Part shown: one piece after another, positions 1-64,000 of the stretch
Numbering within the stretch: the stretch's first letter is position 1
Layout: the number at the start of each line of letters is the position of its first letter
Origin: Schizosaccharomyces osmophilus
Lineage: Eukaryota
Length of the DNA stretch: 64,000 nucleotides
Assembly (NCBI RefSeq): GCF_027921745.1
Contig: NC_079240.1
Coordinates: 1,736,001-1,800,000, forward strand
Direction of reading: 5' to 3'
Notes under the pieces: model-generated
Databases searched by the model: none
What the model was told of the DNA's origin: nothing
What the model saw: only the letters and a program-made list of their open reading frames with translations
Translations under genes and position numbers: made by a program

Positions 1-463
1 AAAGGTGCGCTTGTATGAAATCTTGGAACACAAATGGTATCGAGACATAAATATGCGAGCAATGATAAGATCATTGAATCCTTTTGCAAGGATTATTGGG
101 GAGGTTATACCTGAAGAAGAAATTAGTTTACAAGAAAATGAGCGAGTAATAGTTGTGTATCACTTCCATAAAGATGTCGCTCGAATGCATAGCATTCCTT
201 TCAAATTTGTGATTAAGCCAGGAGAAAAATTTGCTATCACTAGACAGCGGTTGCGTTTCCGAACCATGTACCCTGACAATATTTTTTCAGTAATCAAGTT
301 TGCAATTATTGATTTTGATAGAAATTCCGTTGTGTATTTGAATGATGACGATGTTGTTTTCGAGCTGCTTGAACAATACAATGGCACATTGGCTATGGAT
401 AGAGCTAAAAAAGAAATTAGAAAACCTAAAATTTTAGACCGAGCGATCCAAATGAAAGGTTAG
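1..463 (+). CDS. ubp5: 3' end of USP7-like ubiquitin C-terminal hydrolase (truncated by window edge)
   Basis: Open frame from the window start to TAG at 461-463. Sequence 'VYHFHKDVARMHSIPFKFVIKPGEKF...ILDRAIQMKG' resembles the USP7/Ubp15 C-terminal Ubl region. It lies next to ccq1, as ubp5 does in S. pombe (recall). Confidence 0.8.
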   Translation, partial: KVRLYEILEHKWYRDINMRAMIRSLNPFARIIGEVIPEEEISLQENERVIVVYHFHKDVARMHSIPFKFVIKPGEKFAITRQRLRFRTMYPDNIFSVIKFAIIDFDRNSVVYLNDDDVVFELLEQYNGTLAMDRAKKEIRKPKILDRAIQMKG

Positions 464-731
464 AATATGAAAATAATGCTTTTGTTGTTTGCTGCCTATA
501 TATGAACTTCACATTAATCTCACTTTTCAAGGTATATAAATGCGCTAACTATATAAACAGCTATATTAACGTCTGTCTCATTTATAAAGAAATAAATAAG
601 AATAATGGATTATTACTTTAATGTTAGATATCTCTAATAAGCCTTCTAAATGGGGGATTATTGATTCTAATAATAACTAAATAATAGTTGACAGTCTTAT
701 AATGGTTTATTCGCTCTATGCATTATCTAAT

Positions 732-2894
732 TCATAGAGGCGGTAAGGTCCTGTTTTTTAGTATAGCAAGAGACTCTTCAAGTGATGAAACTTTAGCAAG
801 CAAAGCGTCAGCTCTAGCATCACTGTAAGATTTTACTTCTTCCATAACTTTTTCATTAATCGTTTTAAGTCGTTCATTTTCAGCTTGTAGTCTGGCAACT
901 TCCTTGGTTTGCTCGCTAGCGGATGTGGAAGCACTTTGATATTGCTGCGTAATAAAATCCAAATCTTCTTTTTGAGTTTTATTAAGCTGGCTAAGTTTAT
1001 ATTTTTGTTCATTGGAATCTACGAGTTGGCCACGAACTTCGTCTTCTGGCATATTTTGAATGTATTTAAAGCCAAAATCCAATTGTTTGGATAAATGTGT
1101 AATTTGCTGTTTTAAATCAGCAACCTCATTTGACCTTTCGGAATCACTCTTCTTTCCTGTTTCCAACTTTTGATGGGATTTTTCGAGTTCGACTTTGAGT
1201 CCTCGTACTTGTTCTCGATAATCCTGTAAAGTATCTGTAAGTTTAGCTATTTGTTGTTCCAATTCATCAGCATGAGTTTGTTTTATATTTTTCACGTTGA
1301 CAGCTTCGTGCAACTCATCTTCAACCATTCGTAATCTTCTCTGCAAATACTGGACAGCGGCACCCTGTAAATCATAATTTTGTCCAAAATCAGAGGTATC
1401 TGGCCCTCGCTGCGAAGGAAATGATTTAGTTGCCGGATTCGAAAAGGAAGAAGCTACTTCCTGAGATCCTTTGGAAGGAGTTTGAGATACTTGGAAGGTG
1501 AAAAGGTTGTCATCTGGATATTTTAAGACGGTTTCATTAACACGAGAAGGGGACTCTTGAGAGGGTTTAGGTTCTGCAACGGCGAAATAAGCAAGGTCTA
1601 CTAAAGGCTGCAATGGCCAAGAGTTAGGCGAGGCTTCATTATTAATCCATTCAGCTACTTTACCTGCTGCCTCATTTGTAACATCGGCAAGGTGTACAGA
1701 CTTTGCATCAGCATCGGTAATAGCACCAGTATGCTCGGCACGGTTCGAAAACACATTAAGGTCTGCGACCTGAGCGTTTTCTTCCGTAGAGGAATTAAGA
1801 GCAGCCAACACGCCAACAATGTTGACAAGAAAGCTTGCATTATAAGAAGACTGGAAGCTTCTGATGACATGTTCCACCGAATTTATATGAAGAAGTCGAA
1901 GAATTGGACAAGGAAAATAAGAAATTGTGCTAGTAACGCCCATATAGGCATCCATGTCGTAAAATATTACAGCACCAAAACGAATATCAGAGTTGAAAAG
2001 AGTAGCCGTAAATGGGGCATGCCTTGAAGAGCATACCCAGAATGAAACGTCTGTGTTATCTTGAATTTCTATGTCTGGCGACCAAGATTGTACCAAAATC
2101 GATACTGAAGATAGCCATGTCGTGAGCAAATTACCAAGAACATCATTGGAAACAAAGCAGAAAACTGGTGTATGAAGCTTGGGTAAAACAGACTCTAAAA
2201 ATTCCTTCAAGAAAAGGAATTTAGAAGAGGCTTTGGCGTGTTCGGATATGTTTGGGACAGTGAGTGATTTATTCTCGTCTGGTTTAGCAGACGGCGAGTG
2301 TGACCCATCGCGAACCTCCTTTTCGTAAAGCCAAGGGTGTTTAGCAATCTTATGAGCTGACTGTAAAAATAAGCGAATTTTTTCTTGGATGCGCGCATCA
2401 CTTGGACCTGTGCAGAAGTGGTCGATGCAAAAAGCAAAATATTGGACAAGGCGATGCATCATTTTACGCTGGATGGGAGACATAGAGAGCCCTACGTCCA
2501 AAACGGAATATTCGGGTTTGGGAAATCCAGAGGAAGGTAACGATAGCGAATCCGAATTGGAGGACTTGTTTGTAGGGAATAGTTGCTGCGTTGAGGGGTA
2601 GTCGCCGACATCTTGCGTCAAAAAATCGTTTTCTGCCGGATCAAATTCATGGTGGAGGAAGCTCGTCTCATGTTGCTTAATTGGAGGTTGTTCACCATCC
2701 AAAGAAGAATCGAGCGACTGGTCTAACTTGCGTTTATGATTTGCTGCCTTCAAAAGCCAAGCATCTTCCAAAAATCCAGGACACTCCTCTTTGGATATCC
2801 ATTTCTTTGAGCAATTGGATGGAATAAATATTTCATATTTGGTATCACTTTCATTCACAATCGTAGAATCCATAGATTCCTGATACTCACTCAT
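732..2894 (-). CDS. ccq1: Shelterin/telomerase-recruitment protein Ccq1 (720 aa)
   Basis: Single 720-aa ORF. FLTQD places Thr at residue 93. Tpz1-binding-like segment 'SPIQRKMMHRLVQYFAFCIDHFCTG...IQEKIRLFLQSAHKIAKHP' and a long C-terminal coiled coil. Sits between ubp5 and srp54. Confidence 0.9.
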   Translation of the reverse strand: MSEYQESMDSTIVNESDTKYEIFIPSNCSKKWISKEECPGFLEDAWLLKAANHKRKLDQSLDSSLDGEQPPIKQHETSFLHHEFDPAENDFLTQDVGDYPSTQQLFPTNKSSNSDSLSLPSSGFPKPEYSVLDVGLSMSPIQRKMMHRLVQYFAFCIDHFCTGPSDARIQEKIRLFLQSAHKIAKHPWLYEKEVRDGSHSPSAKPDENKSLTVPNISEHAKASSKFLFLKEFLESVLPKLHTPVFCFVSNDVLGNLLTTWLSSVSILVQSWSPDIEIQDNTDVSFWVCSSRHAPFTATLFNSDIRFGAVIFYDMDAYMGVTSTISYFPCPILRLLHINSVEHVIRSFQSSYNASFLVNIVGVLAALNSSTEENAQVADLNVFSNRAEHTGAITDADAKSVHLADVTNEAAGKVAEWINNEASPNSWPLQPLVDLAYFAVAEPKPSQESPSRVNETVLKYPDDNLFTFQVSQTPSKGSQEVASSFSNPATKSFPSQRGPDTSDFGQNYDLQGAAVQYLQRRLRMVEDELHEAVNVKNIKQTHADELEQQIAKLTDTLQDYREQVRGLKVELEKSHQKLETGKKSDSERSNEVADLKQQITHLSKQLDFGFKYIQNMPEDEVRGQLVDSNEQKYKLSQLNKTQKEDLDFITQQYQSASTSASEQTKEVARLQAENERLKTINEKVMEEVKSYSDARADALLAKVSSLEESLAILKNRTLPPL

Positions 2895-3706
2895 CGTTAT
2901 AAAAACGGCAAAAACTTGTTTGCAGTGACTCTTTAGTTCGCGAGCTCAATGTTTCAAAAACAATTAGTATTCGCTTGCTCTTGAAAAGCACCTTCTATAC
3001 ATTCAATCTATAGCACTTGCAAAACCAATGTTGTTTAGATGAAACACGCGTTCAAAAAGCGTTTGTTTGGCGTTTACTGTATCCTAACAGGAATGTTTAT
3101 CGTTTATTATCATACTGATGCGTATTCGTTAATGTTTTTACGACATAGTATTAATGGCACACTATTTTCTTGCGTTTACTTCATTCCGTTTCATTAGAGA
3201 GCAAATAGAAAGGAAGGGCTTTCTATTCAGCAATGAGCACGATTTCCATACGAAGAGAGTTTTCTTGAGAAGAAATGGAAACATATATAAAGCTTAACAT
3301 TGCCTTTTTACTGTGAACCCTTTTGTTTCTAGAGTAAGCCACTATGAGCGTTCTGTTTACTAAGGCATTTGTTTTTCTATGTTAAAAGCGATACGGTAAT
3401 AGTAATATTGCATTCTGCTTCACTATACAATAATTCACGCTATATCAGCATCGCTAAATGAAAAGATCAGGATGCAAAGAAAAACAAAAAAAACTGGGTT
3501 TTGTGAAGACTTGAATACTTGCTTTAAGGTATAGAAGGCTTTTATTCGAGGTTCGTTACCTATAGAACCTTGCTGGGCGTTCTTTGTACGATGTTAACAA
3601 AACGATGATAAGACTCAGCGTAACTTGCCAACTACCAAAAACCGAAAACGACAATTCAAACCTTTTTGTCTCTTTAAATCACCAAATATAGATTTAAATT
3701 GGCAAA

Positions 3707-5576
3707 ATGGTATTCGCAGATTTAGGACGTCGTTTAAATTCTGCCCTGGGCGATTTCTCCAAGGCTACATCTGTCAATGAAGAGGTAAGTAATGTGGTTG
3801 TCGTGAAGTAGACGAGCTCTTAGGTCCTTCATCATCTTTGCTTTTTTTATATGACGAACAGTTTTCTTCTTTGAAGCAAATTCCGTGTTGAACTTGAAGC
3901 AGAATGTCATGGTGTGTGTTTATTCTTTGAACAAAACAAGTTGAGTTTACAAAGATGTATGCTCTACGCCTATTCTGTTTAGTTTTATTGCATCTCATGG
4001 TTTGATTCAGCTGTTTCTGTATATTGATTGAGTTGTCGCTGCGCTTTTTCCTTTCTTCTTTACTTCTTTGTGCAATAACTAACTAGGCTAGCTTGTCGAT
4101 AATCTTTTAAAAACTATTTGCACTGCTTTATTGGAAACGGATGTCAATGTTCGACTCGTTCAAACATTAAGGAGCAATATTAAAAAGAAAATTAATATTA
4201 GCAATCTTCCTCAAGGCATTAATGGAAAGCGAATTGTTCAAAAAACTGTCTTTGATGAGCTTTGTACTTTGGTTGATCCCCAAGTTCAAGCTTTCACACC
4301 TAAAAAGGGAAAGCCGTCGGTAATTATGATGGTTGGTCTTCAAGGTAGCGGTAAGACCACCACATGTACCAAGCTAGCCTTACAGTATCAAAGAAAAGGT
4401 CTAAAGTCTTGCTTAGTTGCTGCAGATACATTTCGTGCAGGTGCTTTTGATCAATTAAAACAGAATGCTATTAAAGCTCGTGTACCCTTTTACGGTAGCT
4501 ACACTGAAACGGATCCGGTTGTTATTGCCCAGGAAGGTGTAGAGAAATTCAAAAAAGATCGGTTTGACGTTATTATCGTGGATACCTCTGGTAGACATCA
4601 ACAAGAGAAAGAACTTTTTGCTGAAATGGTTGAAATTTCCGAAGCTATCCAACCAGATCAAACAATAATGATTCTTGATGCTAGTATTGGTCAGGCTGCT
4701 GAACCTCAAGCAAAAGCTTTTAAGGAAACTGCAAACTTTGGGGCCGTCATTATTACAAAGTTAGACGGCCACGCTAAGGGTGGTGGTGCTCTGTCTGCGG
4801 TGGCAGCAACTAATACTCCCATTGTTTTTATTGGTACTGGTGAGCACATTAATGACTTGGAGAAATTCTCCCCTCGATCGTTTATTTCCAAGCTTTTAGG
4901 AATGGGTGATTTGGAAGGTCTCATGGAACACGTCCAATCGTTAAATTTAGACAAAAAGAATATGGTTAAAAACCTTGAGCAAGGAAAGTTTACCGTTCGT
5001 GATTTTCGAGATCAGCTTGGTAACATTATGAAACTCGGACCATTAAGTAAAATGGCCAGTATGATTCCCGGTATGAGCAATATGATGCAAGGCATGAATG
5101 ATGAAGATGGAGCTATACGTATGAAAAGAATGCTTTATATTGTCGATTCAATGACTGAACAAGAACTCGATTCTGATGGTCTTACTTTTACACAGCAACC
5201 CTCTCGTGTTTTCCGTGTAGCCAAGGGCAGTGGTACCAGTGTTATTGAGGTCGAAGAAACTATATCTCAGGTTCGTATTTTTGCACAGATGGCCAAAACC
5301 ATGGGAGGGAAAGATGGTATATTGGGCAAGCTTGGTGGAAATCCAGCTGCCGGTCTCAAAAAGGATCCTCGCCAAATGGCAGCTATGCAAAAGCGTCTTC
5401 AGTCAATGGGTGGGGGTGGCATGCCAGACTTCAACCCTGGTTCAATGAACTTTGGTGATATCTCTAAAATGGCGAGTAGTTTGATGGGCGGCGGAGGTGG
5501 TGGGCCCGGAGGTTTTGATCTTAAGGGCATGATGAATCAATTGCAAGGTGCGGCAAAGCCTCCTCGGAGACGTTAA
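3707..5576 (+). CDS. srp54: Signal recognition particle subunit Srp54; exons 3707-3784, 4092-5576
   Basis: Exon 1 [32 protein letters not shown] donor at 3785, CTAAC branch 4079-4083, TAG acceptor at 4091, in frame. GTPase motifs [18 protein letters not shown]. Met/Gly-rich M domain. Confidence 0.96.
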
Positions 5577-5832
5577 TTCTGTTTCTGTTGTATTTTAGTA
5601 ATTTACTCTTTTGGCATTTTTACTTGTTTAAATAAATGAATATCAGCGGTAAATTTCGTTTCTTTCCTTAGACCTCAAAATATTCACAATTTACTATTTA
5701 ATTTTTATACATGAACAAAACTTTCATAAAGTAATTCTTCAGATTAACCATAACCAAAATCTTAACCGAACAATAAATAAAAGAGCGAGCTTACTTATAG
5801 TCTAAGCAATAAATAAAACTTAGGTGATCGTG

Positions 5833-8626
5833 TTAGTCCTCTTCCTCTTTGATGTTTACCTCTTCATCAGTATCAACTGTCATTGAGTGATCTTGATTTG
5901 TTGTTTCAAGATTAAAGTCATTATTAGCAGCAGGTTCTTCTTCTTTGTCTTCAGTTTCTTTGATTTCGTTCACCTCTTCTGGGCGGTCTTCATCACTTTT
6001 CGCCTCTTGTTCTTCTCTCTCACGCGCCGTTTCTTCGTTATTTCTTAACATTGTATCAAACCTTGATAGAATATTCATGCTAGCAGAATCCAGCGTTAAG
6101 CCATACTAAATATCAATAAAATGGTCTTCGAAAGTTAAATTTTTACTTACATTCTCAAACGTTTGTAATTTCCTAATGGATTTGCTAAAGTCCTCAGAAG
6201 GTAAAGTCTCAGGAATGTTTAATTTTCCAAGCAAAGAAACTATGAGTTTTCTCTCTTTTCCTAAAAGATGGTTAGTACAAATCAAGACACCACCTACTCA
6301 CCTTCGGACGCACGAGGCAAGCTTTCAAATATGTTGTTCGCCAAGTGCAAATGAATTTTTTGATTTTCTGTGGAGGAATCGCTATTAACTTTTTTCTCAA
6401 AAAGTTTTTCGTGGTCGGTCCAGTCAAGCATTTGCAAAGCAATCTGGGAAGTTGACAATTGAAGATCATCTTCATCTATATCACGATATACTTCCAGCAA
6501 ATTCAACAACGTGTCGCAAAATACCTACGAACATGTTAGAACAAGCATTACGAAATTCAATACCTCTGCAACTTTCCACTGATTTTCGGGTGATCCATAT
6601 ACATAAACTGGAAAGAAATAACCCAGCACCTGGCGCAAAGCATAGTTCTCAACAGTATTAGGTTCAAAATACTGGATTATTAAAGGCTTTAGAAACTTTT
6701 TATTGTTAGTATTGCATTGGGTATTATTTCACATACCACCTCGTCTCTATAATGAACAATTACTAAGAGCTTCGCAATTGCTTCAGCACTAAGGGTTTGG
6801 AATTCGGCCTCGTCAATGTTAAAAAGATTTTCAAGCAGCAACGACGAAAACTGCTCATCAAAATTGGAGAATCGCTCCTTGCCATGTTGGAGAAAGATAT
6901 CAGTCAAAGTTCGAAGGGCAATGATTTTTAAATTATCTGTTCCTTTTTCCAAGCAGTGTAAATATAAAGGAATATTTTCAAAGGCCAAATCACTATTTAG
7001 GAGACAAACTAAGCTCAAACATTCTAAACCTTTTTCACGGATTGGGAGATCGTGTGATTTTACAGCAGGTATAATTAAAGACTTCAGTAAATCAACGACG
7101 TATAAGTTTTCATTTAGTGGAGAAGATATATTTTCGAATAAGGCTTGTACATAAGAAAGGCACCTAATCTCATTAAATGCTTCCTTATATTCTTCGGTCT
7201 CCTCATTAGCCTCATCTTCTTCCATATTGGAGGGAAGCGGAGAAGAAGCAGCATCTTTTTCTTTTTCCTGGGGTGACTTTGGGGGAGTCTGCTCGAGCTG
7301 GGATTCCTTTGTTGGTTCAATATGGCCCTGTTCAAAAATATCAGTAATGATCTCCACCAGTAATGAGCAAAAATCGGTTTCGGTAGTACACAACTTTTTC
7401 AGTAATTCCACATGAAGAGATATTAAAGTTTCCGTAAGCAACGAAGTGGAAAGACTGTTAGTTAAACTCTTTAATAATTTACGTCTTCCAATTTCATCAG
7501 CCATATCTTGATTCAAAGCGATAAGCAATAGCTGTTCAATGATAAATGAAGCCTCCTCATAAGTAGATTTGTCTCGTAAAGCGACATATTGTTTTTCAAT
7601 GAAAAATGTTAATTGACTTACTTCAGGTATTTTTTCTGCAAGTTCTCCAAAGTTTTTCTCAGCGCAAACTTCGCTAAACGATCTAGCAAGGAGAGCAGAC
7701 TCTGCCGTTAACTCCATCCAGAACTGATCGGGGAATTCAATTTCGGTGAGCGTTTCCAAGCGAGTAGTAAAAAAGCATTTGATTGCTAAATTGGCAACCT
7801 CTGAATTTTGGACGACATCCAAACGCTCTAATAATTCCAACAAATTATTATCTGCGCTTTCTATCCACTGATACGCTAGCATATTGGCCGCTGCCTGTTG
7901 AACACTCTCATCTCTATCATTCATACCCCATTTTAAAATACGAACTCGCTTTTTGATACTGAGGTATCGAAAGTCACCGATTTTAGGAACGACTTTAGAG
8001 TAGACGCATTTTCGATTGGTAGCATCTACGTCTCTGGCACGCTCAAGAATAAACGGTAGAGTAGCTTTACTTACTTCAATATTCAGCAAAACGGCTCTTC
8101 GAACATCAGGACTAGGATCATTTTGTAATAAAAATAATAGCATATTACGAACATCGTTTTCCTCCTCTTGTGTATCTTCTTGAAGACGAGAAAGCGCGAT
8201 GACAGCCTCCAATCTTACAAATGACTCTCTGTCTACTACACGGTCAAGTAATTTCTCACGAAGGATGCTGTATATGTCATCATCAATTTCTTTCACGGAA
8301 TTGATGACTCTGGCTACGACCTGACAGCTACGAAAGCGTATCGTTTTATCTTTCGCATCTAACCCTCTTAAAGCGTGCTTTAAAACTGGTTGAGCAATGT
8401 CGGTTTCGGGATCCTTCTGTTGAAGATAATTAATGAATGTGACAATAAACCGAAGCACGCGATCAGCATTCGTGTTTCCTTTTCTCACTGTTAAAATAAT
8501 GTTTATGGATTGAAAAACATCCTGTAAGAAGGCTTCTTGAAGCCGTAAAGCGAATAATTTATTACACAGCTTTCTGTGGCTCGAAACGGAATTTTGGCTG
8601 GATGCAATGACCTGTAAAGCAGACAT
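5833..8626 (-). CDS. cnd3: Condensin HEAT subunit CAP-G (about 888 aa); exons 8626-6737, 6695-6302, 6260-6151, 6105-5833
   Basis: HEAT motifs (AKDKTIRFRSCQ, LQNDPSPDVRRAVL, ERARDVD). Three short introns with GTATGT, GTGAGT and GTAAGT donors join the ORF pieces in frame (RDEV|FLKPLIIQYFEP...LRQVLGYFFPVY). Confidence 0.92.
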
Positions 8627-8661
8627 CCTGAGTTTATAGATCCTCTAATTAATATAATAGA

Positions 8662-8669
8662 TGTGACTG
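8662..8669 (-). promoter_or_regulatory. Possible HomolD-box core promoter element (CAGTCACA) upstream of cnd3
   Basis: Exact TGTGACTG on + (CAGTCACA on -), 36 nt upstream of the cnd3 ATG. Motif match only. Confidence 0.3.
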
Positions 8670-9002
8670 ATGCTAGAAGAGCTGCTGAACAGCCCAAGTG
8701 AATGTTGGTGATATGGAGGTTTGTATTACTTAGGATGTAAACATATGAACCCGGTAATCGTCTTAGAGAGGTCATTATGTTCAACAAATCTTTTTAACTA
8801 AAAGGAATTAATTATACGAATACGAAAAAAAAAAAATATTCTAAATGAAAGATAAAGAAAAAGAAAAGAAAATCATAGTGAAACTAATTATGGTTAAATA
8901 TATGGCAGTAATAATCAGATGCAAAATTGCAGCATATTCATTAGATATAGAAAAGAAATAAGTTGTAGCATAATATGAATCATTATTAATAATGCAAAAG
9001 GC

Positions 9003-11029
9003 CTAATCGTCTGGAGTTTCGATCGATATTTTTTTTAATTGTTCCGTAGTTGTCTGTACCGATATATTTTTCGATGCTTTCATTTTAGAGGCATTTTCAT
9101 TCGCAATAGACTCAAGGATAAGCCACCTTTCTTTCCTTTCTTGTTCTTCCTTTTCTTTTTTGTTTATCGCTTCAGAGTATTCTGTATCAACTTCGTCGAA
9201 TAAAGAAGAATTTATATCCATAAACAATTTCAAAACATTACAAACCATTGAGTTGATAACCCTGTGCAAGTTAGCTATTTGAAGAACGATAAACAAAACA
9301 ACGTGACTCCATACCTGTTCCAATGGCTTTTTGATATTTCAAAGAGAGCAGGATATATAATAGGCAAAATGACATCTACGTTTTCTTCAACCAGATGCAC
9401 AAAATAATCGTTGTTAAAGAAATATAAAGCACGCTCGGCAACTTGAAAATTTTGGCTAGATATGCAAGAAGCTAATTTATGAAATAGCGGTATTTGGACT
9501 TTTAGAAATTCAGACGGTTCCATCACTTCAACGATATCTTCCAATTCATTCAAAAATAAAACTTCTTTCCCACTATTGATCTTTGGCCAGTAGCGAAGAA
9601 GACCTAGAATGACCTACATATCGATTAGTAAATAAAAAGGTAATATTTTTTATATAAACCTACCTCTTCAGTCACGGAGGAATCTTTTTCCACAAATTGC
9701 ACGATACCATAAGCAATTTGTGGATAATAAAGGGCGAGAGATTTTGCCTTATGCATAGGGATTAAAACACGGGATAAGAAAACCTTATGTTCTTCCTTTA
9801 ATGGAAGTGCAAACCCGTTGATAATACTGCCCAGGATTTCAAGGAGTTCAGCAATTCCGCTAAACTGCTCATTCTCGTAAATATATTGAAGAAACAAATT
9901 GTTGATAGACCTTCGAATGAAAGCACGCAACGAAAGAAATTTTCCGTAAATTCTATGAAGAATGGTTTTCAAAAAATCCCTTTCACGAGGATCTTCACTG
10001 TCAAACAAAACAAGTAGTTTACGAATAAATTTTTGGTTGATATATACTTTTGCAATAGAAGTGTTGAGTGACGGGGACTCAAAAAACCTCAAAAAAAAGT
10101 CATAAACAAGATGTAAATGAGGCCATGCCACTTCTAATGCAGGTTCATCTTCTTCTAAATCCACGACTTCGCCGAGAGGGTTCGAAGGGGGTGGTAAAGG
10201 GCGAAAAACATTAACGGAGAACATATGTACAATGGAGGGATATAAAGACTCATCTATTGCTTCTTTCCGAACAGAAACCAAATCTATCAAATCTTGCAGG
10301 GCCTCGCGCTTCACCTCCTTACCATATAAATCAGTGGACGGATCATTAAAGTCAAACAAAACACAGCATTGTTCTAATTTTTCCAAGGCCAAGGAATGCC
10401 ATGCAGTGATAGGGACATCTAGAAAGTTAGTCAAACATGGACCATAAAAAGTAAGAATAGTCGTTTAAGAAAAAAAGATTAAAAGTTTTGAATATCCCTA
10501 CGACGACCGATATATGGTGCCGTATGTAAGAATACCCACAAACGACTATAGTAAACACAGCATACCTGAAAAAGAAGGAAGACGAACGAGCATTCGATTT
10601 TCAGATATGTGGTATAAAGAAGATCTTTGCTTTCGTACAGTTCGAACATTCTCTAGCAGAATCTCGTCTCTCGGAGTAGGAGTCGTATCAATTGGAACCT
10701 TTTTACTTGAATGCTTGGGGACTGAAAGATAATCATTCTGAGCACCCATAACATTGTTGGGAGATTCAACAGGCGATGACTATAGCAATGTAAGTGTTAA
10801 TTAGCTCGAGTTCAAACAGCAAGTGCTAGGTCTCTAAAGGACTTCCAGCAAAAAAAGGTATACCTCTTTAGAAGAAGATTTTGAAGATTCATGGGAAGAG
10901 GACTTTTTACTCTCTTTCTTTTTGCTAGACTTCTGTGAGTCCTGCGTTTTACCCCTAGAGAGCTAATACATTCGTCAGCATAAATTCTCCTGGAATTTTA
11001 CTCACCATTTTACTTTTAATGCCCTTCAT
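9003..11029 (-). CDS. par1: PP2A B' (B56) regulatory subunit (about 549 aa); exons 11029-11006, 10962-10864, 10779-10566, 10418-9664, 9613-9315, 9261-9003
   Basis: Starts [17 protein letters not shown]56 signatures [54 protein letters not shown]. Five GT-AG introns reconstruct one frame. Confidence 0.93.
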
Positions 11030-11504
11030 TTTTATAGTAGTCGGCAAAAATCGAGGCTGATTTCCTTGCAACTTGAAAGTTAAGCTTAAATTCCGTGATG
11101 AAAGAAGCCTTTAGGATATGGTCCCAAAACAGGCTACTTAAGATGACAAAATCAATTTGTTCTTCCACGTAATTACTTCCTATTTCCTATCTTTTTGAAA
11201 GTCTATTTCGTTCTTCTTTAGTTGGTATTTACATGATGGAAGCCCGTAGTAACAAAGAATAAGAAGCCCATAATAATTGGGATGTGCGGTACGCTTCGTT
11301 ACACCTTTTACCGGTGGAACGACTTCATCTTTAACAAATAAAACTTTTAAAAAAGCAAAGCAAATATAAGACACACCCAACTTGACAGCATGAATTTTGA
11401 AATTATTTATACGATAAGTCTTTTTCCAATGGAAGGTTTCTTTACCTCTCAATTTTTTTGTTTGCTCTACATATAGTGTAAGCAATAACATCTATCAACA
11501 ACAA

Positions 11505-11576
11505 GCTCACATGGTCCAGTGGTAAAGACTCATCCTTGTGGCGGATGCGACCCAGGTTCGATTCCTGGTGTGGGCA
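11505..11576 (+). tRNA. tRNA-His (GTG)
   Basis: GCTCACA...TGTGGGC acceptor stem, D-arm TGGTCCAGTGGTAAAGAC, anticodon arm CATCC-TTGTGGC-GGATG, T-arm CCAGG-TTCGATT-CCTGG, followed by an oligo-T Pol III terminator. Confidence 0.95.
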
Positions 11577-12337
11577 AAATATTTTTTGTTTTGCTTCTTG
11601 TGTATTCAAAATTCCTCAGTAAAGTTAATAGTTTCGTATATTCATCTATGAACTGAGGCGATGCATACGACAAACCCACAATTTTTGGGGTTAACATGAT
11701 CAGACAGAGTAGTGGTTTGCTGTTTTTCCATTAGTAAACATAAAAGTCGCTGATATAGGTTACCATGAACGTTGAGAAGAGTTTTAGATGTCTCAAAGAT
11801 TCTTTTGTTTAATAAAAGCAGTGAATTAATATCTGTTTGGCATATGTCTTCATTACATGGAAGCTTTTGATACTGTGCTTTGCATGAACACTTTTCCCAA
11901 CATCTAGAGAGGAAAATGATAACTAATGTTTGTTTATCTCTTACGTTTCGATTGAGAAGAACTGATCCTCAATCCTTCGAAACTGCATAGATTTATCCTA
12001 TTGTTGCAAAAACCGGTGTACCCTTACAAGTAACAGTTCAATCTTTGTCTTAGGGAATACGTGTATTTGCATTGTTAAGAATTATTTATTTAAAAGCTTC
12101 GTTCTTTACAATTTTTAAGAATTATCATGAGCTCAAAAGCAAATTCTCTTTCCGCACATTTAGTACTTTAGCACTCTTTTCCTTGATCAAGCTTTGTACG
12201 TAGAATGCAGAAAGCAATTAAATACATAAAAATTAACATATAAGTAAAATCGACTTAACCAGGAGAATGAGCTTCATACATATTCGTATTCCATATTGGA
12301 GATATTACCAAATATCTACCCAACTTTCTCGATGGTA

Positions 12338-12344
<7 letters not shown>

Positions 12345-12368
<24 letters not shown>
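12345..12368 (+). repeat. Poly(A) tract (about 24 nt) upstream of rik1
   Basis: Uninterrupted A run seen directly. Confidence 0.85.
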
Positions 12369-12742
12369 GGACTTGTTATTTTCTTTTTCTTTTATAGTAT
12401 CCTTTATGCAGTCATGTAAGATTTTGGATTAGAAAATATATCTAGTTCCTCTGATTCTGTGCATCTTCCCTCCCAATATGGTTTTTTTCCTAACCCTTGC
12501 ATTTCTCGTTTTGACATCGTTTTGAAGGGAATAACAAAAATTTCCCAGTATATTAGGAAAACCTTTGCATGTACATAAAAAGCAATTAATTTGGCATTCC
12601 GCTGCATAAATTGTATGTCTATAACGTATTATTCTGTTGGAGACGTGAATTGTCCTTTTGAATATTAACGATATTCCTACTGGTACATATCCCTTTTTTT
12701 CATTTTCGTAGTTATAGTTTCTGCATTTTATGGAAATTGTGC

Positions 12743-15700
12743 ATGGCGCTTTGCGTTCACTCGTTTAGATCGACAGCAATTGATACAGCGATATCGAGTC
12801 AATTCTTTTCTTCTGAAGCATCCTTGATCTTTGTACAAAATTTGAACATTAATGTTTATCGCATAACCGCTAAACGTGACTTAGATCTTTTTACAACTAT
12901 CCCTTTATGGTATGCAGTAAGGCATTTACAGACCTATCGACCACAGGGTCTTAATCGGGATTATCTTTTTGTTGTTTTACAAGATGATACATACTTTACG
13001 CTTTATTGGGATGAAGACTTTCAGAAAGTAAATATCGATCATCCTCCTCTACGGTATCGAATATCTTTTCCCTGGAGTCGTTTCACCAAAAGTCATTGTT
13101 TGGTAGACAAGAAAATGCGTATGATTTTTTTAAGTATAGATGAAGTTTTTATGCTGTGTATAAATATCTTGTCTGCTGAAGAAAGACAAAACTCTGGTTG
13201 TTCCATTAACGACGGTTTCCCCATCTCTTTTCCAGTGAACCCTATACTTGACATTTGTCTGCTAAACTATCCGAAAATTCCTACTTTAGTTGTTTTACAC
13301 AGTGAAGGTGTTGATTCGGCTATAACAGCTTTTCCTATTGACGTGGAGTCAAAGAATTTAGAAAATGGGATTCGTCTCTTCGAGTCCGTTCTACCTTCCA
13401 AAATTATCCCTTTCGGAAAACGAGGATTGCTGGTTTTGGACAGAAGAACCATCCATTGCTTTTATCGTGGTGGAGTAGTTACCATAAATTCACTGCCGAG
13501 AGTTTATAATCATTGGGTACCTCTTGAAGGTTATGATAATCATTTCATTGTTTCTGACGAAAACGGTGATTTTTATGCAATTTACTCAAGCATTTTGGCT
13601 GGGAAACTATGGAATTTGACCTTCGAAAAGTTGGATATACTACCCGTCACGTTCATTACAAGTTTAGTCTCACTCAATGATGATCTTTTATTTATTGGTA
13701 GTCATGGGAGTTGTTCAAAGCTCATATCTCTTCAAGACCTAAGTGATACTTTTACCTTACCGAACTTGGGGCCTATCCACGATATTAATATGTACTCAAG
13801 TGACCAGAGTCAAACTATGCTTGTATGTGCTGGATCTTTTAAAAATCCATCTATATTGCACTATAGGCATGCTTTATTTATGAACTTCCTTGGATTTTTT
13901 GAATGTTCTGGTATTGTTCGCGTCATGGTTCTCTCTTCGCATGTGGTTGAAAAACTGTTCATCGTCTTCGTCGATGAAACTTTGGTTTTCGATATCGATA
14001 TTAAGAAAGGCTTTCAATTGGAGCTTGTTCCTGAGCTTTCAATTAACGAAAGAACGATCGCGCTGTCGGGAACCGGGACCGACAATCAATTTATTCAGGT
14101 AACTTCAAAATCCTTGTACATTTATGATTCCATGAATTTATCAAAAGTAGTACATCTGGATAAAATTACAAATGCCACTTGTTATAAAGATTATTCTGCA
14201 ATAGTTCTGGGTGGATTAGAGCTTGTTATATTTCAAAAAGACGTCGAGATATCTCGAATCAAATTTGATAGCGAGATTAGCTGCTTAGAAATGGCCAGCG
14301 AGTCAAACATTGCTATTGGCTTTTGGTCCAAAGAGGTTCTAATCTTTAACTTTTTAATAAATCTTGATTCCGCATTTGTGTTTAAGTCCAAACTTCCTTC
14401 ACTACCTCGAAACGTTATATTGGAAAATTTCAATTCTGAAATCAGTCTTTTCCTTGTTTCATATGGCGACGGATTTTTGGTTTCATATGTCCTATCAAGA
14501 AACATTTTAGTCTTTACTGAGATGAAAAAATTGGGAACTACCCCGATAGTATTTTCTCGGTTGAATGTGCATATTGGAACATACATAATTTGTAATAATG
14601 ATCAGCCTCATATGGTTTACGGATTCAATGGAACTCTTGGATATATGCCATTAAATATGCCTGTTTCTTATGATGTCTGCCAGTTTTCGAAAGAAATAGG
14701 CACAACTGGACTCGTTGCGGTCTCGTCAAAAGGTGTTTCCTTCTTAGAAATGGATAGAAGGCCTCATTTATACGCGAATAAATTTCCTTTGAGTCATGTT
14801 CCTTTGCGTGCAGTAATATTAGACCAAATACTGTTGACCATTACTCTTCATCCGCACTCTAATAGCACAGATGGTCTAAACGAAAGATACTCATTATTAC
14901 TCTTAGACTATTCTAGCGGTAAACAATTGGAGAAATATGATTTTCCACTGTACGATCGATGTGAAGAAATTCTAAGGATAGAAAACGGAACAATAGTTGT
15001 TGCTGTTAATAATCATCAGATAGTTGATTTACTCCCGTCGAGTGGTAAGTTATTGTTGTACCGATTCATGCCAGATCTGATCGCACTTAATTGTATAAAC
15101 ACTGTTCAGCTTTCTGCTGCTGTGAGCTGTTTATCTGTGTACGAAAAGGGGTTTATTGCTTCTTTTGGGCATTTCGTTGGTTTTTTTGATATCTTAAATG
15201 AAAAAATGGGAATGAAAACTAAATTTTGTGTTGGCAATCTGATATCACAAATAATTGTTGACAGCGAACAAAATATTTTAATTGGGGACGTCGTTGGATT
15301 CATCACTGTTTTGAGACTGGAAAATTATACGTTTGTAATGTACGCAAGATACAATATTGGTGAACGTATACTTACTGCTCTTTGCTTTGAAAGAAATAAA
15401 TACGTTTTTGCATCCGATAGCGGAGTATTGCACATTGTTAGACTGGAGACTATCGCGGAGTCCGAACAAATAAATGGACAAATAAGACTTATTACAGAAG
15501 CACAATACCGGCTTCATGATAAGGTAACCCGATTTTGTTTGAATACGCTTCCCCGAAATAGTCCTTCTGATAAAATGCTAGAACCTCGTTTATATTTTGG
15601 TACAAGAAAAGGCGCGATCGGAAGTATATTTTCCTTAAATTCGAATATCAATGAATTTGACGAACTCGCGAAGAAGATACGACAGCTTGAACTCTCATAT

Positions 15701-15901
15701 CTGCCGATAATCGACTTAGAAAGCATCGAAGAAGAAAATTCTAATGAGATCCCTTTCGTGAATGGGGATATCATCACTAACACAAAAGCTTGGTCCTCGA
15801 CTCAGATTTTTCGATTGTGTCGACTTTTGGAACATGCTGAAAACCTTAATTCCCATGAGAAAGTTCGTACACTTCTGGATGAAGTACAACTTCTTTCATA
15901 A
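12743..15901 (+). CDS. rik1: CLRC heterochromatin complex DDB1-like subunit Rik1 (about 1052 aa)
   Basis: First ATG at 12743 (MALCVHSF). DDB1/CPSF-A-like beta-propeller protein. Stretches such as 'RDYLFVVLQDDTYFTLYWDEDFQKV', 'PNLGPIHD' and 'IGTYIICNNDQPHMVYGFNG' match my recollection of S. pombe Rik1. Confidence 0.93.
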   Translation: MALCVHSFRSTAIDTAISSQFFSSEASLIFVQNLNINVYRITAKRDLDLFTTIPLWYAVRHLQTYRPQGLNRDYLFVVLQDDTYFTLYWDEDFQKVNIDHPPLRYRISFPWSRFTKSHCLVDKKMRMIFLSIDEVFMLCINILSAEERQNSGCSINDGFPISFPVNPILDICLLNYPKIPTLVVLHSEGVDSAITAFPIDVESKNLENGIRLFESVLPSKIIPFGKRGLLVLDRRTIHCFYRGGVVTINSLPRVYNHWVPLEGYDNHFIVSDENGDFYAIYSSILAGKLWNLTFEKLDILPVTFITSLVSLNDDLLFIGSHGSCSKLISLQDLSDTFTLPNLGPIHDINMYSSDQSQTMLVCAGSFKNPSILHYRHALFMNFLGFFECSGIVRVMVLSSHVVEKLFIVFVDETLVFDIDIKKGFQLELVPELSINERTIALSGTGTDNQFIQVTSKSLYIYDSMNLSKVVHLDKITNATCYKDYSAIVLGGLELVIFQKDVEISRIKFDSEISCLEMASESNIAIGFWSKEVLIFNFLINLDSAFVFKSKLPSLPRNVILENFNSEISLFLVSYGDGFLVSYVLSRNILVFTEMKKLGTTPIVFSRLNVHIGTYIICNNDQPHMVYGFNGTLGYMPLNMPVSYDVCQFSKEIGTTGLVAVSSKGVSFLEMDRRPHLYANKFPLSHVPLRAVILDQILLTITLHPHSNSTDGLNERYSLLLLDYSSGKQLEKYDFPLYDRCEEILRIENGTIVVAVNNHQIVDLLPSSGKLLLYRFMPDLIALNCINTVQLSAAVSCLSVYEKGFIASFGHFVGFFDILNEKMGMKTKFCVGNLISQIIVDSEQNILIGDVVGFITVLRLENYTFVMYARYNIGERILTALCFERNKYVFASDSGVLHIVRLETIAESEQINGQIRLITEAQYRLHDKVTRFCLNTLPRNSPSDKMLEPRLYFGTRKGAIGSIFSLNSNINEFDELAKKIRQLELSYLPIIDLESIEEENSNEIPFVNGDIITNTKAWSSTQIFRLCRLLEHAENLNSHEKVRTLLDEVQLLS

Positions 15902-16149
15902 ATGGCATATTACTTCAGTATGTAATTTGTTAATCTAGGCAAGTGATGTGGAAGTCTACATTATGAATTTTAAAAAGAAGAGGGCTTCTATTTGCTAACC
16001 CATAAACAAGAATCAAGAGTTAATGATTTTGGAATATGCGTCAAAAAACCTATCTAGGTAAAGGAACTGGGAGAATTGAAGATGAAGTGACATCAAAATC
16101 ATTATTTACTTTCAGACGGTACTAGTAACTGTTATTGTTAGCAAACCTT

Positions 16150-17653
16150 TCATGAAAGCATGAAGACACATACCATTGGAAGCCCGTATTTAATTGTAAT
16201 ATTCAATTTCTTTTCGGTGGCTTGAATACGAGATTTACTGAAAGCATCCACGTATACCTGAGTCGGGTTTTGGGAGAAAGAGGACGTATCTACAATGATT
16301 GTCTTTCTTGTTTGTTTTCCGCCGTTGCATAGAATAACAAGAACTCCTGTTCTGTAAAATGCGTAGACTCTTTTATCAAGATATATTTTTTGAGAAAGTA
16401 GAGCGCAAAAATTTGGATCTTTGGCTATCAAGCTCTGTCGAAGGTGGATAAATGTTGATATACACTCAAATAAAAAGCTTGTAGTATCGTATTTGCTCAC
16501 CCACAGCCCTTCTCGATTATCAGGATCGTCACCACCGCTGAATCTCTGTTCTTGACCATAATATATCACGGGGATACCATCCGAAAAGATCGTTGCAGCA
16601 ATGGCGTTTAGCGCTAACTAATTCATGTTAATAATTTTTGTCTTCAAATATTGTTCTCAAAAAACTTTAGGTTAATTAATGACTTACAGCATTATCTTGT
16701 GTTTGAGAGAAGAACCTAGGCACATCGTGATTTTCAAGGAAGTTGCATAGTATGGTTGTATCTCTAAAATTATGTCTGATATCCAACACACCTTTCTGAT
16801 AATACTCAAACATAGGAATTCTGGGGGATGAAAACGTCTCGCGCAACTGATAGTAAAGAGGGAAATTAATGACTGAAGGCATATAGTTTTGGTAAGCTCC
16901 TGCATATTTGGGGTTACCATGGAAGATTTCACCCGTTGTGAAGATCTTTGCTGCTTTAACAAATGGAGGAAAGAAGGATTTTTCAACATGTTTGGCGGTG
17001 TCAATTCTCATACCATCAAACTTGTAGGTGCTGACCAAATCACTGATCCATTTTTGAAAAAACTTACGTACACTGGACTTTTCTGTTTTTAAATCAGGTA
17101 AATTCACACAATTGTCTCCAAGCCAGCCTGTAACAACGTCTTCTTGATTGTTATAATCCTGAATGTACTTCCAGGGGTGGAAATCATTGGCTTGATTAAA
17201 TGGATTGAACTGCGAGTAGTCAACTGCCTCCGTTCCAGGATGTACCATATGGTTGACAACGACATCGACCATACACAACATTCCACGTTTGTGAAGATTA
17301 TTAACCAAATCTTGAAGATCTTCGGAAGTGCCGAAATGACTATTGAGTTTTGTAAAGTCCTGCGTCCAATAGCCATGGTAAGGTTCTCCATAGCCTGTTT
17401 GGCCTTCGATATTCTTTACGATGGGACTAATCCATATGGCTGTGCAACCAAGTGATTGAAGATAGTCGAGTTTCCTTATGACACCCTTCCAAGTTCCTCC
17501 CAAATATGTTCTTCCTTGAGATGGATGTTCAAAGTCATCTTCATCCCTAGCAAATCGATCCGTAAGCAGTTGATATATGACTTGTTTTCTCCATGTGTCG
17601 TTGTATTCCTTTCCTTTTACAAAGGTATGTTTTTGAAAGAAGCAACAGGCCAT
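16150..17653 (-). CDS. GH13 alpha-amylase homolog without signal peptide; exons 17653-16688, 16617-16150
   Basis: [25 protein letters not shown], catalytic RIDTAKH / GE / ENHD and [21 protein letters not shown] intron (16687-16618) joins the two ORFs. Confidence 0.92.
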
Positions 17654-18552
17654 TGTTTGCCCTGACGAAGAATGTTATGGGAGCTTTTCAAAAGAATGCA
17701 AGTGATACTGCTTTATCTTCGAAGATTGAGGTATGCCTTCAGGGAGGCAGACAAGGAAGAGGTACGAAACGCAAAGGCGATGGCTCTCAAACTATATGAG
17801 TTCTGAACTGATGAATTGTGGTTCTGTCTCTGATGGTTATCCCGTATGCTAAATACATTATTTCTGTTTACACTTTTGTTTTGTTGTTCAACATTCTCGT
17901 GAGTATAAACAAACATTGGCCTATAAGCTGCTCCAAGCAAAATGAATCAAACCGGTGAAGGATTTTAATTTATAAATATATTATTTACTTTAAAAAATGG
18001 TTCTACAAGTCTCATTTAAGGTTAGAAAACTAGTAACTAAAATTCATAATACAAACTTCCTTATTCTGTGTATTTTCATTTTAAATTTATTAACAAGTTA
18101 AACAAAAGAGACTACAGTAGAGTTGATACTAGTATGTGGATTCCGTTGAGCATGCAAGCAACGTAACCGTATTATTTATTTTAAGAATATTGTCGTACAT
18201 CCCGACCATGCACCATGACAGAAGAAAATTGTAAGTTTTCCTATTCATTTTTCTTTTGGGTTTTATTTTTGGATCTTTGAAATGCATGCTTTTTTTTTTT
18301 TTTTTTAATTTCGTTTAACGAAAATATTACTCAGTTTCTCTGTTTACTAAGGAGCTACAGGTTTACTTTGAAAATCATATATACCGAACTACAGTGTACG
18401 AGAAGAACGGAAGTTGAATTCTCTTTTGGTTTGTAAAATATATACGGCAACAAAGTTGGTAAGGACTAAAGCGATTAACGATATTGTTGCATGGTGGTAA
18501 TTTATGACAAAGGAAAATAGGGTATAGAGAAACAGGTTAACATTTACAAAAC

Positions 18553-19744
18553 ATGGAATCGAAATCTACGGGGATCGTTCGGCATTCACAAGGGGAATTT
18601 GACATTGTAACGATTTACAAAAAGTTCTTGGAAGATGATCCTGAGATTACCATGCCGGTAGCTGCCATCGAGGCTCTTGTACAGTTATTGTCGCGTTCTC
18701 AAGGTTTGTTGAAATAGAGCGAATAGAATAGGACAGCTGACTTATTTTATAGCAAAAACAATTTCAGAGTTTATGGACATTCTACAAAGTGGATCCAATA
18801 TTTTAAAGGACGGCGTAGAAAACAATATTTCCTTGTCTGCTGGATGCGATATTTTCCAGCGTTTTGTCACACGTTCTTTACATGATGTTGGGGTATGATT
18901 AATCACCGAAAACTTTCAAGGTGTGTGTTCTTTGTGTATTAACATTACTTTCTGTAGGATTTCGAACAGTGTAAACGTCACTTGGTGGAAAACGGTAAGC
19001 TGTTTATTCAGCGTGCTCGCGCTTGTCGTCAAACCATTGCGAATTTAGGTTATCCTTTAATTCGTGATGGAAATGTTATTTTGACTCATGGTTTCTCTCG
19101 TGGTGTAGCAGCCGTCCTTTTAGCTGCTGCTAAGCGTCATGTTCGTTTCAAGGTATTTGTGACTGAATCTCGACCCAGTGGTTCTGGTTGTCTCATGGCG
19201 GACACACTCCGTAAAGCTTGCATCCCGACTTGCATGGTCCTTGACTCTGCTGTGAGTTTTACCATGAATCGCGTTGATTTGGTACTTGTGGGTGCCGAAG
19301 GCGTGGTAGAAAATGGTGGATTAATTAATCAAATTGGCACCTTCCAGCTTGCAGTATTTGCTAAGCATGCTCACAAGCCATTTTATGCCGTTGCCGAAAG
19401 GTACGTTTTTAGCTAAAGAATGTGTCAAGATCACCGAGTGCTAACCTTTTTAAAGTCATAAGTTTGTTCGTATGTTTCCACTTTCTCAATACGATATACC
19501 TTTCAGTCGACCTATTCTCGAGTTTGACGATCCCTCTCCAAAAACATTGGGTCCCATTCGCGATGTAGTGCCGACGCCATCCGATGCTATTCACAATGAA
19601 TTAATTATGAACGAAGAGCAAATTAGAAATAACCCTACGCTGGACGTTACTCCTCCGGAGTTTGTCTCAGGATTAATCACTGATTTGGGAATTATAGACT
19701 CAAAGAGCGGTGTCAGTGAAGAACTCATTAAATTGTACCTATAA
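18553..19744 (+). CDS. tif221: Translation initiation factor eIF2B alpha subunit (Gcn3-like); exons 18553-18703, 18753-18892, 18958-19400, 19456-19744
   Basis: [57 protein letters not shown]. Three introns keep the frame. Confidence 0.93.
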
Positions 19745-20123
19745 TGTTAAGGAAAAAATTCGCATTGCATGTTTATTAATCTGTTTGGGTTCTTTTTGGA
19801 TAAAATAATGGTCTTCAAAACGTTGTTGGAATTTTATACCTTTTGTGAAGTGATATACCAAAAAAGTATAGTTGCGAAAAAAAAGACAACTCTCAATTGT
19901 CGTTTTTCTTTTAGTAAACATGTACGTACATAATTCATGCCACTTTTGTTTCGACAATGGAAATTTGTCTGATGTATACGATTAATAAAAAATAGTAAAT
20001 TTATAACTACGACTTCTTTTTATGTAGTTTTTATGATACAATTCGGTTGTCTTTCAATGCAGGTGCTGCAGCGTAGACCTTGCTAGTTAGTCGACTTCCC
20101 ATATATGGGTGTCAATGTAAAAA

Positions 20124-21203
20124 ATGTCATTTAAGAGAAAAACAGCCGTACAAACAGCACCGATAGAATTGCCAAAAGGTGTCCGATTATCACCAAAGGA
20201 CGGACGCTGGATAACTAGCTCTGGTAGTACGTCGTTTGACTATTACCTTTTGGGAGGAATTCCTTTAAGGAGTCTGCTAGTCGTGGAAGAAGATTCCACT
20301 GATTATTCTTCCGTTTTATTAAAATTTTTTGCTGCAGAAGGTTTTTTACAGGATCATGCTGTTTGGCTAGGGCCTTCGATGGGCGAACCCTGGTTTCGTC
20401 AACTTCCCGCTGAAAATGAACGAGCAGCGAAAAGTGAAGGCATGAAATCATCCGGGCCATCACCTTCTTCTAACACTGCTCAACAAAATCGAATGAAAAT
20501 TGCTTGGCGATATGAGAATACTTCAAAAACCAAAGTTCCTGCCCCCGATGCAATCCCTCCAGGCTTTACTCATGCTTTTGATCTGACAAAACGTTTAACA
20601 ATTAGCTCTAATATGATGAAAGCAGTTTCGCCCTTTCCTCTTGAAATAGGCTCGAATCCTTTCATCCCTGTATTGGAAAGTCTTACCAAATTCCTAGCCT
20701 CGCTGAAGCCAGGAACTGTTTGCAGACTTGTTTTACCATCTTTGCTCTCTCCTGCATTTTATTCTATTCGTGCAACACATCCGCAGTATTTTATTCGCTT
20801 CATCCATTCCCTTTCGTCTCTCATCAAATGCACTACCTCTGTGCATATTGTTTGTATGTGCTCAGTCCCGTCAACGTTGTTTTCCAGGGACTGTGAGCAA
20901 GTGTATTGGTTAGAGTCTTTGGCCTCTGGTGTCTTCTCTTTGCATCCCTTTCCTATCACGGAAACCGTCAATGGTTTGGCCACTCAACCTCAAGGACTGT
21001 TTAGGATTCACAAGCTTCCTCTTCCCTTACCTTTTACAAATACAGATAATTCTAGCGAGGCAGGTGATCTTTCCTTTACGGTGTCTAAGAGAAGATTTAC
21101 TATTGAGCCATGGGTTCTTCCTCCACTGGACGAAGAACAGCCTGAAGCCAAACCAAGCAATAGTGACAATTCTCAGCCTTCTTTAAAATCGATAGAATTT
21201 TAG
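20124..21203 (+). CDS. elp4: Elongator complex subunit Elp4
   Basis: MSFKRK start, 'TSSGSTSFDYYLLGGIPL', 'RMKIAWRY', 'HAFDLTKRL', 'DLSFTVSKRRFTIEPWVLPP' - Elp4 family motifs. Confidence 0.9.
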   Translation: MSFKRKTAVQTAPIELPKGVRLSPKDGRWITSSGSTSFDYYLLGGIPLRSLLVVEEDSTDYSSVLLKFFAAEGFLQDHAVWLGPSMGEPWFRQLPAENERAAKSEGMKSSGPSPSSNTAQQNRMKIAWRYENTSKTKVPAPDAIPPGFTHAFDLTKRLTISSNMMKAVSPFPLEIGSNPFIPVLESLTKFLASLKPGTVCRLVLPSLLSPAFYSIRATHPQYFIRFIHSLSSLIKCTTSVHIVCMCSVPSTLFSRDCEQVYWLESLASGVFSLHPFPITETVNGLATQPQGLFRIHKLPLPLPFTNTDNSSEAGDLSFTVSKRRFTIEPWVLPPLDEEQPEAKPSNSDNSQPSLKSIEF

Positions 21204-22161
21204 TGTTTTATCGGTTTAGGCTTTGACTACTTGAGGCCGATTAGCATCCATGGCTTTTTATTTTGTTTTGTGTATACGTTAAGGAATGAGGAAAGGTTTT
21301 TTTTGGTTTCTATATTTGTATAGTACGATGTTAGTTTAGTGAGTAAATGAATAAATTTCAAGATTGCTAAAGCAGGTATTTAAAATCTAACTACATTTCA
21401 GTGCATTCTTATAAATGGTTGTCTTGCCAAGTTTTTATGGACTGCTTTAATCTTTCTATATCATGTCTTTTTTTGGTAAGTATAACGAGTACCTTTTTGC
21501 TTCTCCTGATGCGTCCAATGTTTCTTTCTCACGCACGTTTTTTTTTTCTTTTTTTTTTAAAAAAAAGTACATTACTTTGGTTATTTTTGTTTTCGATAAT
21601 TATAATAAAAGTGGTGCCTAATACAATGTTGTAGAAGGTTATAACAGTGTTAAAAAAAGCTGTTACTTTGCTAAGGCAATGTAAATAAACAAATGAATTA
21701 AAAAAAAAAAAGGTGAAAATCTACTACTACTTCATGATAACAAGTGATTATGAATTTTAACATCAAATGCAAAATATAAGTTGAAAGAAAATCCTGTTAG
21801 AAGTCAGAATATGAAATGCTGGAGTTCCGCTTGCAACAAAGTAATTTCTTTGGTTATCCACCAAGATTCCATGAACGTGAATAATGCCGTTAGATTACGA
21901 CTTAAGGTTTATAAATCACAATAATATTCTTCTCATTTTCGTACCAAAACCATCTCATTTTACTATAAGACTTTCTACCATACTTCGTACTAAGTATAAC
22001 TCAATACGATGATAATTGTTGACTTCCTATGTACACCCATACGAACAAGCAGCCAACCTGTACAGATTGATTGAAATATTAAGTAACCGTTCATTTTCTA
22101 ATAAAATAAATATCGCACTTCATTAGTTAAGGGTACTGACAAATTCACTGGAAAGTTTTAA

Positions 22162-23883
22162 ATGACACGAAGCTATGGCATTTTCATCGACGCTGGTTCG
22201 AGCGGATCACGACTTCAAATCTATTCATGGACGGTTTCTAAAGATAAACAAGACACAAATAAAGGAGCTAGTCTTCCTCTGATTGAACTTGGGGATGGTA
22301 ATGAAGGAGACTGGTCCATCAAGGTACAACCGGGCATATCCTCATTCGCCAGACGGCCAAAGGACGTGGGAGAGAAGCATATAGAAAAGCTACTTGATCA
22401 TGCCGAGAAGGTCATTCCTAAAGACAAGCATAAAAGCACTCCTGTGTTTTTAAGTGCCACAGCTGGTATGCGGCTTTTACCTCCGAAAACACAAAAAAAA
22501 ATATTGAATAATGCTTGTCATTACATAAGAGATGAATACGACTTTGCACTTCCTGATTGTGAATCCATGATTCAGGTTATCGATGGAAAAGCTGAAGGTA
22601 TGTACGGTTGGTTGGCAACGAACTATTTGCTTGGAAATCTTGATTCACCTTCTGGATCTTCAACGGGATTTTTGGATATGGGAGGTGCAAGTGCTCAAAT
22701 TGCCTTTGAAGTTCCCCCTGAAGTACAAAATGAATATGATGATAGCGTTAGCACGGTACTTCTAGGTTTGGATAATGGTAAGCAGATAGGCTATCCTCTA
22801 TTCGTTACAACCTGGCTCGGTTTCGGTACAAGTCAAGCACACAATAGATACTTGAATTCTTTGATTGAAGGAAATCGCGATTCTCCTTCCAAAACCATCG
22901 AAGAACCTTGCTCACTTCGCGGAAGACAATATTCCAAAGATGGACAATCGTTTCTGGGCACGGGAGATTTGGAACTATGCCTAAAACATACGTATACCCT
23001 TCTCAATAAAGAGGCACCCTGCTCACGAGATCCTTGTGGTTTTGACGGCATTTCAATTCCACCGATTGATTTCGTCAACCACGAGTTTGTCGGCGTCTCG
23101 GAATTTTGGTATACGACAAACGATGTATTTGACATGGGCGGAAGCTATCATTTTCCCAACTTTTACCAAAAGGTAGCTGATTACTGCGCTTCCGACTGGG
23201 AATCGATGCTTTCACGCTTACACAATCATCAATTATCTCCATCTACAGATGAAAGCAAGCTAGAAAAGCTTTGTTTTAAAGCTTCTTGGGTCTTAAATTT
23301 TCTGCATGAAGGATTCGGTTTTCCTAAAACTAATACAACTGATATTGACTACCAACAAACGGACGGGCTTGAGGTAATTCCAGCATACCATTCTCACTTC
23401 ACTAGCCTTGAAAAAATTGAACGGACCGAAATAAGCTGGACACTTGGTCAAGTTCTTTTGTACTCATCAAATCAACAATTCCTTCAAGACCCCAAATATG
23501 CGAACTATCAGTTGAATACATTTGGAAAATTAACTCCTTCCAGAGGGTTCTTCCAAAGTAATATGAATGGATATATTTCCTTCATAAGTGTTGTTCTTTT
23601 CTTATCCATCTTTGGCTTTTTGTCCTATTTGTTGACTAGCAACCCTAAGAGAAGGTCAAGGATCAAAAACCTTCTGCTTCGAGTTCGTGGTATGAAGGGT
23701 CGGTATATTGTGAACGCCCATGGAGATTACGAAGATATCGAAGATTTTGAGGATGATATGGAAATGACGAACTTCTCAAAGTCGAAGACTGCTCCTATTC
23801 GCACCACATCTAGCCATATTCTTGCTGATCATTTAGCATTAAATTTTAGTCGAGAGCGAACACCAAGATCTCCTTTACCTTAA
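22162..23883 (+). CDS. ynd1: GDA1/CD39 family nucleoside diphosphatase (apyrase) Ynd1
   Basis: Apyrase conserved regions DAGSSGSR, ATAGMRLL, EGMYGWLATNY, DMGGASAQ, SWTLG, plus a C-terminal transmembrane segment. Confidence 0.92.
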   Translation: MTRSYGIFIDAGSSGSRLQIYSWTVSKDKQDTNKGASLPLIELGDGNEGDWSIKVQPGISSFARRPKDVGEKHIEKLLDHAEKVIPKDKHKSTPVFLSATAGMRLLPPKTQKKILNNACHYIRDEYDFALPDCESMIQVIDGKAEGMYGWLATNYLLGNLDSPSGSSTGFLDMGGASAQIAFEVPPEVQNEYDDSVSTVLLGLDNGKQIGYPLFVTTWLGFGTSQAHNRYLNSLIEGNRDSPSKTIEEPCSLRGRQYSKDGQSFLGTGDLELCLKHTYTLLNKEAPCSRDPCGFDGISIPPIDFVNHEFVGVSEFWYTTNDVFDMGGSYHFPNFYQKVADYCASDWESMLSRLHNHQLSPSTDESKLEKLCFKASWVLNFLHEGFGFPKTNTTDIDYQQTDGLEVIPAYHSHFTSLEKIERTEISWTLGQVLLYSSNQQFLQDPKYANYQLNTFGKLTPSRGFFQSNMNGYISFISVVLFLSIFGFLSYLLTSNPKRRSRIKNLLLRVRGMKGRYIVNAHGDYEDIEDFEDDMEMTNFSKSKTAPIRTTSSHILADHLALNFSRERTPRSPLP

Positions 23884-24439
23884 TCTGTTCCTACCTTTGC
23901 TGCCGGCCATAAACATTCTTCCTTATTCATCCTTCATTTTAAAAAATCCGTAATACGTGCTTGCTCTACCCTGCCGACTATACATAAAGGCACTTATTCT
24001 CTTCCGTTCTTTCCACTTATTTGGCCTGTGTTTATTTATTTAATTCCTCTTCTATTTCGATAATTCTCTAATATATCATGTTTAATGCTGTCTTTTTGAA
24101 TATGATATATGTTGGATACGTTTCGATTTTTCTTTTAACACTCTCCTAATTAGCTGTGATTGTCGGCTGCATTTGAGTAGTATCTAATTGTAAATTTTTG
24201 TTTTGTCTTTAATATTATATATATTAATTTTACTCTATTTTGCTTACCTTGTATCTCCTAATTATTTTCCAATAGTTTTTAAGACATCGCTTTTTCGAGA
24301 CTTTTTTTTTTTTTTTTTCTATACGGCCTAGCCCAAAAAATAACTAAAACATATAAATGAAGAAAAAATTCGTGTTCCCTTGATACCTTAGGCCCAGGGA
24401 AGAGGACAAACAAAATAAACAGAAACAAGTCATTAAATT

Positions 24440-26210
24440 ATGGGAATTCCCGGGTTATGGGACGAATTTCGAGATTGCTTTCGTGAATCAAGTATGTCAA
24501 GTTCACCTGAGAAGAATAGGAAGTTAATTTTTTTAAGATCTTATAGAAGTCTCCACGAGTTGCTGGAATGCAGAAAAACGCTGTTTGAGAATTGCTGTTG
24601 ATGCAGCAATATGGTCGGTACAGATTCAAGCTAGTCAAGGTGGTACCAATCCGGCATTAAGGACGCTATTTTATCGACTTTGTCATTTACTCGAATGGGG
24701 TATTCACGCTATCTTCGTCTTCGATGGTCCAAACAAACCTCCTTGGAAACGAAATCGCCATGTTCGACCGAAAGTCTCAGGAAACTATGAATCGATGAAG
24801 CATCTCATCCAGCTTTTTGGAATGCAAGTATGGGAAGCTCCAGGAGAAGCTGAAGCTGAGTGCGCGAAGCTTCAAAGGTTGCAACTGGTCGATTACGTCT
24901 TGACGGAAGATGTTGATGCTTTCGCTTTCGGAGCTACTAAAGTTATACGATGTAGTCCTGCGGAAAGGAAATCGTTGTTGAATGTCAGAATCTATGAAAT
25001 GGAAAAAATTTCCCAAAAACTCGACATCAATCAGCCTGGTGTTATATTGATTGGCTTGATGAGAGGAGGTGATTACCATTCAAAAGGTATAGAGCATTGT
25101 GGCCTTCAAACAGCGATCGGTGCTGCAAAACTAGGATTCGGTGATCGTTTAATTTCTTCTGATCATCTAGATACCTGGAGGTCTCAATTACAACACTGCA
25201 TTCAAGTAAATAAGTACAACACTTTTGGCTTCAAACGCCCAAATTTCATCATCGACCAGGATTTTCCTGACCCTTTAGTAAAACATTATTATACACATCC
25301 AGAAGTTTCTTCCAAAGAAACGTTGAAATTACACTTTTCGCAGTTTGATTGGTCTCAAAAACCTGATGTTAAAGCTTTGTATACTTATGCTCAAAAACGA
25401 TTTCAATGGGTGAGCCTACAAGGAAGTATCAAGTTTATAAATAACATAGCTTATCCTTTACTTGTCTTTGAACTTCTTCATTCTACTGTTATAGACTCAA
25501 ATATATACACAGCCTCTCATAAGACACGAAGAAACAAATCCACAGGCATGATATTAGAAAAACAAATTACTTTCTATCCAAACAAAATCCTGGATTGCGA
25601 ATGGCATATTAAAACGAACGTACATGATAATGAAGCAAATGCACCGTTAAAGAATCAATGGAAATCACTATTAGAAGAGAACACATCATGGATCCCTGCC
25701 TGCTTTATAAAAACTGCTAAATATGCAAGAATTTCTCAGTTTTTTGGAAGAACAAATTCTGACTTGGGACGTTTAGTCCAAAAAACCAAGAGACTATCTT
25801 TGGACCCAGAAGAAAGTCGTAATTCCATCCATGCCGAGAGGGAAAAAACAACAGTTACTAAAAAGCCAGCAGGTCTTCTTCCAACAAACTTGTTTTCGAA
25901 ACCACGCACACAATTTTCTCAAATAATACCGCAAACTACCGATGATTCTTTTACGGATGATGATCTACCAAAAATTCAGGAGATTCTTCCTAGAAGCTCT
26001 ATAAAAACAGGAAATAGAGAAGATCAAAGCCAACCCGATAGTCGTTTTAACAAAGATCTGACAGTTAAATCCAAAGGGCATCTTTCGAAAGATCAATTCA
26101 TAAAAAAAATATACATTAGAGAAAGCCTTAATGGAAGCTGGAAAGAAGATATAGGAGCAAGCGGGAGGAGGAAAATGTATGAAAATATCCCCATTATTGA
26201 CTTATCCTGA
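24440..26210 (+). CDS. XPG/Rad2-family nuclease of the GEN1/Yen1 (Holliday junction resolvase) type, about 571 aa; exons 24440-24491 and 24547-26210 (alternative in-phase acceptor at 24537)
   Basis: Exon 1 MGIPGLW is the canonical XPG-N start; GTATGT donor at 24492, TAG acceptor at 24546, in phase. Motifs LRIAVDAAIW, GGTNPALRTLFYRL, FVFDGPNKPPWKR, APGEAEAECA, EDVD, H2TH LMRGGDY..GI..CG..A..AAKLGFG and FPD....YYTHPEVS. These match fungal GEN1-type proteins as I recall them. Confidence 0.88.
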
Positions 26211-26258
26211 GATAAATATTTTATGTGAAACGACGTACGATTTATAATGGTTGAGTTC

Positions 26259-27569
26259 TTAAGACTTCAGAAAAAACTGTAACTGATGCAACAACTTCAT
26301 CCATTTAACGCGTATCCGATTCTGACTTGAAGGATTACCTTCTTTTTTGCTATTTATTATGAAAGAAATCTCTTGAATTAGCATCTCCTTCTGTCTCTCA
26401 TTTTCTTTTGCCGACAATAATTTTTGAGAATGCAGCAAATGCTTCATCCATCTCTGACAAACTCTTTCTACTAAACCCGTCTTTTTTTTCTTTTTATAAA
26501 ATGCAATAACCTTTTGGTATATCTTCTGATAAGGAACTCGATCTCTGTTTAATAGATAATACATTCGAGAATATATATCTGGATAGCTATTGTTGGTAAT
26601 ACCGGCTGCAGATTTAAATTGGGGAGCAGCCGTCGACCAATAAATTATGTAGCACCATGCTAATTCAGAAAAACGGATCTTGTAAGTTTCTGATAGTTCC
26701 TTGCATAAATCAACGGCAGCTGGTATATCACCAAGGAATCCAAAAGCACTGGCGACCGAAAGGACAGTATGCGAAGTAGGGTATGAGGAATGATTTCTAT
26801 CAATCAAACACTCTCCTGATTTCCCTTGACCTATACCCCAAACCCTTTTGAGTAGATCGCGGATTTCCTCAATTTTTCCATCTCTTGCTAGTCCGACAAT
26901 AAGATAGTCATAAGTTGTGGAATTCGGAGCGAACCCGTTTCTTGGAAAATCGACATCTACTGCTTCTAGCATTGCAGTCGATACTGGCTCTTGGGTAGGG
27001 CTTCCCTTCCAGGCGGGACTACTAAATTTATTCAATGACCATCTGGACCCTCCATAATTTCCCAAGACACAATTCAAATAATTCAAAGTTGGGTGTATTT
27101 CGTTCTTTTTCACGGTTGTGATCACTTTATCAGCGATGGGCTCGTGTCCAATATACATAGCAATTCGTAGAATATGGGTAAAATCTCCAATGTTAAGTTG
27201 TATTCCCAGTTCATTAGCATCGTGAAGAAGTAAGTCTAGTATCTTTACAGTGGTTTTTTTTTCTCTTTCAGTCAATCTATTCCCACTGTCGAATAGCTTA
27301 AACGAACGAAGAATCAGCTGAAACTCGACAGGCTTCAACTCATTAAGACTATTGTTATTACGAAGTTTTAGGTAATTCAAAAGATATAATGAAGGAGTCA
27401 ATGGCCGAAGAAAGGTTTGTATAGGACCTGTAACAGCAGACTTGAACTTTTGGTCATCTGCATTATGCAACAGTTCCTCAAAAGAACGGACATGTAAACG
27501 TCGGACCAAAGTTAAAGGGGATAATGCTTCAAATTTTAAATTTGTATAAAGAAATCTTAACATTCGCAT
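26259..27569 (-). CDS. ppr6: Mitochondrial PPR-repeat protein (Ppr6-like); probable start ATG 27569
   Basis: Basic N-terminal presequence-like MRMLRFLY...VRRLH and PPR-like repeats (PNSTTYDYLIVGLARDGKIEEIRDLLKRVWG; PTSHTVLSVASAFG). Position next to mug1 agrees with S. pombe synteny (recall). Confidence 0.7.
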   Translation of the reverse strand: MRMLRFLYTNLKFEALSPLTLVRRLHVRSFEELLHNADDQKFKSAVTGPIQTFLRPLTPSLYLLNYLKLRNNNSLNELKPVEFQLILRSFKLFDSGNRLTEREKKTTVKILDLLLHDANELGIQLNIGDFTHILRIAMYIGHEPIADKVITTVKKNEIHPTLNYLNCVLGNYGGSRWSLNKFSSPAWKGSPTQEPVSTAMLEAVDVDFPRNGFAPNSTTYDYLIVGLARDGKIEEIRDLLKRVWGIGQGKSGECLIDRNHSSYPTSHTVLSVASAFGFLGDIPAAVDLCKELSETYKIRFSELAWCYIIYWSTAAPQFKSAAGITNNSYPDIYSRMYYLLNRDRVPYQKIYQKVIAFYKKKKKTGLVERVCQRWMKHLLHSQKLLSAKENERQKEMLIQEISFIINSKKEGNPSSQNRIRVKWMKLLHQLQFFLKS

Positions 27570-27951
27570 TGTTTCCCCATAACCCAACTTCAAAATGGAC
27601 AATAATGTTGTAGTAGGTAGAAGGAAGTAAGCAACCTGTACATGATAAAGTAAGCCAGAAAGCAAGAGAATATATCTGGTTTTCCAGTACGTGATATGTG
27701 AAGAGTTTTGATTTTTTAATTAATGCTTTTACTTTTAAAAAAGAAATTCCGAACGATTGAATCGAGTAATTTATTTAGAGTCAATAGTCAAATTTAAAAA
27801 ACAAAAACGAAAGGAGAATCAAGTGAAGTTTGTCAAATTTATACTAAATAATTCTATGTTTATGTCAAATTTCGACTTCAATAGTTCTCATTTTACGGTG
27901 AATAATTATAGACCTGCAATTAATAATCCTCAATTAAACAGCCTTATTCAC

Positions 27952-29090
27952 TTATTTGCAAAATTCTTCAAGGTCAGATATGCGTTTAGAAATTGTTTGA
28001 ATTTCGTTCATGCTCTGTTCAGGAAACGAAGACGTTTCGAGATGTTTTAATAGTTGAGTCCATTGATTCAACGAATGGGTTGTGGATCCTAGTAAGCTTT
28101 CAAGGTTTTTCCAGCGGTTCATTGTTTCAGCTGTCTCCAAATGTAAGCAATGCAAAGACTTCAATCGTTTTAATAGAGCAGGTACTAGAGTTTGATATTT
28201 TTCAGCATCTTGTAGATGAACGAAAAGGAGCTCTGAAACTAAATTGTACTCTTTCTCATCTAGTAATCCAGTGGGAGCAAGGTTTGATAGCGATGAAGGA
28301 TTGCCTTCATCGCCATCATGCTTATGATCATTATTACCGGCCTTTGGCAAACGCTTCTGTATCTTATCCCAAGTTGATATTTTGTTTTCATACAACAAAG
28401 GATCCTTCTCAAACGCTTGTAGTTTCTGCAAGCAGCTTTCAATTGTCATACTCAAGGGTTCTTCTGCATCACCTACAAATCCTTCCAGCGTTGAAATTCG
28501 AGACTCCAAGTCTCCCATTTTTAATGGAATAGCAGCTTCAACACTTTGACTGCGTTCCTTTTTTGGTAGAAAATCTACAAGAGGCTGCCTACATAGTTCG
28601 CAGGTTCCTAAACTAGAATTTGGGTCAGTATTAGACGCTGGGTCTGCAGAATAGGACTTTTGAACGCTAGACATTCTTTTCATCCACAGTTTATCTAGAA
28701 AGTTTGATAAAGAATCTACTTCTTGCTTTTCTCGAGTAGATCCTGCTTCATCCCATAAATCCTGCAATTCGCGTCGAATCCGAGTCAGGCGAATGTAATA
28801 AGATTCATCAGGAACATGAAAAGCTTCATATGTAGAAGAGGATCGATCGTCATTCTTGTGGACTGTCATAGGTTTTGGTTTCCTTGCATTTTGGATAGCT
28901 TGCATGCATTCTTCGACGGAGTATTCCGTTTGAATAATTCCTTTTAGTTCACTGGATTGATAATCATCACAAACATTCTAGATCACAAGTTAAAATCTCT
29001 ATTTCTCTTTGCCTACAAGGGATTTGGTGTGCTTACTCGATTAGTTTCCGACGCGTCAGAGGGCTCAGTGAATTCAGAAGTATGATGCAT
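27952..29090 (-). CDS. mug1: Dynactin p50/dynamitin-like coiled-coil protein (Mug1/Jnm1); exons 29090-29037, 28977-27952
   Basis: 'ESYYIRLTRIRRELQDL', 'LESRISTLEGFVG', 'VPALLKRLKSLHCLHLETAE' resemble dynamitin. An upstream exon MHHTSEFTEPSDASETNR is joined by a GTAAGC..TAG intron in frame. Confidence 0.7.
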
Positions 29091-29440
29091 ATTAACTATG
29101 CGAAATAAATTTTAATGATTATGAATAAACAGAAATTTTCCAAGGGATAGCTGAAAGTGGTTTTGATGGCAATGTCCAAGTCTGTAATGAACGCACAACA
29201 CCTACTCGGCAAAAATCTATGGGTAGGTTAAATCTCTTTTATTGTTGACATAACGTCTTGGTACATTTCATCTTCCTTTCGCTTTAGCTTTACCAAGGGA
29301 AGTTTGTTTTGATCGACTTGCATTGTTATTGTTTGCATAGTAAGTCAACAGGGCTTTCTATAGCAGAAGTATCCATACTCGTGTGTAAACGAAGTTAAAC
29401 CTGGCTTACACTTTTTCTTTTGCTTATAAATTTTCTTTCC

Positions 29441-30571
29441 ATGCATCGTTTACTCTTTCTTCTTTTCTTATGTCTCTTGATTCTTGCAACAGGAGCCGAA
29501 AGCTCTCACACGAATAACTGGGCAGTTTTAATATCTACATCTCGTTTTTGGTTTAATTATAGGCACGCTGCTAATGTTTTGGGGATCTACCGTTCAGTGA
29601 AACGGCTGGGAATTCCAGACAGTCAAATTATTCTCATGATTGCAGATGATTATGCCTGCAATTCTCGAAATCTTTTTCCGGGAACCGTTTTCGATAACGC
29701 TGATCGTGATATGGACCTATATGGAGAAGATATAGAAATTGATTACAAGGGTTATGAGGTGACTGTGGAGGCATTTGTTCGTTTATTAACTGAACGTGTA
29801 TCTGAAAATACACCAGCTAGCAAGCGACTCCTGACCAATGAGCATTCCAATATATTAATTTATATGACAGGACATGGTGGTGATGGATTTATAAAGTTTC
29901 AAGATGCTGATGAGCTCAGTTCTGAAGATTTTGCTGATGCCTTGGAGCAAATGCACCAACACAAGCGATATAATGAAATTCTATTTATGGTTGATACTTG
30001 TCAGGCAAACTCTCTGTATAAGAAGATTTACTCACCAAACATTGTTTCCATTGGTAGCAGTGAAATTGGTACTTCGTCTTACTCCCATCACGCAGACCCA
30101 GACATTGGTGTAGCAGTGATTGACCGTTTTACATTTTCAACTTTGGAGTTTTTGGAGAATCGTGTGGATATCAAAAGTAAATTGACCATTCAAGAATTAG
30201 TTGACTCTTACGATCCCGGAGCGATTCGATCTACTCCTGGGGTCGAGTCCACGTATTCGCAAAAAGGCTTGGACGAAGTTTTGATTACGGACTTCTTTGG
30301 GAATGTCCGTGATATAGAACTTCACCAGGGACCTACGAAATGGATTTTACCTGATGAACAAAATGACACTTTGTCTAGCTACACAGATTCATCCTTAGTT
30401 ACACAGTCCCCTCCTAATCTGACAAAACCGGTCAATGGAAAAAACAGAGGGAAGAGTGTTCCTTTACGTTTACATAATTACTCATTTTCAGATATCTGTT
30501 CAACAAGTCTCTTTTTGTTTATTTTGATACTCCCCTTTTGCTTGCAAATTGTTTCTAAAAAGAGACGGTGA
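29441..30571 (+). CDS. gpi8: GPI-anchor transamidase catalytic subunit (peptidase C13)
   Basis: Signal peptide, HTNNWAVLISTSRFWFNYRH, catalytic GHGG and DTCQA, C-terminal transmembrane helix. Confidence 0.96.
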   Translation: MHRLLFLLFLCLLILATGAESSHTNNWAVLISTSRFWFNYRHAANVLGIYRSVKRLGIPDSQIILMIADDYACNSRNLFPGTVFDNADRDMDLYGEDIEIDYKGYEVTVEAFVRLLTERVSENTPASKRLLTNEHSNILIYMTGHGGDGFIKFQDADELSSEDFADALEQMHQHKRYNEILFMVDTCQANSLYKKIYSPNIVSIGSSEIGTSSYSHHADPDIGVAVIDRFTFSTLEFLENRVDIKSKLTIQELVDSYDPGAIRSTPGVESTYSQKGLDEVLITDFFGNVRDIELHQGPTKWILPDEQNDTLSSYTDSSLVTQSPPNLTKPVNGKNRGKSVPLRLHNYSFSDICSTSLFLFILILPFCLQIVSKKRR

Positions 30572-30839
30572 ATCAGGCATTCTTGGAAGCAACAAAGGTA
30601 TAATAATTTTCATGGATGTTTGACGCAACATGATTTAAAAGTTGAAAACTGATGAATTTTTAGAGCAATGACTTAATAAATTTAAAGCGCAAAAGGAATA
30701 ATGGTATGAGTCAATAGTAGAACGTATACACAGTAATATTAACGTATTGTGTTCTAAAGTAATTAAATTAAAGGTAAAAAGTATAGACAAACAAGGCGAG
30801 AGACTTGTTAACAACAAATATAATCAAGAAGTAGTACAT

Positions 30840-32024
30840 TTAGAGTTTCTGGAGTTTGGCTATGTTGATAGCATTTTCTAGATCGGCTTTCAAATCCTCA
30901 ACATTTTCGATACCGACGCTGATACGGATCAAATCTTCAGGTAAACCGCGTTGATCACGCACCTCCTTTTTAATGGAAGCGTGACTCATGTAAGCAGGCA
31001 TACTAATTAAAGACTCAACGGAACCGAATGATACGGAGATTTCAAAAAGCTGAGTACTCTCAACAATAGTTTTCGAAAAGTCAACGCTGCCAGTATGGAC
31101 AGACATAACGGCTCCTGGTCCACGGGCAAAAGAATTAAAGATAGCAGTAGACTTACAGTTAGGGTCCAAACCAGGGAAGTTGACAGATAGACCCTTTGAT
31201 TTCAAAAATTTGGCAAGTTCGATGGCGTTTTGCTGAGCGCGTTCGACTCTAATACCCATGGTTTTGATACCACGGAGTAGAAGGAAACTTTCAAATGGAG
31301 CCAAACCAGCACCACAAGCATTGATGTTGAAGAAAACAGATTTAGCCAATTCATCACTTCTAGTTGCAATAGCGCCTCCCATTATATCGTGATGCCCGGA
31401 AAGAAACTTTGTAGCAGACTCATAAACAATATCATAACCAAAATCTAAGGGATTGCAAAGGATGGGAGAAAGCATAGTATTATCCATTACCAACACGGCA
31501 TTTTTTGCCTTTTCACGGACGATTCTGACGATGGCACGAGCATCGCAAACTTTGATGAGAGGATTTGTTGGACTTTCAACTAAAACGAGAGCAGTGTCGG
31601 GTCTCAAAGCAGCCTCAAAAGCAGCGAGATCCCTAGTATCCACATTGGAAACATGAAATCCATAATTAGCAATGTTGAGGTTGAGCAAACGATCAGAGCC
31701 ACCGTAAAGGTCATCACCAGCGACGATGTGAGATCCGGTCTTGCAGGTTTTAAGAATCATGTCCAAGGCAGACATGCCATTGCTAGTGACAAAGCAGTGC
31801 TTAGCCTTCATAAGCTTAGCCAAGTGAACTTGGAGGGCTGTACGGGTGGGATTACCAGAACGAGTATAATCAAACTTTCCCATTTCGTCTAACCTATGCT
31901 GCCTAAAAGTAGCAGATTGGTAAATAGGGACCGAAGAAGCATTGAATTGATCTTGGTTGCCTTCAACGCGAAGCAACTCGGTCTCGAGGGAGTATTTAGA
32001 ATTGAAATCCATAGTGATTGTCAT
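30840..32024 (-). CDS. cbl1: Cystathionine beta-lyase (Cys/Met metabolism PLP enzyme)
   Basis: PIYQSATF, YTRSGNPTR, ESPTNP, PLP-lysine motif SATKFLSGHHD, ISVSFG, MSHASI. Confidence 0.88.
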   Translation of the reverse strand: MTITMDFNSKYSLETELLRVEGNQDQFNASSVPIYQSATFRQHRLDEMGKFDYTRSGNPTRTALQVHLAKLMKAKHCFVTSNGMSALDMILKTCKTGSHIVAGDDLYGGSDRLLNLNIANYGFHVSNVDTRDLAAFEAALRPDTALVLVESPTNPLIKVCDARAIVRIVREKAKNAVLVMDNTMLSPILCNPLDFGYDIVYESATKFLSGHHDIMGGAIATRSDELAKSVFFNINACGAGLAPFESFLLLRGIKTMGIRVERAQQNAIELAKFLKSKGLSVNFPGLDPNCKSTAIFNSFARGPGAVMSVHTGSVDFSKTIVESTQLFEISVSFGSVESLISMPAYMSHASIKKEVRDQRGLPEDLIRISVGIENVEDLKADLENAINIAKLQKL

Positions 32025-33860
32025 TTATTCAAATCTTCAAGTATGGGACCGATGGAATTGAAAGCAGTAGCAAGAAAAGATGGTCAACGAGTTAAAAACC
32101 TTACCGAAGAGCTTAGCGAAAAATACAAATAATTTTTCTGCAAAAGGGGAGACTGACTATGAGAAATTAATAAACTCAATGGATTGTTAAAAAAGGTAGA
32201 CAAATGAGAGGCCTTAAATGTCTTTCGAATCTGTGAGTGGCTGTTACTTCGGAAAATGGCCTGTAAGATAAAAAAACTAGGCAAAAGCAGCACGCAAAAA
32301 ATGAAGATTGCGAATTTCTCTATTTTCGTAGTGGCAAAGGAACCGATGGATGTCTTTTTTTGAAATTTCTTCTACAACGAAGTGAAGTGGAAGAAAATGA
32401 AGATAAAGATGCTGAATGGAAGGAATTCCACCTACAATATATAGGCAAAAAAGTATACACTCAGTACTTTGGGAAAAAAATCCGTCAAGAAATCGAAGCA
32501 TAATTCAGGGGACCTCGTTTATCTAAGTCGTACGTAAACAGTCATTTTTTTTGTAGGGCCGCTACCGTGGGTTAAGCAAATTTGATAAACGAGCTCGATA
32601 AGAATATGTCCAGGGTTGTTTTAGCGCACAAACAAACAGGCATAGGTAGATATGTGTAAACAAAGAATAGAATCGGCATTCACATAAATAACATAAATAA
32701 CAAAAATCATAACTGCGTTTTCTGATTCAATTGAAAGAACCATCTTTCGTTCTTGGAGTCTTTCATCACCAAACGCAGTTTCAATGGTTTCAATGTTCCC
32801 ACGTTGTTGTTTCAATACCAAACGGGAGGGAAATTGGCTAACAATACCGTCTTTGTGCATGATTTTTTCTTTGTACCCCTCAAGAAGGAATAACTAAGAA
32901 GACAGAGTTGTTAAAGGGGACAGACAATGCATAACAAAAAGATAATAGAAGAAGAGTAAAAACTTGCGATTTCAATGCAAAAAGGAAGGATAAGATTCCA
33001 TGTTGACTCGGATTCTTATACAAAATCATAAGGGCTGGAACCAAGATCCATTGTGAATGGGAACACAAGGGAGTTTTTATTTAAACGTCTTGTTTTCATC
33101 GTCGTGTTTCAAAGACACCGAACCAATTCAGAGACATTGTTGCGTTGGGTCCGTTTGATTGTTTGTTTCAAATCTCTACATTTTAGCTTTCTCATTCATG
33201 TCGTTTAATGAAAGAAGTTATCATGAAACAGAGGGAATGCATTCTATATCAATTCTTTCTAATAGTGTTCTATTTGGTTTAGGAGACAATGATTCAACGC
33301 GTCGCGCATATGAAAAGATCATGTTTTCTCGACTACCTTTTAATCTGCTATGCTGTATAGTGAGTTCCCCTATGCGTTGCTAAACGAAATCTCGAATTGT
33401 TTACAATATAGGAAAAATAAAAATTAAAAATTAAAAACTAAAAAGTAAAAGTAAAAGTAAAAAGTAAAAAGGTTTGAAAGATCATTGGGACACACTCTCT
33501 TGGATCCTTTTGTCCCACAAATATGTGACGGCACCGGATTGCTTTGGCAGGAACGATGGATGTGCTGCAAGTATAATTAAAGAAAAGTTTATTATGCAAA
33601 CAGCAACTGGACGCTCGTATATATTCTTTCTTCTTTTTTTTTTTTGTTCCAGTAGATGCTGAAAGCAAACGTTCCAAGCTCAAAGTTTCTTCTTTAGTTT
33701 CCTGCATTTACATGAAAAGATTGTTGTTTATTAACGCCGTGGAAGCAAGTTTGCTATTTTGGATTGCAAGCGAGCTCGAAGGAACTCAACGTATTTGACA
33801 TGAAATTGCATTCCTCTTATGAAAGACATTTCCTTGTTTATGTGAGTTCTAGTTTATACC

Positions 33861-34646
33861 ATGCAGAATGAGTTGAATCCTCTTTTACTTTCTCAAAATT
33901 CCATTCGGTTCGCTACCAGAGTTGCTATTTTCTTCATCATTCGTGATGAACTCATGGAAGCAATTACCTGGAAACATCCTGTGAAATCCGTGTGTTTAGG
34001 ACTAACAATTACTCTTCTCTATTTGCATCCTGTCTCATTTAGTGCAATTTTAACATTGATTTTTATTACAATGATGCCCATCAGCCTTACTCATGATGTG
34101 ACAACCAATTTGCGCGATTTGCAAAACTTTATGGCTTCTTATAGTTCCTCTTATGATCAATTGGTGCATTTCCGTCAAAATTATTACCATTATATCTCCC
34201 CATCCGCAATCTCTTCCGTGCTTGTAATTTCTTTAATCATCTTCCCTTTACTTGCCCTTTTGAGGATTTCCATTGACCGTTATCTACCAGTTGGGCTCTG
34301 GATTGTGCTCATCGCCTTGCATCCTCAGTTTCGAAGCTCTTTCTCCCAATGGTATTCCACGAGAAAAGACACACTTTCTTCATTACAGCTCCGAAACGAA
34401 GTCGCTCAAGTTTGGAGACATGTAGTGGAAAAAGAAGGTCAAATCACCACTTTTTATTCCCCTTCTCCGAAAGTAACCGAACCTCCACTTGTCCCTTCCC
34501 TCGAACTCATAGATCCTCCTGTTAATTATAGCTGGGCTCCCGATAGTTCCTGGACATTCCATTCTCCCAACGAATTTCGTCGGTTCGTTTACTGGAATCC
34601 ACAACCTGTCAAGCTCAAACGTACCTCATCTGTACGAACTAGTTAA
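33861..34646 (+). CDS. Pex24/Pex28/29-family integral membrane peroxin-like protein
   Basis: 'LNPLLLSQNSIRF', 'AITWKHP', hydrophobic segments, 'NLRDLQNFM' and a short dysferlin-like tail 'PPVNYSWAPDSSW...RRF'. Confidence 0.7.
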   Translation: MQNELNPLLLSQNSIRFATRVAIFFIIRDELMEAITWKHPVKSVCLGLTITLLYLHPVSFSAILTLIFITMMPISLTHDVTTNLRDLQNFMASYSSSYDQLVHFRQNYYHYISPSAISSVLVISLIIFPLLALLRISIDRYLPVGLWIVLIALHPQFRSSFSQWYSTRKDTLSSLQLRNEVAQVWRHVVEKEGQITTFYSPSPKVTEPPLVPSLELIDPPVNYSWAPDSSWTFHSPNEFRRFVYWNPQPVKLKRTSSVRTS

Positions 34647-35033
34647 CTTGTACATATATCCTGGCGCGTTTTCCTCAAAGAGCTTGTATACTACTCTAAT
34701 ATTTTGTTTAAGCACCCTTAAAAATCCTAATAATACACCAATCTTCTCGAAGCTCCTTTCGGTTCGGTTTTACGCAAATGGTTTTCAGAAAAGATTCATA
34801 GTTTAATGAATTCATGATTATTTCTTATGTCATGGAACACGTGTGCCTAAAGTTGAACTCCGTTTAAAAAGACACTAGAATGAATCGAATACACCACCCA
34901 AGATAAACAAGTCAAAATTAGATATATCAGTACATTAAGGTTTAAATATTAACTACATTGTAGCAATAAAACCATAAAAGATCCATGTCAGCAAATAAAG
35001 CTATCATGCGCATCCACGAAAGTTTGAGTTTCC

Positions 35034-36090
35034 TCACATAAAACTTGCTTTCACGAAGTAACTAGAAAAAAAGGAATTAGTGTTTGCAACAAAGAAATAA
35101 TAAATCAAACATACCCTTTTCTGTGAATGACGGATGTTTTTCTAGAGAGAATTGTATATCGTACAACCCAATCCGCATGAGCCCGTGCTGGTAAATTAGG
35201 ACAGGCATGGCGTATGGCTTCCGTGATTTCGTTTTCATCAATGAATATTGGGGGATCAGAATGAAAGAAAATTTTTAAACGCTTCTGTTCCGCGTACTTT
35301 GCCAAGTCCAAGGGAAGCTTACATTCACCTCCATTATTGATTTGAGTAGATTCGGGTGAGATCTCTACATTAGGAATCAGTTTCTCCAACTCTGGGACAC
35401 CAAATTCACTGATACCTAAAGTCCCTACTTTTCCCTGACGGACTTTTCCTTCCAGGATTTTCCAAGTATCGATCCAAGATTGAATCTCTTCTTCAGGAAC
35501 CTCGTCTATGGAAGAATATACTCGCGAATCCGGAGTAACCTTTAACCCTTCTTTCGAAAATACTACATGGGGAAAAGAAGCAACCAGTGTCGAAACATTG
35601 TTGATCCCTAGCAACTGATTTAAATACAAGAATACTTGATCAGTGGTCCCACGTCTGCCGTCAAGACTATCATTTTTTCCATCCAAAAAGAACAGCTTCA
35701 CTAATATACTTCATTAGATTGAATATTCAACTCTCGTCGTCATTTCTTGTATCAAACATACCAATTATTTCATAGTCATCGGCTTTCCCATCCAGATGTT
35801 GAAGGGGATCATTTGGAGCAACAAAAATTTTAGTGTGAGCGTCTACCATGTCTCCAGCGTTATTAAGTTCTTGTAAGCTGCCATTTTCCAATGCCTTGAT
35901 CAACTATTTAAAACTTTAGTAAACCCTCAATTGTCAAACTTTTGCAAACCGTATATTTGTACACAAAAGTTTAAATCCTTCTTACCTCTAGATTTGATAC
36001 CGAACGAGAAGCGTTCCAAATTCCCGACTTTAAATTCTTAGTCACATCTCCAGTGCATAAAAGAAATTGCTTGACGTCTGAACATCCCAT
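35034..36090 (-). CDS. gcs2: Glutamate-cysteine ligase modifier (regulatory) subunit; exons 36090-35986, 35903-35762, 35700-35115, 35061-35034
   Basis: Aldo-keto-reductase-like GCLM motifs LCTGDV, VKLFFL, W..LE...G....LGISEF, HSDP, WVVRYT......VI..KGYFV. Three GT-AG introns reconstruct the frame. Confidence 0.85.
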
Positions 36091-36694
36091 TTCTGTTTTT
36101 CAATGTACAATAGTTTCTTTTAATGAAATAAAAAGGAACCAATTGTGTAATAAATATAGTTCTCTTGTTGTTCTTCCTCAATGAATTCCAAAAAACAACA
36201 GATTTCCGAGTTTTTTTATAAACTACAGTAATGTCCGTATCCAAATGTTTAGGAACGTTAGAAAAGCCAAAAAAACAATAAAAAGAAAACTTTCGAAAGT
36301 CTACAAAGCAGAAATGTACAATGAAGAAGTATGGAAACAGATGATGGGAATTGCTTAGTTATCTAACCAAAAAGAACGGCTTTCCTTCTTTAGAGCTTAG
36401 TCATTACTTACACTTTCTGAAATTTCTCATTCAATTTTGTTTTTTATTTTTAGTTTATTTCATGTATTTTTTCATTCTATCATTGAAAGATAAACTCTAC
36501 CGTAAATAAGTAGCTTTTGAGATTTAAATAGCATTTCTAGTTCTTATTGTAGTTTCGTAAAAAATAAGAGACTTGGAACGTAAGTCCTGGTCAAGCAAGG
36601 GCGTAAAGTTTTGATAAACCTAGAATCCTATGGTTCCAAAATCGAAGGCCGCTAAGGTATTCACGAAACCCAAAGAAATATTTAGCATCTTCTA

Positions 36695-38826
36695 TTATTC
36701 AAATATGGAAGGTTCAACTTCCATTACAACTGCTTCTTCTTCGAGGAAATTCATCCATCTTTGAAAAAAGTCGCTGGCCCACTTCACAGTATTTCCGTCT
36801 CCAACAACACATAATTGTCGCTTTGGTCGGGTAATTGCGACATTCAATCGCTTCTTTTCGGCCAGAAAGCCAACTTCGCGGAAATCATTACTTCTGACCA
36901 GCGAAAAAATAATGGCTTCCTTTTCTCGTCCTTGCACTCGATCTACACTGCCCATTTCAACTTCAATTCCTCGAAGCTTCAACATGCTTCGGATTAAAGC
37001 AACCTGAGCATTATATGGCGTTACAATGGCCATATCCTCTTCCTTAAGTCCAGCACTCAGTAGCTCTGAAACATGATGGCACACGATTTGCGCTTCCCAC
37101 TTGTTACTTTTACTATCTTGGTACAAGGTAGTACCCATGTCTTTATCACCATCTTCCTGATAATTACCGTCCGTGTCATAGAAGTATATGGGCGCATCCG
37201 TCAACTCGGTTTCTTCAACATATGGTAAATCCATTAGCAAACGCTTCGCTACCGCAGGTGCCGGAATAAGCTTGCCCTCATAAAATGTATTAGAAGGAAA
37301 CCTGTTGATGAGCTCGTGCATTCGATATTGGATATTCAAAAAGCGTTTTACTTTGTCTCCTTGTATTTTCAACAAACGCTCAAACATAGAAAAATAAGGG
37401 TTTTTTGTTTGCAAATTCGGTGAGAGTTGCATATGGTCTCCTGCTAAAATCGCCTTTTTCGCTCCTAAGAGTGCAATCCAACATTGCGGCTCTAAAGCCT
37501 GTGAGGCTTCATCTATAATAACCACATCAAATTTTTCATTTCTTAATTGACGCGACCCGGCACCATGTAACGTGCAAAAGACAATATCACTTGTCCTCAA
37601 ACACTCTGAAACGTTTTGCGATTCATAACGCCTATAATCTTTTCGAAGCTCTCTCACATGTTTATATATTTCCCTTCTTTCTTTTCCACTCTTAGTTTTT
37701 CTGATTTTGTTGAGTTCAATGTCAATATCTTCGCTAATACCATTAATAACTTCTCCACAATTCCCACTTCTAGACAAAAAATCCAGAGAATGATTTAAAA
37801 CACTAGGCAAGAGTCGTGCAGGATGCCCTAACCGTACCATCGGTATTCCATATTGACTAATGCGGTCGACGATATTGTCAACAGACAAATTCGAGGCACC
37901 ACTGACCAAAACTCTTTTCCCTTTCTTTACAAGTTGACGAATAATTTCGACCAGTGTATGAGTTTTACCGGTTCCAGGTGGTCCATGAATAAGAGCTAAC
38001 TCCTGAACACCCAAAGAGAAACGAACTGCTTCTTTTTGACCATCATTAAGTTCGTTATTGAAAAAGTTTAGTTCGCTAATCATATCTTCTTCAAGAGAAG
38101 TATCGGCTTCCCTTTTTCCTGTCAATGTGTAAAATAATGGCATCCGATATTCGGGCAGGTTTTTCTTCCATTCAATCATGGTATCTTTCATTCGCTCATA
38201 AGTTGTGCGATTAGCGAGTTTTACTCTATTATATAATTGATTAGTCTTACCTGCCATCAGTACCAAAAAACTTACATTGACAAGCCCTCAGCTAATGAAG
38301 GAACATCCTCTTCCGAGTTGAGAGCAATTGAAATGCTTTTCTCTTGAACTCGTGTTATAACACCTTCGGTAGAAGGGTCAGTTCCTTTGTTTTTATCAAC
38401 AGATTTTGAAGCTCGAGTATCTGACTTCCCTCCTCCTTGGCTCAATCTCACCACATCTCCTGGAGAAAACGAATTCACGGGTAAGATATCTGAATTACTA
38501 AAAGCTGGATCTCTCTCTAATTCAATTACCCTATAATTTTCAAACACTTAGCTGCAATAAAATTTGGTAAACAATATTGCCTTACGTTTTTCCACCAAAA
38601 CCCGTTCGAATAGAACTTATACGAAGATTAACTAAAGCAATTCCATTCTTTTGGAGAGTCGGCAACGAGTACTTTTTCAATAGAGTCTCGGCTTCTTCAA
38701 TTTCAACCTTTTGGATTTCTTCGATAAAGTTGAGTTCTTTTTCGGAATACTCTTCAATCTTACATTGTTTGTTAATAAAACAATGTCATGTTTATGTTGT
38801 TATATTACCCATGCTTCCTCGGACAT
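36695..38826 (-). CDS. hcs1: Upf1-like SF1 helicase Hcs1/IGHMBP2; exons 38826-38809, 38758-38586, 38530-38276, 38225-36695
   Basis: RTGFGGK|TVIELERD, HGPPGTGKT, DEASQ, GDHMQL, QYRMH, QGREKE, RLNVAITR. Three short introns keep the frame. Confidence 0.9.
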
Positions 38827-39092
38827 GCTCCTTTCTTCAGTTTTCCAGTATTCCAAAACTTCTCAATCAGAGCACAAAATTTCAAGAGTTCTCTATGGAA
38901 TATATCTTTCACTGTCACGTTAAACTAACCAAATATTATGTTTCCAAGCAAGTACAGTTATTTTATACAAGTTTGCGGTCAAGTGGTGGTGACTACAAAT
39001 AACGAAATGGAAGGAAATTCAATTTTCAAATAAACGCCAGAGAATAGTAGCTGGTACAATTCAGCTTTTGCACTCTACCAACGCTCAAGGGG

Positions 39093-42000
39093 ATGGACGA
39101 GCTGATTGAGTGGGTTGTAATATACCCTCAAATTTTTGATATTTTAGAGCATATTAAATATGTTCCCACAACTCTTTTGCAGCGAATTCGCTTACATCGC
39201 TCTTGGTCAAAAGTAGACTACGATTTATGGTTTTTGTACGCGTCTGATGAAAAACGAAAGGGCTGTAAAATCGATTGCTATGGGCAATTGTACTCATATG
39301 ATGAGTTCCTTGTGCTTGAAGATCAAAGAATTGCCAAATTAAATGAGCTAGCTAAAACTCGCAGTTCTAGCGAGAACTCATACTTTTTACGACAATTGTT
39401 ATCAAATGCAAAAATAAATCATGTTCCGCTCGTTGAATTGGGTGGTGAGCTTTTCTTCCAGTTCAATGAACCTCTGCCCACCACTCTTGTGCAAACAGAA
39501 AGCGTTAAAGAAAATCTTAATCGTGTAAGTCCTTTTCTTGTAAGAAAGCAGCCTTTGCTCCTGGCTGGCCCAGAAGGCATGGGAAAGACATATTTTATAA
39601 CTCAAATTGCTGCCTTACTTGGACAAAGGATAGTTCGTATCCACCTTACGGACTCTACCGATCCTAAAATGCTAATAGGAACGTACACTTGCCCTCGTCC
39701 AGGTGAATTTGAATGGCAACCGGGTGTTTTAACCCAAGCTGTGAGACACGGAAAATGGCTTTTGTTAAGCAATATAGAAAAAGCACCTGCCGAGGTTTTA
39801 AGTATATTGTTGCCTTTGCTAGAAAAACGACAACTTGTAGTTCCCTCCCGAGGGGAAACTATTTATGCAGCAAATTCTTTCCAAGTTTTTGCAACGACTT
39901 CTTCAAACTCCACTATATTGGGACAAAGACTTTGGAAGACTATTGAGATGGTTTCTGCTCCTCATGAATGTATCGAAATTGTTTCAACAATATATCCAGA
40001 GCTTTCTTCCATTTCCCGTACCCTATTTTCTGTTTATAATGATATTTATGATCTCTTTTTAAATAGAACATTTCTTGCAGTTTCTAGGGTATATCGGCGG
40101 TTATGCCTCCGCGATTTTTACAAATTTATGAAGCGCGTTGCTTTTCTGTATAGACATTATCATGTGTCTGTTGATCATACAACAATCCCCCAAGAGCTTC
40201 AAGATGCTGTTTTTAAAGAAGCTATTGATGTATTCAGTGCTTTTATACCAAATAAACAGGGTATAGATAATGTCGTGCGTAACATTGCCATTGACTTAAA
40301 TGTATCACCTGAAAAAGCTGAGCATTTTTTCGAAACCATTCCTTCTTTCCATGATTCTGAGACTGCGGTCACGGTTGGCAGATCTAAATTGCCCAAAGTA
40401 TCTTCTAGTGGTTTCTCTAGTAGTAATCCATATGCTTTTACTTCTTCCTCTTTGTCATTGCTAGAAAAGATATCTGTTGCTGTTCAAACTAATGAACCTT
40501 TACTGCTTGTTGGTGAAACAGGTACGGGTAAAACAACTACCGTACAGCTTTTGGCTAATTTGTTGGGTCAAAGAGTCACTGTTATCAACATGTCCCAGCA
40601 AACAGAATCATCAGATATGCTTGGCGGTTATAAGCCCATAAACGTTACTACACTAGGCCTTCCTTTACATGAAGAATTCTTGAGTCTGTTTGAAACCACT
40701 TTTAGTGTAAAGAAAAACATGAAATTTTTAGCAGCAGCCTCTACTTCTGCCAGAAGATTTAGATGGAAAACCTGTTTAAAAATATGGAATGAGGCCTTAG
40801 CGCTATCTAAATCGCTTTTCTCCAGGACGCGGTCTCAGGAAAACCCTGTGAAGCGTCAAAAGAGATTGGCAAATCAACCAGCTTTAGAAAATCGTTGGAA
40901 AATGTTTAGAGAAGAAGTTGAACAATTTAGTAAAATGCTTGAAGGTGGCTCAAAAAGTTTTATGTTTTCTTTCGTTGAAGGTGCATTGGTTAAAGCTATA
41001 CGTTCAGGGCAATGGGTTTTGTTGGATGAGATAAATTTAGCATCCATGGAAACCTTAGAACCTATTGGGCAATTGTTAAATTCTTATGAACCTGGCATCT
41101 TACTAAGCGATCGTGGTGATGTTAATCCTGTTACACCTCACCCTAATTTCAGGTTATTTGGTTGTATGAATCCTTCAACGGACGTGGGCAAACGGGAGTT
41201 AGAAACTTCGCTTAGGTCCCGTTTTACAGAAATCTACGTTGAATCTCCTGATAGAAACCTTTCAGACTTATTATCAATCATAAGTAAATATATAGGAACT
41301 CTTTGTATTGGTGATGATTACGTTATTCGTGATATTGCCGAGTTATACCAGATTGCCAAACGCCTTTCTGTTGATGGTTCCCTAGTTGATGGTGCCGGAC
41401 AGAAGCCTCATTATACCATTCGTACATTGAGCAGAACACTATGCTATGTGGCAGAAATTGTACCTATTTATGGTCTTAGACGTTCCTTATATGAAGGTTT
41501 TTCTATGTCATTCTTAACTTTGCTTGATCAAAATAGTGAAAACATACTATACAAATTTATTGAACGCTATACGTTAGGAGAGATATCGGTTCAACAGAAG
41601 AATGCTATTCTTAGGCAAATTCCAAAACGACCGGACGTCGGTGATTATATCGCCTTCTGTCACTATTGGCTCAGAAAGGGTTCATTTCCTGTTAGAGATC
41701 AGGAACATTACATTGTAACTCCCTTCGTACAAAAAAATCTCCTAAATATTACTCGTGCTTGCTCGACTAGAATGTTTCCAATTTTAATACAGGGTCCTAC
41801 ATCTAGTGGTAAAACGAGCATGATCGAATACATAGCCGGTAAAACGGGTCATAAATTTGTGAGAATTAATAATCACGAACATACCGATCTTCAAGAGTAT
41901 CTCGGCTCATATGTAACGGATGACAAGGGTTCTTTGGTTTTCAGAGAAGGTATCCTCGTCGAAGCTCTTAGAAACGGTTACTGGATTGTACTTGACGAGC

Positions 42001-45000
42001 TGAACTTAGCTCCCACTGACGTTTTGGAGGCTTTGAACCGTCTTCTTGATGATAACCGTGAATTGTTCATTCCCGAAACGGAATCGCTCGTGAAACCACA
42101 TCCTGACTTTATGCTATTTGCAACCCAAAACCCGCCCGGTGTTTACGCTGGTCGTAAACACTTATCTCGCGCATTTCGAAATAGGTTTTTGGAAATTCAT
42201 TTTGACGATATTCCTGAAAATGAACTTGAAACTATTTTGCATATGCGTTGTAAAATAGCTCCGTCTTACGCTGCAAAAATTGTTCAAGTATTCCGTGAAC
42301 TTTCTCTTCGTCGCCAAAGTACCAGAATTTTTGAACAGAAAAATTCCTTTGCTACTCTTAGAGACTTGTTCCGCTGGGCTTTTCGTGATGCAGTAGGTTA
42401 TCAACAACTCGCTGAAAACGGATATATGCTCCTGGCAGAACGAGCACGCGATCCAAAAGATAAATTTGCAGTACAAGAGGTGATTGAGAAAGTGATGAAG
42501 ATCAAAATTAATACTGACAATCTGTATAATTTGGACTTTATAGACTCAATTAGGACTGATGCTAAAGTTGGTCCCCTTGATAATGTCATATGGACCGCGC
42601 CAATGATTCGGTTATTTTCCTTAGTTTGGCACTGCCTTCAAGCTAAGGAGCCTGTTTTACTAGTTGGTGATACCGGCTGCGGTAAAACCACTGTGTGTCA
42701 GGTTTTGGCTGAATGTCTCTCCAAACAATTACATATTGTCAACGCTCACCAAGATACAGAGAATGGCGATATTATTGGAGCTCAAAGACCTTTGCGTAAT
42801 CGATCTCTCATTAACAACACACTTCATATTCAACTTTCTGAGAAGTTTAATGTAGCTCAAGAGGATTACCCTGTTGAGGACTTGATCTCAAAATTTGACA
42901 GCCTTTCTCATTCAGAAAAAAATGATGACTTATCTGTTGTTATTGAAAAACACATAAAAAAGATTAACTCCTTATTTGAGTGGCACGATGGTGCCCTTGT
43001 TTCAGCAATGAAAGGTGGAGATTTTTTCTTGCTTGATGAAATTAGTCTTGCTGATGATTCTGTACTTGAAAGACTCAACAGTGTTCTTGAGATTTCGAGG
43101 ACATTAACATTAGTTGAACATAATGATGCTGCTGCTGTTTTAACTGCCGAGGATGGATTTGCATTTTTTGCGACCATGAATCCCGGAGGTGACTACGGAA
43201 AAAAGGAACTTTCTCCTGCTTTGAGAAATCGATTTACAGAAATTTGGGTACCTCCAATGACTTCGGTTGACGATATTCTTCAAATCGTAGAAGGGAAATT
43301 AATTCCTACCAAAAAACACCTTGGTGAACCATTAGTACAATACGCTCACTGGCACAGTAACGTCTACCAGAGTGGCAACATAATATCAATTAGAGATGTT
43401 TTATCGGCCGTTGATTTTATAAATTCTTCTGAGCTTAGTGACGATAAGGCCATATTATTCCATGCTGTTTCGATGGTATTTATTGACGCACTTGGTGCTA
43501 TATCCGCGGTTGGTTTTGGCAGAAATAGGAACTTACTTTTTGATGAGCGTAACAAATGTGCATCCAAATTGGGTGCACTTTGTGGAAGTGATTTTACATA
43601 CTCTGTTACCGAGAATTTAATGATAAGATTTACCGAATCTTCTTTCTATATTGGAGACTTCGATATCAAATTGGGATCTAACGTAAATCCTGACTCCACT
43701 TATAACCTCAGGACACACACTACCAAAGTTAACGCTGCTAAGGTGGTTCGTGCTCTGCAAGTTCGAAAGCCAATCCTTTTAGAAGGCAGCCCCGGTGTCG
43801 GCAAGACAAGTCTGATATCGGCTTTGGCCCGAGAGTGTGGTTATCCATTGGTTCGAATTAATCTCTCTGACCAAACTGATTTAATGGATCTTTTCGGCTC
43901 TGATGCACCTGTTAGTGGAGGTGAAGGTGGCCAGTTTGCTTGGCGTGATGCTCCGTTCTTATCTGCAATGCGTCATGGACATTGGGTTCTTCTTGATGAA
44001 TTGAATTTAGCTTCTCAAACAGTATTGGAAGGCTTAAATGCTTGTCTCGATCATCGTGGTGAAGCTTATATACCAGAACTGGACAGAGTATTCAAAGCGC
44101 ATCCAACTTTTAGAGTGTTTGCGGCACAGAATCCACAAAACCAAGGTGGTGGCAGAAAAGGACTTCCTAAATCTTTTGTTAACCGATTTACTGTAGTCTA
44201 TGTCGAGCCTTTGCTGCAAAGCGATATGCTTGAAATAGCTAGCCAAAACTATCGCCAAGTTGATGAAAACATGCGATTGCATATCATCGAGTTCATGTTC
44301 AAGCTTCAAGAGTATGTTGAGATTGATGCTTCGTTTGGAGTTAGTGGTAGCCCATGGGAGTTCAACTTACGTGACGCCATGCGTTGGTTACAGCTCTTAT
44401 CTGAAGCCGAAAAATATACATGTGTTTCTCCAGCTGAGTATTTGGAGGTTGTGGTATTGCATCGAATGCGAACAAATAATGATCGCCAACGCGTGATCAG
44501 GCTATTTGAAGAAGTGTTCGGTGTAAAATATGAACCACGCATAATTAGTTCTGAGCTAGATTCAAATGTCCTGAAAGTTGGCCATTCATTTCTGGAGAGA
44601 AGTTCACTCACTCAAGACACAGCTTTAGACGACACTAAGCTGTTGCAATCTCAATACGATGTGGTCGAGTCTATGATTACTTGCATAAACAAAAATTGGC
44701 CTTGTATTTTGGTAGGTCCTTCGGCTTCTGGTAAGACGTGCACTATTCGACTCCTTGCAGCTGTCTGTGGCGTAGATTTGAAGGAAATGGCAATTAATTC
44801 GGAAATTGACACCATGGATTTATTAGGTGAATATGAACAGGTTGATATTTCTAGAAAGATTTCTGCCTTCTTGTTGGACTTGTCCCATAATGTTCTAAAT
44901 CTTCTTATAGAGCACAGAGACCTTGAGGAAATACTTAAAGGGACATCACTTTTGAGAGTTTTACAAACCAGCTTTGTTACACTTGATGAAGGCCTCCATA

Positions 45001-48000
45001 CTTTGGAGTGGGTAATAGCCGAAATTCGATCTATTCGACATCATACCGCCATCTTTAAACACTTGCGACCATACTTCACTCTGGCAGGCAAGCTAATTAA
45101 AGAAGCGTCTGTGCCCGCAACAGGAAAATTTGAATGGATAGATGGCTATTTATTAAGAGCAGTCGAGAATGGTCACTGGTTGGTTCTCGATAACGCCAAT
45201 CTTTGCAGTCCCGCTGTGCTTGATCGTCTTAATTCTTTATTAGAATACGGCGGTACTCTGACTGTTAACGAAAGACCCACGGAATCCGGAATGCCAAAGG
45301 TCATAAAGCCTCATCCTAATTTCCGACTCTTTTTAACAGTGAACCCTTTTTATGGAGAGCTTTCAAGATCGATGAGGAATCGGGGTGTTGAAATTTATAT
45401 GTTGAACAATGGTCTAACGTCTTTGGATCATCGTCAACTTTCAGTGCTATTACCTTCCCCCATTTGCTCTGCCGTAGACGCGGGATCATCTAGCTTTTCT
45501 TTTGTCATTGACATTCATAGACGTCTAAATGAGTTTCCAACAACACTCGTATCACCATACGTAATAGCCGCTGTTGTCTTTAGCTATTTCTCGAATGATC
45601 AGTTGGATTGTCTAAAAAAACTTTCTGATGATAATAAGAAAACGCTCTCAATTGAGAAGTCACCTTATATACACGCGTTGGAACAAGCTGATTTTTCGAA
45701 TTGTCAAACTCCTAATGAGGTACTTACCTATATCAAAGCTTATGATTATCCGTTGTTATCAGCATCAATGAGCCTTGTTTCTATTATGAACGATTTCACA
45801 AATATCGCATCCTCAAATTGCGGGTCTGAAGTATTTTGGAAGGCTTATTTGTTGAACATTCTTTACGCTGCTCAATTCGACTTAAAGCATCTTAATCAAG
45901 AAGTTTATTCTTCCGTACAATCTGGCTCTATAAATACTTACGTTCTTAAAAGCGCATACGCATTCTTACATGGTGTCTCTTATTATAAAGGTGCTTTATC
46001 TTCAGTTTGGAAGCTTTTGAATGACCTAAGTGTTTACATTTACAATTCAATTGATAAATTACGTAAAGACAGTTCGTTAGCAAGTGTTGACGATCTTCAA
46101 AATTTTCTTAACTTAATTGCACTGTGGAAGAGCATGTATGAATGGACTGGTACTTTTGAGTTCGATTTCAGTAGGTTCCATTGCTATTCATTAATGCTTA
46201 AGGAATGGTCATCTAAGTTTGTCTCTGATCATAACTCAGAATATTTAGATGCCCCACATAATCTCATTAATAAATTTACTGAGGCGTTGCAGTTATCTAC
46301 TGGTGAACATATGCAAAATATTTGGTCCGAGTACCATCCGCTAGTACCCAAAACGAAGGAGCACTGGTCGTTATGGTCAAAAATTGACATTCTGTTAAAG
46401 GAATATTTGCGTGCAAATACTCCTTCTTTGGGCATGGAAGCTACAGCTTCTCATGTTGTTACTACGACTTTATCATTGCTTATGAAAGTGACTCAACAAC
46501 ATGAATCTCAGGATTTGCAGTCATATATGCAAATTTTGGAAGAAGGTGTAGTAGCACTTAAAAACTCTAAACAGGATCAGCTTCCTGAAGCATTTTATTC
46601 AACATTCAGTTGTTTGGCGGCCTCGGATCTATTAACAATATACACAGCCGATCTCAATAATTTCAGCGTTTCATCTGAAGCATTTACAAATTATGTGCGC
46701 GCTGCTCTGTATACGAGAGGCTCAATAAGTCCACTATCCGTCCTCACCAGTCTCAATTTTAATGCATCTCAAATTCCTTTTGCAATTCTTTTTGATTATG
46801 ATTTCTTTTCTTTAGTTAACGGAAAAACGTTCGATTTAATCACACGTGCCTTTGCTTCAATTGATGAACAACTGAATATGGCTTCTGTTAAAAGATACGA
46901 AGATATGCACCACACCCTAATGAGGCATATAACTGAACGTTCTAAGCACTTTACTGAAAATCCTTTAGAAAGAGCTAGTATCTTGCTGTTACAACGGATT
47001 CCGCTGCTCATAATTCCTGAAATCAAAGGTGATAGACTCTCTGCAGATGAGGAGAAAATAATAAGACCGTTGACATTACCATACGGAGAGTTGAAAGAGC
47101 AATCCGTTTTAATTGTGGATGATATTGTGTCCTACTTGGAAAGTAGTGCACGTTTCAAAACATCATACAAAAAGCATATTTTGAATGCATTAGGTTATTT
47201 GCGGCAGTCGTTGTCGACCGCTAATCATGAGAATGCCTGTAAGAATCAGGCTGCTGCTTACATCCATTTTGCGTATGGTTTGTTGCTTGCCTATGTTCCT
47301 GATAAGCCTTATGATCCAGCCCTTCTACCTTTATTATCTTCTGCAAATGGCAAGGGGGTCTTAAATTCGCTTTCTGGAGAGCTAGAAGTTGTAAAGATGA
47401 TGGAAGATAATAAGTCTGGCAAGGAAGAAAACCTACTCACCAAGTCAATTTCTTTGCGCATGGAGGAAATAAATAAGTCTATTCCGACTAGTACTGGTGT
47501 TTTCCGTTCTCTTGAAAGTAATAGTACCTCTTTGTTTGATGAATTGCGATTTTTGATGGATAACGTTGTGAATAACTCATACGCTCTCGATTTGTCATTA
47601 AAACTTATGCAAAACCCAGACAACTCGACGTTAGAGGAAGCTAAAATATTCAAATATAAATGGACTGCTTTCGTTGGAAGATTGCGTGAAGCATATTCTC
47701 AATATACTGATATATTCGAGATAGTTATTTCTTTGATTAGTTACATCATTTACGGTATTGATATGCTCGTCGCACAAGCTAGAAGGTTGCTGGACAATCG
47801 GGTCAGTGCATCCGCTTCTTTGATGTCTCACTTAGTTAGTCCTAAGAAATTATCAAAGCCGCTTTTGTTCGAAGATGTGCAGGATATTATACGGTTAACT
47901 TCTGACTTACAATTAAATGCAGCATTGAAATTTGAGGTTTTATTGTTCGCAACGGCGAAACTATGTAAGGAGAAGAATGACCTTCCTCAATCTTCGGCAG

Positions 48001-51000
48001 CCAAGTCATTCACTGTTTTGGCAAGCGAGTTTTTCGCATATCATACGAAAATTGTTCAGAAAGAGCAAGAAGAGGAAGAAGAAAAACACAGACTTTTCCG
48101 CCAGAGAGGCCTGAACCTTGAGAATAACGAATACATGCAGGTATTTATAAATTATGATGAAGAAGTTGAAGAACAACCAGAAGAGAAACTAGAAAGAACT
48201 AGATTTTCTCAGCTTCAATATGCATTTTGGACTCTTTATAAAAGCTTTTTTATTGGGACTGAAGAGACATGCTCTACCGAGCAGCTTCTAGACATTGGTT
48301 CTTATTTAATTAGAAGGTTAGGACTTTCAGATTTTGAAAAATCGATTTCCGCGGACTTCGATATAGTGGCTGCCGTTCTCTGTTTAGGTGTCAAATCTTC
48401 CAAGGATGCAGCTAACTATTGGTCACCTCCTGTCTACAACTTTTACTCTGATCCGCTCCCTTTTAAATTGATTGAAGTGCGAGAAATACTGGTAGGGTTA
48501 CAGTCACATACCAATTCGTTATTGAAATCATGGCCTGATAATTTTGTTTTGAGAGGTCTGAAAGAGGCTACCGATTTAACACTAGGTATGTCAGTTTTTA
48601 CCCCCATAGCACAAATGTTGGCCAAAATTGAGCGGCTGCATCATTTATTGTCAGAATGGGAGAAGCTTGCCAGTCGACAGTTTTCTTTAGTAAGTGACAT
48701 GGATTTAATTAAAAGTAAAATTATTGAGTGGAGACAATTTGAGCTATCGAATTGGAAGAACTTATTATTATGGGAAGAATATAAACTCGTGGAGAAAACG
48801 TATCCTCGATTATATACCATTTTGGATTTTGTGATATTGCAGCCTCATTTTCGAAAGTGTACCTTGGACAAGCTATCTTTGAACGAAATCGCCTCCGTCA
48901 TTCTGCAATTTTTTAACGGCTTGAGTGTTGGAGAATATCGTCCCTGTCTCAGTAATTTGCTTACTTTCGTAAAACATTTGGAAGTCCTGAACGAATGGGA
49001 GGGGTTATGTGCTACACTTCAGCAAATCTATTCTTACCTAAAGTTATTTGAAAACAATATAACACACTTTATAGATGTGCAGCGTGAGGATTTAGAGAAG
49101 AAAATCAAGGAAAGAATATTACTTATGAGCTGGAAAGACACCAATGTCTATGCTCTTAAAGAGAATGCCAGAAAGAGTCACATGGAGCTGTATAAGACCT
49201 TACATAAATATAGAGAGGTTCTGCGCCAACCCGTGACTCCTCATATGTCCCAAAAACTCCATTGGGAAATGTTGCTTAAACCAATAAACTTACACACAGA
49301 AACTTTGAAGGAAGAGGTGACAGTCGATTATTCTGGTTTGGCTCTTGATAATGCCGTCTATGCGAACTTGCCTGCCAGATTTTACAACACGGAATCAACT
49401 GTACAAGTGATGAAATCACTCTTGAAGTTTTCATATCCTGCTAATACTTCGTTTACACAAGCAGTTGACGAAATAGTGAATAGTGCCCATGAATTGTTTA
49501 AGCTTACGCCATCTTCAGCTAATGATGAGAATATTTCAGAAATTAAATATTTGAAGACCCGAAAACATCTGCTTATGGTAAATACTTATAAGACCCTGCA
49601 TGGCTTTGGCTTTCAATACAGGGTTAGGGCGGGTGTAGAAGAAACAATGAAATCCCTCCAAAATTTGTTTTCGAGTATACCTGCTTTCCCAAAGTCTTTT
49701 GATTTGATTGATGATCTAAACACATCACTCTCAACAGTTCTCGACTTGATCCCCAAAGTACATCGTCTACCTGGTAATCAGCATGATGACCTTACCACGC
49801 CAGAAGTGACAAGGGCTATCGGACTTTTTGATAGTGCTCTAAGTTGGTTACTTGAAGAACGTTTGAGTCTAGTTAATTTTGCTAAATCTCTGGAACGTAT
49901 CAAGTCTGCGTACCAAGGTATCGGAATAGACGAGTCTTTGAAGCTTAATTTTACCACCTCAATGTTCAAACAAGCCGATAATTTTAATTATAAGGACTTC
50001 AAAAATTATTTAACGGAATTATCGACATTGTGTTCAATTTATTCAGTGGTTCTATCTAAACATCATCAAATAATATCCAACGGTGGTTACGCATCTGTAT
50101 CAACTCGTTTGTCAGAATACAGTTCGCAGTTCGCAAGAGATATGATTGCCCATTCAAATCCTCTCTTCATGTCCGACCAACAACTTGGTTGTTTGGAGTC
50201 CACAAAGGCAACGGTAAATGAATTAGTTTGCTACAGTGAAGATCATGCCTCGTCTATGCCTGAAGCTTTGTATTGGTCAAAGTCCATAGTATCTTCTGTA
50301 AAACCCGAGTCTGCGTTTCTGGACAAGAAGATTAGCGATTTGGATATGCGTTATCCGGCCTTTGAAAAATTGACTGCTTTATTTGATCAAATACTGTCAT
50401 CAGCAGAGGAGGTTTCTAAATGTGTCAAATCCTTAGAAAGCGAAAACACTGACAGTACTCTGTATGACGAAAGTGTTTTAATCAATAAGCTTCTAGCTGC
50501 ATTTAAGCTTGACTTGTTTGTATCCAAGTTGTCCGACCTCAAGAAGTTCTTTGAAAACAAAGACTTAGATTCGGATAGTATGCGTCTTTTTATGCACTTT
50601 CTTCCTGTATGTGAACAGTACATTTTTTCAGCCGAAAAAGCTTTTACATACATTTTGGTAAAGCATGTGAAGGAATCACGAAGTTTGCATAAGATTGCTT
50701 CATTATTTTTGATGGTTGCTTCCAACGGTTTCTGTACTCCTGACATTCCTCAAGACGACGAAAATGCTCGGGAAGGCGGTGATTTGGAATCCGGCACTGG
50801 CCTTGGCTCTGGTTCTGGTGCAAAAGATATTTCCGATACCGTGAACGAAGATGACGATCTCGAAGAACTTGCAAATGAAGAGGACACTAATGAACAGGAC
50901 GAACTGGAGGAAAATTCTGAGGCTCGTGAACTAGATACAGAAATGAGTGGTGCTACTAAAGACGCACCTGCTTCCGACGTCGAAAGTAATTCAGATGATG

Positions 51001-53279
51001 AAGAAAAAGAACTTGATGAGGAGATAAATAAAGACAACGAGGGGCTATCTGAAGACCTAAATGAGAAGATGTGGGATGAGCCCAATGAAGAAGACTTGGG
51101 TGGAAATGAAGAGAAGTCTAATGAACAATCTGTTCAAAATAACACTAGCGACCTTGTTTCCAAAGAAGAGGAGAATGGTGATTCCAATGAGCTGGAAACC
51201 CCCGAAAATAATAACAAAGAAGAGGAAAGTGACAGTGATGCTCCTGGTATCGAGGATGAAGTTCAGCAAGAAGCCCCGGAAGACGCTCCGCAACAGCCGG
51301 AAAACAATGAAATCCTTGAGCTTCCAGATGACCTGAAGCTCGATGAAGGAAAAGAGGAAGAAGGCGGTGGTGACGAAGATATGCCGGAAGATGTTGAAGA
51401 TACTAAGGAAGAAGTTGAAAAAGAAAACGAAAAAGAGCAGGCTGAAGAGTTTGAAGAATATGACGCACAAGACAATATAGAGGAAGATATAAAAGAAGAG
51501 GAAGGTTTTGCTTCTCAGGATGAGGCTGTGAACGAGGAAGATCAGGCGAATGAAGTAGGTGAAGCAGAGGATGAAGGAGAAGCAGAAAATGAAGGATCTC
51601 CTGAGGACGATAAAGAACAACAAGAGAATGCGCTTGATGAAGAAGTTCCAGAAGAAAATTACAATGAGGATGCTGCAGACGAGCCCAAAGATAGCACGAG
51701 TGGACAGGATGATGCTTCTAAGTCAGCATCAGCTCAAATGGACTCTGGAGATACAGTCGATGCTGCCGATGAGGATGTTACTGACGGCGATGCTGAAGGC
51801 GCTGCTGAAAGTGGCGAGCAAGGGGCAGGTGCTACTGCTGGAGAACAAAATGATGCTGAAGCAACAACCGATCAAGAGAATAAAGCATCAGAGGAAGCAG
51901 AATCTGCAGACAGACAATATCAAAGTCTTGGTGATCAGTTACGCGAATGGCAACGAGCTCGTCAAATTCAAGAGCGTCAAACAGAAAACACTGAGAAAGA
52001 AGCTGATAGCCAGCAAAAGAATATTGACGATGCTACCGAGTTTGCTCACATAGCTGAGGAAGAAGAAGAAGATACTCAAGCTTTAGGCAACGCTGATAAA
52101 GAGCAAGTTAAAAGCCTCAATGTTAATGAAGACCAAGAAGAAGATGTGAACGCTCCTGAACCTATGGACATGGATGCTCAGCTAGACGTGAATGATAGTC
52201 AACCAAAGGAAGATCAAGAAACAAGTTTGGAGTCAAAACAAGTTTCCGAAAGTACAGATAAGTCAAGAGTTGACTATTTAAAAACCGGAAATGTAATTCA
52301 TCAACCTAGTTTTGATCAAGACTTAGAGGAGTACGACGATATTGAAGGTGCCATGGAGAATGAAGGTGTTATTACAACCACCAAAGCCCCTGCTTCCATC
52401 TCAATAGATGAGGCTCGCGTGAGTTGGCAGCAGCATGAGGAATCAACCAGGCAGCTTTCAATCGAGCTCTGTGAACAACTTCGTCTAATCTTGGAACCCA
52501 CTCTAGCAACCAAGATGCAAGGTGATTTCCGCACGGGTAAGCGTCTGAACATGAAACGGATTATTCCATACATCGCATCTCAATTTAAGAAAGACAAAAT
52601 CTGGATGCGCCGCGTAAAACCTAGTAAGCGAACGTATCAAGTTATGATTGCAATTGACGATTCTAAATCGATGAGTGAATCTAATAGTACAAAGCTTGCT
52701 TTGGAAACTTTAGCCTTAGTGACGAAATCCTTATCTTTGCTTGAAGTTGGTCAAATTGCAGTGATGAAATTTGGCGATGAGCCTGAATTACTCCATCCTT
52801 TTGACAAACCTTTCTCCTCTGAAGTTGGTGCAGACATATTCTCACACTTTTCTTTTGAGCAATCCGGAACAAATGTTTTATCTCTTACGGATGCCTCTAT
52901 GCGTCTGTTCAATTATGCTGGTACTAACCTGCAAGTGAGCAATAAGACTGATCTGAGACAGCTTGAAATTATCATTTCCGATGGTATTTGTGAAGACCAT
53001 GATACTATTCGTAGAATTCTTCGACGTGCTCAAGAAGAAAAAGTAATGATTGTTTTTGTTATTCTTGACAATGTTAACGATATGAAAAAATCGTCTGTGC
53101 TGGATATCAACAAAGTACACTACATTACAAAAGAAGATGGAACTATGGAATTGAACATTCAACCATATATTGATGAGTTTGCTTTTGAATACTACTTGGT
53201 AGTAAGGAACATAGAAGAACTTCCTCAGTTGTTATCTTCTGCCTTACGACAGTGGTTTCAACAAATGTCTAGTACTTAG
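39093..53279 (+). CDS. mdn1: Midasin AAA-ATPase Mdn1/Rea1 (4728 aa, single exon)
   Basis: Six AAA modules (GPEGMGKT, GETGTGKT, GPTSSGKT, GDTGCGKT, GSPGVGKT, GPSASGKT), long linker, D/E-rich region and C-terminal MIDAS (DDSKSM, ISDG). Confidence 0.98.
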   Translation: MDELIEWVVIYPQIFDILEHIKYVPTTLLQRIRLHRSWSKVDYDLWFLYASDEKRKGCKIDCYGQLYSYDEFLVLEDQRIAKLNELAKTRSSSENSYFLRQLLSNAKINHVPLVELGGELFFQFNEPLPTTLVQTESVKENLNRVSPFLVRKQPLLLAGPEGMGKTYFITQIAALLGQRIVRIHLTDSTDPKMLIGTYTCPRPGEFEWQPGVLTQAVRHGKWLLLSNIEKAPAEVLSILLPLLEKRQLVVPSRGETIYAANSFQVFATTSSNSTILGQRLWKTIEMVSAPHECIEIVSTIYPELSSISRTLFSVYNDIYDLFLNRTFLAVSRVYRRLCLRDFYKFMKRVAFLYRHYHVSVDHTTIPQELQDAVFKEAIDVFSAFIPNKQGIDNVVRNIAIDLNVSPEKAEHFFETIPSFHDSETAVTVGRSKLPKVSSSGFSSSNPYAFTSSSLSLLEKISVAVQTNEPLLLVGETGTGKTTTVQLLANLLGQRVTVINMSQQTESSDMLGGYKPINVTTLGLPLHEEFLSLFETTFSVKKNMKFLAAASTSARRFRWKTCLKIWNEALALSKSLFSRTRSQENPVKRQKRLANQPALENRWKMFREEVEQFSKMLEGGSKSFMFSFVEGALVKAIRSGQWVLLDEINLASMETLEPIGQLLNSYEPGILLSDRGDVNPVTPHPNFRLFGCMNPSTDVGKRELETSLRSRFTEIYVESPDRNLSDLLSIISKYIGTLCIGDDYVIRDIAELYQIAKRLSVDGSLVDGAGQKPHYTIRTLSRTLCYVAEIVPIYGLRRSLYEGFSMSFLTLLDQNSENILYKFIERYTLGEISVQQKNAILRQIPKRPDVGDYIAFCHYWLRKGSFPVRDQEHYIVTPFVQKNLLNITRACSTRMFPILIQGPTSSGKTSMIEYIAGKTGHKFVRINNHEHTDLQEYLGSYVTDDKGSLVFREGILVEALRNGYWIVLDELNLAPTDVLEALNRLLDDNRELFIPETESLVKPHPDFMLFATQNPPGVYAGRKHLSRAFRNRFLEIHFDDIPENELETILHMRCKIAPSYAAKIVQVFRELSLRRQSTRIFEQKNSFATLRDLFRWAFRDAVGYQQLAENGYMLLAERARDPKDKFAVQEVIEKVMKIKINTDNLYNLDFIDSIRTDAKVGPLDNVIWTAPMIRLFSLVWHCLQAKEPVLLVGDTGCGKTTVCQVLAECLSKQLHIVNAHQDTENGDIIGAQRPLRNRSLINNTLHIQLSEKFNVAQEDYPVEDLISKFDSLSHSEKNDDLSVVIEKHIKKINSLFEWHDGALVSAMKGGDFFLLDEISLADDSVLERLNSVLEISRTLTLVEHNDAAAVLTAEDGFAFFATMNPGGDYGKKELSPALRNRFTEIWVPPMTSVDDILQIVEGKLIPTKKHLGEPLVQYAHWHSNVYQSGNIISIRDVLSAVDFINSSELSDDKAILFHAVSMVFIDALGAISAVGFGRNRNLLFDERNKCASKLGALCGSDFTYSVTENLMIRFTESSFYIGDFDIKLGSNVNPDSTYNLRTHTTKVNAAKVVRALQVRKPILLEGSPGVGKTSLISALARECGYPLVRINLSDQTDLMDLFGSDAPVSGGEGGQFAWRDAPFLSAMRHGHWVLLDELNLASQTVLEGLNACLDHRGEAYIPELDRVFKAHPTFRVFAAQNPQNQGGGRKGLPKSFVNRFTVVYVEPLLQSDMLEIASQNYRQVDENMRLHIIEFMFKLQEYVEIDASFGVSGSPWEFNLRDAMRWLQLLSEAEKYTCVSPAEYLEVVVLHRMRTNNDRQRVIRLFEEVFGVKYEPRIISSELDSNVLKVGHSFLERSSLTQDTALDDTKLLQSQYDVVESMITCINKNWPCILVGPSASGKTCTIRLLAAVCGVDLKEMAINSEIDTMDLLGEYEQVDISRKISAFLLDLSHNVLNLLIEHRDLEEILKGTSLLRVLQTSFVTLDEGLHTLEWVIAEIRSIRHHTAIFKHLRPYFTLAGKLIKEASVPATGKFEWIDGYLLRAVENGHWLVLDNANLCSPAVLDRLNSLLEYGGTLTVNERPTESGMPKVIKPHPNFRLFLTVNPFYGELSRSMRNRGVEIYMLNNGLTSLDHRQLSVLLPSPICSAVDAGSSSFSFVIDIHRRLNEFPTTLVSPYVIAAVVFSYFSNDQLDCLKKLSDDNKKTLSIEKSPYIHALEQADFSNCQTPNEVLTYIKAYDYPLLSASMSLVSIMNDFTNIASSNCGSEVFWKAYLLNILYAAQFDLKHLNQEVYSSVQSGSINTYVLKSAYAFLHGVSYYKGALSSVWKLLNDLSVYIYNSIDKLRKDSSLASVDDLQNFLNLIALWKSMYEWTGTFEFDFSRFHCYSLMLKEWSSKFVSDHNSEYLDAPHNLINKFTEALQLSTGEHMQNIWSEYHPLVPKTKEHWSLWSKIDILLKEYLRANTPSLGMEATASHVVTTTLSLLMKVTQQHESQDLQSYMQILEEGVVALKNSKQDQLPEAFYSTFSCLAASDLLTIYTADLNNFSVSSEAFTNYVRAALYTRGSISPLSVLTSLNFNASQIPFAILFDYDFFSLVNGKTFDLITRAFASIDEQLNMASVKRYEDMHHTLMRHITERSKHFTENPLERASILLLQRIPLLIIPEIKGDRLSADEEKIIRPLTLPYGELKEQSVLIVDDIVSYLESSARFKTSYKKHILNALGYLRQSLSTANHENACKNQAAAYIHFAYGLLLAYVPDKPYDPALLPLLSSANGKGVLNSLSGELEVVKMMEDNKSGKEENLLTKSISLRMEEINKSIPTSTGVFRSLESNSTSLFDELRFLMDNVVNNSYALDLSLKLMQNPDNSTLEEAKIFKYKWTAFVGRLREAYSQYTDIFEIVISLISYIIYGIDMLVAQARRLLDNRVSASASLMSHLVSPKKLSKPLLFEDVQDIIRLTSDLQLNAALKFEVLLFATAKLCKEKNDLPQSSAAKSFTVLASEFFAYHTKIVQKEQEEEEEKHRLFRQRGLNLENNEYMQVFINYDEEVEEQPEEKLERTRFSQLQYAFWTLYKSFFIGTEETCSTEQLLDIGSYLIRRLGLSDFEKSISADFDIVAAVLCLGVKSSKDAANYWSPPVYNFYSDPLPFKLIEVREILVGLQSHTNSLLKSWPDNFVLRGLKEATDLTLGMSVFTPIAQMLAKIERLHHLLSEWEKLASRQFSLVSDMDLIKSKIIEWRQFELSNWKNLLLWEEYKLVEKTYPRLYTILDFVILQPHFRKCTLDKLSLNEIASVILQFFNGLSVGEYRPCLSNLLTFVKHLEVLNEWEGLCATLQQIYSYLKLFENNITHFIDVQREDLEKKIKERILLMSWKDTNVYALKENARKSHMELYKTLHKYREVLRQPVTPHMSQKLHWEMLLKPINLHTETLKEEVTVDYSGLALDNAVYANLPARFYNTESTVQVMKSLLKFSYPANTSFTQAVDEIVNSAHELFKLTPSSANDENISEIKYLKTRKHLLMVNTYKTLHGFGFQYRVRAGVEETMKSLQNLFSSIPAFPKSFDLIDDLNTSLSTVLDLIPKVHRLPGNQHDDLTTPEVTRAIGLFDSALSWLLEERLSLVNFAKSLERIKSAYQGIGIDESLKLNFTTSMFKQADNFNYKDFKNYLTELSTLCSIYSVVLSKHHQIISNGGYASVSTRLSEYSSQFARDMIAHSNPLFMSDQQLGCLESTKATVNELVCYSEDHASSMPEALYWSKSIVSSVKPESAFLDKKISDLDMRYPAFEKLTALFDQILSSAEEVSKCVKSLESENTDSTLYDESVLINKLLAAFKLDLFVSKLSDLKKFFENKDLDSDSMRLFMHFLPVCEQYIFSAEKAFTYILVKHVKESRSLHKIASLFLMVASNGFCTPDIPQDDENAREGGDLESGTGLGSGSGAKDISDTVNEDDDLEELANEEDTNEQDELEENSEARELDTEMSGATKDAPASDVESNSDDEEKELDEEINKDNEGLSEDLNEKMWDEPNEEDLGGNEEKSNEQSVQNNTSDLVSKEEENGDSNELETPENNNKEEESDSDAPGIEDEVQQEAPEDAPQQPENNEILELPDDLKLDEGKEEEGGGDEDMPEDVEDTKEEVEKENEKEQAEEFEEYDAQDNIEEDIKEEEGFASQDEAVNEEDQANEVGEAEDEGEAENEGSPEDDKEQQENALDEEVPEENYNEDAADEPKDSTSGQDDASKSASAQMDSGDTVDAADEDVTDGDAEGAAESGEQGAGATAGEQNDAEATTDQENKASEEAESADRQYQSLGDQLREWQRARQIQERQTENTEKEADSQQKNIDDATEFAHIAEEEEEDTQALGNADKEQVKSLNVNEDQEEDVNAPEPMDMDAQLDVNDSQPKEDQETSLESKQVSESTDKSRVDYLKTGNVIHQPSFDQDLEEYDDIEGAMENEGVITTTKAPASISIDEARVSWQQHEESTRQLSIELCEQLRLILEPTLATKMQGDFRTGKRLNMKRIIPYIASQFKKDKIWMRRVKPSKRTYQVMIAIDDSKSMSESNSTKLALETLALVTKSLSLLEVGQIAVMKFGDEPELLHPFDKPFSSEVGADIFSHFSFEQSGTNVLSLTDASMRLFNYAGTNLQVSNKTDLRQLEIIISDGICEDHDTIRRILRRAQEEKVMIVFVILDNVNDMKKSSVLDINKVHYITKEDGTMELNIQPYIDEFAFEYYLVVRNIEELPQLLSSALRQWFQQMSST

Positions 53280-53513
53280 TCAGTACGTTTCTTTTTCTTT
53301 TTTTTTTGTTTTAATATTTACCATGAAAAACGTGAACATATATTATAAAAGGATATTTTGGGTTGGTTTGGAAATTTTGGAGATTATAAGTTAATTTAAT
53401 AAATAATCGTTTTTATCATTATACATACCAGAGACGTAATCAGACTACATTGTTAGAGAACTAACTACCAATAAATTTAAACTGAAAAGAAAAAACAAAA
53501 ATAATTTAAAACC

Positions 53514-56145
53514 CTACTCAGTAGAAAACTTCTTTGAACTTGAATCTTTGTTTGCCTGCTGCAACCACATTTTCTTGTACACACCATCTTCATGCTTGAG
53601 CAAATCCTCATGCGTACCAGTTTCGACAATTTTTCCGTTGTGAATGCAAAGAATTAAATCAGCATTTGTGATAGTGGATAATCGATGGGCAATCACAATA
53701 GCGGTGCGACCAGCAGCAAGTCTGTTCAAAGAAGCTTGTATATGACGTTCTGTGTTTGTGTCAAGCGCAGAAGTAGCTTCATCCAACAAAATTATAGTTG
53801 GGTTTTTCAAAATAGCTCTAGCTACAGCCATCCGTTGTTTCTCACCACCACTGAGTTTTAGTCCTCGCTCTCCTACTCGAGAATTATATCCATCGGGGAA
53901 TTCAAGAATTCGGTCATGAATCTGAGCTGCCTTGGCGGCTTCATACACTTCTTCATCAGAAGCACCTGGTTTAGCATATTTAATGTTGTACATAACAGTA
54001 TCATTAAACAAAATGCTATCCTGAGGGACCACACCAATTGACGAACGTAAACTAGATAACGTGACATCTCGTATATCCTGGTCATCAATAGTTATAGAAC
54101 CATTATTTACATCAAAGAATCGCAAAAGAATTCTCATGATAGTAGATTTTCCACCGCCTGATTCACCTACAAGGGCTATTACTTTACCTGGCTCCGCAAC
54201 GAAGCTGACGTTTGATAAAACAGGTTTGCGAGGATCATAAGCAAAAGAAACGTTCGAAAAAGCAACTCGGCCATCCGTAACCTTCAGAGGAGTAGCATCC
54301 TCCCTTTCAAGCACGGTAGGTTGTTCTTCGAATATTTCGAGTAGTCGCTCTGCATCAATAATACTGTTCTGTAGCGAACGATACAAAGTTCCAAAAAAGT
54401 TAAGAGGCTGCTGAAGTTGCGTCATATAAGTCAAAAGAACCACAAAATCGCCAACTGTATTGTAACCAAATGACACTTTATAGGCACTTAGCAAACAAGC
54501 TACACATAAACTAGAAGTGAAGATACCACCCTGTATGATGTTCAGAACACTTAAACTGGAAAGAACCGTATTTTCTTGACGAAGATATGCATCTACAGCA
54601 TCGCCAAAACGATGATTTTCAAAATCATCAGCATCAAAGTTTTTGACAGTTTCATAATTCATGATAGCATCATTTTGGACCCCGTAACTATCGCGCCAGC
54701 TATTAACCATTTTCCTTCTTGCTTCAGTACGCCAGGAAGTGATTTTAACGGTAACGTAACAGTAGCAAAATGTCATAACGAGGACAATGAGGGAAAAATA
54801 CACGTCAAACTTGACGAAGAAATAGATGATTGCTACAGCAAGATCTGTAAGAACAGGTCCAATCTGGAATAACAGTTGCTCGACAAATGTATTCACGGAG
54901 TTTGCCTTGGTTAATGCAGCCAAAACTTCACCACCTCGTTTATTTAAATGAAAATCGTAGGACAAACCCAAAACGTGCTGTAAAGCTTTTGTGGAAAGTG
55001 CACGATAAGCATATTGTGAAACAGGAATCCACAGAAAAGAACGCAAAGAGCCAACTAAGCCCATATTTCCTTGAAGAAAGCGATAAAAAACGAATAGAAA
55101 AACTTCAAACCAGGGAACACCACTGCCGGTTTGAGAAAGCTTTTCGGTGACCACACCAAGTTGTCGAGGAGCAAGTATATTAGCTATTCTTCCGATAACT
55201 AACAAAATAACGCAAACAAAGATATGAAGCTGTAGCCTAAAGTTCTTAACGGGCCATAAGTAAGGGAAAAGTATAGCAAAAGACTTGAAATAAGCAATCC
55301 AGGAGGTATTTTTTGGGGGCTTTTTAGAGTCACTTTTCTTAGCTGCTTGTGGAAGCGCCTGGGAAGATTGATCTTGACCTAGTTCGGGATCCAGTTGGGT
55401 ACCACTTTCAAACATTCTTCGTTCTTCGTAATCCATCATGTCACGAGAAGGTTTCTTACGACGATAGGTTACATAAATGGCAAAAGCAAAAATGCATAAA
55501 AGAAGACGGGCTAGGTGATCAGCCATAAGAATACCCTGAAAGGTATCGCCAGGAATGGGTGTGAATGCAAGAAAAACGGTTTCAAAGATTGCTTCCGTTA
55601 ACCATGCATATAAAACATTGACTCTATAAGCAGAGAAAAAGGAATTAGTGTATCTTGGTAATTCAGATGTGTCTGTGCAGCTGATTAGCACAATGCCCCA
55701 AAAGAGTAGCGACAAAACAAGGCACACCACAGAAGCCTTATGGGGCCACCAGTTAGGAGTTCTCAAAGCATAGACGACTAAATTGGCGATATCAATTACC
55801 TATGTAGAATGAGTTAGTAAGTACCATAAACAAAATCAAGCCCTTCACAATTGGGTGTTAATACTATGTAATAGGTATTAACATAAAAACCCAATGTAAG
55901 TATTAAACGGACATGTGCTGAATATCCGTTATTCCCTAGCTACATACATATGTCAAAGCAAGAGCCAGAATCCACCAAGAGACGATTTTCAACGGTTCTT
56001 TACCAAAGCGGCTTTTCCTTGATAAAGGTTCAGGACCTCGTCGTTGTTGCTTGAAAGTCTTTAAAGTCCCGAGACCGAGAAAGCCAGCATATAAGCAAGC
56101 TACCTCGGCGATATTAAAATGAGGATTATCGTACCTCAAAACCAT
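53514..56145 (-). CDS. hmt1: Vacuolar half-size ABC transporter for phytochelatin/heavy-metal tolerance; exons 56145-55948, 55799-53514
   Basis: ABCB6-like transmembrane domain, Walker A GESGGGKS, signature LSGGEKQR, LLDEATSALD. N-terminal extension MVLRY...; GTATGT..TAG intron with CTAAC branch. Confidence 0.93.
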
Positions 56146-56196
56146 CTTTTAAACTTTAATTGTTTCTTCTTTAAAAAAAGCAATTAAAACTGATTT

Positions 56197-56239
56197 GAAA
56201 TCCTATGTTTTCGTCCAATTCCAAGAAATCCTATGTTTT
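56197..56239. repeat. Exact 15-bp direct repeat GAAATCCTATGTTTT (56197-56211, 56225-56239)
   Basis: Seen directly; a partial third copy TATGTTTT follows at about 56242. Confidence 0.85.
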
Positions 56240-57735
56240 AGTATGTTTTATATGGTTAGGTAATGATCGAGGAGAAAAAATGCCAAGCTCGTACTCAACC
56301 CACCAAGGCTTGCGCAGATTACGAAATTTGTTCATCCGCTAATTATTGCTATATATATTGTAACTACAGTTATGATTTTCACCAAAGCAAAACAGAAAGT
56401 AAAAGGCAGTCATGGTACGGTTGAACAAAAGCAAATCCTTGCATAGTGGAAACCAAGGAAATTGAGTGGATGATTACAAAGTCTTTTCTTTATTCTATTG
56501 TACTATATATGTAGGAGAAGACGTCTCTCTGAGTTTCTTAACATATATGATATTAGAAAGTGATAAAAAAAAAAGAGCCAAACTGCCATTCTGAATCTCT
56601 TGAAAACATTCTCTTAAAGATTTTTAATATCAAAACAATTAGATTCTTGCCCGAATCAACAAAAACTATCGGTTTTCATGGTTATTTCGTTTCAGGTATA
56701 TTCATCTGATATGTAAACTTGATCAGATTAATAGCTTGCATGCTACTCAAAATAGAATCAAAGAACCGCGTGCTTGACGAGAATGAAGCTGCAAAATCGC
56801 TATTAATGCATGCATTAGTTGGTAACTAGTTGTTTTTAACTCATCTTGCCGACCTTCTACTACTGCGTCGATAGCTAGAAGCGCTTCATTTCATCGTTTA
56901 GCTGATGGTGATTCAACATCAACAGGTATGAGCTACCGTTATTTTAGCTCAGACTTTAATTCAGCAGTTAAAGACTGCGGAGACAGTCGAAAATTATTGA
57001 CCAAATTGAAAGAGATTCGATCTTGACTAGGCGCTCTTACAAGGTTTTTCCTTTCCTTTCCTTTTCTCTACTTCCGACCCCTTTCAAAGTCTAGCTTATT
57101 TATTGGAATTCTATAACTAGTAAGAGGACATGTTGTACAAAAATACTTCATGAGAGTGGATCGTACATCCCAAACTTGGCCTTACAATAACCTACTTTTT
57201 TTCATCAGAAGAATTAGTTAAACCAATTGCTTTTTCTACTTTTGTTTAAAAATGAAATACACAACTGTATAGTACCTGCGTTTCGCACCTTTTATTAATT
57301 GTTACCTTTGCTACCCAAACTCACCGCCAGCGTTTTGTAACTTCGCCTTGTTACTTCAGCTCTTTCCTCATCTTCTCTACAAATATTCAAATTTACATTC
57401 GAAGGGCGAATTTAGGAGAAACCGCGCATATTTAATGTACGTATAAATAAGAAGGTGTTTTTTGCTTCATCCTCTGTATTTTCTTTTCAGAATAACTTGT
57501 TTGATATAAGACTTCCTTAGAAGGTTTGTTGGCTGTTAGATTTCTACGCGTAAACGCAATTTCATAGGTCTCTAAAGGATCATCCTTTTTTTTTTTTGCC
57601 TTATATTATTCCTTCCAAAGAGTACGTGTCTTCTCCTTTGTTTGTATCTTTATCCCTTGCATCTTTTTGCAACACTTAATTTGCAGCTTTTTGGGTTAGT
57701 GATCATCAAATTTATCGTTTTGCCAAACTCTTTTC

Positions 57736-60700
57736 ATGTCGACCCCTTATGTGAATCCAAGCTTTTTACGAGGGCTGACCAAGGAGAACGTACGGGCTAT
57801 ATACCGACGATGGCAATTCTTGAAAAGTCAGGGTGCTACGGAAGAGTCGAATCCAGAATTTGCACATCTGACTTCTGTTTTGAGATCAATTCAAAAAATT
57901 CAATATACGGCTCGTTTACAGCAGATTTCCAAGCAGAACCAACTCTCTCAAGCCGCAAATGTTGGGTCTTCAGCTGCCAATGAAACTCCCAGTAGAGACC
58001 AAAATCCAATGCTTTCACATGCGTCGCCAGCTCTGCCTAACGTACATCCTGGTCATCCTCCCGACACAATTACACCTTCCTCTGTACCACCAGACGCTTC
58101 TGTCAATTTTATGAACACTCATAATGAAGTACCTCATCCCGATCCATCCTATCCTCATCAAGGCAATTCTACTTCTCCTAGCAGGGTTTTCCCCAACAAT
58201 TATTCTGCAAATGTTCCAGGTGTTAATACGATGAATAGTTTAAATTATTATCGTTCTAATCTTCATAATACGGATGCCTCCATGAATACAAATGCTCATG
58301 GTATGATGCCAAATCAGTACCCTGGCTCCCAGTCAATGGATGCGGCCTTCAGTGGTAATCCTCCGGGTGCTATGTATAACAATCCCATCGATTCTACTTC
58401 TTTGGCAAATGGAAATCGTCCGCCATCAGCTCCAAGTAATCAAACTTCTTCTGTTGAACAGAATTCAAATATAAATCCTTATGCGGGTAAGAGGTTAAGT
58501 AATGCAGTGCCTATGCAGCCTATGATGGACAGACGAGCTTCTTTATCCGTTAATCCTCGACGATCTTCAACTCCTGGCGCATCTATGCCAACTCCACCTT
58601 ATACTAACTATAAAGGAGATAGTCTTCCGCCACACCCTGTTACTTATTCCCCTTCTTATCCTTCTCAATCAAACTTTCCTACCCCAAGTAATGTGAATAC
58701 GGAGAACGTTTCAGTACCTCTTCCATATTCCTATGGACGTCCACCAAGTTCTTCAAACTTTCCTGGTGACCCCTCAGTGAATGGAAATCCGTATATGGCC
58801 TCTGATAATGCACTAAACCCTGGTCCTTCCATAGCGTCCGGAGGTCCTCAAGTTGCTCTAGCAACTTCGGTTTCGCCCAATATGTTACCTTCTGATCCAA
58901 CTTCCGCTAGGGAATTTGCTGCCGACCGTTTGCAACCAACTAAAGGTAGATCACCGGCCATGAATGTAGGAAATCCATACACACCCTCCTTGCCAAAGCC
59001 ACAACCTACCACCTTTAATCCGGCTCAGCTTTCCTTACTAAAGAATCAAATAATAGCTTATAACTCTTTGAATTCTCCATTTGGCCAAATCCCACAGCCT
59101 ATTCAGAAAGCTATATTTGGTAAAACTCTTCCTGAAGTGCCTGAGAATTTACTGGTAAAGCAGCAAAATCGATTGAACCAAACAAAAGTAGATGAACCTT
59201 CGGCTTCTTTGACACCTCAGAAAGAAACACCACCCGCGGACATGCATTTTGCTCAAAAACGAAATTCGCAGTCTCGGTTCGAAAGTGGAAAATTGAATTC
59301 AAAGGATGTAAAAGACTCTGTTTCGCCTCATATTTCCGCGAAAGAAAACATCATGAAGCCTGTGGTTTCTCCAGTTACTTATTCATCTTGTGTCGATCCT
59401 AACAGCTACATTCAGGCTCCTATATCGTATGAGAGGTTTTCTTCTGCCGAAAACATGAAACTAGTGCCTTCTTTACTTTCTTCTGGATTGTCTTGGGATT
59501 TTATATTTCGTAATTCAGAGGTGGCTATTGCCTGTTCCGTTGGTGATAGGATTAATTCTCTGGAAGATCTTTCTGCAGCTAAAGGGAAGTCTAACTCTTC
59601 TGAAAATGAAAGTCTGGATACAAAACGGATGATTGAACTTCGATGTTTACGATTATTACAAAAGCAAAGAGATCTACGCTGTGCCGTTTCTTCAACGATT
59701 CAGCAATCGGAAGTCTTGGCGGCTGGGAACTTAAGGAATATGTTTCGAAAGGTTAAGCATCAAAGCTTACAGGAAGCGAATGTAACTTTATCTGTTGCAG
59801 AGCAGCAAAATAATGCACATGCTTTGAAACAAAAAGAGAAGCTTTTTTCTCGGCTGAGATCAGTATTACAACACGGACAATCAGTATCAAATAAAGCGTC
59901 CATTCGAAAGCAAAAGTACACTCAATTGGGCAAAGATGTAATGTCTTTACACTCTCACTATGAAAAAGAAGAGAAAAAGCGCATTGAAAAGAGTGCCCGG
60001 GAAAGACTGCAAGCATTGCGCGCTGATGATGAAGCTGCCTACCTTGAATTAGTTGATAAAGCCAAAGATAGCCGAATTACTCACTTACTTCGACAAACGG
60101 ATTCTTTTCTTGAATCTTTAACTGAAGCGGTGAGACTACAGCAATCAACGATTTATGGTGGTAACACTGCTGGAAAAGAAGCGAAATCATCGACCGCGCC
60201 AACTGAAGACGAGGATAAACTCAGTATGGATTACTACAATGTCGCTCACCGCATTCACGAAGAAGCTGAGCAACCTAAAATCTTTGTTGGTGGTAACTTG
60301 AAGGATTATCAGCTTAAAGGTTTAGAGTGGATGTTGTCTTTGTATAATAACAATCTAAACGGTATTTTAGCAGACGAAATGGGTTTAGGTAAAACCGTAC
60401 AGACAATTGCTTTCATCACTTATTTAATGGAGAAAAAGAATAATCCAGGCCCTTTCCTTATTATTGTTCCCTTGTCAACTTTAACCAATTGGAATCTTGA
60501 GTTTGAAAAATGGGCTCCGAGCGTTACTAAAATCACTTACAGGGGACCTCCGCAGTTGAGAAAAGCATATCAAATGCAAATTAAAAGTAATAATTTTAAT
60601 GTTTTGCTAACCACCTTTGATTATATTATTAAAGATAGACCATTACTTTCAAAAGTGAAATGGTTATATTCCATTATTGATGAAGGTCATCGGCTAAAGA

Positions 60701-62733
60701 ATACTCAATCAAAGCTGACGAGTACTTTGTGTTATTATTATCACTCACAATATCGTTTGATTTTGACTGGTACACCGTTACAAAACAATCTTCCTGAGCT
60801 TTGGGCCCTCTTAAATGTTGTATTGCCTAAGATTTTTAACTCTGTCAAGAGTTTTGATGAATGGTTCAATACCCCTTTTGCTAATACGGGTGGTCAAGAT
60901 AAATTTGAACTTACTGAAGAAGAGTCTTTATTAGTTATTAAACGTCTTCATAAGGTACTTAGACCATTCTTGTTTCGGAGACTCAAAAAGGATGTCGAAA
61001 GTGAGCTTCCAGATAAAGTTGAAAAAGTTATTAAATGCCCTCTCTCTGGTTTACAATTCAAGCTTTACCAACAAATGAAAAAACATGGTATACTGTTTGT
61101 AGCTAGTGATAAAGGAAAAACCGGAATGAAGGGACTCCAAAATACGGTTATGCAGTTAAAAAAGATTTGTAATCATCCGTTCATATTTGAAGAAGTTGAA
61201 AGAGCTATTGATCCATCGGGCACCAATTATGACTTGCTTTGGAGAGCTGCCGGAAAGTTCGAGCTTTTAGACCGAATTCTACCAAAGTTATTTCAAACAG
61301 GTCATAAAACTTTGATTTTTTTTCAAATGACTCAAATCATGACTATCATGGAAGACTACTTACGTTACCGTAATTGGAAGTACTTGCGTTTAGACGGTTC
61401 TACCAAATCTGAGGACCGCTCTGATCTTTTATCACAGTTTAACGATCCAGCCTCTGATGTCTATGTATTCATGCTTAGTACCAGAGCGGGTGGTTTAGGA
61501 TTAAATTTACAAACCGCTGATACCGTCATCATTTTTGATACTGATTGGAACCCACATCAAGACTTGCAAGCACAGGATCGTGCTCATCGAATTGGTCAGA
61601 CGAAAGAAGTTAGAATTTTGCGGCTTATCAGCGAAAAGTCTATAGAAGAAAACATTTTGTCTAGGGCGCAGTTCAAATTAGACCTGGACGGTAAGGTTAT
61701 TCAGGCTGGAAAATTCGACAATAAATCAACCCCTGAAGAACGTGAGGCTTTCCTTCGTTCTTTGTTGGAACATGATGGTGAAGAGGATAATGATCTGGGT
61801 TATAGTGAGCTGCAAAATGATGAGTTAAATGAACTTATTTCAAGAACAGACAATGAACTCGAACTTTTCCGTAAGATAGATCAAGAGCGTGCTATAAATG
61901 ACGTTTATGGAAAGGGAAAGTCTTTAGATCGTTTGTTGTCTGTCAGCGAACTTCCTAGTATTTATAGGGCTGAGGTTGATCATGTTGTAAAGGAGGCATC
62001 TGTAGATATTCCTTTTGACGCTGGACGTCAAAAAAGACAAAGAGCTTCCATTAGTTATGCTGAACCAGGATTTGAGGATGCATTTGAAGAAGGAAGCAAA
62101 AGTGATATGCCCCGACGTCGTGGTAGACCAAGGAAGAAACTTGCTTTGGATAATCTTAATTACTCTGGGCCTTTAATTTACGAATCACGTTCGAGCAAGA
62201 GGGCAAGTCAAGACCCGTCTACACACAAGTACGAGGCTCTTCAAAGATGCTTAAAAGAGATATACGAAAGCATCTTTTATCTTCAAGACGAAACTGGTCG
62301 TTTGGTTAACGGTTTATTCTTGTATCCTCCTAGTCGTAAGCTATACCCGGATTATTACGTTATTATCAAGCATCCAATTGCCCTTGGTAAAATAGGTCGA
62401 AGTATAAAAAATGGTAAATACACGGATCTTCAAGGTTTGGTTTCGGATTTTATGCTTATGTTTAGCAATGCCTATACTTATAATGAAGAGTTTTCTCCTG
62501 TATACGAGGACGCCAAATTTATGGAGCGATCTCTTACGAGCATACTGGAAAAATTCGAAAGAGAAAAAATTTTTGAAAAATACGAAAATGAAGAGTTAGC
62601 TAAATTGAAAGTCGAGCCTAAAATTGACAATGGGAAAGATCCCCTAGAAATAGAATCCAATTTGGACACTGTTGCTAACGATACGGAGTTCGAAATGGAT
62701 CAGGATTATGATGATTTAACTTCTGAAGAGTGA
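57736..62733 (+). CDS. snf22: SWI/SNF ATPase Snf22 (1665 aa)
   Basis: Long P/S/N-rich N-terminus, QLQ (FNPAQLSLLKNQIIAY), HSA, SNF2 helicase (ADEMGLGKT, DEGH, QAQDRAHRIG), AT-hook RRGRPRK and bromodomain. The length and QLQ favour Snf22 over Snf21. Confidence 0.9.
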   Translation: MSTPYVNPSFLRGLTKENVRAIYRRWQFLKSQGATEESNPEFAHLTSVLRSIQKIQYTARLQQISKQNQLSQAANVGSSAANETPSRDQNPMLSHASPALPNVHPGHPPDTITPSSVPPDASVNFMNTHNEVPHPDPSYPHQGNSTSPSRVFPNNYSANVPGVNTMNSLNYYRSNLHNTDASMNTNAHGMMPNQYPGSQSMDAAFSGNPPGAMYNNPIDSTSLANGNRPPSAPSNQTSSVEQNSNINPYAGKRLSNAVPMQPMMDRRASLSVNPRRSSTPGASMPTPPYTNYKGDSLPPHPVTYSPSYPSQSNFPTPSNVNTENVSVPLPYSYGRPPSSSNFPGDPSVNGNPYMASDNALNPGPSIASGGPQVALATSVSPNMLPSDPTSAREFAADRLQPTKGRSPAMNVGNPYTPSLPKPQPTTFNPAQLSLLKNQIIAYNSLNSPFGQIPQPIQKAIFGKTLPEVPENLLVKQQNRLNQTKVDEPSASLTPQKETPPADMHFAQKRNSQSRFESGKLNSKDVKDSVSPHISAKENIMKPVVSPVTYSSCVDPNSYIQAPISYERFSSAENMKLVPSLLSSGLSWDFIFRNSEVAIACSVGDRINSLEDLSAAKGKSNSSENESLDTKRMIELRCLRLLQKQRDLRCAVSSTIQQSEVLAAGNLRNMFRKVKHQSLQEANVTLSVAEQQNNAHALKQKEKLFSRLRSVLQHGQSVSNKASIRKQKYTQLGKDVMSLHSHYEKEEKKRIEKSARERLQALRADDEAAYLELVDKAKDSRITHLLRQTDSFLESLTEAVRLQQSTIYGGNTAGKEAKSSTAPTEDEDKLSMDYYNVAHRIHEEAEQPKIFVGGNLKDYQLKGLEWMLSLYNNNLNGILADEMGLGKTVQTIAFITYLMEKKNNPGPFLIIVPLSTLTNWNLEFEKWAPSVTKITYRGPPQLRKAYQMQIKSNNFNVLLTTFDYIIKDRPLLSKVKWLYSIIDEGHRLKNTQSKLTSTLCYYYHSQYRLILTGTPLQNNLPELWALLNVVLPKIFNSVKSFDEWFNTPFANTGGQDKFELTEEESLLVIKRLHKVLRPFLFRRLKKDVESELPDKVEKVIKCPLSGLQFKLYQQMKKHGILFVASDKGKTGMKGLQNTVMQLKKICNHPFIFEEVERAIDPSGTNYDLLWRAAGKFELLDRILPKLFQTGHKTLIFFQMTQIMTIMEDYLRYRNWKYLRLDGSTKSEDRSDLLSQFNDPASDVYVFMLSTRAGGLGLNLQTADTVIIFDTDWNPHQDLQAQDRAHRIGQTKEVRILRLISEKSIEENILSRAQFKLDLDGKVIQAGKFDNKSTPEEREAFLRSLLEHDGEEDNDLGYSELQNDELNELISRTDNELELFRKIDQERAINDVYGKGKSLDRLLSVSELPSIYRAEVDHVVKEASVDIPFDAGRQKRQRASISYAEPGFEDAFEEGSKSDMPRRRGRPRKKLALDNLNYSGPLIYESRSSKRASQDPSTHKYEALQRCLKEIYESIFYLQDETGRLVNGLFLYPPSRKLYPDYYVIIKHPIALGKIGRSIKNGKYTDLQGLVSDFMLMFSNAYTYNEEFSPVYEDAKFMERSLTSILEKFEREKIFEKYENEELAKLKVEPKIDNGKDPLEIESNLDTVANDTEFEMDQDYDDLTSEE

Positions 62734-63023
62734 TTCTCATGTTTATTTAGTAGGTTCCTTCACATTGTTTGAATCCTAATCTCTTCCTCATAATGACAAT
62801 GAAGCATTACACAAAAACCGGTTTATTGAAGGATTGCATTCTTAGGATTTATCTAAAATACATGCCAGCAGCTGATGAATCACAGAGAAAACGTATAATT
62901 TAATTCAGCTTAAAAGTTTGTTTTAATAATTTATTAATGTTTTGAACACTTTAATCAACACCTAAATCTTTCTGAGACTAGGATATGTGAAATCTATCGT
63001 AAAGCCTTATTTATTATAGAGGC

Positions 63024-63881
63024 TTAATCTACTCGCCTGCAAAACTCAGTAATAGGCTTCTGCTTTGAGTCGTACGTTGTACTGCCTATATTTCGTACTC
63101 TTCGAACACCTCGAAGATGCGAATTCAAGTTCATCTCTACAGTCGTGTTGCCCTCTAAATCGATAGCAATTGAGGTGTAGGAAGCATTGCTCCAAGGAAG
63201 TATTTTAGAAGGAAGGGGTGTTCTAACAGCTGCCAAAATGGCACGTAAAAGAAAGGGTAGGAAAAGACCATGTGAAACAATAACAACTACATCTGAAGCA
63301 TCAAGTCCCGTTTCTTCTGCTTCCATCAACAAGCTTTCCGCAAATTCACGTGCTCTATGTACTAATGAATCGCGATTTTCCAAACCATGAACCTTCATGG
63401 GCGCTTCATTAGGTCTGTAATTGGCAGTAAACCTAAATGATGTTCCTTCTAATGACCCTAAATCTTTCTCACGGAGCAGGCTGGACGTGAAATTGGGACA
63501 ATTCGTTACTTTAGCAATTTCCAGGGCCGTTCTCTGAGCACGCGTCTGAGGTGAGGAATATATGCAACGAACCCTTTGTTCCTTTAAAGACTTTGCAAGC
63601 TTCTTTGCTTGATTATAACCGTGAATCGTCAATTCACTGTCAATGCTTCCAGCCCTTATCCCACGAACGTTGTGCTCAGATTCGGCATGTCTTACAAGTA
63701 AGCAAGTGAATTTCTTTAATTGAACACCTGGTAGATCTCTATTACCTGTCGAAGAAATGTCTCTTATAGGACTGATCAATCGCCAAGACTCGGACTGTTT
63801 GCGCAAGGAAACCTCAGCTAATGGTTCTTCTTCTGCATAATCAAAGGGACTTAGTACAGGGCTATGTTCTGAAGAATCCAT
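63024..63881 (-). CDS. Histidine phosphatase / phosphoglycerate mutase family protein
   Basis: LLVRHAES, SSPQTRAQRTA, LREKDLGSLEG, VSHG and NASYT motifs. Confidence 0.88.
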   Translation of the reverse strand: MDSSEHSPVLSPFDYAEEEPLAEVSLRKQSESWRLISPIRDISSTGNRDLPGVQLKKFTCLLVRHAESEHNVRGIRAGSIDSELTIHGYNQAKKLAKSLKEQRVRCIYSSPQTRAQRTALEIAKVTNCPNFTSSLLREKDLGSLEGTSFRFTANYRPNEAPMKVHGLENRDSLVHRAREFAESLLMEAEETGLDASDVVVIVSHGLFLPFLLRAILAAVRTPLPSKILPWSNASYTSIAIDLEGNTTVEMNLNSHLRGVRRVRNIGSTTYDSKQKPITEFCRRVD

Positions 63882-64000
63882 CTCATTTGACCTTAAATAA
63901 ATACCTGATATTTTGAGAAGCTCATGAATTTCTCTTTACCCAAAATCGTAAAGGCTTAAACACAGATGTCACCTAACTGGAAATTAAATTCAAGGATCAA

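Follow-up and report, generated by a model that had tools for sequence, protein, structure and literature searches.

GEN1/Yen1 is missing from Schizosaccharomyces pombe, which serves as the standard case of a eukaryote lacking this enzyme. GEN1 has been described as lost in "fission yeasts" (PMC2908289), and a 2019 paper reported the loss of Yen1 from all Taphrinomycotina (PMC7145719). Reviews use its absence from S. pombe to argue which recombination intermediates matter (PMC3057012). The enzymes themselves are well described. For Chaetomium thermophilum GEN1 (CtGEN1), seven metal-binding acids have been named (PMC4270448; PMC4695337), and the segment that replaces the helical arch is given as 12 residues in CtGEN1 versus 39 in FEN1 (PMC4695337). 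Yen1 is described as a backup for Mus81 (PMC4695337), and human GEN1 is reported to rescue meiosis of S. pombe mus81Δ cells (PMC2847240).

Here we analyze SOMG_04827, a gene of Schizosaccharomyces osmophilus within a 64,000-nucleotide stretch of DNA (the window, whose numbering is used throughout). We consider it probable that this gene is an intact, vertically inherited GEN1/Yen1 ortholog whose loss was likely confined to the S. pombe branch, and that it likely encodes a two-metal, 5′-side structure-specific nuclease backing up Mus81-Eme1.

Gene structure and splicing

SOMG_04827 at 24440..26210 (+) is an intact, two-exon gene, and its spliced product of 574 amino acids is letter-for-letter NCBI protein WBW75569.1. 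The coordinates published for it (chr3 1760440-1762210; PMC10085805) correspond to window positions 24440-26210, with the same offset as for its neighbor ynd1. The features of the locus are as follows:

22162..23883, + strand: ynd1 (SOMG_04826), upstream neighbor and synteny anchor
24328..24439, + strand: likely 5′ UTR; spliced contigs start at 24328 (run X3) and 24364 (run X4), and contigs cannot fix the true start
24440..24491, + strand: exon 1, 52 bases, encoding residues 1-17 and the first base of codon 18 (MGIPGLWDEF...)
24492..24537, + strand: intron, 46 nt, with a GTATGT donor, a branch-like TTAAT at 24524 and an AAG acceptor
24538..26210, + strand: exon 2, residues 18-574 and the stop codon (26208-26210)
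26259..27569, − strand: ppr6 (SOMG_04828), downstream convergent neighbor and synteny anchor, with its stop 48 bases from the GEN1 stop

Exon 1 aligns with CtGEN1 from residue 1 and encodes a native Met-Gly-Ile N terminus. From 24537, a stop-free frame of 557 codons extends to the stop codon at 26208-26210, and four acceptors (24537, 24546, 24549 and 24573) give an open, in-frame product. The initial annotation had spliced exon 1 at 24440 in phase onto the long reading frame with no internal stop, and the spliced contigs of runs X3 and X4 bear this out. Its intron of 24492-24546 and product of 571 amino acids need correction: in both runs the contigs lack 24492-24537 (GT..AG), so that the proposed intron end was 9 nt off and the protein 3 residues short. 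The TAG acceptor at 24546 is therefore rejected in favor of 24537, with the proviso that contigs are blind to minor use of alternative acceptors.

The 46-nt intron is missing in two of four runs over the region 24200-26400; runs X2, X3 and X4 are one sample, which may be the origin of the DNA analyzed here, and their records give no library type. Run X2 contains the region as a single unspliced piece, and no X5 contig covers 24200-26400. The X3 and X4 contigs, which start 112 and 76 bases 5′ of the ATG and are free of the intron, would fit a cDNA origin. Taken as cDNA, they fit a real, intact gene that is expressed in spliced form. Run X4 carries three one-base deletions and one substitution that are absent from X2 and X3, and its deletion at 26102, in a coding A run, is likely a sequencing error. 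One X3 contig of 3315 bases continues from spliced GEN1 onward into ppr6; it does not demonstrate a single transcript, but suggests that the 3′ ends of the two genes overlap.

Assignment to the GEN1 family

In a sequence search against solved structures, SOMG_04827 matched CtGEN1 first (E 1.2e-68, residues 1-336), and because of this value over that length a chance match is excluded. Rad2 (1.1e-22), XPG (9e-18), FEN1 (1e-16), human GEN1 (1.4e-13) and human EXO1 (0.004) ranked lower, such that the similarity to CtGEN1 exceeds that to Rad2, XPG, FEN1 and EXO1 by more than 40 orders of magnitude. GEN1-type clusters also ranked first in a whole-protein Atlas search. Pfam XPG_N (26.2 bits, cut-off 22) spans residues 1-92 and XPG_I (77.7 bits, cut-off 24.9) residues 112-196. 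The two regions thus lie close together, as had been noted from the sequence alone, without the long spacer of XPG/Rad13. Pfam XPG_I_2, of the Asteroid/Ast1 family, scored 17.2 bits, below its cut-off of 24.2.

An AlphaFold model built from a 16-row alignment had a mean pLDDT of 70.9, with most values between 75 and 95 up to residue 330 and values below 50 for residues 411-538. Compared with the PDB, it matched CtGEN1 at Z 41.5-42.6 (rmsd 2.6, 390 of 407 residues), with model residues 2-419 superposed on CtGEN1 2..464, chromodomain included; since the input alignment consisted of fungal GEN1s, this match is not independent of the sequence comparison. The remaining PDB entries reached Z 28.5 at most, and among the top twelve only GEN1 chains extended beyond residue 333. 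Taken together, we regard SOMG_04827 as almost certainly a GEN1 ortholog, a member of class IV of the Rad2/XPG nucleases.

The homolog set used below comprises the 120 listed of 2080 matches, 118 of them from outside the fission yeasts. Among 106 columns that are near-invariant in the listed homologs, 82 are kept in both S. osmophilus and Schizosaccharomyces cryophilus and 24 are changed in one or both.

The nuclease core

Two features of the core were located by alignment:

24600..25073, + strand: seven catalytic acids, D39, D80, E121, E123, D142, D144 and D196 (alignment with CtGEN1)
24618..24620, + strand: V45, at the site of the DNA-stacking wedge residue, F44 of CtGEN1 (alignment with the listed homologs)

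The counterparts of the seven acids in CtGEN1 are D38, D79, E120, E122, D141, D143 and D199, and none of the seven varies among the 118 listed homologs or in S. cryophilus. The motifs AVD, FDG, EAEAE, EDVD and GGDY, on which the initial annotation had relied, are present at residues 37, 79, 121, 141 and 194. Because the distance from D80 to E121 is 41, equal to that from D79 to E120 in CtGEN1 (range 40-46 in the 118 listed homologs), the protein lacks both the arch of FEN1 and the spacer of XPG. It keeps the basic residues K88/R89 of the arch, and its H2TH motif region, GGDY-G-CG, matches CtGEN1 in the alignment.

The wedge residue is valine in S. osmophilus and S. cryophilus, versus phenylalanine or tyrosine in all 118 listed fungal homologs; the GEN1s of Taphrina, Pneumocystis and Lipomyces have F or Y. 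In Yen1, the F47E mutation is reported to be null-like, and human GEN1, with C36 at this position, is active (PMC5039027). As the human residue is a cysteine, an aromatic wedge is not a defining feature of GEN1.

Chromodomain, predicted disordered region and C terminus

Three features lie 3′ of the core:

25497..25748, + strand: diverged chromodomain, about residues 338-421, with conserved W402 (custom profile and model)
25716..25820, + strand: conserved block, residues 411-445 (89% identity with S. cryophilus); its RLSL-P motif recurs in S. japonicus
26100..26207, + strand: C-terminal motif, residues 539-574, R-x-S-L-x-G-x-W ... I-I-D-L-S, common to fungal GEN1s

The chromo-like block proposed in the initial annotation found partial support. 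Pfam GEN1_C did not match the S. osmophilus protein at E<=10, nor did it match the S. cryophilus and S. japonicus proteins. However, a custom profile of fungal GEN1s, made from 117 of the 118 listed homologs, scored 11.0 and 15.0 bits in S. osmophilus and S. cryophilus, with none of 1000 shuffles as high for either protein, and W402 is tryptophan in 116 of the 118. Residues 330-430, folded alone from the single sequence, gave a pLDDT of 48 and a best match of Z 4.7 among 48,161 chains. A homolog search with residues 325-574 alone recovered just the two close proteins.

Within the part predicted to be disordered, S. osmophilus, S. cryophilus and S. japonicus share conserved blocks at 25716-25820 and about 25940-25990, with the motif T-x-R-L-S-L-x-P and an acidic, D-rich stretch preceding L-P. 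It is possible that these blocks are kinase or partner sites. A loose PIP-like pattern 3′ of the chromodomain matched 70 of 113 listed homologs, and it also caught chromodomain residues.

The last 36 residues scored higher against the fungal GEN1 C-terminal motif than all of 1000 shuffles, and a D-L/M-T/S motif terminates 89 of the 102 long listed homologs. The C-terminal I-P-I-I-D-L-S resembles the consensus of SUMO-interacting motifs and is predicted to be a motif of this kind. The S. cryophilus ortholog is 76% identical and has the same motifs, with identity peaking at both termini; the genome mean between the two species is given as 87% (Jia et al., PMC10085805), above the value for GEN1.

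CDK sites and control of expression

S. osmophilus and S. cryophilus GEN1 have one S/T-P site each, in different places, and the S. osmophilus protein has no full CDK site; the median is 4 full sites in the 102 long listed homologs. Relative to the composition of each protein, the depletion of S/T-P was not significant (P 0.11 for S. osmophilus and 0.13 for S. cryophilus). In the partial protein of S. japonicus there are 4 S/T-P, 2 of them full CDK sites. Because a motif scan found no FLEX or MCB sites upstream of SOMG_04827, and DSR-like hexamers (3 in 2.07 kb) occur at the background rate of the window, meiosis-specific control is unsupported.

Presence in fission yeasts and loss in S. pombe

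According to the supplement of PMC10085805, orthogroup OG-4484 has the pattern 1:0:1:1:1, with SOMG_04827, no S. pombe member, SOCG_02876, SPOG_02474 and SJAG_03675. In that supplement, mus81, eme1 and slx1 each form 1:1:1:1:1 orthogroups, found in all five species. GEN1 would thus be additional to Mus81-Eme1 and not a replacement for it. The asl1 gene presumably exists in S. pombe. As asl1 is also entered as 1:0:1:1:1, a zero in the orthogroup table may be an artefact, and we therefore examined synteny.

From the published gene numbering, the order in the four other species is ynd1-GEN1-ppr6, and in S. pombe ynd1 (SPCC11E10.05c) adjoins ppr6 (.04). The published coordinates place the midpoints of ynd1 and gpi8 6984, 6950, 6982 and 6958 bp apart in the four species versus 5981 bp in S. 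pombe, and the three neighboring intervals of S. pombe exceed their S. osmophilus counterparts by 68-133 bp each. The S. pombe ynd1-gpi8 interval is 1.0 kb shorter, compared with a gene of 1.77 kb; because the shortfall is smaller than the gene, a GEN1 relic may lie in this interval. In these sources S. pombe thus has no 1:1 ortholog, in line with the initial annotation. The loss likely maps to the S. pombe branch, after its split from the S. octosporus clade.

For S. japonicus, a search of the full library returned EEB08518.2 (P0172), named "rad2," as the best non-self match (E 2.4e-79, residues 104-573), and its best solved relative is CtGEN1. This protein of 469 amino acids starts at the equivalent of M104 and is without the XPG-N half. 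The start is probably wrong, with a gene model that misses 5′ exons, the alternative being that the gene is truly truncated. The locus tag SJAG_03675 comes from the published table. The S. octosporus protein was absent from our four homolog searches, three of which covered forms of up to about 1000 aa, and its ortholog rests on the published table; the search of shorter forms returned no named Schizosaccharomyces protein among the 50 matches listed. As a separate observation, Table S10 of Jia et al. lists slx4 only in groups of one species each (S. pombe and S. japonicus), with no named S. osmophilus gene, a grouping that probably reflects fast divergence and possibly loss.

Homologs in Taphrinomycotina

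Four of ten early-branching matches that were looked up have species names: S. japonicus, Taphrina deformans, Pneumocystis oryctolagi and Lipomyces japonicus. The T. deformans and P. oryctolagi GEN1s pass Pfam GEN1_C, and that of L. japonicus is just below the cut-off. The T. deformans (P0266), P. oryctolagi (P0187) and L. japonicus (P0260) homologs bear generic names. Together with the OG-4484 pattern and the ynd1-ppr6 synteny, these homologs support a lineage-specific loss in S. pombe, as first suggested from the S. osmophilus sequence.

In a tree of the nuclease part with 25 rows, chosen by hand from 311 stored proteins and with long partial sequences as basidiomycete outgroups, the three Schizosaccharomyces sequences cluster with one another (100/98) and lie outside the clade of Pezizomycotina (100/98). 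The Taphrinomycotina do not form one clade in this tree, as Lipomyces and unnamed rows fall among them, and the deep order is unsettled. A second, divergent GEN1-like lineage (P0147, P0149 and P0171, one of which is from Alternaria dauci) lies outside the canonical ascomycete GEN1s.

Discussion

If SOMG_04827 is a GEN1 ortholog, why has the family been considered absent from these fungi? In the survey of Milo et al., all 11 of 11 Taphrinomycotina, T. deformans included, are NO_HIT. The method has the S. cerevisiae gene in its row and applies a 25% identity cut, which is a likely cause of false negatives. Judged from the sequences of S. osmophilus, its sister species, Taphrina and Pneumocystis, the reported losses from "fission yeasts" (PMC2908289) and from all Taphrinomycotina (PMC7145719) are contradicted. 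The gene model and the orthogroup without S. pombe are already in a 2023 supplementary table, under generic nuclease names (PMC10085805); "GEN1" and "Yen1" have no occurrence in the text of that paper or in the portion of its supplement consulted. Outside subscription papers, we found none that names the sister-species genes GEN1, also when searching by the four locus tags, and the name is absent from the main texts of a 2026 paper on gene gain and loss and of an orthogroup-resource preprint. The assignment may already be present in web databases such as JaponicusDB.

The generic names raise the question of whether the gene could instead be a duplicated or mislabelled paralog of FEN1, XPG, EXO1 or Ast1, since databases call these genes "flap structure-specific endonuclease" and "DNA repair endonuclease rad2," and NCBIfam matches SOMG_04827 only to rad2 and fen_arch, both far below their cut-offs. 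We consider this highly improbable. S. osmophilus has rad2 (SOMG_02421), rad13 (SOMG_01180), exo1 (SOMG_02596) and ast1 (SOMG_04286) elsewhere, each in its own 1:1:1:1:1 orthogroup, and SOMG_04827 has neither the 39-residue arch nor the XPG spacer, shares a chromodomain and C-terminal motif with fungal GEN1s, and is closer to CtGEN1 by the wide lead in E value (1.2e-68, versus 1.1e-22 for Rad2 and 0.004 for EXO1). The proposal in the initial annotation of GEN1 rather than FEN1/Rad2 or Exo1 is thus upheld by sequence and fold ranking and by the separate paralog orthogroups; an outgroup scan of prokaryotic genomes gave no match, and our trees are therefore without FEN1, XPG and EXO1 rows. Horizontal transfer from filamentous ascomycetes into the Schizosaccharomyces ancestor would fit the 11 NO_HIT Taphrinomycotina of Milo et al., and the best named matches beyond the genus, among the matches listed, are from Pezizomycotina. 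But T. deformans and P. oryctolagi carry GEN1 with GEN1_C above the cut-off, and the Pezizomycotina clade (100/98) leaves out the fission-yeast sequences. Transfer is thus already largely refuted and in our estimate has hardly any chance of being correct; the simplest account is vertical inheritance, with the gene later lost in S. pombe.

A more serious alternative concerns activity. The ortholog could have junction resolution that is weakened, or redirected to flaps or stalled forks, in a family that is on its way out of the fission yeasts, with the loss in S. pombe as the end point. Such decay could account for valine at the wedge, the changes at 24 of 106 near-invariant columns of the listed homologs, the long branch leading to the fission-yeast clade, the chromodomain below the Pfam cut-off, a divergence faster than the reported genome mean (76% versus 87% identity to S. 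cryophilus) and the truncated S. japonicus record. Against it, the seven acids, K88/R89, W402 and the C-terminal motif are all kept, human GEN1 is active with its cysteine wedge, and the gene has persisted at one locus across fission-yeast splits dated to 207, 108 and 29 million years ago (Jia et al., PMC10085805). We find decay unlikely on balance, and judge that there is a good chance that SOMG_04827 is an active backup resolvase.

How might such a backup resolvase work? By analogy with CtGEN1, two metals in the acid pocket would cleave the phosphodiester bond immediately 3′ to the branch point, with the H2TH motif binding the cleaved arm, the wedge helices splitting the junction and the chromodomain binding the uncleaved arm. 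As for the Chaetomium, human and budding-yeast enzymes, two monomers could meet on a four-way junction and nick opposite strands symmetrically. The enzyme may have a late backup role beside Mus81-Eme1, as Yen1 does in budding yeast, and from homology we infer that S. osmophilus could have a second resolvase pathway. Recruitment might occur through the predicted C-terminal SUMO-interacting motif, and control is predicted to operate without CDK inhibition of the Yen1 type. It is also conceivable, though we hold this only tentatively and think it rather doubtful, that the non-pombe fission yeasts have a compact GEN1 freed of CDK inhibition, a natural Yen1-ON enzyme that is recruited by its C-terminal SUMO-binding motif and produces crossovers in meiosis alongside Mus81. 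If so, the Mus81-only meiosis of S. pombe would be a derived state that arose from one gene loss and could be reversed by returning the gene of a sister species.

Given how well this enzyme family and its chemistry are understood, these findings correct the literature and offer an opening for experiments, rather than describe a new kind of system. With a native enzyme and cultivable sister species, it should be possible to ask whether total reliance on Mus81-Eme1 led to the loss of GEN1 or followed from it, and how the timing of GEN1 is set when CDK sites are few or missing.

Comparison with known GEN1/Yen1 enzymes

SOMG_04827 most resembles CtGEN1 (PDB 5CO8, 5CNQ and 6GRB-D), with which it shares a core that begins at residue 1, the seven acids, the short arch segment, the wedge and H2TH motifs, and the position of the chromodomain. 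It differs in having V45 in place of F44, a shorter insert in the chromodomain and a short tail without an S/T-P site. It is also smaller than other fungal homologs (574 amino acids, compared with a median of 893 for the 118 listed). S. cerevisiae Yen1, of which our alignments contain no sequence, belongs to the same family and is reported to use C-terminal SUMO-interacting motifs (PMC8986097), and S. osmophilus has the predicted motif at its C terminus. However, Yen1 has 759 amino acids and, according to PMC8754655, nine CDK-site serines that keep it off until anaphase, compared with the single S/T-P site of S. osmophilus. Human GEN1 (PDB 5T9J) aligns over 356 residues of core and chromodomain (Z 28.5) and likewise has a non-aromatic wedge residue (C36), but it is only ~20% identical, has 908 amino acids and is described as containing a nuclear export signal.
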